A DNA stretch of 64,000 bases from Balamuthia mandrillaris (Eukaryota): NCBI GenBank assembly GCA_031835245.2, contig JAVKOQ020000100.1, forward strand, positions 62,001 through 126,000, given 5' to 3'. The notes under the pieces are model-generated. The model did not search any database and was not told the origin of the DNA. It was given only the letters and a program-made list of their open reading frames with translations. The translations under genes were made by a program, and so were the position numbers. Of this stretch, positions 1 through 64,000 are shown one piece after another (the first letter of the stretch is position 1; each line of letters starts with the position of its first letter).

Positions 1-343
1 ATACGAAGTGACACTGGCGGATGGCGATCTTCATTCCCTTCATTTCATTGCTGATCCCACGCAATGTGTTGCTGACATTGTACAACCATCTCTGGCTTAT
101 CAACAAACCGCGCTTCAAGTTTGGTTCCTCTTTTTATGATACTCTGCTTTCGTTTTTAACCATTTCCTTCAGTATTTTGAAATGCAAAAACATGACGTAG
201 AAAAGTGGAAGAAAACAATCACTGCTCCTGAAGAGATTGAGACCCAAACGATCGAGTATGCCACACTCTTATGTTCATTTTTCCAAGCTATTATTATCTT
301 CAGTGCTGGTTTGTTTCTCTATTTCTCGCCTCTCTGCGCTTTG

Positions 344-385
<42 letters not shown>

Positions 386-1630
386 TTCCTCTCTTCTCTT
401 TCCCTGGCCTTACGAACTCATGAAAGCAAAAAACTTTGTACTTTTGTGATTTGCACCGGCCAAAAAACAACAAGTGAAAGTATTCACTCGCATAGTGTTG
501 GAAAGAACTTATCTCTTTCATTCGCTGCTAATCCCAGCTATTTATTACTGAGAGAAATATCATCCGGATGCTACACATTACACTTCTACTCTTTACTCCT
601 TTTTCCTTCAATTCAAAGTGTTAACAATGCATCAATAATAGATGGCATAGTACAAATGGCATGTAAGAAGTTGCTCAAGGACAAAGGCAAAACGGTTGCT
701 TGGAGCAAGGATTTGGCCACCACAAACCTTCTCATCCAACTTTTGTCATTTCTCATCGAATTCGATCTTTCTACAGTTCGTCTATCTCTCTCCTCCCACC
801 TATTATTTTCCTTCGTTCTGTTTGCCTTCTTCCGATAACTAATTATAACTTCTTCCTTCTACAAAGGCACCATTGCATCTCATCAACGCATTAGCAGCTG
901 CAATTTCTATCGGCGCCCTCGATCTCCTCTCCCAACTGTGCAACGACGATGGTGAGTTACCTGACTCCGAGTCGCTTCACCATGTGCTTATGCATCTGTC
1001 CGAGCCGATGCCTCTCTTCTCCAAGTTTACAGCTGGCATCGACCAGCGACAGCAACGAACTGGTGTTGGTCCTCAACATGATGATGGAGAGGCCGTGTTG
1101 ATGGCTGCTATGGCTAATTTATGTTTGGCTGCTTTGCACAGTCCTCAAACGTACTTCTTTTCAAATTCTTCTTCTGTTCTCTTTTCTCCATTCTTCTCTT
1201 GCTTGAGTGCTCACCTCATCTATTTTCTCTCTTCTATTTTTCGCTTTTGCTATTTATGTTTTTCTTTCTTCTCGCTTCTTTCTGCTTTGCTGATGATAAA
1301 CAGCGGAGCGACTTCTCAGCAAAGAAGACGTTATTGTCGTGCTATGACTGCAGCCGTTTTGTATCACAACAAGTGCAATCGGGAGCGAAACACTTTTGAT
1401 ATGAAAAGATCTCCTATCCAAGTACGACCTGCCTTTCGTTTTTTCTCTTTTGTTTGTCTCTCCTTTTCGCTCATGCTCTCATCAACCGACAGATTGTGCA
1501 ATGCTTGGAAATGCTGAGACGTCAAAGGGAGACGAAGCTGCTGGACCTCATCCTATCTTCCATCCCTCGTCCTCAATGGCAACACCTGTCCTTTGACCTC
1601 CAAACCTTCCTCCTCCACCACAAATTGTAA
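1..1630 (+). CDS. Multi-exon gene, 5' end outside the window; C-terminal divergent CYRI/FAM49 (DUF1394)-like domain
   Basis: Spliced reading gives LLIQLLSFLIEFDLST...HLSEPMPLFSKF...LMAAMANLCLAAL...YCRAMTAAVLYHNKC...FDMKRSPIQ/IVQCLEMLR...LHHKL* (TAA at 1628-1630). This parallels recalled CYRI blocks ILHFTLRFDELK, FYAEATPMLK, LSTMASVC, FCLRVMVGVIILYDH and SKIDMKGCIKVLK. Confidence 0.6.
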
Positions 1631-1989
1631 AAGAAAACAGTTTTTGTTTTTTGTTTTTTGTTTTTTGATTTCCAATTGGTGATGCTTGTGGATCGAATCA
1701 GAGATTAGATCAAAAATTCAAACAGATCGATCGACTCGGAGAAATAGTGAAAGTATCCGCGGAGAAATAATTAAGGTATCACCTTACCTTAATCCGTAAC
1801 TTAAAAAAAAAAAGAAAGGAAGGAAGGAAGACAAAAGAAAAGGGGCTCGTGGTCGGTTCAAGTACCTCTGCTTATTTATTTATTTTTATTGTTGGTTACC
1901 TCTCTGTCTCTCTCTCTCTCTCTCTTTTTTTCTTTTGTTTTTTGTGTGGAGTGTTGATTTATTTTTGATTTCTGGTGCAAGCAAACACG

Positions 1990-2407
1990 ATGAGCGGTTC
2001 GGACAGCGAAAAAGCCAAACAAGTGAGCTTCCGTACGTAGTTGTGTGTTGTGATGATCATCACAGATTTTTTTGATCCACCACCGCTTTTTGTTTTCTTT
2101 TTTTTTTTTGATGGAGGTATTTTTTTGTTGTTATCATCAGTGTCGGGATGGAAGGATGTAACGGCGGGTGTGGTGGGCGGCATGTGCCTCGTCTTTGCTG
2201 GCCATCCATTGGACACTGTACGTGTGGAATCATTTGTCTTGCTTGCTTGCTTTTCTGTTGTGCTGTTTGTTTTTTTTTTAACATTTTTTGATGACCAGAT
2301 CAAAGTGAGACTGCAAACGATGCCCAAACCAGCGCCTGGACAGGCCCCATTGTTTACCGGCGCTCTTGACTGTGCCGTCAAGACTGTCAAGCAAGAGGGC
2401 GTACGTC

Positions 2408-2447
<40 letters not shown>

Positions 2448-2512
2448 TGCGCTTCCCTTGTGTCTTCTTTTTTTTCTTTTTTCTTCTTCTTTCATCGACG
2501 TTGTTTCTTTTC

Positions 2513-2559
<47 letters not shown>

Positions 2560-4060
2560 CTCTTCCTTTCACTCCTATGACCTACAAATATAGATCAAAG
2601 GTCTGTACAAGGGAATGGGTTCTCCGTTGACGGGAGTGCCGCCCATTTACGCAGTGGTGTTCGGTGCCTATGGCGCCAGCAAGAGGTTCCTCCAAAAGAG
2701 CGCTGACGACCCTCTAAGCTTGGGCAACATCTTCCTCGCTGGTTGTATCACCGGTGTCGCGACCACGGTTTGTTCTCTTCTCATCTTTCTTCTCGTCTCT
2801 GCTCTTGCCTCCTCTTCTCCCTTCTCTGTGCTCGCGTTCATTCTTTTAATGCTTTTGTTTGGATGTTTAGGCCATCACAGCTCCAGTGGAGCTCATCAAG
2901 GCTCGTTTGCAGATCCAGTACGCGCAGCCCAAGGGAACTGCTGCTCTTTACAACGGCCCAGTGGACTGTGCCAGAAAGATAGCCAAGGTACAGCCTTTGT
3001 TTCCTCGCTTATTGTTTGTCTTTCTTTGGTCATTTTCGCCGGATTATTCATCTTTTTTCCCCTCCATCTGTTACAATATAATAACAGACGAACGGTGTAT
3101 CTGGTTTGTTCCGCGGAAGTGTTGCCACGTTGTGGCGTGATGTACCTGGGTTAGTGTTATCTTCTTGAGAAGGAGCAGAAAACTATAAGAGAGAGAGAGA
3201 AACACTGAAAGCAGGAAGAAACATAAAACAAAAGACACAAAAGAACGAAAGAGAAGAGCAGCTCTGACAAGGAACGAAAAGACTCACTCTCTTCAACAAA
3301 CACATGCACTTTTAACAAAACAATAGTTCTGGTGCCTACTTTGCAGCCAACGAGTGGGTGAAGCGAATGTTCATTCCTCCCGGCGGCACGGCCAAGGATG
3401 TGGGTCCGCTGCCCCTCCTTCTGGCTGGTGGCTGTGCCGGCGTGGCCAATTGGCTGGCCATCTTCCCCATCGATCTCATCAAGTCGCGCGTGCAGACGGA
3501 CCTCTCGGGCAAGTATGCTCACGGCCATCGCGGCATGTATCAGGTCTTTTGCGAGGTGGTGGCGGAGAGCGGATGGCGTGGCTTGTTCAAGGGCATCGGC
3601 CCTTGTTTGCTTCGTAGCTTCCCTGGTTCGTTTTCTCCTTTTCTTCTTCTTCTTGTTCTTGTTCTTCTTCTTCTTGTTCTTCTTCTTGTTCTTCTTCTTG
3701 TTCTTCTTGTTCTTCTTCTTCTTCTTCTTCTTCTTCTTCTTCTTCTTCTTCCTCTTCATCTTTCTTTTCTGGTTCTGCTGGTTCTTGTGCTTGTGCTTGT
3801 GCTTGTGCTTGTGCTTGTGCTTGTTCTTCTTCTTCTTCTTCTTCTTCTTCTTCTTCTTCTTCTTCTTCTTCTTCTTCTTCTTCTTCTTCTTCTTCTTCTT
3901 CTTCTTCTTCTTCTTCTTCTTCTTCTTCTTCTTCTTCTTCTTCTTCTTCTTCTCTCCTTTCTTGAACAAAGTGCTAATGGTTGGGTTTGAATGATGAACA
4001 GCAAATGCTGCATGCTTTACGGGATATGAGTTTGCCATGCGCTTGCTGGATAAGCTGTAA
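1990..4060 (+). CDS. SLC25A20: Mitochondrial carrier (SLC25), carnitine/acylcarnitine translocase-like, about 8 exons
   Basis: Three PX[D/E]XX[K/R]X[K/R] carrier motifs across exons ([34 protein letters not shown]), plus [10 protein letters not shown] and RSFP/ANAACF typical of the CACT subfamily. ATG at 1990, TAA at 4058-4060. Confidence 0.85.
3640..3953. repeat. Long (CTT)n / (CTTGTG)n microsatellite in the last intron of the carrier gene
   Basis: Directly visible tri- and hexanucleotide arrays. They generate the poly-K/L/F/R ORFs in the track. Confidence 0.95.
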
Positions 4061-4277
4061 AAAAGAGAGAGAGGAGAGTACACCCAAGCTACCCTTATTC
4101 TCTATTTCTCTTTTTTGTTTTTGTTTTATTTTATTTTTTTGGAGATACGACTCAAGGCTTCTCTTTTTTTTCCCCTGCCTCGTCTCTCTCTGCTGCATGT
4201 ACTGTCTTCCCCTCACGCGACACAAAAACAAACAAACAAGCAAACAACCTCGCTGCTTCTCCTTCTCTCTCACCCCT

Positions 4278-4328
<51 letters not shown>

Positions 4329-4627
4329 TCACTCCAGACGGATCCGTTATCACGTCGTCCCGGAATAAAGTACATTCATGACGTCCTGATATTAAATTCC
4401 CACCTGAAATTGTAAGGAAGGCGGAAGCAAAAAAGAAAGAGGAAATAAAAGCCCACAGGAGACCACCACGCAGTCTGTCGAAGAGCAGTAACAAAAAGGT
4501 ATGATCATCTGTTCCCAAAACACGTTAAGGAGTAACGTTCGTTGTTTTTTTTTTTAAAATATCCTACTGCCCATTCACTCACACACTGCTCCCTTTTGTT
4601 TGTGTTTTTTTTTTGTGTTTGGCAAAG

Positions 4628-6529
4628 ATGGACAGCTACAAAACAAAGTTGTTCCTACGAGGGGGTCGCAACGTGCAGCCCTACCCTCACTTTGAGCTCG
4701 CTGAGCAGGTGCCCCGCCTGCCCATCCCCGCTTTGGAAGAGACCGCCAAGCGCTACCTGGAGTACCTGGCCCCCTTGGTCTCCAAGGAGCAGCTGGAACG
4801 CACCCGCGGCTACGTGGAGGACTTTATCAAACCGGGCGGCGAGGGGCAGGCCCTCCAAGAAGAGCTCAAGCGTTTGGACAAGGAGTCTCCTACCTCCTGG
4901 TTGGAGGGCTGGTGGGATGCCGGCTACCTGGAGTACCGCGTTCCGAACTTTGTGCACGTCAACCCCTTTTTCCTGTTCAAGCCGTCCGCTGTGCCAGTGT
5001 CCCAGGTGGAGCTGGCCGCTCGTTTGACGCTCGCCTCGGCCCACTTTTACCAGAAGATCGTGTCGGGGACGCTCTCCCCCGACAAGGAGAAGGACAAGCC
5101 GCTCTGCATGACTCAGTATGGTCGTTTCTTTGCCTCTTGCAGAGTGCCTCGCCCTGGCCGTTGTGCCATGTACACATTTCCCCGGCAGAGGCACATTGCC
5201 GTGTGCAGCCGTGGGTACTTTTTCGTGTTGGACATATTCCAGGACGAGGAGCTCCGTGTTCCTGTCTCAGTGGAGGCGCTTTCTTCTGCTTTGGAGCAGG
5301 TGCTATCTCACACCAGGGCACTGGGCACGAGCAACAACTGCCCCGAGGCTTCTATCGGCGCACTGACCGCTGATCAACGGGACTCTTGGGCAGCCACCAG
5401 GGCCAAGATGGTCTCCTCCAGCACTATCAACCAGCGCTCTTTGGAACTGTTGGACTCTGCCCTGTTTGTGTTGGTGCTGGACGAGGAGGCACCAGCCAAC
5501 CTCCAAGAGGCTGCCCCTGTGTTCCTCTGGGGTGACGTTCGTGCTCGCTGGTTCGACAAGCTACAGCTCATCGTGTGTGCGGACGGTCGCATGGCAGGCA
5601 TCAACATGGAACACAGCCCCTACGACGGTCACACCGCCCTTCGGTACCTCTCCGAAGTGCACAAGGAAGTGCATCAGGCTTTGTCCTCCGCTCAGCCGCA
5701 ACAAAATCAAGCGACTCCCTCAACAAGCAACAACCACACAGCCACACCTACTCCCAAAAGGTTGGAGTGGGAACTCTGTCCAGGCATCGTGGAGGGCATT
5801 CAAAGCGCCCTCTGCACGGCCAAATCCCTCATCGACACCACCCAGCTCAAGGTGCTGGACTTTACTCACTATGGCAAGCGCAGGATCACCAAAGAGTGGA
5901 AGTTCAGCCCCGATGCCTTTGTGCAGATGGCCTACCAGCTGGCCTGCTTCAAGCTGCGCGGAGTCGCGGAGAGCACCTACGAGTCCGCCATGACCAAGCG
6001 CTTCTTCCATGGCCGCACGGAGACCCTCCGCTCCGTCACCTCCCAATCGGCCGACTTCACTCGTTGCTTTACCTCCTCCTCTGCTTCCGATGCCGAGAAA
6101 GTGGAGAGCCTGCGCAGAGCCACCAAAGCACACGTGCAGAGAATGAACGAGGCCAAGAATGGCATGGGAGTGGACAGGCATTGGTTGGGCCTTAAGTCTT
6201 TGGCTGCTCACAAGCTGCAGCGTCTCCCCGGCTACTTTATGCCAGAGATGTTCCTCGATCCGAGTTATGGCAAACTGGCCACTTCAGTCCTCAGCACGAG
6301 CAACTGTGGAGAGCCTTGTTTGACTCTCTTTGGATTTGGTCCAGTCACACAAAAGGGATTGGGCATCGGTTACATGCTCCACTCTGAGGAGCTCATCTTT
6401 TGCGTGAGCAGCTTTGAGGGGGATGCTCCCAAGTTTGCTGCTCTGTTGGAGGAGAGCTTGTTGGAGATGGCTGCGCTGCTCGAGAGAAGCACCCCGAAAC
6501 AGCCGCAACAACAAAAGGCGCGTCTCTAA
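4628..6529 (+). CDS. Carnitine O-acyltransferase (choline/carnitine acyltransferase family) with a peroxisomal PTS1
   Basis: Motifs PRLPIPALEET, SWLEGWW, RWFDK, catalytic EHSPYDG, SPDAFVQMAYQLA, TYESA-TKRFFHGRTE, GMGVDRH, LSTS and GFGPV. The C-terminus -ARL* fits the PTS1 consensus. The CDS is uninterrupted. Confidence 0.92.
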   Translation: MDSYKTKLFLRGGRNVQPYPHFELAEQVPRLPIPALEETAKRYLEYLAPLVSKEQLERTRGYVEDFIKPGGEGQALQEELKRLDKESPTSWLEGWWDAGYLEYRVPNFVHVNPFFLFKPSAVPVSQVELAARLTLASAHFYQKIVSGTLSPDKEKDKPLCMTQYGRFFASCRVPRPGRCAMYTFPRQRHIAVCSRGYFFVLDIFQDEELRVPVSVEALSSALEQVLSHTRALGTSNNCPEASIGALTADQRDSWAATRAKMVSSSTINQRSLELLDSALFVLVLDEEAPANLQEAAPVFLWGDVRARWFDKLQLIVCADGRMAGINMEHSPYDGHTALRYLSEVHKEVHQALSSAQPQQNQATPSTSNNHTATPTPKRLEWELCPGIVEGIQSALCTAKSLIDTTQLKVLDFTHYGKRRITKEWKFSPDAFVQMAYQLACFKLRGVAESTYESAMTKRFFHGRTETLRSVTSQSADFTRCFTSSSASDAEKVESLRRATKAHVQRMNEAKNGMGVDRHWLGLKSLAAHKLQRLPGYFMPEMFLDPSYGKLATSVLSTSNCGEPCLTLFGFGPVTQKGLGIGYMLHSEELIFCVSSFEGDAPKFAALLEESLLEMAALLERSTPKQPQQQKARL

Positions 6530-6616
6530 ATGAACAACGTACAAACTTTTATTTTTTGTGTTGTTTTTTGTATTATCATTATCGCTTCTCTTCATCGTTC
6601 TCTTCTCTTCTCTTCT

Positions 6617-7628
6617 TTATGGAACAAAAGCTGCGTCTGATTCTGAGAAAGTGGACATTTGTACATCATCTCCTTTTCCTCTGTCATCCTCCTCCTCTTC
6701 TTTTCTTCTTTCATCTGCATACTGCCCGCTCATTCGAAAGGAGCGAGAGCGAAGCCACTTCTCGCACATTGACTTGACTCGCTCGTTCCCTTCTCTCTCC
6801 GCCGCCTCCAAAATGGTCTGAATGGCAGAAGTGCTCTCCTCGCGAACGGCCACGATGTAAGCCTCTTTCAGTTGAGAGAGGAGCAAGTGAGCGCGAATGA
6901 CGTTGGAGGGGAGATGCAGCTCCCGCAAGAAGAGAGTGGCGGAGGCGATGTCGCGAAGCTCCTCCCCGTAGACGGAGATAACGGCCATCAGCAGTTTGTC
7001 CATGTCTTCGTCGTTGATGTTGCCGCTCTTCTTGAGAACGGCTCGTTTCACCTCTTGTGTTGTCTTTTGTGTGTTTTGTTAGTGAGAAGAAGGAAAGCAT
7101 GAGAGAAGAGAAGATAGCGAAGAGGACAACGAAAAATAGATGAGAAGGGAGACGAAAGAAAAGAGAACCTTAAATCGAGCGAGTTTGGTAACTTTGGCGA
7201 TCTTCATTTGAAGGTCTTTCTCGGCAAGGCGTTCTCGTCGTAGCTTGCTAAAGTTTTCTGTGACTTCGGACTTGACATTGCGGTAACGCTTTCTTCCCGG
7301 AATGATGCACAACACCAAAAAGTCAACTATCCAACTGGCAAACAATATGAAGAGGTAGCCGACTACCAAAGAATACTGTCATCAAAAGAAGCGTTCCACA
7401 AACAAGGTTAATAGCGATAAGCAAAAGTGAGACCGAAGTGAAAGAGAAGTCAGTAAAGATAAAGGTACCAAAAGAGCGGTAAAGCTAAACTTGGGGACTT
7501 CGCCGCTGATTTGGAACGAGAACCTCCATCCATAATATGACACCAACGATCGCGTTTGCCCATCTAAAGCGTACTCCACTCGTGGTGCTGTGTTTCATTG
7601 TTATTTCAATGTCAGTTGGCAAAACCAC

Positions 7629-7666
<38 letters not shown>

Positions 7667-7896
7667 AACCTGGATGATTGGTAACAGGCGCGATGGAAGC
7701 TCGATAGTAATAATAGTTGATAGGATTGTCGTTAGGACATCCTCCGCTCGGTTTGAGGTACTTGCATTGGCCGTAGATAATATCGACGTCGATAACAGCT
7801 CCGCTGTCTCTAACCTTCTCTATATCCTCTACCCCAGCTGCTTTCAGCAACAACCTTTTATTTTTTGATTGTATGTTTATTTTCTCTTTGCTCTGC

Positions 7897-7940
<44 letters not shown>

Positions 7941-9495
7941 TTCGTTCTCTTTGTTTTGTTTTGTTTTTCTTCTTATAACATCATAGTTGAAAGGTGTCAA
8001 CGTACCCTACTTCGAAGATATCATCCTGATTAGGCGTTGACTCATATAGTACATTTCCTTTCGTGTCCAATAACTGATACAGCAAAACACAAAACAAAAC
8101 AATCAGTACATCATGCAATGAACAAACAAAAAGGTGGGAAAAAAAAAAAGAATAAGGTTGGAAGTAACCTGTCCGATAATTTCTTTAGCTTCTTTTTGCC
8201 AGTGAGTACTTTTGGGAACGTTTCCGCCTGCGTTGGAGCGTGTAGGTAAGAAACAAAGCACAATAAAAAGTAGATAATGAAGAAATGAGAACATACCATT
8301 AGCACTGGTTTCTTCTTCCAAAAACTGTTGTTAAAAAGGCAATGTTTAAAAAAAAAAGGAAAAATGCAGAAAGCATTGGTGAAGAAAGACGAGAGAAGCA
8401 GAAGCAGAACAAGAACATGAAGAGGAAGAAGAACAAGGAGGAGAATGTTGATTACAAGAGATGCCTCAGCCTCGTGAGAAATTTGCATCAGGAACTTTTC
8501 AGGAGATATAAAGTAATTGAAATGTTGCTCGCCGTCTGTCCAAGCTTTCGTGCATGCCCCATTCAGACATGTGTGCTCCACTCTCCGTTGGACTCGCCGC
8601 GATTCTGTTTTGGTTGCTACAAACAATGTTGTATCTGCTGATGCCTCTGTTTTGTTTGTTCTGTTAGAAGACCGATAGAGAGAGAAAGAAAAGAAAAAAA
8701 AAAAGAAGGAAAAGGAGAGCATTGAAAACGAGAGAAGCGAGAAGAGATAAAGCGGAACGACAGGAACAAAGAAGAGAACCAGTATAAACAATGTCATCAG
8801 CGTCGCCAAAGAAGCAGTGGCAGTCGGGTTCGGTGCCAGAAAAAGACTCGCAAGAAGACTCGCAATAAGTCAGATCGGCAGTCTTCAATGCAGCCGGCTG
8901 GAATGGTGTCGTAGTTGTTTTATTGATTAACAAGCACAGAAAAAGACAGAAGATGGAAGACAAAAGAACTAAATGAAGAAAGACGAGAGAAAGACCGAAG
9001 AAGAATGAAATGAGGCGAGAAAAGAGAACCTGCTTCAATGCCAGCGACATTGTTCCTGTAACAGTTCCAAGTTCGGCCCTTTATTATTTTTTTTTTTTGT
9101 TTGAGAAAAGGTTGAGAACAAGAAGCCATCAAAAAAAGAAGCGGCAAGAAAGAAAGAAAGAAACGACAAAAATGAAAGAGGCCACAAGAAAGAACAAAAG
9201 AAAGAAACGACAAGAAAGAAAGAAACTACAAGAAAAAAAAAAGAAACGACAAGAAAGAAACGACAAGAAACAAAGAAACGACAAGAAACAAAGAAACGAC
9301 AAGAAACAAAGAAACGACAAGAAAGAAAGAAGCAATATGAAAGGAAGGAAAACAAAAAACGAACCATCCATCCTGCTCGTAGAGCACATAGTACGCAATG
9401 AAAAAGAGAACGGCCAACACGCACACCCAATACAGCAGGCCCAATCGATAGTCTTTTATTCTCACTATGAGAGTTTGACGAACTCAAAAAATGAG

Positions 9496-9536
<41 letters not shown>

Positions 9537-9799
9537 AAGAGAGAGAGATAGACAAACCAGATTTCGCGGTGGAGTAAGAAAGAAGGTCGTCCAGATCGAC
9601 CGACTTTACGCAACGAATGAAACCGGTGGAAAAACTTGTTGCCTTTTTTATTTTTTGTTATTTAACAAAAAAAAATCGCGATCGACTCACAAAAAAAAAA
9701 ACCAAACAAACAAACCTTTTTCTTAAAGCGAGGTCCACCGCGATAAGAATGGGAGCCAGAAGAAGACTGCAGCATGGCCTCCCTCAGACCCCCCTCCAT
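6617..9799 (-). CDS. P2X purinergic receptor-like ion channel with an extra C-terminal helical domain
   Basis: N-terminal LLSYSTAK (YxTxK) followed by VRIKDYRLGLL-TM1; Cys-containing ectodomain exons; TM2 ...FASWIVDFL; post-TM2 YRNVK (YxxxK). The last exon (about 7063-6617) splices in frame. Confidence 0.85.
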
Positions 9800-10168
9800 C
9801 TTCTTTGTTTGTCCTTCTATTTTCTTTTGGTCATAAATGGAAGTCATACGCAGGTCATATTGTGCACTAATTGACCATCTCAGTTCACAACCTATTATGC
9901 TTTTACGATTATAACACCTCAACCAATTACTATCTATGTTTCTTATAGTACTATTATGTGTCTTGTGCACATCTATTATGAACGGTCATACATTAAATAT
10001 TAGATAGGAATAACATCAATTATAACTAACAACCTATTACTTTTTCGTTTTAGTTGAATTCTATTATAACGTTAATAAAACATATTATTAATTCCAACAT
10101 AATGAACATATTATGGCTCATCTACGAGGTTGATTGAACAAATAAACCAATATAAATAAGAAAAAAAG

Positions 10169-12052
10169 ATGAAGAAGAAAGGAGCGAGCGGCGGCGGCGC
10201 GGAGGTGGCCTGCGACAAGCTCGCTTGGGGAGAACGGCCGGTCCGGTCGCTCGGCATGCTGGCCCCACCGCGCGTGCTGGCCTTCTCTCAAGAAGCAAAC
10301 GACCGGCTGTTTCTCTACCAAGGTTTGATTTTATTTATTTATTTATTTGTTTATTATTTTATTGATTTAAAAAAAAATAAAATAAATGTAAAAGGCGTTT
10401 CTTCTCAGCTTAGAGTGAGTGTGCTCCAAAGAGAAGGAGACGGTGGGAGTAGTGGCGGTGGTGACCTGCGCGCTAGGCTGGTCTACCAGGAGGCTGTGTT
10501 CGAGGGAGCTCCCGTTTGTGGTCTTCGTTTAGGTTTTTCTCTCTTGTCTTTTTTTCTTTTTCTTTTTGGTCTGACTCTCGCTCTCTTCCATCTGCTCTCT
10601 CTTATCTTCATCGTTCTCATTCTCGTTCTCGTTCTCGTTCTCGTTCTCGTTCTCGTTCTCGTTCTCGTTCTCGTTCTCGTTCTCGTTCTCGTTCTCGTTC
10701 TCGTTCTCGTTCTCGTTCTCTTCCTCGCAAAGTGAACAACTCTTTTGTTATTCTTTGGAGCAACAAAAACATTTGCGTTCTTCACCGCGAACCAGTAGTG
10801 GAGGATGACGCAGGAGAAGGAGCAGCTGCTCTGCATTTCAAAGTGCTTCTTCGCATGCAGCTCAAAGATTGGATCTGGGACGTCTTTCCTTTATCTTCTT
10901 CTTTTCATTCTATCCTCAAACCACAACAACTGCAAACAACCAAAGAAGAAAAAAGAGAAAAGGAAGAAGGAGACGAGTCGTATCGCTGTATTCGGTACTT
11001 AGTGGTTGGCTACGCGCATAACGATGTTGAAGTTTGGGATTGGAAAAGTCGCACGCTTCTTCACGCAGCTCGCAGCGAGCCTTGCATTCTCTATAGTCTC
11101 TCTTTTCACGCTAGCTCTTCTTCTTCTTCTTCTTCTTCTTCTTCTTCTTCTTCTTCTGATGCTGCTGCTGCTTCTTCTTCTGTTCCACGTTTACTTGTTG
11201 CTGCTGGAACAGTCTTTAACAAAGTGCTCATTTGGGACGTCTTCTCTCCAGTTGATGATGAGGACAAGGAAAAAGAGAAAGAGGAAGGGAGCAACATAAA
11301 AGATGGTCTCGTGGTTCCTCTTTTCAGTTTGGAAGGACATAAAGGCGTTATATTCGACATTTGTTGGTCAGAGGAAGGAGGAGTAACTTTTCTCTGCACA
11401 GCTTCTGACGATCGCAGCGCTCGTCTTTGGAAACTTCCTCTTCTTTCTTCTTCTTCTTCTCCTTCTTCTTCTTCTTGTTCTTCTTCTTCTTCTTCTTCTT
11501 CTGCGCCATTGGTTTTGAGTCCGTTGCTTTCGTTGTGGGGACATTCTGCACGTGTGTGGCGGACGAAACTTGTTCGTTCTCATATTATTACTGTTTCTGA
11601 GGTGTGTGTTTCCTTCTATCCTTTCTTTTCCTTTACTTCTTTCTTACTTCTTTCCTATCATTTCTTTTCAATCCGACCAAAAAAAAAAAAACCAGGATGC
11701 AACATGTAGAGTTTGGGATCGTCACACAGGAGTTACTTTGGCAACATTGAGGGGACATCAAGGCAAGAACGTGTGGTGCATGGCTGAGCACCGTATCTCT
11801 TCTGAAGACTCGCTTATTGTACGTTTATTTTCCCATTCCTTTTCTTCTCCTGTTCATTCAAAGTAAACACAACAATTCACAACAGGTGACCGGAGGAGGA
11901 GATTGTGTGTTGCGGATGTGGTCATTGAAGTCAGCAATAGAACATCATAGTGGAGGCAGAGCACAGCTGTTCGACATTCCACAACAGCAGCAACAGGTAA
12001 CACACTTTTCATCAACAACTAACTATCGCAGAAGTATACAAGACAAAAGAGA

Positions 12053-12089
<37 letters not shown>

Positions 12090-15000
12090 GGTGATACTGA
12101 TGGCACACGAAAAAAGGATCAACAACAGAAAAAAAAGAGAGACTTTGCCAGAAGAGTTATTCTGCTCGATCGAAAAACTCTCGTCGCTGCCACAGACAAA
12201 GGGTTTGAATTCTCTCTCTTCATATAACACTAACCAACCATATTAAATACTCTTTAAAGTTATATCTATAAAATTCCAGCAATAGAAAGACGCGATGAAG
12301 AAGAGACATGTCAATGCCTGCATTTTAATGGCGGTAATGCAATCTACGAGAGCTTGCTAGCGTCTCCTGATTCGACCATGCTACTGCTTGGCGACGATCA
12401 AGGAGGACTTACTTTGGTTTCCACCACGTCTGCTTTTCCGGTTCGTTCTTTTTCTTACTGTTTCTCTCTTTCTCTATTTTCCTCTTGCTTCTTTCTGATT
12501 TCAACATGAACAAAAGAGCCTATATTGGAAAGGACACGAAGGAAAGATACGCCATCTCTTTTGGCCTCGTCAATCTTTCTTTCATCCCACCAAAAAAGGG
12601 ATATCTTTCTTTACCAGCAGCTTATTTGACAAGAAGCTAAAATGGTGGATATTAGATCCTGACGAAAGTGAAAAGCAGAAAGAAGAGCAGACGACGCATA
12701 CCCCTGCTCTTTATGCTGTTTATTCGATTTCTCAGAAAGCATTCACTTGTGCACTTGACATTCTAATCCTTCCTTCTTTGCAACGCCATGGAATGGAGGC
12801 CGCTATCATTGTGGGAGATTCTGCAGGATCTCTTCATTTGTTTCTTCCACCTTCTTCGTTTTCAGGTACGTTCTTCTTTGCTGCTCTCTTAATGTTATCA
12901 GCTCACAAATACAATTCCACACAATATTCCCATAATACAAAAGAAGAGCAAGAAATCAAACCAACATTTTCTTTGATAGATGCTCACCGCAAAGAACACA
13001 TCAGCGATCTCTGCATTCGTTCTCCTGATGAGATTTACTCAACCTCTTCAAGCCGTCAAGGCTCCATCCTACATCGCTATAGCTTTGTTTTTGCATCTTC
13101 CTCCTCCTCTTCTCCCTCCTCTTCCTCTTGTTCCTCTTTTGTTCCAAAATTGGAACAAAAAGCGGCCATCAAACTTACTTTTTCTTTGGAGACTATTGAA
13201 CGGATTTATATTGAACGGAACGACATCAGCAACAAAAGTAATAACTTATCTTCTTTGGGGGAAGGAGAAGTTTCACCGGATCTCTGTTTATTTGGATTTC
13301 ATGGTTCGTTCATGGTGATGCTTCATGTTGCAACTAGGGCTGAGGTTTGCTTCTTTCTCTTTTCTTTCCACTTTGTCTTTATACCCCGACTTCTTGTTCA
13401 GCTTGTTGCTCTTGTTCTTGTTCTTCTAGATCTTCTCCTTCTTCTCTCCTTCTTCTTTTCCTTCTTCTTCTTTGCTGCCTTGTCCTTGTTCTTTTATGTC
13501 TATTATGAGTTGAACTCTTTAAATCTTATTTGCAATTTGTGCCTTAAGACTCTTCGCATCGATTGTGGCCGCAGCAAACGTGGTTGGGATTACTTCTACG
13601 ACAAGTCTCCTAATGGGGTTTGTCTTTCTCATCTCTCTCTCTCTCTCTCTCTCTCTGTTAACCACCAAAATAAATGAAACAGGCATTTGCGTTAGTATAC
13701 AATGGCCTCAAGGATAAACAACTGCATGTACACTCATCAAGCGAAAGTGAAGATCTCTCCACTGTCTTCCACCAACACGAAAGCGGGCAACCTTTTCATG
13801 CTCGCGCCACAAACGCTTTACTTTTACTGCCTTCTTCTTCTTCTTCTTCTTCCTCATTGTTATTTGTAACAGGCAGCAACGACACAACAGCTGCCGTTTG
13901 GAGGTTTGATGACGACAGTGAGGATGAACAGCGGCAACAATTGACGTTACACCGTCAATTTACGCTGCGACGACATTCGAGTACTGTCCGTGCATTTGCT
14001 GCTGTTTCTGTTTCAACAAACGACTGTTTGCTATTCTCAGGAGGAGGTCAACGCCAACTAAATGTAAGAAAGCTTCCTTCCTTTGCTTCTCTTCCTCCTT
14101 TTTCTGTTTATTTGTTTTTGCTGCTCCTAATTATTTGAGTTATTATAGTGTTGGAAACTGCAACAAACAGAAAGGAGAGAAGAAGAGAAAGAAAAGGAAC
14201 TGGGACTGGACAACGCAGATGAAGAGCATCAACGTTACAAATATGACTGGATATGCAGCTATCGAAGCTCACAACAAGCAAGCGAATGCAGGATTATGGC
14301 TCTCTCCGCCTTTCTTTCTACCCACAAACGAGAAGGTCAGTTAATGCATTGTTCCTTTTGTCATTCTTCTTTCTCAAAGACTTTGCTTTTCAACAAAGAA
14401 CCAGCAGAAAGCAAAGCGCGTTTAGTGTCAGTTTGTGTGGGTTACTCGGATGGAAAAGTGGAGATACTCGTCTTTGATCCTCAACAAAATCGTTTTGATG
14501 ACTCTTTATCTCGTGGTCTAGAGGTTGGCAACAGCCACAGCGCTGTTTTAAGCATGGACTATCTTTCTCTGCCAGAAAGCAGTGGCTGTGTTCGGAAAGC
14601 AGAAGAACGAGGGGCCAATGATGACGGCCTTTTGTTCGTTGGTTTCACGGATGGCAAAGTATGGGCTTGGCGCACCTCTTCTCTTTGTTCTTCTCCACAA
14701 AGAAGGTATTCATCAAGTTTATGTTCTGTTTCTCGTTCTCTCTCTCTCTCTCTCTGTTTTCATTTTTCTGGTGCTAACTCTTCGCGATTAACGAACAGGA
14801 ATGAATTAGTGGCTCCAACATACAAGTTTGCAGCGCTTCACCAATCTGGTGTAAATGTTCTCTCGGCTGCGATACTACCAACAACGCCACCAGCAACTTC
14901 ACAGGCAGGAGAAGATTCATCAGTTTGGTTGTTGTTAGCTTCTGGAGGAGACGACCAACAGCTTCACGTGTGTGCTTTTCCTGTTCCTATCGCAATTATG

Positions 15001-15394
15001 GATGAAGATGCAACTGAGAAGAAGAAAGAGACGGGGGGAGAAGAAAGTCCGTCTTGTTTGTTGGCGGATAAGGTGTCCGTGGCGCATGCGGCTGCTATTC
15101 GGGGGTTGAAGACCGATGGCAGCCAGGTTCTTACCACCGGACCTGATCAGCGGTACTCTCTCTCTCTAGTCTCTTCTCTCTCTTCTCCCTAATGACATAA
15201 AATAACACAGGTTGAACTTGTGGCGAGTAAAGAATGACCGAACAAGCAAAACGCTCAAAGTGGAGATGGAAGGTTCTTGCTTTGTGGACGTGGCTGATGC
15301 TTCCTGCCTTGATGCTGTCTTCCACAACGATAGAATAACAGCGGCAGTTGCTGGTTCTGGTTTGCAGGTGTTGCAATGGACTACAAAGAAATAA
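10169..15394 (+). CDS. WDR6: WD40-repeat protein WDR6/Trm734 (RTT10)-like, tRNA 2'-O-methyltransferase partner, multi-exon
   Basis: Motifs in WDR6 order: AAGTVFNKVLIW, GHKGVIFDI, TASDDRSARLW, GHSARVW, GHQGKNVW, TGGGD, HQSGVN, SGGDDQ, AHAAAIRG, TGPDQRL. Confidence 0.85.
10617..10720. repeat. (GTTCTC)n hexanucleotide array in a WDR6 intron
   Basis: Visible tandem array between the donor near 10533 and the acceptor near 10731. Confidence 0.9.
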
Positions 15395-15512
15395 ATGCAG
15401 AAGATGTAACGTGGAGAAGAAAGCGGACGTGAGCGTAGCTTGAGCAGCGAAAAGAGCGGAGGAGGATAGCGGATAGAAAATAGATGAAAGAAAAAGAAAA
15501 AGAACTTCATAT

Positions 15513-16245
15513 TTATTCGAGACTGTTGATGATGGCTTTGGTCACTTCTTTCGTGGAAGCCAGTCCTCCAATGTCTTTCGTCAAAGTCTGAAAAAGAAAG
15601 CGTTCCGTTCGTTAATAAGAAAAGAGCAAGCGAGACGAATAAAGAAGATATCTTAACGAGGAAAATAAACTTACGTGTCCTCTGGCAAGGACGGTGTGAA
15701 TGGCTTTCTCGATGCGAGCAGCGTGCTGGTCGAATTGGAGGTGGTTCAGCATCATCACTGCGCTCAGCAGGGAGGCAATCGGGTTCGCCATTCCAGATCC
15801 CTCTATGTCCTTCGCCACGTGTCTCGCTCCCTTTATTTTTTTAAAGGAAAGAAGAACATGCACAAATAAGTGAACGAAGGCATGAATGAAAGGAAGATGA
15901 AACAACAAAAGGAACAAACAAAACCAAAACCAAAAACAAAAGGACGTACAGGCTCAAAGAGGGCTTCGCCACGGAGACCCAAGTTAATACCAGGGACGAC
16001 GCCAGGGCCGCCGATGAGAGCGGAGGCCACGTTGATGACTACGTTGCCGTAGAGATTGGGACACACCATTATGTCAAACTGTTGGGGCCTCATGATGAGC
16101 TGCATGCATGTGTTGTCGATGATCATTTCCTTGTACTCGATGTTGGGATAGCTTTTGGCGATTTCTCTACAGCTCTCCAAAAAGAGACCGTCCGACATTT
16201 TTCTAAACAGTTTTGTTTCATCAAAAAAGTTAACACAAAAAGAAG

Positions 16246-16280
<35 letters not shown>

Positions 16281-17565
16281 GGACTGAATGTTAGCCTTGT
16301 GAATGGCGCACACGCTTTTACGGTTGTTTTGGACGGCATACTCGAAGGCGGTTTTGGCGATACGAAGAGAAACTGGCTTTGTGGTCACCTTCAAACTCTG
16401 CACAACATCTCTTGTTACCTGTTGTTTGTATTCAAACGGAATAGTGAGTTATAAAAGGAGAGGAAAGAAAGAAAAACAAACAAACCTCTTGTTCCAAGCC
16501 GCTGTACTCTCCTTCTGTGTTCTCACGAACGACCACAATGTCGACGTCCTTGTGTCTGGTCTTAATGCCAGGCAAGTTCTTGATTGGAACGATGTTTGCA
16601 TACAAGTCTTGTTTTGAGCATTGTTAGAAAACAGAGACAAATAGAGTCGAACGAACGTTGGGAGCAAAAGGCGAGGAAGGAAGAAGGAAGAAGGAAGAAA
16701 ATAGCGTACTGAGAGATTTGCGGAGAATCATGTTCCTGTTTTCGTCGTCGTGTTCGAAGGAGGTGAGCAACGGACCCTTCAAACAGACTCCGTTCCTTGC
16801 GATGGAAGACACGATATCATGTGTGATCCTGGAAAAGTCGTGAATGACCTCAAAGCTGATTGGTGCATCCGCAGCTGTGTTCCAAAGGCATTTGTGAGTC
16901 GAGTGACAACACCACAAAACGGGAGAAGGGATAAAATATACAAGAGAAAGAAGCAGAAAAGTAGAGAAGAGAGAAGAGAGAAGAGAGAAGAGAGAAGAGA
17001 GAAGAGAGAAGAGAGAAGAGAGAAGAGAGAAGAGAGAAGAGGAAGCGAGAAGCAGAGAGCAAGGAAGAGAGAAACAACGAAAAGAAAGAGAGGATGAGAG
17101 AGCGTGCAACGAGAAAATAAAACCTTGCAAAACACCCATGACAGATTCGGCAGTTTCAGGGCCGATACCATCTCCGGGAATCAGTGTCACCAATTTCGAG
17201 GAATTGTCGGCAACCTGCAAACAAACCATTTTTTTTAAAGAGAACGCAACAGAAAGCCACACACAAAAAATCATCGTTATGTTGAGGTACAGAACTGAAG
17301 TTTTCAAAAAAAATGAGATGATGATAATAACCTTCACTGCCGAAGCAGCACTTCGCGAAAAGGGTTGGCGTTGCTGACCACCAAAAGGATGGAACGCCTT
17401 TTGGTAGAAATAAAAAGAAGGCATGTGAGAGAGAGAGAGAGAGAGTGAGGGGAAAAAAAACAAAAAAAAAGAGCGTACCGCAGTGGCTCCGAGTTTTCCG
17501 GTCGCCGGAACAAGCGAGGGCATCGCGCGAGGGGATCTGGCAGCGGTGAGCAGTGTGTGTCTCAT
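15513..17565 (-). CDS. Mitochondrial NAD-dependent isocitrate dehydrogenase, regulatory (beta/gamma-type) subunit
   Basis: Arg-rich transit peptide; [48 protein letters not shown] and TKDIGG. It has PNLYGNVV rather than the NLYGDILSD of catalytic subunits. Confidence 0.88.
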
Positions 17566-17794
17566 GGTTCGGTTGTTTTTTTTTTTTTTTTCGAAAGTGG
17601 GCAGGCGGGTTCAACAACAACAAAAAGGGGGTTTTGGAAGTACACCGGTGGTGAGGCTTCTTCTTTCGGCGCGAAATCAATCCTCCACACACACGCACAC
17701 ACGCAGCGTTTTTATTTTATTTCTTTCTTTTCTTTCTCTTTTTTATTTTCTTTAATAAGATATAATGTCGACATCTGATGTCATTGATTTCTTT

Positions 17795-19694
17795 TTATGG
17801 TATGATAAGGCATAAGTAGATGAGGATGAAAAGGATAACTCGGAAATAGGTGCCGCAGGCCTTCTTTATCTCTTTCATTTGACTAGCAAATTGAAGAAGC
17901 CGAACCAAAGAAGCTCCAAATAAGAGAGTTCCCACCAAAAGTATTATGCCTACCGGAAGACCCCAAAACACCAGAAAGTACACGTCCGCTGAATCCAACG
18001 AACAGCTACATATATGTAGTTAACGTTGTTATTTTTGTGCAACAACAGATAAACAAGGAGAAATAAGACGTACAAGGTTCCGCCAGGAGAAAAAGAGATT
18101 TTCCCGGCAGCGGCTGGAATGATCATAAGGAAAGAGGGCACTGCCCACCCACACACATGCAAAATAATTTGAAGGCCATTGTTCCATGCCTTCGTGTTTG
18201 GTAGTTTTTTGCCAAAGAACACCTGCATCAAACATTAATACGTTATATCCATGTCGATCAGGAAACCACAAGAAAAAAGGCGGTACGTACGGAGAGGAAC
18301 ATGTTGAAAGCAACGATGCCCCACCACATGGTGCTGGACAAGAATCCCATCTGCACCAACCATCCTTGGAATGTGCATAACCCCGATACGACGGAAAGGT
18401 CTTCGATATGGAAGTCCACCACAAATGTTGCATCAGCTATTCTGGTTTCGGGCATGAGATACTCTGTGTCGAAGCCACACCAGGTATTGTCGTAGCCGAA
18501 GAAGGTGGGGAGGATCATGCCCACAGACTCGGCGTGAGCAGCCACCGCCGCCATCAGGATCAGGTTCGATGGGAACTTGCGCAGTTTGTTATGCAAAACA
18601 TAAGTTAGAACCACTATCAAGCTTCCTGTCTAAATTCATTGTTTGACAAAAGCTAATGTTGTAAGCAAAAGAGAGAGGGGCGTTCAAGAAGAAATTAGAT
18701 AAATACCCAAGAGAGCCAAGCTAACACTAGCTGCAACACTTTGATAGTGTTGTATTGTTCATCAGTATAAGATGGCAAAGGACACGTAAAGCCGCATTCG
18801 TTGCGTTTGACAGTGCTAAGAGGGTCTTCGCATACCACAAACGAAGTTCCATTGGAGAGTAAGCTGTTGCATTGCATTGGGTAGGTTTGCGTTTCGTTCG
18901 TGGGCGCTGTAGTGTCGAATGGAGAGGCCGTGTACGCAAACGATTGGAAAAAATCTTGTCCATCAGTGTCCAATTCTTGGCACGTCATTGGTGCTGTGTA
19001 ACCTGGCGGTAAATATAGTCCAACGCCTAAGGGAAGTTCTTGCTCTGCAACATATTCTGCACACATGGTTTCTGGCGTGTAGTTGGTTGGTAGGTGTGTT
19101 TGTTGTTTTGAAAACGCGTAACAAGGGACTTGAATATACAACACAAAATAAAGAAACACAGAGAAAAATGCAAACCATAATCTTGGCAGGAAGTCTTACA
19201 GGGCTGCGTGGGTAACGGCACGAAATTTGAAGTGACGGGGTCTACAAGGCAGGGTCTCAAGTACGTTGCGCAGTTCAGTTGAGCCCAGAACTGGTTACAC
19301 TGTGATGCAATGCTTCCGTCGTCGCCCAACGAACCCACATAATTTATGGCGCTGCTGACCCTACTCTCCAAATAAGCTAGAGTTTGGTTTACCGGTACAT
19401 AAACCGTTACGTCTTCCTCTGTTTAAAAAACAAAGGCGTGAGAGAAGAGTACAGCATAGGGGAATGAAGAGAGAGATCAAGAATGAGAGAGAGAGCGAGA
19501 GAGAGCGAGAAAGGCAGAAGAGGGAAAAAGAACGAAGAGACAGAAAGCGGGCAGAAGGGTGGTAATACAAGACCTTGCCATGCCAAAAATTGTTTACAAT
19601 AAGCAGGTTGCCCGCTCCACGGCTCGCACGTCTGAGACTTTACGGCCAGAGCAAACAACACCACAACCAAAAAAGTGCCGACAAAGCGAGGCAT
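17795..19694 (-). pseudogene. Frizzled/Smoothened-like GPCR copy A, 3'-truncated within TM6
   Basis: Signal peptide, Cys-rich domain and TM exons are paralogous to copies B and C. It reads ...ILFILIYLCLIIP* where B and C continue VLIAFIF...TM7 and tail. No downstream exon is visible before the IDH 5' region. Confidence 0.7.
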
Positions 19695-20335
19695 TTGTGG
19701 TGTTGTGAAGGCGAGTGTTGTGGAAAAAATGAACGGCAAAACAAAAAAATAAACTCAAAAAAATACAATGCTGGCCAAAATTCGCTTCATTAAAGCGAAC
19801 GTTACACCAGCATGGAGATACTTTCCTTCCTCAAACATACCTTAAAAGCTCTTCTTTCATCTAATGGAACCCACTTTTGGAAGGATAAAGCATTTGACTT
19901 TCGTGCACTGTTCGCCTTTGATCACTCTCGTGCAAAAGAACGTGTGCCTTCCCCGCAACGTCTTCGGGCGATAAACAACTGGAATCGGTTAGGGAAAACC
20001 GTTCTGTCTGTGCATTTTTGCTTAAAATGTTGACTTTGAAGTTTGTAAAATTGGCGAGAGAAGAGGAGAGGAGAGGAGCGAACTTAGTGCCTGACTTTGT
20101 ATCTGTCTTCTTCGTCGACATCCGTGTTCAGATAGTTTCAAAATACGAAGACACAGTGACTGAATGTGTTCGCCTTTTGTTAGGTTTAAAAAACGAGAAT
20201 AATGTTAAACTACATGAATAAGAGTTGCATAGCCCGGCTCGGAAGAAAGCTTGACTCTGCAATGACTTAAAATGTTAATTGGTTGCTCCAAATTAACTAC
20301 AGTCAAGACACCCATACCAAATTGCCGACATCTTA

Positions 20336-20949
20336 TCAAGGAACAACTTCATCCTCACCGTCCACGCTCATTGTCATCATTTCGTTTGCGGTGCTCTTGT
20401 TTGTTTTCTTGGTGCCAGGTGATTTGCCGGTTGTCTTCTCACTTGTGAAGATGCTGCTGAACTTGCCTTGTCGGGCATGGTTGAAGAAGCGCCACCAGAA
20501 GCGACCCATGGAGGGACTGATGCAAAAGTTGAAGAACAGCATCAAGCCCAAGGAGGAATAGCCGATGCTCCTCAACACCGCCAATCCGTAGTTGTGCACC
20601 TCTTCGGACAACGTACAGTTGTCGAATCTTGCTAACTCACAGAAATAGTATTCAGAGTAGCCGTCTTCGATGGTGTCTTTGGCGGTGACCACTCGCAGAG
20701 AATAGGAGAAGATGAAGGCAATGAGAACCAAGTAGATGAGGATGAAGAGGATGACCCGGAAGTATGTCCCGCAGGCCTTCTTCAATTCTTTCAGTTGACG
20801 GGCATATGTTATGAGACGCGATAATGAAGCAACAAAGAGAACAGTTCCAACCAAAAGGATGATGCCCACTGGAAGTCCCCAAAACACCAGAAAGTATACA
20901 TCTGTAGAGTCCAGCGAACAACTGCGAGTACGCTTAGATCATATGTACT

Positions 20950-20992
<43 letters not shown>

Positions 20993-22152
20993 ACAAGGAA
21001 GCCCCAGGCGAAAATGCAATTTCATCAGCAGCGGCAGGCACCATCATCAGAAAAGCAGGAACAGCCCATCCGCACACATGAAACACCACTTGAAGTCCAA
21101 TGTTCCATTGCTGAGTTTTTGGTAATTTGTTTCCAAAGAATACCTTTTGTAACGTATAAGAAAAACACCCTAAAATAATGTAAAGGAGAAAGGAGGTCAT
21201 ACAGAAAGGAACATGTTGAGAGCAACGATGCCCCACCACATGGTGCTCGACAAGAATCCCATCTGCACCAACCATCCTTGAAATGTGCACAGTCCCGAAT
21301 GCACCGCCATTTCCTTCATCTTAAACTCAACTCCGATCGTTAAGTCTCTCACATAACCTTCGGGCATGAGGTAGACGGTGTTGAAGCCGCACCAGGTGTT
21401 GTCGTAGCCAAAGAATGTGGGAAGGATCATGCCCACCGACTCCAGATGAGCAGCCACCGCTGCCATCAAGATCAGGTTCGAGGGGAACCGCCTTAGTTTT
21501 GGATGTATGACATAGGATAGAGCCAATATCAAGCTTCCAGCCTATTTTGAAGGCAGAGTAAGACAAAAACAGCAACGGAAAGATAACACGAAAGAGCGCG
21601 CACAATAGATGCTAGTTCTAAAAAAACTACAAACCCATGAAAGCCAGCCCAGTACCAGTTGCATGACCTTAATATTGTTATACTGTTCGCCAGAGTAAGC
21701 CGGTAAAGGGCATGTAAAGCCGCATGCGTTGCTGTTTGGAATGTTATGGAGAGGGTCTTCGCAAATGAGCAGGGCCGACCCATTGGAGCTCATGCTGTTG
21801 CATTCGATTGTGAGGCGATCATTCTCGGTTTGGTTGGCAGGGAGAGGAATGCTATAGTTCTGGGATTGGTAAAAGGCCTCGCCATTCGTGTCGGTTTCAG
21901 TACAGGAGAGAGGAAAGTCAAAACCGGGAGGGAAGTACAAGCCAGCACCAATCGGATAGCCTGTTCTCTGTTGGTATTCAAGACACAGGTGAACTGACAC
22001 ATGCATGAGAATTAATAGATGAATGTGAATGCAAACTAAAGTTACTCACTGTAGTCTTCACATGAGGATTTGCAAGGTTGAATAGGCGTAACAACGTATG
22101 AGTCATTGCTGCCACCTTTTTCCAAGATAATGAATAAAATGAATAAGGAAGT

Positions 22153-22203
<51 letters not shown>

Positions 22204-22436
22204 AGAGAATACTTTGGTTAAATCGAGGACATGGTCTTAGGAAAGTGGCACAAGCCAACCGTCCCCAATACTGCCGACACGTGGAGCCAAGGGAACGGTC
22301 GTCGCCGAGAGAACCAATATAATTAACCGCCTGCTTCACGGCTTCTTGCAACGCAACAAGGTTATTCCCTTCTGGAACATAAATCACTACTTCCCCTGTT
22401 TATCCAAGCAACGTTAGTGCGCACACCAAACCAAGA

Positions 22437-22478
<42 letters not shown>

Positions 22479-22670
22479 AGAGAGGGAGAGAAAGAGCGAA
22501 AGAAATAAAGCAAATGTACCGCTCCAAAAGTCAAACTGAGCACAGAATTCGGGTTCACTGTTCCATTCTTCGCAGTGTTGTCCCAAGGTAGTGGAAAGGA
22601 GTGAGGCAAGGAGAATGAGCACTGTCGCCACCCACCGCCCCAATCTTTTTACGTTTGTGCTGGCCTCCAT
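20336..22670 (-). CDS. Frizzled/Smoothened-like GPCR copy B (Cys-rich domain + 7TM)
   Basis: Signal peptide; Fz-like Cys-rich domain (C..YWGRLACATFLRPC..QPCKSSCE; CGFTCPLP); FPSNLIL, CTFQG, WWGIVA, FHVCGWAVP and FWGLP motifs; seven hydrophobic segments. Confidence 0.85.
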
Positions 22671-23299
22671 CAGTGTCGCGCTTTACCGGCAAACTGAGTC
22701 GGCAACGCAAAAAAAAATTTCTAGCTTCCCTTGACGCTGATAGTGTAATGATAATAATGTCCGATTGTTTCCAATAGTTTGCAATTAGGCCAATATTAAT
22801 ATCCTCAGAATTAATACAAGATCACCAGGCGAGCCCTCCGATCCTACCATTAAAAGCTATCATGGAACATCCATGTTGCTCCACACCGCTAATGTCTCCG
22901 CCAACAACGACATCGGGTTCTATAACGTCATCATATACCAAGCCAGAGTCTCCGCACAGAGACAGGTCAAATTTTTTTAAAAACAAAGTTAAAAAACAAA
23001 ACATAGCAAACCTACTACAACACAAAGTTGAAGGGCCGAGCCAACAGGGTGAATGATATTTCCTACCACTTTTTTTAAAAAAAATAAAACAGTGCATTAA
23101 CACTTAAAACAAAATAGTACTGTTGTTTCGATTTGTACGAAAATAATAAAGAGTTATCACTAAGACTATACAATGCGTTGTCAGCATTCAAAATGTTGCG
23201 GCTTATTGAAGCAGGCCACCTATTATTGAGGGATGTTTATGCGGTTGCTAAGCAAGGCGGCCAATAAAATGAAAATAAGCAAACCTTGTGATGAAGAAG

Positions 23300-25639
23300 T
23301 TAAGGCATGAATTCCTCCTCTGCAAAGTCCACGCTCATCGTCATCACTTCGTTTGTTTCAGTGCTCTTGCTCTTCTTTCCAACAGGAGATTTCCCAGTAG
23401 GAGTCTTCTCGCTGGTAAACACGTTGCTGAACTTGCCTTGTCGGACGTTGTTGAAGAAGCGCCACCAGAAGCGACCCATGGAGGGACTGAAGCAAAAGTT
23501 GAAGAACAACATTAATCCGAGGGAGGAATAGCCGATGCTTCGCAACACCGCCAATCCGTAGTTGTGCACTTCTTCAGAGAGAGAGCAGTGTGGCAATCGG
23601 AAGAGCAAACATAGATAGTACTCGGAGTAGCCGTCTTCGATGGTGTCTTTGGCGGTGACCACTCGCAGAGAATAAGCGAAGATGAAGGCGATAAGAACCA
23701 GGTAAATGAAGATAAACAATACTACCCGTAGGTAGGTCCCGCATGTTTTCTTCAGCTTGTTCAGTTGACGCGCAAACAGCAGAAGACGGGTCAATGAAGC
23801 GACGAACAGAACGGTTCCCACCAAAAGGATAATGCCGACTGGAAGTCCCCAAAACACCAAAAAATGCACATCCGCCGAATCCAATGAACAGCTGCATATC
23901 ATCGTCAAAATTTGGTTGTACCATGAGACAGATGGAGCGATATGGAGAGAAACCAGAAGGAGGAGAAGGACAGTACAAGGAAGCCCCGGGCGCAAAGGCA
24001 ATTTTATCGGCAGCAGCAGGAATCATCATCAGAAAAGCAGGAACCGCCCATCCGCACACATGAAACACCACTTGAAGCCCAATCATCCATACTTTAGAGT
24101 CTGGCAATTTGCTTCCAAAGAACACCTGTTGCCAAAGTAAACATGTTAGTAGTGTTGCAACAAATGACTAAATGCAAAACTAGATAGCAAAAGGCGGTAC
24201 GTACGGAGAGGAACATGTTGAAAGCAACGATGCCCCACCACATGGTGCTGGACAAGAATCCCATCTGCACCAACCATCCTTGGAATGTGCACAGTCCCGA
24301 ATGCACCGCCATTTCTTCCATCTTAAAATCAACACCAACCACAGTGTCTCTTGCGAAAAATTCGGGCATGAGGTAGACGGTGTCGAAGCCGCACCAGGTG
24401 TTGTCGTAGCCAAAGAATGTGGGAAGGATCATGCCCACCGACTCCAGATGAGCAGCCACCGCCGCCATCAGGATCAGGTTCGAGGGGAACTTGCGCAGTT
24501 TGTTATGCAGCGCGTAGGATAACACCACTATGAGGCTTCCTGCCTAAATTCATTTGGTTTCAACAGAGGAGGAGCGAACAAATGAGGAAAAGAAAAAAGA
24601 ACAGGATAACCAAATGGGTAGAGACAGATACAGAAACAAGGAAGAAAACGCACCCATGAAAGCCAGCCCAGTACCAGTTGCAAGACCTTAATGCCATCAT
24701 ACTGGCTGTCAGAGTAAGCAGGTAAAGGACAAGTGAAGCCGCATGCATTTTTGTTTTCAACGTTACGAAGCGGATCCCCGCAAATCACCACTGTTGAACT
24801 GTTGGAATGGATACCATTACACTCCAACACGATGGAGTTTTCGGTTTGGTTGTTGGTGGAAAGAGAAACGTTATAACTGTTGGATTGATAAAAGGGTGCT
24901 CCGTTTGTGTCTGTTTCATTGCACATCATTGGAGGTTCGAAGCCAGGAGGAAAATACAAAGCCATGCCGATTGGAAAGCCTGTTGTCTTCAGATATTCTG
25001 AACACATTTGTACTAATTCAAAGACATTAGGAAAAAGGGCTTCAGTTTTGCGTCCTCAAAAAACTTACTGTAGTCGAAACATGTGGAGCTGCATGGCTGA
25101 ATTGGTGTGACAAGGAACGAGTCGTTATTGTCGGTGATATCTAGAAAGGACAGATAAGACAAGGACAACGGTGAGCACAAGAGAAAGAGAGAGGGAGGGA
25201 GAGAGAAATGAAGGAGAAGGATAGATGTGAGTACTTTGAGGAACTCGAGGGCAAGGCCTTAAATAAGTGGCACAAGCCAAACGTGCCCAATACCTTCCAC
25301 ACCTAGTTTCTATAGAACCGTCATCTTTGAGAGAGCCCACAATGTTTACTATCTGTTTGACGGTCTCTTGCATAACAAAGAAGTCCTCCCCTTCCGGAAC
25401 GTATATCCGTACCCCATCTCCTACATACTGAAGTTAAACAAAAACCAACTACCTGCATACAGAGAGAGAGAGAGAGAGAGAAATACACAAAATGTACCAC
25501 TCCAAACGTCAAACTGAGCACAGAAATCGGGTTCGCCGTTCCATTCTTCGCAGTATTGTGAGAGTGCCGTTGACAGGAAGAACAAAAGGAACGTCGTTGT
25601 TGCCGGTAGCTCCAACCGTTTACAAACGTGGCGCGTCAT
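23300..25639 (-). CDS. Frizzled/Smoothened-like GPCR copy C (Cys-rich domain + 7TM)
   Basis: Same exon structure and motifs as copy B, with near-identical TM exons. Confidence 0.85.
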
Positions 25640-26165
25640 GTTCGGTTTGCTGTATTTTTTGCTTTTAGTGGTACACCGAACAAACGGAAGGAAAAATTAC
25701 GTATGGTTCGTCATATTAATTATCGACAAATGACAATCTTCCTTTGATCGCATTAATATTGTAGTTTTAATAGCCATGACTAAGTCGCAAAAGCAAACAG
25801 AGAAAGCTCCCTCTGCCTCCGCACCTGTTGCGATTCTTGTGATGAGCATAACGAAAGGGTAGCAAACAGAACAAACGAACTCATGTGGTTGACTGTTCTT
25901 CGTCTGAATGTATGGCAAGATCAACAGATTAGTTGCTCAACCATACCAAAAAAACGGGAAACGAAGAACAACATGTGCAAACGAGTGGAACAAAAAAACA
26001 AATACGTAATAGGAGTTTCAAAGAAACTAAACCCTTGTAATTTATTACAGCCAGGCAACCGCAAAACCTACATGGACAATAAGAGACATGAGTGAACGAA
26101 CAGAAAGGGATAGAGAACTGTGTTTACATACAAATTTTCTGCTTCAGCGTTCGCTTGGGCAAAGA

Positions 26166-26199
<34 letters not shown>

Positions 26200-26406
26200 T
26201 TATTTCGCCAAACACAACAGCAGCAACGAGGCACAGCAAAGTGGCAGAGGCGTTATTCGTTCCATAAAGAATATGCCCTCAGATTCTTCGCAAGGAGAAG
26301 AACCATTGACTACTCAAGCATCGGTGCCATGAGTGTTTTCAGGATAGTAGATGATGGCAATTATATGTTCATCACCTCGTTGTTTTTGAGCGGGTATTCT
26401 TCAGCT

Positions 26407-27465
26407 CTAAGTTTTAGCGGCGATCTGATCGTTGGTGCCAAAGGCGTTGAACACCTCCCCTTCGCTGCTGTCCGCAGAGAAGTCAAACACAAAGCGAGGA
26501 GAGGAGGTGGCGCTAATCCTGCCGCCAAAGCCACGATATTGCGGCGAAAGAAGGTACGTTGCTTCCCAAAACGGCTGAGGCGGAGAGTAAACTGGCGTTA
26601 TAGGATTGGGAGGCGTTGGTGGTCGCTGCAGTTGTTGGCTCAACCAATTGTTGCCAAGAAGAGAAACGGTCTCCATATCTTCGCTTGCTTGTTGTGGTTG
26701 TGGTGTCTGAAATGCGTCTACTCTGTGTTTGAAGCGATGGCCTTTCTGAGGTTTTTGCATGGCTCGCAGGCGTTGTTGCCGTCTGTTCTTCTTGTGGCTG
26801 AAGCGGCCTCTATGATGCTGTGCGTTGGTTGCTCGTTGTTGGTCTTGTCGCAGAGACGTTGTAGATCCTTGGGCAGCTGTGGAGGTAAAAGGAGACGCCG
26901 AGGGCGCAGATACTCTTGTGGCAAAGTCAAGCCTCGATAACAAGTGTTCCGGTACCGAGCTTGCAGCAGAGGAGAAAGCAGAAGTAGAGGTGGAGGAGGA
27001 GGAGGAGGAGGAGATCGTGGAGACAGTGGAGCTGAGCGAGTCACCGCACAAAGAGAAAGGCGCTGTTCCCGAGAGATCAGAGTTGGCTCGTCCCCTTGAA
27101 GGCGGAACCACAACGATGGAACGTAGTCCTCCACCTCCTGTTAACAAGCTCTCGGCGGAGACCTGCTCCTCCGGGGTGCCGTCATGGCTAAGAGTTCGTT
27201 TGTGGCCTCTTCCCTTTTTTTGCTTGAGGTTGCTGTTGCGCCGCGGCTTTGACGAGATTTTGGCCTTGCCCTGATCCAAGGCCGCCTCCAATGACATGAT
27301 GCGTTGTTGGTGAGGGGGGCTCGCCCTGTTTTGTTTCGTTGGGGAAGACCGAGCAGATGATGAGGATGACTCGGGCGGACTCCCTCGTTGGTGACGGTTG
27401 GAGTTGGGGTGCTCTACCTCGTTGGATTGATTGGCGGACATGGATCTCCTTCTTCGTGGCTGCAT
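26407..27465 (-). CDS. Hypothetical Ser/Arg/Pro-rich, probably disordered protein (352 aa)
   Basis: ATG-initiated ORF of about 1 kb that is not explained by microsatellites. No recognisable domain. Confidence 0.5.
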   Translation of the reverse strand: MQPRRRRSMSANQSNEVEHPNSNRHQRGSPPESSSSSARSSPTKQNRASPPHQQRIMSLEAALDQGKAKISSKPRRNSNLKQKKGRGHKRTLSHDGTPEEQVSAESLLTGGGGLRSIVVVPPSRGRANSDLSGTAPFSLCGDSLSSTVSTISSSSSSSTSTSAFSSAASSVPEHLLSRLDFATRVSAPSASPFTSTAAQGSTTSLRQDQQRATNAQHHRGRFSHKKNRRQQRLRAMQKPQKGHRFKHRVDAFQTPQPQQASEDMETVSLLGNNWLSQQLQRPPTPPNPITPVYSPPQPFWEATYLLSPQYRGFGGRISATSSPRFVFDFSADSSEGEVFNAFGTNDQIAAKT

Positions 27466-27611
27466 CTTGTTTCTTTTTTTTTTTTCTATTTCGTTTGTTT
27501 GTCTTCTGATCGATTACACGCAAGAAAAAAAAAATTGTCGATGAGTCGGAAAAACCTTCCCCAAAAAAGAGAGAGAGAGTGTGTTTTTCTTTCTCCCCTC
27601 TTCTGTGATTC

Positions 27612-27668
<57 letters not shown>

Positions 27669-27882
27669 AGCAAGAGGGGGAAAAAACCAAGGCAACAGTA
27701 CCCCTTTGCGCGTTTCGTCCTCTACCAAGTTTCTTTTGTTTATGAAAAAAACGGAAATAATAATAAACAAAGGGGGGGGAGGCAGGGCTGCTTTAGCGCT
27801 GCTGCTGCTGTGCTTCTTTTATCTGTTTGCCTAGCCAATGGGGGGGGGGGGGCTGGACCCAGTCTACCGCCTCCTCCTCCTC

Positions 27883-27913
<31 letters not shown>

Positions 27914-28313
27914 GTAGCAAGGGAGAGGCTGGGAGGGATTGGCTGGGTGGAAAACCAAACGAAAACACAAGGAGAAGGAAAAAGAAAAGGAAAAAGAAAA
28001 GGAAAGGGAGAGGAGAGGAGAGGAGAGAGAGAAGAGATGCCCACACCTCCCCCGCAGAATTTCACTACGTCGAAGTAGCAGTGGGGGCAGTCGAGGAGAG
28101 AGATGGAGCAAATGATGGATGGGTTGCACCGTTTTTTATACATTCCGTCGTCGTCGTTGGGTATAAAGAAGACAAGCAGCAAGAGAGAGAGAGGGAGAGA
28201 GGGAGGGAGAGAGAGGGAGAGAGAGGGAGAGAGAGGGAGAGAGAGGGAGAGAGAAGAGGACTCAAAACAAAGTTCAAAGGAGCTCCTTCTGGCAACTTAC
28301 AAGAGTAGGTTTG

Positions 28314-30634
28314 TCAGGGAGCGTGAAGGTTGTCTTTGTCACCGCTGGCGCGTGGGGTGGTGGGACAGGAGAGGGGCTTTTGGTTGTTGCTTGTGGCTGC
28401 ACAGGCGGCGTGCTTGCTTGGGTCGCTGGCACCGCCGCCACTGCTGTCACCGGGTGACGATGCGGCGGCTGCTATCGTGATGGTGTTCTTGTCGTGAGAG
28501 CCTCTGGGCGTGGAGGGGCTTGAGATGGAGCCTCGTCTCTGCCTGCCTCCGCCCATCTCTCTGGTTATTGCCAACACGGTTAGCAGAAGGAGGAGAAGGA
28601 GAAGGAGTAGGAGGAGAAGGGGAAGGAGGAGTAGGAGAACAATAACACAACAAGCAAGCAGAACATGTTATGTACGCACATGAGGGTGGGCGGGTCGCTG
28701 ACGACAACGGACCGGTCTCGCGTAAAGCCAGCGCCAGAGGAGGAAGTTGAACGATCGAGCTGCGATACGAAAGGCCCAGAGAAGAGCAGCTTGGAGTCCT
28801 GGAGGAGAGGGGCCAGCTCCATGCCGTTCTCCTGGGTGCACCTCTTGACCTCCTCGAGGGTAAGGAGAGCCCTGCTGGCCACGAGGTAGATCAACCCCTC
28901 CAACACGGTCGGCGAGAAGCGGTTCTTGAGGAAGCTCTGGAAGCCGGCCTCACGAGGTACCGACGCCTCTTCCAAAGAGGAGGCAGCGCCCGCAGAAGAG
29001 AAAGAGGAAGAGGAAGACGAGGAGGTGGGAGAGGTAAAGCGCCATCCTTTAGTGGCGGTGGTGGTGAAGAGGGTATGAATGTTCTTCTCCACGTTTTTGT
29101 TGCGGGAGCCATAGAGAGTAAAGATGGGCACACGCACCAGGCCAAGGCTCTCGCTGGTGAGCCTCTTGCGGGCCCTGGCCTCGGCCTTCTCGAACTGCGC
29201 CATGGTCACCTCCTTGAAGTAGAGGTGAGTGGTCATGCTCTCGTCCCACATGCGGTAGGACGCCACCCTTTGGTACTGAGCCGCATCGTAGAGGGAGGAT
29301 GACGATGGTGCGGATGACGGTGGAGGGCTCTCTTGCGCCACAATGGAGACCGATGGCTTGCTCAAGGAGAGCAGGCCGCCCTTCTTGCTGTCGCTTCTGG
29401 TCCGCTTGCCGCTGTTGCTCTCTTTGTCTTTGTCCTTGTCTTTATCTTTGAGGGAGCCGTCCAGCTTGCGAGAGCCAGAGCTGGTGGCGCTGTCTTTGCG
29501 CTTCCTCTCCTTGATGCTCCTGCTGCGTTCTTTCCGTTTACCGCCCTTCTCGCTGATCGATGCCTCGTCGCTGGCATGCTCCGAAGCATCGGTCAGTGAG
29601 AAGCTATCCGACGTCGTCACTTTATCCTTGAGGGAACCCTTGCGAGTGCTGCTGGACCGCTCTCTCCTTCCCTCCTTCTTCCGCCCGTCCTTGCCAAACT
29701 TTTCATGAAGAAGCCTTTCCAGGGCCCCCTCGAAGCTCTCCTCCAGCTCAATATAGCCCCCAATCCAGGACAGAGAGCCGGTCCAGCTCATGCTCATCAG
29801 CGCCAAGGAAGAGGTAACCTCAGCTCGCAGCGGAGAGGAGCTGTGGGCTCTCTTTCGAACGGATTGCTGTGGGGTGGTGGTGGGGCCGCCAGAGAACGGG
29901 TGAGACTCTCTCACCACCAAGGTGACGTAGAGCCGCTCCTTGGGGGTAAACTGGAAGGGTTGACCAAGCTCTTTCTTGTTGGGGATGCGAATGACCTCTT
30001 TGACAATGCCCAGCCGCTTGACGTCGGAGATTGAGGGCCTGCTCTCCAAAAATGCCTTCATCTTCTCCTGCGAGTTCTTTCGTTCCCGCGTTTGTATTTC
30101 GGTCTTGATGATGTTCATGTTGACAAGGTCAGCCTGAGAGGGTCTTCTTTGTAGGAATGCGTCCAACATCTGCTTGCGCAGCAACTCAAAGTGATGATCG
30201 CTCTCGGCTTCTGGTGCCAGCGCTGCGGTGGCTTCTTGCTGCAGCTCTCGCAACTGTTTCATAAGTCGGTCGCCCTCGTGAGCATCGATGGTGGAGCGCT
30301 GGGAGTTACCAGCGCTTCCGCTGGATCCTCTGAGAGCTAGAACGCCGGAGGATGTCAATGGGTAGAGTGCGCCTTCGCTGTTCTGACGAGGACGCGTCTT
30401 ACTGCCCGGCGCCCCCTCCGTTTTCTCGTTTATACCCTCTGTTTTCGCTTTATCTTCTTGTTCGTCTGTTTTGCTTTGGTTGCCCTTCCGCTCAACACTC
30501 ACTGGAGAAAGGACTGATACGGATCGAGTTCTCACCATCTTTCTTCCTCCACTATCCATTATTGCAGATAGCACATCATCATCAACTGCAGGGTATAAAA
30601 TGTTTAAAACAATTTGAGAATGAATGAAAACACT

Positions 30635-30680
<46 letters not shown>

Positions 30681-32157
30681 TGGATTATCGAACCGGCAAT
30701 GCTCTCTCGCGACTCTCTACGAATCCTATCAGTTAGTATCTCGTCGCGTCCGGTGAAATGCCGAGTGCTCTGACTGGTCAGCTTCATCTTCTTATCCAGC
30801 CCTGGGTTGGTTCTCTTCCCCCCCGCCCGCATCGATGGAGGCACAATGGTGGCAAAGATTTGAGCGCTGCCCAAACCGCCTCCTCCTGGTTCGCTTTGGC
30901 TGTGGGAGCGCACTCGCGTGGGCGGTGTGTAATATTCAGAATCTACCAAGGCATTGAAGTTGGTAGAGATCCTGAACTGGTTGGTGTTTTCTAACGTGCG
31001 TGAGGCTTGAGCGGGCATGGTTGACGGACGTTGGTTAGCACCAGGAAAGGGCGGAGAATCCTGAGTGCTGGACTTGTGCTCCTTGTTCTTCTTGCTGAAG
31101 CCAAGACGGAACATGTTCTTTTTCTTTTTGGTCTTCTTTGCCGCTTTGATTCTTAGCTTCTCAGCGTTTTCTCTTTCTGGAGGGTGTTGATATTGTTTAA
31201 AAATGCAGCCAAATGCGAGAGGAGAGAGAGAGGAGGGACAGAGAGAGAGAGAGATACCTTTAATAAGAGCTAAGTAAGGAGGATACTTTTGGAAACGATC
31301 GTAGGCATCATTTTGCATCAACAAGACAACAGCCCGTTGAGCAGCCATAAACAGATTCCTGTGAAAGACCTGTTCCAACAGTTCTAAGTTTGTTTCCTGG
31401 ATGTTGCCCAAGATCTGTTGGCGTAGGTCCTTTCGTTGCTCAGAGCTGATGTTGACCTCTTCTGGAGAGCCTGCTTTCAGGAAAGTATTGTAGATCAGCA
31501 TGGCCTTCTTCGCTCGCGACAGGACCGAGACCAGTGCTTTGTACCGCTCCACCTCCTCCCAAAAGTTAAAGTTCTCCAGGATGAAGCACTCTTGGCAAAA
31601 TTGTTTGAACAGTTGTTTCTGGACTTCGTCGCTCAACAGCTCCAGCAACCGAACCTTTCGGGTGCCTGCATGCTGTTGGCCAGTGTTGTTGGCATCCGTT
31701 CCTGCATCGCTATCGAGAGGAGACTTTGAAGTAAGAGGCTCAGGGCTGGATCCGCTTTGTGTGATGCGGTCTCTGCGCGGCGAGCCTTTGAGTCGAGGCG
31801 AAATACTGGCCACGAGCTCTGCCTGCAATGCCGCGTTCGCCTGAGCGTGAGCTGCGTTATAGAAAGGTAGTTTTGCAACATATTGCTCGTGTGTTGGTAC
31901 ATGAAGAAGAACGAATCAGAGACAAAAACATGGACGGATGTGCGTACCCTCTGTCGACATCATGCAACCAGGACTCGGCGAAGAGCTCGTGCAGATGAAG
32001 ATACTTCAACAACACGACGAAAAAAAATAAATAAATAGAGCCCACACTTGGTTTTCGTTCGACGGAGTTGAAACAATAAGGTTAGAGCAGAGCTCTTGCA
32101 GAGGGGGCTTTCCTTGGAAACGTAAAGCGTCTTTGCCAAAGCGTCGTTCCTTCTTCC
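28314..32157 (-). CDS. RGS domain + two RPEL repeats + degenerate NUDT16-like Nudix domain protein; 5' end uncertain
   Basis: RGS: LLELLSD..LFKQFC..ENFNFWEEVERYK..EVNIS..FMAAQRAVVLLMQNDAYDRF. RPEL: FLQRRPSQADLVNMNII and FLESRPSISDVKRLGIV. Nudix-like: WIGGYIE..LERLLHEKFG..HLYFKEVT..LGLVRVPIFTL..FLKNRF. The last exon ends at 28314. Confidence 0.8.
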
Positions 32158-32367
32158 TGTTTTACAATACTATATTTCGGGCTCTGGTGTCCGATCGCTA
32201 AACTGTCGCATAAAAGGTTAACTTATAGTTTTACAGAAAGAAAAGACCATCATTTGCCTTTCGGATAGGAGGAGGGAAACTTGCAATAAGCTAAGCCTGC
32301 CTTTGTGTTTAGAAAAATGAAAGTAATGTAGACTGTACAAGATACATGAAGAGGAGCAGTACGGCTA

Positions 32368-34133
32368 CTATAGCGAGTATATAGCTTTAGCGGCCTCGTT
32401 CAACATGTTATGTTGGTAGTCGAACGGAAGGACGCGATCGTCAGCGGAGGCAAAGCCTACCGCAAAGTGGTAAAAGTCTTGATAGTCCTTCTCCATGCCA
32501 AAGTCATGTAGGGCCTCGTCGTCAAGGAAGCAGCCCATGCCAGTGGCACCCATTCCTTGGGCATGAGCTGTTGTTTGTTTATGCGTAAGCAATCGATTAC
32601 GCGAGCAAGAGAGATCGCATAACAGAAGATGTGACGTACCTTCGAGATAGAGAAGGTGGCCTATCGCCCCTGCCTCCCAGTGAATCCGTCGATACGCCTG
32701 TGGGCCAAGCTTCCTTATTACAGCGTCGAGAGGAGAGAACATCGCGACAGTGAAACAGCTAGTGCGGGCAATCTCTTGATAGCAGCTAGCTATCTTTGAT
32801 CTTTCAGAAACGGATAAGTCTTCTTCTTGTGAGGTCTCGTTCTTCTCGTGTTCGGCATCACTGCTAGATCTTAAACGGAAGAACGGGAAGGCCATCTGCT
32901 GGTGATCACCCTCGCCTTCCGCTACGAAGAAGCGAGAGATAAAAGGTTCAAGTCCGGCGGGCTGTTCCCATTGTGCTCCCGGCGCAAGCTCTTGAAGATG
33001 CGTGAGCAGAAATGGATCTCGTACGAGGGCATAATAACCAGAGGGAAGCCCCTCCACTCGGTATGCATATACTCCCAAACAAGGCACCGTGATGGCATTG
33101 GGAAACACGTCCCAGGGCATACTGCTACCACTGGTACCTGGCAACAGTCGTGCCATAAAGGCCAGGAATTGTTGTAGTTCCATTGCTTTTTAAATGGATG
33201 TTAGCGGGTGGTCGAAAAACATGGGAAGAAAAGAGATTACCCTTGGAAGTAAAGCTAAGAGCGGAACGTCGCTGTCGTATTACAGTGGTTGCCTCGGCTT
33301 CAGCTGAAAAACTGAATAACTCGGGGCGAGCACGAAGAGGGAAACACAAGTTCCTTTGCAGATCCGCTTTTGACTGTTCCTCTGCCACTTCTTTCCCTAC
33401 TCCCGTCGATGATGGTCGTTGTATGTTCAAGGAAACCTCCGTAACGGCTTCTATAAGATCCCATCTGGTATGCTCTAGATTTAATATGTTGCATTTGCCT
33501 AACCACTGTCCACTCTCTTTAACAAAAGCTGGCAACGATTGCTTTATCGCGAGTGCCACTTCCTTCAAAAGCGAAGACTTGACCTCGAACGAACGAGGCA
33601 CTGCCAGCATGAATACGTTGGGATACTCGATGGGTTCATCTTGGTCAGCGGAGGAGCTCAGTGACAGGCCCAACAGCGTGGCTAGGCTCAAATCGTCCAT
33701 AATCTCGTTCATAGGAAGGAGGGTATACTCTATCATATGCGCTGCTATTCGCAACGCAGCGACAGCATGGCCTACATCCAGTTGACTATAACTGAATTGC
33801 ATGTACGGTCAGCCATTTAATGGAAAGAAAGAACAAGCAAAACGTAAAGAACAGAAACAAAACGAATAAGCAAGAAGCAGAGAAAGGGCGAACCGGAAAC
33901 CTCGCTCTCCGTATTTCCATATCTCTCTCCTGTTGAAAAGTAGGTTAATCCCAAGTTACATCTGTAGGAGTGTTTCTTGAAGAAACACATACCAATAGAT
34001 TCCCGTCAAAGCGAGAAAGAAAGAGCCTGTCGGGAGTTTCGCGGTCCACGCTTGCCAGGTATTGCTATCCACCATTACCCGCATTTCCAAGCCATGGTCT
34101 CTGTTACCTCAGTCAGCCAGCTATGTACTTCTG

Positions 34134-34166
<33 letters not shown>

Positions 34167-34359
34167 ATGTTTTGTAAACTGGGGGATAGGCGTGCCTTGG
34201 AGAATAATGATATAGTGCAGCGCAAGAGTCGCAAAGCCCGTCAGCGGGTGGCAAAAAAGCATAACATTCCGTCGGGTGCAGCCCGCCGCTGTGGTGTAGT
34301 TCGCCATTGAGAATATAGCAAAGATAGAAGAGAGACACAAGAGAAACAAGAAACGAGAT

Positions 34360-34404
<45 letters not shown>

Positions 34405-35478
34405 GACCGACCTGGAAGGATTTACCCGCTTGCTCCAAGTGCTGCGAACGTTCTGCCCGATCCACATGACGTCCTTAGCACCGCTGACAGCCATCGAATA
34501 CCAAAACAGCTGCGAAAGCAGTAGACAGGAAGGCACAAGAGGGACCCCTCCCTCTTCCCTCGCTTCTTTCTCCTCCCGAGAGAGAAACAAACGGTTGTAG
34601 AGTAAGTTGAAGGGGGCGCTCTTCTTTCCTCTTTCTTCTTCGCCCAAAGGTGGAAGGGCAAAGAGAGGAGCTCCCCAGTACCGTCGATAGTTTCTCGGCT
34701 GGTTCATCCACTCCCTCTTTAACGTCCTAGCTCCTCCTTCTTTGCCGTTCTTGCTCGCTTCATGGTAGAACAAAATGACAGCTCGTCGTCCTTCGGCATC
34801 GCCATTGCCATTCTCTTCTTCTGCTTCCTCGTCTTCTTCGTCGGTGGGCGAGAGAAGAGGACGGTAAGGAGGTATGTTATGAGGAGGCCATCGCTTCATC
34901 AGCTGTGGCGTCAGCTCTCGCATGGCCTCTTGGTATTGCCTCTCCGGCGACTCGTAACGCTCCTTCAGCGCCACTATGGCGTTGAGAAGCTTCCTTTGGT
35001 CATGGTTGGCTTCAATCTCTGACGAAGAAGAAGCAGAAGCAGAAGAAGAAGAAGAAGAAGAACAAGAAGAAGAAGAAGAAGAAGAAGAAGAAGAAGAAGA
35101 ACGAGAGCAGACAGAGAATAAATCTTCCGCGAGACAAAGGAGACCGTCTCCCTCTATTCTATAGGTTTCGAAGAGGTTGGCGAATTGACCCAAGTCCAAC
35201 AGCTCCAGCCACAAACGAACTTGATCCACGGACCATAGCTCCACAGCTGTTTATGTAACAAAAAAATCATTCATTTTGCTGTTGCCAACAGGCCAACTAG
35301 CAGCTCTCTGCCTTTTCAACCCAGTGTTTTCTGTGGTTTTGATGTCTGAGGTACCTTCTTCCAGCATTTTCAAGCGGGCTTGCTTGGTTGGTTGCTGTGG
35401 TGGCCTTGCGGCCCTAGAGCTTTTGTTGTTGTTGTTGTTTTGGGCTTGCGCGGTGGTGGCGGAGGCTTTGTTTCCCAT
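32368..35478 (-). CDS. SAM domain + tandem nitroreductase (SagB/ThcOx-like) protein with an N-myristoylation motif
   Basis: Starts MGNKAS. SAM: WSVDQVRLWLELLDLGQFANLFETYRIEGDGLL...QRKLLNAI. Nitroreductase motifs: YHEASK, NQPRNYRRY, RVNPSSGGLHPTECY, WKYGERGF, LDVGHA, IRQRRSA, WEAGAIGHLLYLE, GATGMGCFLDD, YHFAVG. Confidence 0.85.
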
Positions 35479-35611
35479 TCTTTTTGTTCTTTGTTGCTGT
35501 TGTGGTCGCTATAACGTTTTATTCATTTTTTTTAGCTTTTGTTGGGTTACATTTTTGTAGACACAGAAGTAAACTTCGCTGTAACGGCAGAAGTAATGCT
35601 GCTGCGAAGAA

Positions 35612-35661
<50 letters not shown>

Positions 35662-35671
35662 CATTTTGCTT

Positions 35672-36384
35672 TCATTTGCCTCCCTTTTTGGCGGCGGCCT
35701 CGGCGGCGGCTCGTCGTTCCCTCACTTGGCGGAGTCGCTCCTCGTCGGGGTTGGTCTTTGGCGTTTGAAAGTCTATCAGCTCCACCTCGAATAGGAGCGT
35801 TGCATTGGGAGGAATTTCTGGAGGAGGAGGGGCCGGAGGTGGAGTCCATCAGAGACGAAACAACAGAGTGTAAAGTAAGAGCAGAAAAAGACAAAAGAGG
35901 TTACCAGGCGGAGCGCCCTCTTGACCGTAGGCATAGTCAGAGGCGATGGTAAGCACGGCTTTCTCTCCTTTGGTCATGGTGGCCACCGCCACGTCCCACC
36001 CTTTGATCACTTCTCCTACAATTGTATTTGACACACTGAATGGGTGAGGTCTTTTTGAAGAAGACTCACAACCAACAAGAGGAGAGCAGAGAGCAGAGAG
36101 ATGGTAAACCTTGGCCGAGTTTGAAGCGAAAGGGGTAGCCTTGGGACTCATCAAAGATCTCTCCGTCCTCCAACTTTCCAACGTAGTCCACTGACAATGA
36201 TGAGGTTGTATAACAAAAAAAAAAAATGAGGAGAGAGAGGGAGAAATGGTTTGTTTTTGGGCTGGGTGGGTAGGTCTCACATACCTGAAACAAAGGATCC
36301 AGCAGGAGGCACGCCGCCTTTGCCCTTTGCAAGAACCTTCTTCAGCACTTTGCCATTGCCAAGCAAATCTTGTTGTTGGGCCAT
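35672..36384 (-). CDS. FKBP-type peptidyl-prolyl isomerase with a short charged C-terminal tail
   Basis: V..VDYVGKLEDGEIFDES..PFRFKLGQG/EVIKGWDVAVATM..GEKAVLTI.SDYAYG..G.PP/.IPPNA..FEVEL across four exons. Confidence 0.92.
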
Positions 36385-36862
36385 TTGCTTTCTTTTCGTC
36401 CTAAGTATCAACAAAAGACCCCTCAAAGTAGGTTTGTTTGTTTTATTTTTTGTCGACAATATTTAGATCAAAATCGATGATCTGCCAATTATCGATGACT
36501 CCGAAATTTCTCAACTCCGCACGAATGAAAAAAGAGGTTTTTATAAAGAAAAAACTCTTCAACTGGTTTAACTATTTTCAGCTTTAGACAATTGGTCTGT
36601 GTGCTCTTCCCTTTTGGGTAAACCCTCACAAGCGCAGGTGTGTCCATATTTGTGCGAGAAACCTGCTCGACGAACAAAAGAAAGAAATAAAGTAGTTGAA
36701 GAGGGAAAAAGCGGCGCAAGGGCTTGTAAGTGGGGGAGGCTCCGTTAGTTCTTGAGTGAAGGTGCGCCGGGGAAGAGAAAAATAAAAGCAAACGGAGTGA
36801 GACTTGGAGTTAGAGTGAAGCATATCGTTCTCTCTTTCGCCGAGCGAGAAACAAAAAGAAAG

Positions 36863-39706
36863 ATGAAGAGCGCCCTTCCTACCCTGCTGCTTCTTCTCTC
36901 AATCTGCAGCTCTCTTCCGGCGATAACGTTTGGTTCACATGACGTAAGAGTTGATTGGGAAGTGATAGGACAGAACTACACGGGTCCCGTTGACGTGGAG
37001 GAAAACATAGAGTCAAGAACGGGGAGAGCTTTGACTTGCGGGCACTTCGACGGCGACAGCTTGGTAGAGTGAAACCCTTCAACATGAAAGAGTGTGTGAT
37101 GAATGAAAGGAGAAGAGATGGTGTTAGATGAGAAGGAATAGAGAAAAAGAGAGAGCAGTATGCAGTACTGACCGCATTGTTTCTGCAGGTTGATCTCATT
37201 ATTTCTGGGGATGGTGCGTTGGGTAGAGACCTTGATGGTAACATCTGTTCCACCTTTGATAGCAACATCTTTCCCCCTTTCTTTCTTTAGATGCTAAGAG
37301 AGGGCAACAACAGGGAACTTGGTGGTGAAGAACGCCGGTCGCGCTTGGTTCATCTTCGGTTCAGAGGCGTTGTCTACTGGAGACTTGTCCCCCGAAAGCC
37401 CTGTCTCATTCGCGGGAACCAATACCAACGACTATGTCGGCTCCGCTGTGGCTGCTGGTGATGTCAACGGAGATGGATTGGTGAGCTCTCCTCTGTTTAT
37501 TGTTGTTTGATTTTTGTTGTTTGTTATTTTCCTTTTCATCTGCTCCCATCACTGTCTCACCTTTGAATGCTGCATCCATCAAACAGGACGATGCAGTGAT
37601 CTGTGCAAGTCAAGCTGATCAACACGGTTTCTGTGCCATCATCTTTGGCAACAACGAGCGGAGCGTGCCCACATCACAGAGACAAGTCAAGAACGAAAAT
37701 GGCTTCCTCGTGACTGACTCGGACGTGTACACCGGCTTCGGTTCTTCTGTCGCCGTGCTGGATATCAACCACGACGGCTATGCCGATGTCTGTGTTGGTG
37801 CTCCTCACTCTGAAAACAACAAGGGTAAGGTCCACTGCTTCTTTGGCAAGCAGTCTGGCTTCCCTCGGCGGTTTGAGACATCTCGTCTCAACGGGCTGAA
37901 CGGTATCACCATCGTCGGTGAATACGCCAGCGATCTTTTCGGTATCAGTTTGGCTGGTGGTGACATTGACAATGACCAACGCCATGACCTCGTGGTGGGT
38001 GCCACTGGAGCCTTCACCGGGGATGTGGACTACCATGGAGCTATTTACGTCATTCTCGGTCGCGGTGCGCTCCGTCAGAATGCCAACTACCAAGTGGGCA
38101 ACTTGGTGGCCAACCAACAAGCCTACTACATGGAAGGTTACGATGGTAACACTGGCTTCGGTCGGGCAGTCGCCACTGGAGACTTCAACGCCGACGGCGT
38201 GGTACGTTTATCCCCCTGGCCTCTTTCTTTCTCACCTTAGAAATCCTGTTTTTTGAAGAGAGTTAATGACAACGAACATTGCTTCTGCTCCCTCTCGCGC
38301 TTCTCTCTCAGACGGATATTGCCGTGACAACTGAGTTTGGAACCTATGCTTACCTTATTCTGGGCGGTTACGCTCCCTACAACCCCGATGCCTACTTCAA
38401 CCGCGGTCTCAGAATCCGAGGCTACGGTGACCTCAACAAGGATCCCCACTGGACTTCCGTGGCCTTTGGCGACGTCAACGGCGACGGCGGCGCGGATCTT
38501 ATCTTGGGTGCTGCGCGCGGCACCACCAACGAGGCCAAGGTGCAGAGCGGCTACATCGCCATTCTGTATGGTTTCTGTAATGAGGGCACGGCCTTTTACA
38601 AGAGCAGCATCATGCCCACCGTGGAGCTCAGCCAGGCCACCACCGATGTTACCATAGTGAGAGGCAACCTGAACGACGAGGGGCTGGGCACTGGCCTCGG
38701 TCTCTCTGTACTCTCCGTTCCCGACGGCTTTGGCAGGTCCAACATCTTGTACGGCTATGAGGGGGAGAACAGGGCCAGCTTGGTCTTCGCCAACGCCATC
38801 ACCGGCGAGACGGACCCGCTGGAGTGCGCTGCTTTGCAGGTAACCACCGGCGGCACCACCATCTCCAGCACCATCACCACCTCCTCTGCCACCACCGGAG
38901 ACTATTCCACCACCACCGCCACCTCCACCACAGGAGGCGGAAGTACCACCGGAGGGGCCTCCTCTACCACCACCACCGGAGGGGCCTCCTCCACCTCCAC
39001 CACGGGCGTGGGCAGCACAACCGGCTTCGTTCCGCCTACCGTCAACCCGCTGGAGAACGGGGTGATCTCGGAGCAGCCGGTCACGCAGAGGGGCATCACC
39101 TACTTCCAGATCGATGTGCCTCAGGGGGCCGCCACCTTTCAGGTCCTCGTGACGGAGGGAGAGGGCTCTGACACGATGTGCGCGTTGGTGCGGAAGGCCG
39201 ACCTCCCCACCGAGGAAGACTTTGACTACCGAAGGTGCTCCAACCTGATCGAGCTGGACGTTGAAAACACCGGCCTCTCCGTCAGGGAACACACGGATGA
39301 CCCCTGCGAGCTCGTCACTTACTTTGTAGCGGTGCAGGGCAACCCTGGGGATCACTTCTCCATCGTGGTGGCCTGGGGCACTGGCTGCGACGGCTGCGGC
39401 TCCGTTGAGGACAGATGCGGCGACTGCCCCGCCACCGGCACCTGCGAGTGCGAGGTCGGCAGCTACCGCAGCTATGAAGAGGACCTGCTGGACCAGAGCT
39501 TGTTGACATGGGAGACCCTCCGACTGAGGCACAGCGTGCGGACGACCCGCCAGGTCATCCAGGAAATCCAGGAAGCCATCCTCGAAGGCAAAACCACCAC
39601 CCCCGAGTTTTACGATGAGCACTTTGAGCTAGCGAAGACGTTCCTTGCAGAGATTGAACTGTTTAACTCGCAAGCCCAACTCGTGGCCAACGCTTTGAAC
39701 GCGTAA
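36863..39706 (+). CDS. Secreted FG-GAP (integrin-alpha beta-propeller) repeat protein with a Thr-rich stalk and C-terminal domains
   Basis: Signal peptide MKSALPTLLLLL. Repeated DxNxDG/FG..GAP motifs (GHFDGD, GDVNGDG, FGSSVAVLDINHDGYADVCVGAP, FGISLAGGDIDND, FGRAVATGDFNADG). T/S/G-rich linker; no TM segment at the C-terminus. Confidence 0.85.
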
Positions 39707-39969
39707 TGCCGCTTTTTCTTTCTTTCGCCTCTCCTTGTTCCTTTTTACCTTGCTCCTCTTTTTTTTTTTGTGCCTCGTCTTCGTCGTCGTCTTCTTCTTC
39801 TTCGCGTGTTCAAAAACTATAAAAAGCAAGAAACCACAAAAGGTGGGTGGGCTCTGTTGGTTTCACCACCCGCAACAACAACAACCACTGGATAACGAGG
39901 ACGCCGTTCTTTTAGTTGAACTTTTCTTTAAACAAATCATTATAACAGCTTATTACAGTAATAAGGCGC

Positions 39970-42900
39970 TTACTCGCTCAAGGGGATAGGCAACCACCGT
40001 TGCAGCGTTTGGCGAAGCTGCGCCAGTTTCAAGGGCTTGCTCATGAAAGCAGTCATGCCGGCCTCCTCGCAGCGCTGCTGGTCTCGGTCCATGCCGCTAG
40101 CTGAGAGAGCCACTATAGGAAGGTTGCTGAGGTAACGCCGCCGACGAACATCCATCTCTGCTCGTTGGCTCATTTCCCTCAGTTGCTTTGTGGCCTCGTA
40201 GCCGTCCATGATGGGCATGGCCAGGTCCATCAGCACCAGGGCAAAGTGTCCCGTCGGCGCTGCGTTGATGATGTCGATGGCTTCTTTGCCGTTGGTGGCG
40301 ACCGTAGCAGGCAAGCCTAGCTTGCGGAGCTGCGCCAGCACCACTTTGATGTTGACGCGATTGTCCTCCACTACTAGTATGTGGTTCGTTTTGTCCGGTG
40401 TTGTTTGTGTCACGTCCTTTTCCTCATTTTTCGTTTCCGATTTTTGTACAAGTGACGGGTGACCAGCTGCTGTGTTTCGTTCTGTTTCCTCTTGTTGTTC
40501 CTCCTCTTCCTCCTCTTCTTCCTTTGATGGATGCCGTTGCTGTTGATAGCCCTTTTCTCGATCTTTGCAGCCGCTGAGACTATGCCAAGAAGACAAGGAC
40601 TTGGCAATGGCGGCACGTATGCACTTGGTTAACTCGCTCTTCTTGATGGGTTTGGTAACATATCCACTGCTGAGATGACTGCCAAGCATGGCCAACCCCT
40701 GACGAGCCAGCCCACGTGCTGTCTGCGAGGACCCACTCATCAGCACCACTCGCAACCATGATTGGTGTCGATGCAGTGCTCTGCCAGTATTGATTGCAGA
40801 TTCCAAGTTGGGAGACGCTATGTCCAGTACAATAATGGTGAATGGACGCCCTTGTTTTAGGCCTCGGTAGAAGAGTCGCAAGCCTTGTTCCATGCTTGTC
40901 GATCCTTCGCATTCTAGGTAAAGAATAGATAATAATGAGATACGGAGATGAAAGATAAGGAGAACGAAGGAGAAGGAGAAGAGCAAGAGCAACAAAAAGA
41001 TACGCACCAACAATATCGCACAACTGCAGAAGAATCGAATCGAGACTGTGCTGCTTGGCCTCAATAACGAGCACGCGTTGGTCGTATGGGTGCATGAGAC
41101 AACCATCGGTCGAATAGCTAGTTTGTAGTTGTTTCAAGGTGAAGCGATGTCCTGATGCACTACTACTGGACGGGGATGGTAGAAGTTGGCAGCGCCAAGT
41201 GAACCAGAACGTGGAGCCTTTTCCAGGTTTTGTGGTCACTCCAATCTCTCCTCCCGCTATCTCCACTAACCGTTTGCTGATGGCCAAGCCAAGTCCCGTG
41301 CCACCATGTTCTCTCGTTGTAGAAGAGTTCACTTGACTAAAGGATTGAAAGATTTTCTGCACGCCTTCCTCGCTGATACCAATGCCCGTATCTATAATTT
41401 CCACATGCAGAATGACTTCTTTTGGATTATATCCAAAGTTGTCGCTCTCATTTTCCTGCGACTCTCCAGTAGCTGTCTCCGCTCCCGGTTCAAGCGCATA
41501 AGAGTGGGGAAAGGAAGAGGAGGCAATGGGTGATTGTTCAACGATAGAGTAGCGAACCTTCACCATGACCTCTCCGCCTCTTTCCGTGAATTTGATGGCG
41601 TTATTGATGAGGTTCACAAGCACCTGTTGCAGGCGGAACGGGTCGCTGCGTACCCAAAGACCCGAGCGAGAGGTCACCAGGTCCGACATGTTCACCAGTT
41701 CGATTTGACGCATCCCGGCTTGCTCCGCGAACATGTCCATGGTTCTCTCTACTAGCGAACCAACCTCAAACTCGGAGCAATGAAAGAGCACTTTGTCCAT
41801 TTCCATCCTTGAGAAGTCCAAAATGTCATTCACAATCTCCAATAACAGTTCGCTGCAGTTTGTTCAGTCAGAGACCAAAGCGCATCAACATAAGCCATTC
41901 TGAAGAAAAACATGAGAAAGAAAGGTCCTACCTTGAATGTTGAAGAGTCTGCACCATCTCCTTTTGCTCTGCATTGAGCGGCGTATCTCGGAGCATTTCC
42001 ATCATGCCGATAATTGCATTCAGAGGAGTACGAATCTCGTGGCTCGTGTTGGCCATAATCATGCTTTTGGCTTTGTTAGCAGCTTGTGCTGCCTCTAGCT
42101 GTGTCTGTTGCTGCATTCGTTCCTCCATCAGCCGGGCTTGATTGAGACCGAGGCCTACCTGCAACGCTATTTGCAGCAACAAGGCTTTGTCTACTTTGCT
42201 CCAGCTATTATCTCTCATTTCTTGGATAACAAGCCTAGAGGAGGTTGAACTAGAAGGAAGAGGAGCCCATCGTACACATTGCAGCAGACCCCAAACTTTG
42301 TCTCTCATAGGAATGATGGCCGAGATGCTGTTCTCTGCTTGCAACTCGTTGGGAAGCATTGCCACCAACCGCTCCGTTTGCGTGGAGTCTTGCCAGATGT
42401 CAGTAGCCGAGAAGTTGACATCCCACAAACCCGCTCCGCTTTCGCAGTTGTTCATTGCGAATTTAAGGCCAAGATACCGTTTTTCAGGTAACCGGTGGCT
42501 GTCTACGCTTTCGGCGGGGATGGTGCACACTTGTTGCGTTGGACATGGGTAGCGTGCATCCCTCTCACATTCTTCTTCTTCTACTTCTGCTACCGCTTCT
42601 TCTGTTCCCACATATCGATCTTCGTATTCTTTTGCTGCTAGAGTTCGATCAGGTACTTCCAAGTCCTTGCCGTTCTTCTTTATTCTTCGTTGTCCCGAAT
42701 CAGCAGAGAGGCTGCGACGGCGAATCGAGTTTTGAGCTTTGCTGGGTTGTAGCTTTTGCCGTCGCGATTGAGGAGGACTGGAATCCTGTTGTGGCGTGTT
42801 CTTTCGTTCGGGATCCCCTGTATCGTAGTCACCATGACGTTGAGTTCCTTTGACTTCTCCATCTGAATCCGTTCCAGAAGCCTCTTCGGTAGTGCCGTGA

Positions 42901-45287
42901 TTCGTACTGGTGATGCTTCTCTTTCTTGCCACCTCCTCGAAGCGATAGATACGCACTGCGTCTGCCTTCAACACTGCTCTAACCTCCGCAACGGTGCTGT
43001 CCAACACTTCCTGCATGCTGATTTTTCCACAACGAATCTTCTCACCAATTCGCATTACCAGATGCTTCCGTTTGACGAGTTGCTTTTCTCTGAGATTCAT
43101 CTGCTTCCTCAGCCTACTCAGCTTGACAGTAGCTCTGGCTTTTGCTACCAGTTCTGTGGCCGAAAAGGGTTTGGCAAGGTAGTCATCTGCGCCTGAATCT
43201 AGACCTTCTGCAGAAGCGTCTGGTCCAGCACGTGCAGACAGTAGGATAAATGGTATGCTGTGCGTCTTTTTGTTGGCACGAACATCGTGCAATAGGGAGA
43301 ATCCATCCTTGATTGGCATCATTACGTCACTGATGACAAGATCAGGTGGCGGAACACGGCATATCATTCTGAGAGCCTCCGCTCCATTCGTCACAGTCGT
43401 GACACGAAAATGGGGGCTCAACAATCTCGAAACGTAGTTCCGCATATCTGCGTTGTCATCTGCAATAAGCACGCGCGGTTTGCTTGATAGCATCTCACTT
43501 GCTATTTCTTCCATTTTTTCTTGTTCGAATTCTTCCTCTTCCTCTTGTCTTTCTCGTTCATCTTCTGCTTCTTCTTCTTCAACTTTTTCGTCCAAAATCT
43601 CCCCCTTCCCCATTGGCCGCTTAAGCAAAGACTGTGCCGAATTGGTGTCCCAGTTGAGGATCTCGCTGGCATATTGGTCGGTAGTGTAGCACCCAGCTAT
43701 CTTGTTCTGAGAGACGGAATCCCGTTGACCGCAGTCGGCTACATCATCACTCAGTGGCATAACCACTTTATCGCGTGGTAGGTGCTTGTAACCGGATGGG
43801 ATGAAAACGGTGAAGGTGGTGCCTTTGCCTTCTTGACTCTCCACCCTTATAGTGCCTCCATGAAGTTTCACCAATTCTTGGGCCAGCGCAAGGCCGATGC
43901 CCGATCCTTCGTGGCTACGGGCCTTATCGTTTTGAATGCGATAGAATCGTTGGAATAGTTTCTGTAAGTCCTTCTCAGCGATCCCCACTCCTGTGTCCTT
44001 TACTTGCATCTCCATTCCCCCGTTCACCCTTTCAACAGAAACGGTGATGCTTCCTTTCCATGTGAATTTAAGCGCGTTTGAAACCAAGTTCAGAACGATC
44101 TTCTCCCACATATCTTTGTCTACGTATATCTCTTCTTCATTCGCAGACTTTGTTGACTTCACGCATCGCGTGATCAATTGAAGGCCCAGTCGCTCCGCCG
44201 ACGATTCGAATTCGCTCACTAACTCTTGAGTAAATGTTCCCAGGTCTATTGGTCGATATCTTGCTTGTACACTGGGAAGTACGTGAGAATTCACGTTGCA
44301 CATTACTGCAAAAATGATGGGAATTGAGTACGAACCGGCCAACTTCAATCCTGCTGAAATCGAGCAGAGTATTGACAAGCTTAAGAAGCCTTTGCCCATT
44401 CCTGAACACCGTTTCTAACTGTTGTCGATGATCGGGAAGGAGATTCTCTGACTGAAGAAGGTCTGCAAGTGGAGCCACGATCAGTGTTAACGGGGTGCGA
44501 AACTCATGGCTTATATTGCAGAAAAAATCAGTTTTGGCTTTATCGAGTTCAGCAAGCTTCTCTGCCCGTTTGCGTTCTTCCTCTCGAGCCTGATGAATGG
44601 CAACATTGGTTAGCCTTGTTTGAAAGACAAGTTACGTACTGAAAATTACCTTGGCATTATTCAGAGCAGTTGATAAATGACCTCCAACCAAATTGTAAAA
44701 TTCTTCATAGTAGGTATCAAAAGGGAGAAATGGGTTGACACGAGCCACCATCACAGCCGAGGTGTGACCTTGCTCTTCGTAGGAGGTTGTCACTGGCACC
44801 AGCATCACACGTCCTTGCCCTTCTGGCAGCGAGACCAACATTGTTGTGCCTGTCGCAAAAACTTGTGCTACGGGCCAATCCTTTCCAAGCGCCGCGTGCT
44901 GGTATTTAGAAGAGGGGTTCATTGTTGGCTGAGCTCTTCTGGGCGAGACGCCAGCCCGCGAATTGGTTCGTGGAAGGTTGTTGCTTTCTTCTTGTTCTTC
45001 TTCATCAAAAGCAGTAAGGGAAACGGTTGTGGGAAGGGTCAGCAAAGCAGAAGGAAAATCTTCAGGTTGCTCTTTGCTTGCGTTGTCAGGAGCGTATTCT
45101 TTGTCATTGTCTTCGCGCTGCAAGTCCTGCTCGAAGGTGCTTGCCACCAGTGTTGCAGTTTTGTTGTCTTCTGACGCCAAATAGATAAACGCAAACGGTA
45201 TGTCCTTATTGCCCTTTAGTGTCTGTGCTGTAAGCTTGCACGCCTATTATCATCGTTCATTGGTACGATAGAATGAGTTCATCATGA

Positions 45288-45334
<47 letters not shown>

Positions 45335-46082
45335 CGGGAAGGAGAGAGAGAAAGAGAGAGAGAGTGAAAGAAGAGGAAGGAGAGAGACGAAGAAAAACAC
45401 ACAAAAAAAGGAAAAGAGGAAAACAAACGTCAGCGAGGCAAGAGGCTGAAGGGGTGCGGATGGCCAACTCAGACAGAGTATTTAAGCGTCTCTCGCTCAT
45501 AACTCGCTGAGAGGTCTCAAAACACACGTTGACAAGGCCAATGATGGAGTTATCAGGGCCTCGCAAGGGTGAAAAGCTGAAGGAGTAGTAGGTCTCCTCC
45601 ACGTAGCCATGGCGCTCCATCATGAGGCGAGTGTCATGACACAAAACCCCCTTTCCAGAGGAGTACGCCTCGTCCATCAGAATACCAACGACGTTCCAGA
45701 TCTCTTCCCACACTTTTTGCCCAGGTTGACCCATGGCTTGGGGGTGCTTTGTTCCGAGCGTTGGCCGCCATGCCTTTCACAAAAAGAGAAAAAAAAAAGA
45801 GGGGGGAAAAAAAGAGGGAGGGAAAGGGGAAGAAACAAAAAATCAGGAGCTGTTGAGGAGAAGGAAAACGAGGAAAAGGAAAAAAAAAAAAACAAGTACA
45901 TCTCCGTAAATGAGGTTGCGCCCAGGACCCAAGTAGAGCGCCATGGGGAAGGTGCTCTCCAAACAGAGTTCCACCGCAGCGACCAGTTGGGGGGGCCACT
46001 CTTCCCTTGGCCCAATAGGAGTCTTGGACCAGTCCATGGTGGCCACCAACTCAGCAGCGGTGATGCTGGTTGGGCATTCCAT
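39970..46082 (-). CDS. Dual hybrid histidine kinase: PAS-GAF-HisKA-HATPase-REC-GAF-HisKA-HATPase-REC(degenerate)-REC
   Basis: N-terminal [14 protein letters not shown]. Two H-boxes: [10 protein letters not shown] and [10 protein letters not shown]. Two N/G boxes: [22 protein letters not shown] and [22 protein letters not shown]. Receivers: ISDVMMP..AKP and LMDLAMP..SKP. Confidence 0.92.
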
Positions 46083-46451
46083 TGTTCCCCACCCGCTCTG
46101 CTTTTTTGTTTGTTGTTTTTTTTTTTGAATCGTTCTCTTTCTCCAGCTCTACCCTTTTATTGTTGTTATTCTTCCTTCCTTCTCCTCCCCTCCAGCGTCA
46201 CAGGGCTTGTTTTTTTTTTTTTGTTGTTGTTCCTGTATTTTAAATAAATGAAGCAACAACACCCAACGCCTTTGCGTGGCTTTCCTGCCTTTCAAATTAT
46301 ATTTTTTTTTTGCCTTGACTGGTTGTGTATGCGTGTTGTTGCAAAAAGGGATGATGAACGTCCCCAAACGAGGTCGCCATGCTGGTTTTTTCGTTAGGAG
46401 CATATGTCCCACCTGCCATCCCGCATCAAACAATAGAGTTGAGGGAACGAG

Positions 46452-47426
46452 TTAAGTTTGACAGTTTTTATTTAAAGGAAAAAAACACAAGTCCAAATTT
46501 ACTAAGCAAACCACCGTAAGAAAACAAGCGCTGTGGTTGTCTAATGAGTGTCGCCAAGGGATGGTCAAGCAAGAAAAGCTTTTTAAACGACCAATGGCCC
46601 TTTCAATGTCAACACGTTCTCCTCCATGAACTTGGTTAAACTCTAAAAGAGTACCAGTTACATGTCCTTTGAATGGTGTAAGAAAACAAGATTCGCCTTG
46701 GTAGGCCTTATCACCTAAAAGAAGCTCTTGTTGTCCCACATAAGGAAGAAGCCCTTCTCGTGCAATCGTTAAATCATGTACTCGGCCAGCATAAGGGCCA
46801 CTCACCCAAGTTATGAGCTCTGTGGAAAGGTCCAAAACAAGCTCATACTTAAGTGTGTGTTTTTTCTTTTTGCCAGAATAGAAGTTGCGTTGTGTTTTAA
46901 CACCAGATGGTCGCTGAATTGGACACTCGGTGGTATCCACAATACCTGTGATTCCTGTTCTTGAAGTGTGGTGAGCTTGAACAAATTGCTAAAAAGAAAA
47001 AGGTGAGACAAACAAATGCTAAAGTCAAAACCCAACAACAAGAAAAAAAGGAAAACAAAATAAAACAAAAAAACAAAAAACAAAATCAAATCAAAAACAA
47101 TAACAAAAAAGATGAACCTGAAACATATCAAATGATAACTGAGAAGCCAAAGCCTTGATGATAGTCCAAACCCAGTAACGAAAGGTCTTTGGGGTGCAAG
47201 AACAAAATGAACAGGCAACATCTTCAGTGGGGTAGACCTTTAAAAAATAAAGAGCCCACAATAGGTACTTTGGTTTCAACGGACGCTCAAACTTAAACCT
47301 TTTCAATATGTCCCAAATAATGGCAGTGGTTTCAAAGCTAGCTCCAAAGTGTGCTCGCCATGTTCTTTCTGTAACGTTTTGAATAAGTGTTTCTGCTGTT
47401 GAAAGCAACAAAAAAAACTCTTCCAT
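46452..47426 (-). CDS. Harbinger/IS5-like DDE transposase (DDE_Tnp_4 / HARBI1-like), two exons
   Basis: Exon 1 is 47426-47118 (HTH-like LLWALYFLKVYP..TFRYWV). GT-AG intron 47117-46989. Exon 2 is 46988-46452 with IVDTTECPIQRP, FYSGKKKKHTLK, GRVHD, LLGDKAY and RVDIERAIGRLK. In frame, about 281 aa. Confidence 0.9.
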
Positions 47427-47988
47427 CTTCTTCGTTCTAAACTTATTGATGATAATTGTCAAAATTTGTGTTATGAAGAAAAAGTTACTCAAATATATTA
47501 TCGCTTTTTGAAATAATTGCCTATAACGGATAAAAAGCTTAAAAGGAGAAATAAAATCGGAGAAAATAATGGAGAAATAAACCGGAGAAATAAACCGGAA
47601 AATAATCGGGGATATTTTCCAGGTCGGTTTTTTGCTTCTGCACAAAACACACTCAAATCACGCTCAAAACATGCTCAAAACACACACAAAACACATTCAC
47701 AAGCTCCGAAATTTATTTGAATTTTTCCAATCATAATTCAAAATTTGTTTTTTTTGATTTTTGATTCGTCTATCAGATGAAATTTCAAAAACTCCGAATG
47801 TGTTTTGTGTGTGTTTTGAGCGTGTTTTGAGCGTGTTTTGAGCAGCAAACAGGAACCGCTTTTTTTCCTTGACGGGAGTAAAGGAAAATTTTTCGTAATT
47901 GATTATATTTTAATTTTCCGGAGGATGATTTAAGTAGAATTTTTTGCAACCCGCACGATGTTTTTTTTTTGTACAACCAGACTGCAGT

Positions 47989-49012
47989 ATGCCCAAGTGG
48001 AACACACAAGAAACAACAATCATCACAGATGTGTACAAAAAAACAGGGCCCGAGTTGACTGAGCACGCCTTTGCTGAGCTTAAAGACAAACTCACCCGCC
48101 GTTCTGAGCGTGCTATTTTACAAAAATGGAATCTTCTCAAAAAACAAACCCAAGAAAAGACCCAAAACACACAAAAAGCAGGTATGATTTTTTTAACTTG
48201 GTGCTATTATCTCTCATCTTTTTCTCATCTTTCTTTTTATTAGCGTCTATGCTTCCAAATCTTCTTCAGTTGCGCCAGCAAATGTGTGGTGTACCTCCTC
48301 AAACTGCTGTTTCACAACGTAAGTTTTTTTTTTTTACTTTATTTGAAGATTATTTTTGTGACTGGTTTTTTTTTAAGCCACTTCCACTCCAACTGCCTCA
48401 GTTCCGTCCGTTCAAGCACAGAGGAATGAAGAAGAGGAAGCAGAAGAGGAGGAGGAGGAAGAACCAGAAGAAGAAGAAGCAGAAGAGGTCACTGTGTACC
48501 ACAACACTGCTTCTTTTGACCCTTGGAGCCCGCCTATTAAGAGGAGACGCTGCGAAGAAAACCCTTCTTCCTCCTCCTCCTCCTCCTCCTCCTCCTCCTC
48601 CTCTTCCTCCTCTCTTTCATCCTCGCTGCAAGGAATCTCTCCTATAAATATAAAACTTTTTATGTGGCATATTACCACAAGTCGTTCCCTTTTTTTATTC
48701 TTTCGCCAGTTGCCTGGGCTGTCATTTGAAGTGGACTGGGATGACAGCAATGACCACGTTTTAATTGTGACTGTCAAGCGTGCCCGTCTTGATCAAGCTG
48801 AATTGCGAGAGATGATGGATTTCCTCCCGTTCAACACAGACATCGATTTATTAGATCAAAACAACCATGCTCACATTGCACAGTTCAAACTGTACTTTGA
48901 GCACAGGTTGGATTCGCCAACAACCTGGACATTTGCAGAGAAGACTTATCTTGTTCGGTGGACGATCCCCTTCTTCCGTCGCGACCATGAGGACGTGAAA
49001 ATTGGTTTTTGA
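47989..49012 (+). CDS. Transposon accessory protein: N-terminal Myb/SANT-like domain, acidic/Ser linker, putative C-terminal HSP20-like domain
   Basis: MPKWNTQETTII...LKDKLTRRSERAILQKWNLLKK fits the Myb W..E....RS..AI..KW pattern. Introns at about 48182-48243 and 48319-48377. Glu-rich and Ser-rich tracts; stop at 49012, inside the TIRs. Confidence 0.8.
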
Positions 49013-49289
49013 TTTTTTATTGATTTTTGATAATAATTAAAATATGTTGAAAATTATTTTATTCCCTCAACTCTAATTTTTCCTTTAAGCCACGCTGGGA
49101 GATTTAATCACTGCATCTCTGCTCTTGCCATCTCCGTAATGGCGTGGGAGCATAGCACTAGCGCGGAAGCGATGTCCACGCTTTGGAATTAATGCCCATC
49201 AAACCTTTACCGGTTAAACGCCTGTTCTTCAAAGCCCCAAATACGGCCAGTACATGCTGGGCCACACGCGTAACGCTTCATCTACACAA

Positions 49290-50187
49290 TTTTACGGTTC
49301 TTCTCATTTTCCCCGTTGTTTCGTTCAGTTTTCATGTTTTCAGAATGCATTCTGTGTACAAAAAAAGAGAATTTGAGCAGATCTCTTTCGTCTCTTTTCA
49401 TCGGCCAGATGTTTTAAGGTTCATTCACCCTCCACAGCGGGGCTCCATGCTGCTGGGCTCCAGATGAAGTGGCCTTTTCCTGAAAGTTTCTGGCAAAGAG
49501 AACGACGGCGATGGTGTTGAGGCTCGAGTTATGCTTCCCAACGGCAAGGCCGACATGCGTCCACTCCTGTTCAAACATGTCATTGCTGTGCGTTTTTTTT
49601 TTTGTTTCGGCAGCTCAGTACGTTTTGCTTGCTTTCTGAACAAAAAGAAGGAAGAGATACCGTTGGGTGCGAAGATCATCTCCATCGCATATCAACAAGC
49701 TGAAGAGCATGCCTTTGGCGTCACGGGCGCCCAAGGCGCAGATCTCAGCGGCGGTGCTGCCAGGTTCCATCCTGCCAAACTCTGAAATAAAAGCGGTGGC
49801 ATCTATCTCTCTGCTCCCCTCTTGTCCAAACTTGTTGGTTGCCTCTGCAAAGATGTTGCGATGTTTTGAACAAAAATATCATCAAACAAAGGAATAAAGA
49901 TGAGAATACCAACTCTTTGCGGCGAGGGTTAAGCCTTTGCTGAGAGTCAAAGCAGGAAGGCCACTGGTGCTGTTCAAAAAACTGATTGCTTCTTGGCACG
50001 CGGCGGCCCCTTCGTGGGTTTCCAATTGAACCCGCCGCTTGGGGTTGAGGGACGGCACGAGTGTAAGCAAACTGCCATCGTAGTTTGGTAACCGTTCTTC
50101 CTTGAGCAATTTAGCTATTGTAGTCGGCTCTGTCCTCGCTAGTTGCACTAAGCGGAACAGTTCCCTCTCATAGTCTACATGGCTCAT
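49290..50187 (-). CDS. CAP/SCP (PR-1-like) domain protein; 3' end uncertain
   Basis: ELFRLVQLARTEP..EGAAACQEAISFL..LPALTLSKGLTLAAK..AEICALG..LLICDGD..THVGLAVGKH resembles protist SCP-like proteins. Confidence 0.65.
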
Positions 50188-50387
50188 AAACAACACCTTT
50201 AGAAGATAGAAAGATAAAAAACAAAAAACAACAACAACAACAAACCATTCAGAGGTAAGCCTATTTCCATGGCAAAAGCGTTACACAGAGGACCCACCGT
50301 GTTCTTGTTGGCTTACTTTCTTCTTCTTTCGGCCTGGGGCGTCAGTTCGAAACCATACCCCGACGAACTTATTATGTCTATTTTATA

Positions 50388-50408
50388 TGACGTCACTTCC
50401 CGCCAAAA
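50388..50408. promoter_or_regulatory. CRE-like palindrome TGACGTCA next to an E2F-like site (TTCCCGCCAAAA) upstream of RECQL4
   Basis: TGACGTCA at 50388-50395 and TTCCCGCCAAAA at 50397-50408, about 105 bp before the RECQL4 ATG in the divergent intergenic region. Confidence 0.4.
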
Positions 50409-50511
50409 TGCTTCCCCAAAAAAAAACCCCTCCAGAACTTCTGTTTTTCAAACAGTTGGAACAAAGCGAAGCTGTGTGGTTGGGTGGTGGTTCGGTCGGC
50501 CAAGAAGAAAA

Positions 50512-52286
50512 ATGGAACAGCTGCGGAGAGAGCTCAAGGCTTGGGAGCGGGCGTTTCAAGATAAGAAAGGTCACAGGCCCACCAAAACGGACATTAAGAG
50601 CCAACCCGAGATAGGTTCGTAAAAGGATCGCGTGCCTATTTTTTTTCTCCCCCTGCCAGCCCGTTTGCTGATGATTTGGTTTCGCCTCCTCTTCTTATCA
50701 GCAAAGAAATTCCAGCTCTACCGCCGACTGAAGCATGAGGAAGAACAAAGAGAGAACCATCCACCTTCTCGCTTAAGTGTTATTGCTATGGACTCTCCCA
50801 ACCAGGGTTTCTGCGAAACCACCCACAGCATATGGAAGCCTCCGACAGGAGGCACACGCCTCTTGCGACAGAACTCTGCTCGCTCTTTTTCCAGTAACTC
50901 AAATAGTGAGCAGGTTCGCCGCCGACGCACACAGAAAGCGGAAGAGATCGCAGGCTCACCGCTTGCTCCTACACTGGAGCCGCTTTCGTTGGTCGCCATA
51001 TCGTCTCCTGACCTGCAGCAAGCAGAAGAGCAAAGCAAGGAGCAAGGCAAACCCATTTGCATTGACGCCATATTTGACGTGGTTACTGCAACCACTACGA
51101 AACGCGTGGCCACTTCCAAAAGGAGAGCGGCACGCAGTCTGAAGAGCTTTATCTCTCCTCCTTTTGCTCCAAACTCTGCTCTATCTTCATCATCGTCTTA
51201 CATTTCGGCAGACTGGTCCTCCAATGTTTCTTCGTTTGACGCTTCCTCTGCTGCTGCTGCTGCTGATGCTTCTTTTTGTTCTTCTTCTTCGTCTTCTTGT
51301 TCTTCTTCTTCTTCTCACAAGCGAAAGAGAGCAATTGAAGAGGAACAAACAGGCGGCGAGGAGCAGCGAAACACAGAAACAAAGGATTCGAAGCAGATGG
51401 CGGCAACTCCACCAAGAGCATCTCCGCTTCTGAAGCGACAAAGGCCAAATGGCACCTCCCCAATGGTCTCGTCTAGGCTAACCTCGCTCCTGAGAGAAGA
51501 GGAGGAAATGGTACAAGAAGAGGCAAAAGAATCAGAAGATGATAAGCCGTTGTATAGAAGAAAAACTCGACGGAACAAACGAACGGCAATAAGTTACCGA
51601 AAGTGGAAACGAAAACGACATGTTTTGAGGTCTTATCTCTTTCTCACTCACATACACTCTCTCTAATGTTCCTGGAATTGCTAATATTAGCACAACAGCC
51701 ATCGCAAGTCAAGTAGGCAAAAACAGAAAGCAAAGCAAGAACACGACAAAATCGCCACAAAGAATGAAGAGGAAGAAGATGTGGATGAGGCGGAATGGAT
51801 GGAGTTGGCGAGTGCTGCAATTGCAGAGAATGCGTTTCGAGGTGCTAACAGCACTGCACCCGAAGCAGAGCAAAACTCAACATCGTCTAGAATTGGAACG
51901 AATCCTAGTAGTCGAGACATTGAGGCTTGTCTTTCAACTGATTCTTTGCGTGCATTGTTACGAAGTCACTTCGGCTTTACTTCTTTTCGGCATGGTATTG
52001 TTGCTCTAGATTCCGCTCTTTCTATGCGATTTGTAAATGCTGAATCCACATACAGGGCAGGAAGAGGCGATACGACGATGTGTAAAGGGCTTCTCAACGG
52101 TACCTATTGTCATTTGCTTTTTTTCCAATTTGTACCATGTTAAGTTTGGGGTTTTGTACGCTGGCAAAAGCTGGTGGTGACGCCTACCGGAAGCGGGAAG
52201 TCGCTCATTTTCCAATGTGCTGCTATTCTGTTCAAGCAAATTTACGGTCCATCGTTAGTTCTAGTTATAGTGCCGCTGCTATCTTT

Positions 52287-52325
<39 letters not shown>

Positions 52326-54852
52326 CACTCTCTGAATGTTGTTTCTTACCTTCAACTCGGATAATAGTCAAGACTTGTTGAAAAACTTACCTCCTTCATT
52401 ACGGGGTGGAACGCTCAATAGCCAGCAATCTGAAGAACAAAAGACAGAGGTAATGAAAATGTTACGAGCCGGAGAGATTGACGTGTTGTTTATCTCTCCA
52501 GAGCGACTGCTGAGCAGTTCATTCATCAATGCATGTCCCTACTTTCCTCCCATTCGATTGGCGGCCATCGACGAGAGTCATTGGTAGGCTATTGTCATTC
52601 ATCAAGCCAAATATTTCGTTTCAACTAACAAACAACCCACAAACAAAACAGCGTTACAGAGATATCTCACAACTTTAGACCATCTTACTTGCGGCTGAAG
52701 CCTGTGTTGCGCAACCTATTGAACGTACCGAGTATTCTTGCTCTTACCGGTACATTCACCTTTTTTTGTTCCCTTTCGAACATCTAACAGCTTGCTAACT
52801 TTTCTTGAACACCAAAGCGACGGCTAACAAAAGCACACAAGAAGCCATCTTGAAAGCACTAGCAATACCTAATAATAGCAATGATGGCCATTCCACAGGA
52901 CTGATACTGGCACCTTCTCCTCTATGCAACAATCTCCGTTGCACTGCGTCAAAAGATATTGAACGGCTCTCTACTCTTGTGTCATTACTTCAGAGTCCAC
53001 GCTTTTCATCCGCTACCAGCATCATTGTGTATTGTCCCACACAGAAACAGACCGACCAAGTGGCTACCTATCTATCGTATGTTGCCTACTTCTGTTTTTG
53101 TAATGTTATCTCGTTTTTGTTTGTTCGTTTTTGTCTTTCCTTCTCGTTATGGCGGTGTTTGCTTTGCTCATCAGTTGCTGTTACCTGACAGCTCACATGG
53201 ACTGATTGCAGCCTCATACCACGCTGGAAAGTCAACAGGTTAGTTTGTAGTTTATTCTGCATGGCTTCCATTTCTTACTCGTATTTCTTTTCGCAACTTT
53301 GCAGCGGAGCGTTCGCGCCTGCAATCTCGCTTCCTTAACAACAAGCTTAAGATAATGGTGGCCACAGTGGCATTTGGAATGGGCATAAACAAGCCTGATG
53401 TAGACGGTACGTTTAAAACAAACAAATATTTGCATTCTCTAGGGTTGTCTTACCTTATACTTGTTTTTTTCAGCGGTGATTCACTTTGGGCTGCCTGCTA
53501 GTTTAGAGCACTACATTCAAGAAATAGGTAGAGCAGGCAGGGATGGAAGACAAGCTGAATGTCATGTCTTTTTTGGTGCAGAGGACTATGCTCGGTTATG
53601 CTCTCTTTCGCACACAGACTCGGTGGACGAAAGCACGGGTTCAGTCCCTTCTTCTCCTTCTCGCTCTCTCCTTAAACTGTTCGGCTGATACGTTTGCAAA
53701 ACCAGTGAAAGCATTGTTAAAGCGACTATTTGGAACTGAGGGACCTTCTATAAGCGGAAAGCTATTGGCAGTAGGAATGGAGGATTGTGCAACGCAGCTC
53801 GACATCAAAGCAGAGGTTATTGGTACGCTGCTTGCTCACGTAGAAACGGAAGGTTATCTCCAAATGCTTCCGGCAGGCAACGCCATATGCAACCTCAGTT
53901 TTTACAAGCGAGAGCCCAAAGAGCTGGCCAAACACAACCGCCTCATCGCAGCAATACTGCAAGACAACAACACCAAACATAAGGGAGGTTCTTACAGGGT
54001 CGACCTCGCTTCCGTCTTGAACAGCAGCCAAGAGCTGGTGGAGGCAGGAATAGACATTAGCATGGTCTTCCAGGAGCTGTGGCGCCTCCATATGGAAAAG
54101 GAAATAACGTACACTCTCGAAGACAAGTCTTTCTTTGTGCGGATATTAGGTTTGTAGTTTGTGTCTCCCGTTTGTTGTGTGGTGGCAATACTCGCTAACA
54201 AGAGGCGTTTGGGCAGATGTACCAATGGACATTGATGCTCTTAGCCAGCGATGCTTTGAGAAAACCGAAAGACTGGAGCAATGCAAACTGCGCAAGCTCA
54301 GTAGCATTTACAAGGTGATGGAATCAGTTGCATTCAGCTCGTTTGAGTCAGCTGCTTCTCTTTCGGAGGAAGTTACAAGCAAAAGTATGTTTTATGTTAC
54401 TTCCATCTTTCCATGAGTGACCTTAACTAATGTTGTTGTAGGTGGACTGCTGCACGAACTCATCAGTGAATACTTTACCTCTTTGCAAACCAATGGAGCA
54501 GAAACTGAAGAAGCGGAGGTTGTGGGCTCTGAGAAGCAAATGCCGTTGCTACGAAGTGACATCAAAGTGTTCTTGCGTTCTCACGATGGTCAAGTTAAGA
54601 CTGGAAGGCAAGTGGCCAAAGTATTCCACGGTTCGTTTCCTTTCTTTCAAAGACACGCGGTATTATCCTTTACTTAGCTGTGTCACTTCATGTTGCACAG
54701 GCCTTGCTTCTCCGCAGCTACCACAAAGTGAATGGGAACAGAACTACTTTTGGGGAAAGTATCGCGATGTATCTTTCAACCACATCCGCAAGATGGCCAA
54801 CGAGGAGCTGGTCTCGCGTCGTCAATCTGCTCGCCTAACTGAACATTACTAA
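50512..54852 (+). CDS. RECQL4: RecQ4-family DNA helicase with an N-terminal Sld2-like domain
   Basis: Sld2-like LKAWERAFQDKKGHRPTKTDIK..YRRLK; Walker A PTGSGKS; SPERL; DESH; ALT/ATA; VATVAFGMGINKPDV; YIQEIGRAGRDG; C-terminal GRQVAKVFHG..SP..FWGKY. Confidence 0.92.
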
Positions 54853-54889
54853 ACAAAAAACACGGAAAGAAACGTTTCTTCTCGTATTT

Positions 54890-57077
54890 TTATTCTTTAT
54901 AACGAGAAGAGGCTGGTATTGCCGACCACAATGATCCCAACAGTAACAAAGACAATATAGCAACAGCAAATAGCACCCAGAAAAAAGCAGACCAGCCGAA
55001 GCCTAACACTATGCTGCCCGCTGGCAACCCTGCCAAAGTGGTTCCTAATCCTGACCACATTCCACATACCCTTTTTGAAGAAAAAGATTTGTGAGCAGAC
55101 GCTTGCAAAGCAGTACATTGACAACAGAAGGTACCCTTGGGCAGTGGCGCGGGCACGAGAATCGGCTAGTTCCACTGCATGTAGACCTACCAACTGAGAG
55201 AGAGAGAGAGAGAGATTACAACAGAGTTTCCGCTATTATAAGGAGAGAAGATAAAGGGTACCGTTTTGGGGCCATAAATAAAGAACCCAAAGATGAAGAG
55301 AGAAACGGATGTCATGGTGGCGCTGTCGGAATGCTGCATGGTGGAGATAAGAAATAGGATAAGAGGGATACAGAAAATAGCAGTTGGTGGCAATTCAGCC
55401 ATATTACCCACAACATCCAAAAAGAAAATAGAGCTCCAAGCATGAAGATCACGTTGGTTGGACCTCGCTTTCCTTTGGTAACGGCATCAGAGAACATGCC
55501 AGATCCTGATGCACCAAAGATGCCTCCAATCTCCAGCCAAAATAAACAGCCACCTGCCAATACTATGCTAAATCCCTTTTGCTCTACTAGAAACAGCGTC
55601 ATCCTGTTGAGATTCTTAGACCTATCCATTTTCCAAAAGAGAGAGCGCGCGAGAGCCTACGCACCAATCAGCGATACTTGATCGCACAACATTGACGAGG
55701 CAGCATGCCACACCCAAACGCAATAATTGAGGTTCCAAAGCACCCAGACGAACGCCATCCACGAATGAAAGAGCATCCCTTGCTGATTTCTTTTTATATA
55801 CATTATATGAATCTGCATTGTGTAAATGCTCAAAACGACGTCACTTTAAAGATGAAAAACAACAGAACTTACCAATGGGGGCATCCACTGGAGGAAGGCC
55901 CACTGCTCTAGGCGAGTCCTTCAAAGTCAACCATAAGCCCACTGCCACCGCAAATGAAATAACACTAGGCACTACCATTGCCATTCGCCAGCCATAGCTT
56001 GTGTGCAACAACGACAGTTAACAATACGCGGAATCAATAGCAAACAAATAATTCGCAAGGCGAAGGAACAAACTGTTGGGCACAGAAGCTGGCAATTAGT
56101 GCGATAATGGCAGCACCTGCGCTCTGGCTTGTGCTAGCCAGTCCATATACACTCCCTCTGTTCTGTAACAATCACCGCACCGCGCCAAAAGGTAAGCTTA
56201 GGAAAACGCAAACCAAATAAATCAAACTCGAATAGTACCGTTGCGGGAAACCATTCCGTCAACAAAAGTGTGATTGGCGCCTGTTACAAGAAGAGTTTTG
56301 GTAAAGAACATTATTAAGGTGGGAGGGGGGCTCGTTACCCAACCACCGCTCTGGATAAGCCCATTAAAAGACCACACTATCACAAATACCGGAACCGAAT
56401 AGGCAGCAGCCATCCCCACATTCGACAGCCTAAACGGGTCACGTGTGGATTCTTAGCCCCAAATAAAGAAAGAAAAAATGGAAAGAAACAAAAAGGAAAA
56501 GAGAATGAAGGTGCTTTGGTGTGGTACCAACCCACAAAGGCAGAGACCATAGACCAAGGCCACAGTGGGAGAGACCCTGTCAGCAAAGTAGCCAACAAAA
56601 ATCTTGCCGAGAGCATAGCTGAGTCCCATTCCGCTGTTGATCACTCCTATCTGGTTTCATGGCAAGACAAAGGCTGCAGTTAACAACACTTCCCCTGTGT
56701 CCCCTACAACAACCAATAAGAAGGAACAGACAAACCTCGGCTTTGGTGATGTTGGGCAGGTTTGGATCTTCAATGACGCTGGGTATCACAAACGTGAAGC
56801 TTTTCCTGGTGAAATAGTAGCAAGTGTACCTGTTGTTGCAGTTGTTTCAACCAACCCTCTTCAGTTTAACTTCTACGTCCTTCTGCTGCAGATCCAAACA
56901 GGAAAAATAAAAGGAGAGAATGAACAAGGCTAACCCTACGTAAAGGCCCAAGAAAATGCAAAGCTGCCATCGCCGCATTCTCGTGGCGGTGGCGCCGTTC
57001 GACTCGAGAAGCGTAGGAGGAGAGGAAAAGCCTCCATGGTGTCCAGTGCCACCAACGCCCGGCAAAGGGTGGAGCAT
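54890..57077 (-). CDS. MFS organophosphate:Pi antiporter (GlpT/UhpC/SLC37 family), multi-exon
   Basis: YYFTRKSF, SYALGK..GYFADR, NGLIQSGGW, WFP..RG, GFFIYGPKTLVGL.AVE and ATAQG..GTTLAGLP motifs; multiple TM segments. Confidence 0.88.
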
Positions 57078-57438
57078 GGCCGAGGAGGAAGAGGGGGAGG
57101 AGGCGGCGGTGATGGTGGTGATGGTGGTGGTGGTGCTTGGAGGAAAAGAGGCAAGGCTGCCTCTAGCTTGTCTTCTTTGTCATTCCAAAGGGAATTTGTC
57201 CACCCTTGGTGCACAAATTGTGCAGGGGCCGAAGGGCGTCGGCATAAAATAAGCACGAGGGGTACATCCGGAAAGAGAACGGAAAACACACCGATACACC
57301 GGCCGAAAATTATCGATATTTTCTTTTTTTTTATTTCCTTTTCTTTTACGTAGCGAAAAGCGAAGAGCAGCTCCCTCCTCCTCCTTCTTTCCTCTTCTTT
57401 TTTTTTCCCCCCCTTTACGTCCCCCCTCTGATCACCAA

Positions 57439-57940
57439 ATGGCTGAGGAATCTACGCCCAACCCAAAGGCCTTCCCGATGGCCGACTCCCAGCTCACAGT
57501 GGGTTTGCTGGACCTGGTGCAACAGGCAGCAAATTACAAGCAGCTGAAGAAGGGCGCCAATGAGGCCACCAAGACCCTTAACCGCGGCATTGCGGAGCTC
57601 ATCATCATGGCTGGAGATACCGAGCCTTTGGAAATCCTCCTCCACTTGCCTCTTCTTTGCGAAGACAAGGTACCTCCCTTTTTTTTGTTTGTTTGTTTGT
57701 TAGTGTGTACCGGCACTCTCGGAGTTGTTGAGACTAACGGCTTTCTTCCTTTTTGTCGGTTCTTTCTTTCCACTCCGACCACAGAACGTGCCCTACGTGT
57801 TTGTTCCTTCCAAGGCAGCTTTGGGAAGGGCGGCTGGTGTGTCCAGGCCGGTCATTGCCATCTCCATCACCAGCAATGAGGGCTCCCAATTGAAGAACCA
57901 AATCTTGAAGATGAAGGACGCCGTGGAGACGCTGATCTAA
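57439..57940 (+). CDS. SNU13: Snu13/15.5K (NHP2L1) kink-turn RNA-binding protein
   Basis: [63 protein letters not shown]; intron 57670-57784. Confidence 0.96.
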
Positions 57941-58242
57941 TAAAAAACGATCTTTGTCTGTCTATCCCTCTGTATTTTTTTTTCCTCTCCCCACTTCAGC
58001 AGCGCTGGTTTTGTCCAACAAATATTGCTCCTTCGGTCACCGTCACCACCAGTGGTGTGCTCATTTGAGCCTTCCCCCCGTCGCCGCTATCAATAGCTGG
58101 CCGATAAATTGTGACTGTGGGGGGGGGGGGGGTCTTCTCCGCTGGCCTGCCTGGGCTTCTCCTCTATCCAATAATTATCGCGGAGCGTTTGATAGCTCTC
58201 TCTCTGCTACACAAAGCAAGCAAGAAAGCCAAGCAAGAGCAT

Positions 58243-59043
58243 ATGGAACAACAGAGTCAAGCCAAGTACCACGCGGCTGCTGCTCCTTCCTCCTCCCAGC
58301 AACAGCCCTTGCCACCGCTGCCTCAGGGGGCTGCTGCTGGCTACCAACAGCAGCCCCTGCCGCCACTGCCACAAGGGGGTTACTACTACGCAGCACCGCC
58401 CCCGCAACAAGGAGGCCAGCCCGTCTATTATTACACCCCAGCACCAGCAGGAAGCGGAGGAGCCCCCCCTCCACAAGCCTACTATTACGCCGCTGCTGGC
58501 CAACAGCAGCAGCCTGTTTACTATGCCGCCCCTCCGCAGCAGCAACAGCGTCAGCAGCCACAACAACAAAGAGGACGAACGGTAGCTGCTGAGGACTACT
58601 CCACCTCAGAGGAAGAGGAGGACGGGAGTGAAAGGGCTCCCTTGTATTATGGTCAAGAGGGAGCTGCAAGTGGAAGTGGCATACCTCCTGCTGGTGCTTA
58701 TGGTGGAGGCCCTGCTGCTGGTGGTGCTGGCCTAAGCGGATCGGGCCACCATGGAGTGCGTGATGGTGCTTCTAGGGTCAAGCATAAGATCACAGGCTCT
58801 CTGGAGGTGTTTGACTTGCCGCCAGAGGAACAGCTGGTTCGTTCGTTTAAGTGCAGGAAAGGCATCAAAGTGGGTCATCTCTACGTTACCACCAGCCATC
58901 TCTGTTGGGACACCCTTGTTTCTGGATTTGGCACTCGCCTTGTAATTCGGGTTCGTTCCTGCCACTTGTTTAAAACCCTCGCCTTCGCCTTGTCATTCTC
59001 TTCTTTCTTGTTCCTCTTTTTCTTTCTTCTTCTTCTCTTTGTT

Positions 59044-59100
<57 letters not shown>

Positions 59101-59461
59101 ATATGGGGAGAAGGCTGACTCGCTATGTTTGGTAGATGAGCAGCATTGGTTCAATCAAGATGAAGAACGACATCGAAATCAAAGTAAAACTTCCTATGGA
59201 CCCCTCCAAGAAGAAACAGGTAATCTTTTCTGTGAGTCTCTTTGTGTGTTCATGTGCGTGTTCATTCTCACCATGAGTTTTGTGGTTTTTTTTTTTAAAA
59301 AAAAACAGAAACAAAAGTACAAGACATTCACGTTCAGCACCTTCAAGAATCAAGGCAGACGCCGGGAGGCATACGACCTTATCCTTGAGCAAGCCAAGAA
59401 GAACGGACTTGACTTCCCTCACCACCCACCTCAAGGCACCAGCTCTGGCGAACGTTACTAA
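58243..59461 (+). CDS. GRAM-domain protein with a Gln/Pro/Tyr-rich N-terminus
   Basis: FDLPPEEQLVRSFKC...GHLYVTTSHLCW..FTFSTFKN..R.EAY fits the GRAM/PH-like pattern; PQY-rich low-complexity N-terminus. Confidence 0.75.
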
Positions 59462-59679
59462 CAAGCAAGCAAGTAAGCAACCTTTGGTACCCCCTTATTT
59501 TTCCAGTTTGTGCACTTAACAACAGGATGGACCAACAATCATCATCAGTAGCACTTCTTTAACTGTTCTTTTATGTATTCAGAAGTTGTAAATGGCCTGG
59601 AAGTAGCTTAAACTATTATGCTCTCATCTTTCTTTTCTTCTTTTACAACATGGCCATCTTGTCTTCTTTCCAAGGAAGC

Positions 59680-60290
59680 TCACCTGACTACCAACACAGG
59701 TCTATCCGCATTGTTGACGAGGTAATTGCTTACGGAGCCCAGCAGCATCCGTTTGATGGCGTTGAGGCCCCTGGACCCCACCACTATGCTATCCACGTTC
59801 TCTCTCGCGGCAGCCTCCAGTATGCCCACCCTCACGTCCTCCGTCACCTCCTCCTTCAGTTCGAGTTGCTTTGCACTCAACTTCACCAGCGAAACGCGTT
59901 AGAAGACAATCGAAGAGAAGAGAGCAAACAAGTTCGAAAACGAAGAAGAAAAAGAAGAAGAAGAAGACGAACCCCAAGAGCCTCCAGTCGGATCTTGCTC
60001 TCAAAGAGAAGGTTCTGGACGTAGTTTTTTCTGTGCATGATCTCCTGTTTGGTGAGGTCATTGCTGATGGCTGTTAAGCTGCCTTCCTCTTCCCCTTCCT
60101 TGGTAGTGGAAGGGGTGGTTGGGGTGGAGGGAGCCGCAGTGGTGGTGCCGCGCACCGAGATGAACTCGGAGGGAAGGGTCCACAAGGACATGACCAAGAT
60201 GTGGTCCTCCCCTTTCTTGGCCATTCTTGCCAGGAACTCCAGCGCCTTGAAGCTTGGCTCTGAGCCATCCACACATAACATGTACTTCAT
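59680..60290 (-). CDS. Universal stress protein A (USP) family
   Basis: MLCVDGSEPSFKAL..., VVGSRGLNAIKRMLLGSVSNYLVNNADRPVLVVR; one intron. Confidence 0.92.
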
Positions 60291-60531
60291 CTTTTTTTTT
60301 TTTTTGGAGTTGTTGTGGTTTGTTTCTTGTTTTTACTCTCTTCGAAGGGCAATAACAGAGAACGGAGCGCTTTCACTTAGGGGGGAACCGCCACAACCCG
60401 AGAAGGCGTGTGGCAGAGCTAGAGGTGCCTCAAATCGATAGAAACTAGACAGAAACAACAACTAAAGGTCCGTTCATTGATCAGCAGATGTGATTGGTGG
60501 TTCTCTCTCTCTCTCTCTCTCTCTTGCTCTC

Positions 60532-61610
60532 TTATGCGGAGGAGCAGGGAGCCATGTCCGAGACGTCAAAGGTAGCTGGGTCAATGCCAACGCCCCACTC
60601 CTCATCGTCCTCCCAGCTCAGGAATGTGAACCCCTTTCGACCAGGATATCCCAACCACAACGGCGGTGGCTTTTGTTTTGGTTGTTCGGGAGGGGCCTCC
60701 GCTCTCCCCACCGCGTCCGCTGCGGTTTTCTCCTCCTTGTGCAGCTTTTCGGTGAGGTAGTGCAGGGGGAGCTTGTCCAACTCTTCGTCAAACCCTTTGG
60801 TCAGAGAGAAGAACATGCTGAACACGACGCCATCCCAGCGACCTCCTTTGCTGCGACGGCTCCACCGCTCCGCCCGCTTGCAGTTGAAGTGCTCGAAGGA
60901 GGCTTGGCGGCCATCCGGGTGTGTGTCGTGAGGCCGGACGGGCCGCATGCTGCGCATCCAGTCCGGAGGCGGCACGCTGTTCGGGCGATGTAACTTTATG
61001 CATTGCAACTGGCTCCATCCATTTGTTTCCTTTGGAAAGAGAACGTAGAGGTGGTCCTGTGCGTGGTGAATGCACCTTCAGCAGGGTTCAGATAATAAAA
61101 AACAGAAGTGTGTGAGGAGAGCGGAGACAGTTGTCAGCGTAGCATTCAAACCTTCTTCCAAATCAAGCTAGTAAAGACGGGTTGAGTGAGAGGGTGAGCT
61201 TCAGACTCGCCAGCACTGGTGCGGGAAGGCTTCCAGTAGGACGGTGGCCAGGACAACAAGCTATCCCTCCTCATCATGCGGTTCGGCCAGTCATAGTAGA
61301 TAATGCTACTGCCGTTCCAATCATCAGCATATCCCATGGCGATGAAACTGGAGGGCCACATGGGTGGTTGTTCTGCTTCCTCGTCGTCCTCACCCTCCTC
61401 CTCCTTGGCTGTGTGCCTAAACCGCAGTTCTGGCTCTACCTCCAGTTCTCCATCCTCTCGGTACTCATACTCCAACCATATGTACTCCGCATCGTCTTGC
61501 GCAACTGCCTCGCTCAAAGGGCACAGTGGACAAAGACAAAGGTATGACAGTGCCAGCGCAACCACAAACCATGGTGCACAGCCACCTGTCCACCGGCTCT
61601 CCCTCCCCAT
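60532..61610 (-). CDS. Secreted/lysosomal ependymin-related (EPDR-like) protein
   Basis: Signal peptide; PPMWPSSF, IYYDWPNRMMRRD, C..L..P..PPDW and C-terminal IDPATFDV..C pattern typical of EPDR/LolA-fold proteins. Confidence 0.55.
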
Positions 61611-62032
61611 TTTTCTCCTGTTGTCCAGCCACCACCTTCCAAGTGAATTCCCCGTTCGTTCAAAAACCTTCCCCACATGCAAACAAAAGGTTCGCGACGG
61701 GAACTATTGAAGGGTATATCTCCCTTTTGGACATACACCCTCCGCCGCTCTTCGTCCTGCAATTCAAAGGAGGGAAGAGGCGCAGCTAAAATCTTAATAG
61801 GGGGGTGACGTCACCGCCAATGCGCTAATATACCGCTATATTAGTATTATCATATTAAGAAACAGGGGGAAAGGGAGGCACCGTAACGTAACTGCTGTCA
61901 CCGCTACACCGCCTCCGAGGATAATTACGCTAAGCCTTCTTCCGCACACAAGAGAGAGAGAGAGAGAGAGAGAGGCAGTGGGCTCTGGGCGGTGGTGTGC
62001 AACGCGTGAACGACGTCGGAAGAGGAACAAGA

Positions 62033-62962
62033 ATGGACATAGTGAGGGCGTACGTGGACGATGAAATAGTGGACAAGCACTTGTTGGGAGAGGGAGCCCC
62101 GCCGGAATGGTTCCAGAAGGGCGGCTACCTTCGGGACTTTGTGGTGCTGTTCTGGATCCAGATCGTGGGCGCCTACCTTCTCTACTTCTTCTTCACGACC
62201 ACCAGCTACTACATCTTCTTCGTGTGGTTCAAGGACACGTTCAACCCCACCTATAAATACAACGGCAAGGAGATCCGCAACGAAATCGTTACGTCCTGCA
62301 AGGCCGTGCCTTGGTTGGCCATCATGACCGCCCCTCTCTGGGTACCCATTACTCTTCCTTTTTTAAAAAAAACTCAAGTGCTGAACAACGACTCACTAAA
62401 CAAACGACCGATGAAGATGATAGACGAAAAGCTGACCTACAAGAACGTGGCGGACTATGGGGTGGGATACCTGCTGTTCAGCGTGGTGTGGTTCCTGGTG
62501 TTTACCGACTTTTTGATCTACTGGTTTCATCGGTGGCTGCACTACCCGCCGCTGTACCGGGTGCTTCACGCCACGCACCACAGCTTTGTTTCCATCACCC
62601 CGTTCGCCAGCCACGCCTTCCACCCGGTGGATGGCTACATACAGGCGCTGCCCTACCACCTCTTTGTGCTGTTCTTCCCCATGCACAACATCACGCAGTT
62701 CTGCCTCTTTATCTTTGTCAACTTTTGGACCATCTCCATCCACGACCGAGTGCGCATGGAGCGCGGCGGCGTCATCAACGGAGCTGCTCACCATACCCTC
62801 CACCACCGCTACTTTAAGTGCAACTACGGCCAGTACTTTACCCTTTGGGACAGGGTAGGCAACACCTACCTTGAGCCTGGCGATAAGCCCTCTTGGTCCT
62901 ACAAGACCCTGAAAGAGGAGGCCCATCGCCGCAATGGCTTTGCCCAGGACAAACAAGATTGA
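62033..62962 (+). CDS. ERG3: Sterol C5-desaturase (lathosterol oxidase)
   Basis: His boxes HRWLH, HATHH and HHTLHH, plus TPFASHAFHPVDG, FVNFWTISIHD and NYGQYFTLWDR. Probable in-frame intron at about 62342-62416. Confidence 0.93.
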   Translation: MDIVRAYVDDEIVDKHLLGEGAPPEWFQKGGYLRDFVVLFWIQIVGAYLLYFFFTTTSYYIFFVWFKDTFNPTYKYNGKEIRNEIVTSCKAVPWLAIMTAPLWVPITLPFLKKTQVLNNDSLNKRPMKMIDEKLTYKNVADYGVGYLLFSVVWFLVFTDFLIYWFHRWLHYPPLYRVLHATHHSFVSITPFASHAFHPVDGYIQALPYHLFVLFFPMHNITQFCLFIFVNFWTISIHDRVRMERGGVINGAAHHTLHHRYFKCNYGQYFTLWDRVGNTYLEPGDKPSWSYKTLKEEAHRRNGFAQDKQD

Positions 62963-63170
62963 GGTTGCCCATCGCCGCCCCATTGCTTTGTCCCTCCCCT
63001 TTTCTGTTATACTCCGAGTAACACCACCGAAGAAGACCCTTTTTCGTGAGAACATTTACAGCAGATATGTAATATGCTTGTGCTATTGAAGGGATTGTGG
63101 TTGTGCTTGGTTGGCGTTATTATCATTCGAACTTATCTTGATAAGAGAGAGCGAGAGAGCAAAGAAGAGT

Positions 63171-63641
63171 TTAGACGCTATTGCAAGTCTCAATGACAAG
63201 AGCGGTGGCTCCTCCACCACCGTTGCACACAGCGGCCACACCACGCTGCACCGATGTTGTTGCTTGCTGCCGCCGCTGCAACCCGGAAAGAAGAGTAACA
63301 ACGATGCGTGCTCCGCTGCAGCCGATGGGATGGCCCATGGAAACGGCGCCACCGTTCACGTTTATGCGATCTCTTTCAATGTGAAGAAGCTTCATGTTGG
63401 CAAGAACAACCACGCTGAATGCTTCGTTGATCTCGTAGAGGTCCACTTGGTCCTTGGAGAGGCGGCTGTTGCGTAAAGCCAAAGGAATGGCCAAAGCTGG
63501 TGCTGTTGGAAAATCCAATGGATCCTGCGCTGCATCCGCAAAGCCCTTTATCTTGGCCAGCACTTGGACGCCCAACTCTTTAGCCTTTTCTTCGCTCATT
63601 AGCACCAACGCTGTCGCTCCTATAATTGTGAATGAGTGGAG

Positions 63642-63682
<41 letters not shown>

Positions 63683-64000
63683 ATATCTAAACAAAGAAGC
63701 TTGAAGCTTACCATCGCTGATTGCGGATGAGTTAGCGGCAGTAACGGTGCCGTTGGCCTTGAATGGAGATTTGAGTTGGGGTATTTTATCGAACTTGACC
63801 TAACACATCAAAACATACAGAATTAGAGACCGTTATTCAAATGACATTGTTAAACGTACTTTATCAACCTCTTCGTCTTTCGTTATAACGACACTTTTGC
63901 CGGATTTGCCTTTTACCTGGCAGAACATTAGAAAGCGCGAGAAGAATAACTTATAAGGAAAGAGAACTTACAGTAATGGGCGCTATCTCAGAGTCAAACC
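63171..64000 (-). CDS. Acetyl-CoA acetyltransferase (thiolase), 3' part
   Basis: GTVTAANSSAISDG, EINEAF, NGGAVSMGHPIGCSGARI and CNGGGGA motifs. The gene runs off the window end. Confidence 0.93.

Follow-up and report, generated by a model that had tools for sequence, protein, structure and literature searches.

A P2X-family protein fused to the C-terminal tip of spastizin in Balamuthia mandrillaris and other Amoebozoa

The closest described relatives of the protein analysed here are the P2X proteins of Dictyostelium discoideum, P2XA-E, which belong to Branch 1 of the family and are intracellular, on the contractile vacuole; their ectodomain is luminal and their termini are cytoplasmic (PMC2787382). 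They share with the fused protein the P2X fold, the YxTxK motif, the aspartate of the second transmembrane helix (TM2) and the YxxxK motif. The canonical ATP-binding residues of P2X1 are K68, K70, R292 and K309 (PMC10620158). In Dictyostelium, dP2XB lacks one lysine and dP2XE both, and the two channels are still opened by ATP (PMC2787382); dP2XC gives no ATP current (PMC3774368). For Branch 1 P2X proteins, the loss of canonical basic residues is not decisive. Vertebrate P2X7 is likewise a P2X with a folded cytoplasmic domain captured by gene fusion (PMC7016195). That domain is a Zn/GDP ballast unrelated to the spastizin-like domain described below, and P2X7, unlike the fused protein, is a vertebrate surface receptor with canonical ATP residues.

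The other half of the fusion comes from the family of spastizin (ZFYVE26, SPG15). Human SPG15 has a long solenoid and a FYVE domain, which bind SPG11 and PI3P; in the cryo-EM structure of SPG11-SPG15, residues 157-2453 of SPG15 are modelled, and residues 2454-2539 are poorly resolved and lie outside the heterodimer interface. AP-5 binds the WD40 hairpin of SPG11, and interactions of SPG11/SPG15 with Rab5A, Rab11 and Rag GTPases are cited, their sites not being placed (bioRxiv 10.1101/2024.06.14.598999).

Here we describe a gene of Balamuthia mandrillaris that joins a P2X protein to the last ~115 residues of spastizin. Positions refer to the 64-kb stretch of DNA that was analysed (the window), and the features are as follows.

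9799-6617, minus strand: whole gene, 13 coding exons, 579 amino acids; all 12 introns are GT-AG and the translation equals P0001 exactly
9799-9716, 9642-9558, 9464-9365, 9078-9030, 8897-8780 and 8646-8456, minus strand: exons 1-6
8324-8297, 8227-8169, 8073-8006, 7854-7670, 7587-7469, 7375-7169 and 7063-6617, minus strand: exons 7-13
9376-9450, minus strand: TM1, residues 62-86, a helix in the model, after the N-terminal YxTxK motif (Y51, T53, K55; exon 2)
7469-9364, minus strand: exons 4-11, P2X ectodomain (PF00864; Foldseek to human P2X4, E 2.7e-17; residue counts)
7307-7375, minus strand: most of TM2, residues 363-385, with Y369, L370 and D380 (gapless alignment to human P2X2; residue counts)
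7271-7285, minus strand: YxxxK motif, Y393-K397 (tyrosine and lysine in 15/15 fused rows)
7169-7252, minus strand: predicted linker helix, residues 404-431, continuous with the first spastizin-like helix (model; fixed spacing)
7064-7168, minus strand: intron 12, 105 nt, GT-AG, phase 0 (joint 7063/7169 in a contig of run X1; unspliced in run X2)
6752-7189, minus strand: ZFYVE26/spastizin-like C-terminal helical domain, residues 425-535, split by intron 12 (PF25569; profile; model)
6617-6751, minus strand: remainder of the last helix, followed by an acidic, disordered tail (~residues 557-579) and the stop codon; this part is unconserved among family members

The 13-exon model is identical letter for letter to the hypothetical protein QOT17_011148 of B. 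mandrillaris (NCBI, 579 aa), referred to as P0001; a second NCBI copy, QOT17_014606, differs from it in 7 residues and is an allele or a recent duplicate. Joints are recorded in RNA data for 8 of the 12 introns. Direct evidence for the junction 7169/7063 comes from one contig of one run. This 1496-nt contig of X1, a run taken as RNA by guess and whose contig skips GT-AG introns, starts within exon 4, reaches into the 3' UTR at 6587 and crosses the joint with 207 letters on the shorter side at a word depth of 20. Intron 12 is present unspliced in run X2. None of the indexed runs recorded as RNA contained this stretch. The raw reads of runs X3-X5 (3-5% of each run) included no read over 7169/7063 and no depth beside it; the junction 7375/7469 is supported by raw reads of X4 and X5. 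The runs diverge from the window by a few percent, and 15 of the 21 coding differences that were classed (49 further rows were left out) are synonymous, as are 5 of the 6 within the helical domain. A form retaining intron 12 would reach a stop codon 98 codons along the exon-12 frame and yield a P2X with a short hydrophobic tail; in thin data, the X1 contig, with no depth in the intron, gives no sign of it. Since the neighbouring carnitine acyltransferase gene is convergent and has its end at 6529, 87 bases away from the stop codon of the fusion, and tblastn found no other P2X copy in the 64-kb window, the last exon is not part of another gene. We regard the spliced fusion of P2X with the spastizin tip as genuine, with very little doubt.

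In Pfam, P0001 matches P2X (PF00864) at 2.4e-17 (63.5 bits against a cut-off of 27) and TPR_ZFYVE26 (PF25569) at 1e-21 over residues 425-535; the last exon alone matches PF25569 at 3e-22 (79.6 bits, cut-off 27). These two families are the only ones above the Pfam cut-off in the 579-residue protein, and neither a FYVE domain nor the main solenoid is among its matches. Among solved structures, P0001 matches P2X1-4 and, at 3.3e-5, human ZFYVE26 residues 2422-2527; profiles built from the family strengthen the match to human spastizin, one to 5.5e-14 (residues 2409-2527) and a second to 7.5e-12. The fold and motifs thus assign the protein to the P2X family and the profile matches assign its tail to PF25569. 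As a whole it does not qualify as a spastizin orthologue, which would have the long alpha-solenoid, the FYVE domain and the SPG11-binding surface: human spastizin has 2539 residues with solenoid and FYVE domain, whereas the fused piece lacks both and corresponds mostly to the flexible tip outside the interface.

The original prediction was made from the letters of the window. Its phase-0 intron at 7168-7064, joining the P2X part to the exon (7063-6617) with the peptide then quoted, proved exact, with GT-AG ends; the splice was recovered in the X1 contig, and its identification of the last exon with the C-terminus of ZFYVE26 agrees with the PF25569 and human ZFYVE26 matches given above. The intron exists, but it is not the joint between the P2X and spastizin parts for which it had been taken: because the first residue matched by PF25569 is 425, seven residues ahead of the intron, intron 12 lies inside the first helix of the domain.

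The AlphaFold2 model has a mean pLDDT of 86 and a pTM of 0.62, which leaves the positions of the domains relative to one another uncertain. It consists of TM1 (residues 62-86), a beta-rich ectodomain, TM2 (358-385), a helix at 404-430 modelled at high pLDDT, and then seven helices. These seven lie in the exon-13 part of the spastizin-like domain, which is modelled with a pLDDT of 89.9 in an all-helical tail; the pLDDT falls below 50 for residues 559-579. Foldseek ranks P2X4, P2X3, P2X2 and P2X7 highest for the model, and the spastizin-like domain alone returned no Foldseek match at E <= 0.001. In a VIA fold search, the domain matched generic helical repeats, including the IFT80, IFT-A, COPI and Vps35 solenoids, with no standout (best Z 9.5 over 58 residues); spastizin is absent from this list, which would follow if structures leave most of its tip unmodelled. 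The nearest ESM Atlas clusters to residues 400-545 point to the Vps16 C-terminal region (PF04840; feature score 0.75, TM 0.61), which is below the naming bar and a lead only. In Pfam, Vps16_C goes unmatched at E up to 1, whereas TPR_ZFYVE26 matches at 1e-21, and Vps16 is not among the fold matches listed. The P2RX7_C ballast domain likewise has no Pfam match at E up to 1. A predicted complex of three copies of residues 398-545 scored 0.00 and gives no verdict.

An exhaustive homologue search gave 689 proteins at E <= 0.001, of which the best 150 were used. The same architecture was found in Phalansterium, Cavostelium, Ceratiomyxa and Pelomyxa (three copies) and in environmental contigs; the search in related amoebae called for by the original prediction thus added four named genera, all in one clade with Balamuthia. 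The members from Phalansterium solitarium, Cavostelium apophysatum and Ceratiomyxa fruticulosa come from transcriptome assemblies, and those of Pelomyxa schiedti are Pelo_16049, Pelo_7292 and the adjacent Pelo_17440/17441. The last two (P0015 and P0016) are adjacent models on one 7.6-kb contig that carry the first and the second half, respectively, of a fused P2X, and are likely one gene annotated as two. All five named genera belong to Amoebozoa (Discosea and three groups of Evosea), a range drawn from named members (20 proteins looked up), most other fused members being environmental contigs. Both Pfam families are present in 12 of the 36 proteins scanned, two of them being fragments whose P2X part for that reason scores below the curated cut-off, and P0153 adds one; three further proteins among the 36 have the helical domain only. 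A profile HMM of the domain, built from 16 of the 150 proteins, found one more carrier, an incomplete protein, and none among the other 133 at E < 1. Word-based searches for ZFYVE26 in Balamuthia, which are insensitive and blind above 2000 aa, returned only P0001, with nothing among proteins of 588-2000 aa.

In trees built from P2X columns only, the fused proteins fall on one branch, with a FastTree support of 0.994 (144 rows, 6 short fragments having been dropped) and an SH-aLRT of 99 in IQ-TREE (40 rows, 12 fused and 28 hand-picked unfused; the tree is unrooted and its sister group unresolved). A 377-residue protein of D. dimigraforme, P0046, which in view of its K67 we take to be the P2XA orthologue, lies outside the fused clade in both trees and has no C-terminal domain; its identity to the fused protein is 27% over 334 columns. 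The fused protein is not orthologous to P2XA by this measure, as its clade excludes P0046; P2XB-E were not identified among the tree rows. Fused members are 29-42% identical to P0001. The spacing from Y393 of YxxxK to Y500 of the KEAY motif is 106-108 residues in 13 of 14 fused proteins and 118 in one; beyond C531 the tail can be as short as 7 or as long as 95 residues. Among the seven long fused members, the helical domain is conserved about as well as the ectodomain (mean identity 0.31 versus 0.35). No sorting motif is common to the 12 tails scanned; dileucine and YxxPhi matches sit within predicted helices and are not shared by the fused members. The simplest reading of these alignments would be one old fusion, selected with fixed geometry.

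The ectodomain differs from that of unfused relatives at the ATP pocket (A103, K105, P322, S339 and Y340 in Balamuthia) and in its cysteines. P2X1 K68, K70, R292 and K309 correspond to A103, K105, P322 and S339, so that one of the four is basic. In the counts that follow, the fused set includes P0015 and the truncated P0049, and since all fused rows form one clade, they amount to one evolutionary event. Basic residues occur at position 103 in 0/7 fused versus 5/132 unfused proteins, at 105 in 1/7 versus 45/131, at 322 (P2X1 R292) in 1/13 versus 91/128, and at 339 in 0/13 versus 11/130; only position 322 discriminates among the canonical four, because the other three are poorly kept in unfused relatives too. 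Arginine 101, present in 85/132 unfused proteins, is found in none of the fused ones, 4 of 7 of which have lysine there; R340 (0/13 versus 95/130) and H341 (0/13 versus 89/130) are also missing from the clade. R325 shows the opposite pattern (9/13 fused versus 5/130 unfused), and this clade-specific arginine, with K101 and K105, could make up an alternative phosphate site. Summed over six pocket positions, two of which (101 and 340) were picked after inspection of the data, all six fused proteins counted have 0-1 basic residues, whereas 108 of 126 unfused proteins have at least 2 and the remaining 18 have 0-1; P0046 has four. The cysteines C122 (8/8), C132 (8/8) and C291 (11/11) are clade-specific and almost missing from unfused relatives. 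The first two lie in the exon at 8780-8897 and C291 in that at 7670-7854 (residues 291-300), both on the minus strand; in the alignment, C291 falls on one of the cysteines that form the last disulfide pair of metazoan P2X.

Thr339 is a gate residue of rat P2X2 (PMC3360091). Position 370 of the fused protein aligns gaplessly with T350 of human P2X2. The latter presumably corresponds to rat T339, the offset being taken from the D349 equivalence. Position 370 is L, I, V or M in 14/14 fused proteins, whereas it is G, A or S in 103/131 unfused ones and glycine in P0046; position 369 is aromatic in 14/14 fused versus 13/131 unfused proteins, and bulky TM2 residues occupy 368-370 and 377. D380, equivalent to rat P2X2 D349, is kept in 14/14 fused proteins, Y393 and K397 in 15/15, and YxTxK (Y51, T53, K55) in the 5/5 fused rows covering that region. 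As judged from these counts, the channel scaffold is kept in the fused clade and its pocket and gate are remodelled. We put the chance of canonical ATP gating of the fused protein at about one in three.

The captured stretch corresponds to spastizin residues 2409-2527, about two thirds of which belong to the free tip, and the known coat contacts are therefore not expected to be rebuilt. The case for coat binding through this segment is thereby weakened. The conserved, free helical tip is more likely to be a docking site for a further partner.

We propose that this two-transmembrane protein of the P2X fold, its cytoplasmic tail being a copy of the end of spastizin, would act as a trimeric cation channel of organelles that ATP does not gate in the canonical manner, and that its helical domain would serve as a rigid platform on which a membrane-trafficking partner docks. 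The gene would go back to one capture event early in the history of Amoebozoa. By analogy with Dictyostelium P2X, the trimer would hold three spastizin-like domains beneath the pore, and its Dictyostelium paralogues suggest that it sits, with a luminal ectodomain, in the membrane of endolysosomes or of the contractile vacuole. Another luminal cue, or binding of a partner, would open it, and a local flux of cations (calcium) would be delivered to the binder of the free tip, much as Dictyostelium P2XA reportedly links calcium to the activation of Rab and the fusion of vesicles. In this connection, CnrF has been described as a Rab11A GAP (PMC8923023). We hold this reading, of a cation channel in an organelle membrane that is gated in a non-canonical way and has three rigid domains for docking below its pore, as a tentative one, its probability falling somewhat short of one half.

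The original prediction pictured an ordinary ATP-gated intracellular P2X, tied by the fused domain to the AP-5/SPG11/SPG15 coat. Four of the five Dictyostelium P2X proteins are ATP-gated despite poor conservation (PMC3774368, PMC2787382, PMC10620158), K105 in Balamuthia, K101 in 4/7 and R325 in 9/13 fused proteins supply basic residues near the pocket, and some 45 captured residues (spastizin 2409-2453) lie inside the modelled part of SPG11-SPG15. In spite of these points we place this alternative on the unlikely side, given that the whole clade has lost K/R322, R340 and H341, that SPG15 2454-2539 lies outside the interface, that AP-5 binds via SPG11 and that a FYVE domain and main solenoid are absent. 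Its ATP gating has lost ground, with one of four canonical basic residues in a clade without the basic residues of unfused P2X, dP2XE being the counter-case; so has its coat-interaction module, as the tip falls outside the SPG11 interface and AP-5 binds the WD40 region of SPG11. A non-conducting pseudo-channel, in which the P2X fold would be a membrane anchor, a luminal sensor or a silent subunit and the helical domain the working end, would account for the bulky TM2 residues and the remodelled pocket and has a natural parallel in dP2XC (PMC3774368), but D380, YxTxK and YxxxK are invariant in the covering rows and the full-length ectodomain is conserved, with cysteines of its own; we consider it rather unlikely.

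Quite improbable, in our estimate, is a structural ballast that would tune only gating or stability, with no trafficking partner. Fixed spacing and a continuous linker helix do suggest mechanical coupling to TM2, and P2X7 offers the precedent of an unrelated captured ballast domain (PMC7016195); the best-kept motifs of the family, however, are those it has in common with human spastizin, which fits a retained binding surface, although constraints of the fold could have the same effect. As for two adjacent genes merged by annotation or assembly, the junction 7169/7063 is seen in one assembled contig and is crossed by no raw read, and the annotation splits one Pelomyxa copy into two genes. Against this, the spliced contig spans P2X exons and the last exon, the same fusion occurs in transcriptome proteins of three other genera, and the downstream neighbour is the convergent carnitine acyltransferase gene ending at 6529, so that an artefact is scarcely credible. 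To return to the channel with docking domains, it may be that this P2X subfamily, an ancient amoebozoan one, has lost ATP sensing and become a luminal sensor tied to trafficking, its three spastizin tips below the pore recruiting, or competing for, the partner of spastizin's own free C-terminus, with that binding or a non-nucleotide cue as the gate; this we consider unlikely.

No description of a P2X-spastizin architecture was found in the literature searched (titles and abstract openings, most subscription journals being outside the search), in line with the original expectation of an undescribed one, and Dictyostelium is the sole amoebozoan in the P2X phylogeny of PMC10620158. The fused proteins form a new subfamily of P2X in which a cytoplasmic module was captured, comparable to the P2X7 ballast. 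Both halves are known families, and the two-domain assignment is already visible in the automatic Pfam annotation of the NCBI protein. The fusion would represent a second capture of a folded cytoplasmic domain by a P2X, independent of P2X7 and much older, retained by two phyla of Amoebozoa in a fixed geometry, and it links a P2X channel with the spastizin family. A clade with altered pocket and gate would provide a natural test of P2X gating by cues other than ATP. The poorly resolved tip of SPG15 appears here isolated as a self-contained domain under long selection, and a small stable construct may offer a way to seek its binding partner. Were the luminal-sensor reading true, the fusion would serve as a Rosetta stone for what SPG15, a human disease protein, does with its C-terminus.

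Other additions to P2X proteins were seen among the relatives P0058, P0077, P0092, P0116, P0145, P0070, P0096 and P0133: EF-hands in five proteins, an IQ motif in two and an N-terminal LicD domain in one. Capture of a tail by protist P2X is not rare in kind, since unfused relatives have EF-hand or IQ tails, and calcium-feedback P2X channels may perhaps form an undescribed group. A P2X cluster of the ESM Atlas (score 0.76, a lead only) has 74 members, 76% of them viral and most commonly Nucleocytoviricota (phylum known for 17). In the window itself, a mitochondrial carrier gene (PF00153, 3316-3618, plus strand) stands directly upstream of the intronless carnitine/choline acyltransferase gene (PF00755, 4631-6529, plus strand), the two being possibly neighbours of the carnitine shuttle, and a WD40-repeat gene (10822-11604, plus strand) starts divergently ~1 kb upstream of the P2X gene.

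Follow-up and report, generated by a model that had tools for sequence, protein, structure and literature searches.

The window analysed here is a 64-kb stretch of Balamuthia mandrillaris DNA (contig JAVKOQ020000100.1). It harbours a DNA transposon of the PHIS/Harbinger superfamily that spans 2,640 bp (46435-49074). A transposase gene on the reverse strand and a second gene, ORF2, on the forward strand point away from each other, with repeat arrays between them. The features are given below as position in the window, strand and description.

46432..46434, no strand: left target-site duplication AAT, identical to the three bases at 49075-49077
46435..46447, +: left terminal inverted repeat (TIR), 13 bp, AG start, perfect match to the right TIR
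46452..46988, -: transposase exon 2, DDE catalytic domain (Pfam DDE_Tnp_4, E 3.7e-29; RNA contig X1)
46989..47117, -: transposase intron, GT..AG, skipped by the X1 contig
47118..47426, -: transposase exon 1, encoding 103 aa with a putative HTH region at the N-terminus, without Pfam match
47545..47605, +: 4.8 tandem copies of a 13-bp unit upstream of the transposase (repeat analysis)
47643..47699, +: left arm of an inverted repeat inside the element, formed by 5.2 tandem copies of an 11-bp unit (repeat analysis)
47800..47843, -: right arm of this inverted repeat, formed by 4.0 tandem copies of an 11-bp unit (repeat analysis)
47989..48181, +: ORF2 exon 1, Myb/SANT-like domain with W4 and W47 (RNA reads; family profile)
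48182..48243, +: ORF2 intron 1, 62 nt, GT..AG (RNA joint 48181>48244)
48244..48318, +: ORF2 exon 2, encoding a brief conserved stretch that follows the Myb domain (RNA reads; paralog comparison)
48319..48377, +: ORF2 intron 2, 59 nt, GT..AG (RNA joint 48318>48378)
48378..48640, +: ORF2 exon 3, first part, with poly-Glu, basic cluster and poly-Ser linker (same layout in paralogs)
48641..49012, +: ORF2 exon 3, predicted C-terminal HSP20-like beta-sandwich, residues 178-300, two-helix insert, V-K-I tail (model)
49062..49074, -: right TIR, 13 bp, pairing perfectly with the left TIR
49075..49077, no strand: right target-site duplication AAT (sequence)

The superfamily assignment follows from a DDE_Tnp_4 transposase with an intact triad, short TIRs, a 3-bp duplication and a second open reading frame. 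The spliced transposase is 281 aa long, has zero internal stops and retains its catalytic motifs (D120, D196 and the E232 region), and both genes of the element are transcribed, as seen in the X1 contig and in RNA reads. Each TIR occurs as a single copy in the 64-kb window. The claim of an intact Harbinger element made in a preliminary description of this DNA holds at the level of the superfamily, given the perfect TIRs, the AAT duplication and the intact DDE transposase. Within the superfamily, the sections of PMC4482050 available to us define PIF/Harbinger by a TWA duplication, whereas both flanks here read AAT. The same sections describe Pangu elements as having an ANT duplication, TIRs of 11-40 bp that start with AG or GG, two open reading frames and a DDE_Tnp_4 domain, and Pangu is equated with Harbinger2 of Repbase in the part of PMC12730594 at hand. 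Our element has an AAT duplication, 13-bp TIRs with an AG start and two open reading frames; its size and the length of ORF2 also agree with the ranges in the portions of PMC4482050 that we cite (2.5-3 kb and 170-590 aa). Because of the AAT duplication and AG termini, the element fits Pangu/Harbinger2, not PIF/Harbinger, and judged by sequence it likely belongs to this group rather than to the canonical TWA Harbingers. ISL2EU elements, with a 2-bp AT duplication, a THAP transposase and a YqaJ second open reading frame, do not match: the flanks are not an AT duplication, and THAP and YqaJ Pfam matches are absent. A tree of 98 DDE domains, built without Pangu references, placed the transposase in a 17-member clade (support 0.97) apart from most of its metagenome relatives. 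A diverged copy in run X3 has the AAT at its left flank too but departs from the window sequence just left of it, and the element family is thus present at more than one site. Just beyond the right end of the element, 49098-49194 has a diverged match in another X3 contig, so this flank may be repeated. On the other side lies a large multi-exon hybrid histidine kinase gene (39970-46148, reverse strand; HATPase_c, receiver and HisKA domains). Its likely first exon starts ~350 bp from the left end of the element, and the insertion may therefore sit in the promoter of the kinase gene.

ORF2 had been described beforehand as a Myb-like N-terminus and an alpha-crystallin/HSP20-like domain joined on one polypeptide. 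The residues quoted for its C-terminus are indeed present in the single open frame 48377-49012, which contains both linker and C-terminal domain. RNA evidence comes from raw RNA runs with the same species label, none of the runs listed as containing the stretch being recorded as RNA; the reads carry a few fixed differences from the window and for this reason stem from a near-identical copy or allele. Both introns are spanned by reads (introns 1 and 2, respectively: 20 and 21 in X4, 18 and 31 in X5, 1 and 8 in X6) and are confirmed too by contigs of X1 and X2. The spliced gene is one 300-aa frame from the ATG at 47989 to the stop at 49012. The expectation that RNA-seq would join the Myb and C-terminal exons was thus borne out for both introns and for the frame, but not for the poly-Glu/poly-Ser linker repeat, as no read was followed through 48426-48618. 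This gap leaves room for separate products, in which the main transcript would stop within or close to the linker, leaving the C-terminal domain as a rarely expressed passenger. Coverage points in that direction: X4 depth declines about tenfold between exon 1 (~74) and the C-terminal domain (~4-6), X6 depth over the domain is zero, and X1 contig depth is 67 as against 19 over the domain. An unspliced X1 contig covers 48632-48970. Three annotated family members (P0012, P0013 and P0015), moreover, diverge mid-way through the domain. Against premature termination, 48377-49012 is a single open frame, a contig of X2 extends 168 bases into the linker, and three families that are 21-36% identical retain the fused layout. 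Nor does any run examined show a joint inside 48377-49012 that would separate the C-terminal region from the Myb exon. We regard separate products as highly improbable and consider it very probable that the Myb-like and HSP20-like domains reside on one polypeptide, a conclusion argued more strongly by the conservation of layout in paralog families than by RNA.

These paralogs come from the Balamuthia annotation, in which nine clusters or members were retrieved as full or partial copies of ORF2. Three diverged families share the layout: they open with a Myb-like region, continue through an acidic/Ser linker that contains a basic cluster, and finish with the C-terminal domain. Between families the C-terminal domain is 21-31% identical and the Myb region 25-33%, so the two are about equally conserved. 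Protein searches with the C-terminal domain gave four matches among 1.84 billion representatives, of which one was rejected, and six in a set of 5.8 billion; relatives in both sets carry only the Balamuthia label. Looked for in other ORF2 proteins, the fusion was found in three Balamuthia families and in none outside Balamuthia, a blank in protein searches that does not show absence. The source contigs of the ORF2 paralog P0006 and the transposase paralog P0022 are both 263,673 bp, and this equal size suggests that the other ORF2 families are also transposons. The source names of P0004, P0006, P0007 and P0009 (caspase p20, HECT) look wrong for paralogs of a transposon helper and were set aside, being without Pfam support for P0004 and P0009; P0006 is apparently a gene model merged with an adjacent protein of secreted type. 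The repetitive ENA protein P0003 (E 2e-5) was a spurious repeat match and was excluded from every alignment.

At the N-terminus, the ORF2 family profile aligns with c-Myb R3 at E 0.02, and PF00249 is hit in four paralogs at E 0.03-0.1, below the cut-off; exon 1 of the window ORF2 has no Pfam match. From these sub-threshold scores, the N-terminus is likely a Myb-type DNA-binding domain. A second gene beside the transposase with an N-terminal Myb/SANT-like domain, as is likely here, is also the arrangement of the Myb-like ORF of PIF/Harbinger elements (Harbinger3_DR, and the domesticated NAIF1 and HDP2).

The C-terminal domain was modelled with AlphaFold from an alignment of seven sequences and without templates. 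P0012, P0013 and P0015 were left out for their mid-domain divergence, and P0006, P0007, P0002 and P0010 as near-duplicates. All five models reached a pLDDT of 81-85 (best 84.5) and predict a seven-stranded beta-sandwich (strands 8-12, 16-22, 27-34, 37-47, 78-85, 97-101 and 104-111 in domain numbering), with helices 52-61 and 68-73 in the loop where small heat-shock proteins carry their dimer strand. A single-sequence model (pLDDT 57, best Z 5.9 to unrelated folds) was discarded as unreliable. In the Foldseek comparison with the PDB, all 38 listed rows are HSP20-like (36 small heat-shock proteins and two CS domains), the best E being 2e-3 and none listed at 1e-3 or better. A Foldseek-independent structure search of 48,161 chains returned HSP20-like chains at ranks 1-34, 20 of them small heat-shock and 14 CS/p23/NudC-type, the latter including two of presumed CS type. 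Its best Z was 8.8 (3.0 A over 81), and the first chain that is not HSP20-like had a Z of 6.4. In a second structural comparison 50 of 50 rows were HSP20-like (best Z 9.3, 4.3 A over 91), and the best viral structural match was an HSP20 protein (E 3e-3). Sequence methods were silent: Pfam gave zero families for three of three C-terminal domains, CS profile included; PF00011 had no match at E 10 in the window ORF2 or its paralogs; a PDB sequence search with the domain returned nothing; and hhalign against 24 IbpA-type proteins gave a probability of 1%, with 39 of 60 shuffles scoring as high in global mode. In the ESM Atlas the window domain fell with peptidase M16 clusters at 0.89-0.91, which we attribute to chance given the low recognition and few shared features, and the P0004 domain had no usable match. 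A Z of 8-9 is only modestly above values that unrelated models reach; we accept the HSP20-like fold nonetheless, because unanimity of matches is hard to obtain by chance, and hold the fold prediction with high confidence. The AlphaFold and Foldseek check proposed at the outset thus returned a beta-sandwich whose listed PDB matches are all HSP20-like.

Which branch of the HSP20-like superfamily does the domain come from? Small heat-shock and CS/p23 domains share the predicted seven-stranded sandwich (Z 8-9, rmsd 2.2-4.3 A, best cores) and are tied in the structural matches at a best Z of 8.8-9.3. The ORF2 domain differs from both in its low identity (4-17%), in having no profile match, in the two helices in the dimer-strand loop and in its position behind a DNA-binding domain. 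The alpha-crystallin/HSP20 claim accordingly stands for the fold at superfamily level, but not for alpha-crystallin over CS. One reading of the tie is that a CS/p23-type co-chaperone domain, derived from CS, brings Hsp90 to the transposase or acts as a private holdase, in order to fold or stabilise it. The CS domains superpose with the lower rmsd (for Shq1, 2.5 A over 77 at Z 8.8; for Sgt1, 3.0 A over 82 at Z 8.3), they make up the 14 of 34 top rows mentioned above, and W9 and W96, invariant in the domain alignment, resemble tryptophans of CS domains. In non-metazoan small heat-shock proteins the dimer strand, beta 6, lies in the loop that connects strands 5 and 7; it is missing from the model, a monomer prediction. 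Set against the CS origin are the 36 of 38 Foldseek rows that are small heat-shock proteins, and several features that follow the small heat-shock template: the L-P-G motif, a long inter-strand insert, N-G or G-L preceding the last strand in paralogs, and the V-K-I or V-Q-V tail. This tail is V-K-I in the window and P0001, V-Q-V in P0014 and inexact in P0004, P0009, P0011 and P0005, and its region of the model has a pLDDT under 50. We lean slightly towards alpha-crystallin over CS ancestry, and a co-chaperone role seems to us decidedly unlikely. As helices take the place of the usual dimer strand, the model does not predict the dimer typical of small heat-shock proteins, and the modelled domain is HSP20-like rather than a proven alpha-crystallin chaperone.

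Based on these observations, we propose that ORF2 is a spliced second gene in which the HSP20-like domain serves as a self-association and transposase-docking module, not as a stress chaperone; we put the probability of this reading, with its assembly role, at about 0.5. The oligomerisation role suggested earlier is thereby retained as the likeliest function, at even odds, on the spacing of the repeat arrays and on the plant parallel. An internal inverted repeat (47625-47858; 63-nt arms, 86%) composed of 11-bp units separates the divergent transposase and ORF2. The motif CWCAAAACA has 8 of the window's 13 matches in its two arms, with 2.6 expected window-wide; the pattern was derived from the arrays themselves, so this count shows clustering, not function. 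Among the repeats of the element, we infer that the two inverted 11-bp arrays are the best candidate binding sites for ORF2; they may instead be host promoter elements. The Myb domain would bind the element's own repeats, most plausibly these arrays, and the spacing of the 11-bp units, one helical turn, would suit a multimeric reader. The acidic/Ser linker would act as a flexible tether, its basic cluster being a possible nuclear localisation signal, while the HSP20-like domain would multimerise the Myb domains and hold or escort the transposase. Most weight is given to self-assembly and transposase docking because of the helical-turn spacing of the sites and because plant HSP20-like domains multimerise DNA readers. 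Such multimerisation is driven by alpha-crystallin domains (ACDs), as reported in the accessible part of PMC10651127, and ARID2/3/4 carry a DNA-binding domain fused to an ACD, putatively for homo-oligomerisation, in the corresponding part of PMC12071340. The Myb-like protein of Harbinger3_DR binds a 9-bp element motif and the transposase, which it carries into the nucleus, according to the sections of PMC9710019 available; this escort is a parallel for the role proposed for ORF2. Its binding repeats are subterminal, whereas the candidate repeats of our element are internal. A complex prediction for two transposase pieces and the C-terminal domain, run without alignments, scored 0.18 against a mark of 0.34, an outcome that speaks neither for nor against docking.

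The position of the arrays in the promoter region, not at the element ends, is in keeping with an anti-silencing or chromatin adaptor role. Here the Myb domain would tether the HSP20-like domain at the divergent promoter, where it would recruit or block host chromatin factors, and the element would stay expressed despite CpG methylation. Transposase and ORF2 are both transcribed, and the window copy is better preserved than its sister copies. Of the 34 listed C>T/G>A changes between 46430-48425 and the X3 copy, 16 are at CpG, against a background of 13% (p 1.6e-6), in tables that show part of the differences; in the fully listed stretch of X3 the figure is 7 of 14 against 14% (p 0.0016). Arginine loss, moreover, runs one way (5/17 for P0001 versus the window, 10/17 for P0009 versus P0004, gains 0). 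This directional CpG-type decay in sister copies suggests, at the level of sequence, that the host methylates the cytosines of these transposons, and a section heading in PMC12344493 attributes repressive 5mC to Acanthamoeba. Methylation, however, gives a motive and not a mechanism, and the sister copies did decay. The analogy with the plant IDM complex, on which the preliminary description had based its anti-silencing link, is looser than it was made out to be: neither HDP1 nor HDP2 showed an interaction with IDM2 or IDM3 in yeast two-hybrid or split-luciferase assays (PMC5339849, in the part consulted), and plant ACDs also promote silencing, as with ACD15/21 in the cited portion of PMC10651127. 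We therefore hold the adaptor role as a tentative possibility, on the unlikely side.

What are the implications of an assembly module encoded by a transposon? DNA-binding domains fused to an ACD are already known in plant host genes, and it is the combination of Myb-like and HSP20-like domains in a transposon helper that appears to be new in the literature covered. In Arabidopsis, ARID2/3/4 (ARID plus ACD) resemble ORF2 in fusing a DNA reader to an HSP20-like domain, and the MBD5/6-ACD15/21 and IDM2/3 complexes couple the two, in the MBD complexes with the HSP20-like domain as a separate partner. All of these are plant host genes, not mobile, with other DNA-binding domains, and beyond the fold they show no sign of homology to ORF2. 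Our search, which extended over literature outside Repbase, subscription papers and most supplements, found no report of a transposon-encoded Myb-HSP20 fusion, and the words HSP20 and crystallin have zero occurrences in PMC13547354 and PMC12730594. In the sources as available to us, no HSP20-like domain is reported for the Myb-like ORF of PIF/Harbinger. In the accessible sections of PMC4482050, Pangu is summarised for 15 host genomes, with no amoebozoan and no ORF2 C-terminal domain described; most second ORFs are without a known motif there, and 2 of the 29 Table S3 family rows consulted mention Myb. Annotation is all but lacking for the C-terminal halves of Harbinger-type helpers, and a defined fold offers a way to test what these transposons require a second protein for, be it assembly, transposase escort or counter-silencing. 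An element of 2.6 kb that looks intact and expressed and has candidate binding repeats is also a compact system for structural and transposition assays. A mobile element would also join plant host chromatin proteins as a setting in which DNA readers are coupled with HSP20-like domains. More broadly, we speculate that a protist Harbinger2/Pangu lineage in amoebae acquired an HSP20-like domain that became the regular tail of its Myb helper and would let it polymerise on phased promoter repeats and shield the element from CpG-methylation silencing. We rate this scenario as rather unlikely; if true, it would represent a transposon-encoded, single-chain counterpart of the plant reader-plus-ACD assemblies that are built from separate host proteins.

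Relatives of the transposase at 80 metagenome loci (30-40% identity) had no ORF2 C-terminal domain nearby; these loci are mostly short and come from 9 of the collection's 64 parts, and the blank is not evidence of absence. The same reservation applies to the transposase pattern, which had no match in viral contigs. Elsewhere in the window, two frames on the reverse strand (20339-24022) match the membrane region of Frizzled/Smoothened, a 1,111-aa frame on the same strand (28583-31915) combines an RGS domain with a Nudt16-like Nudix segment, and 37485-39706 on the forward strand encodes an FG-GAP repeat protein that has a repeat region rich in Thr and Gly.
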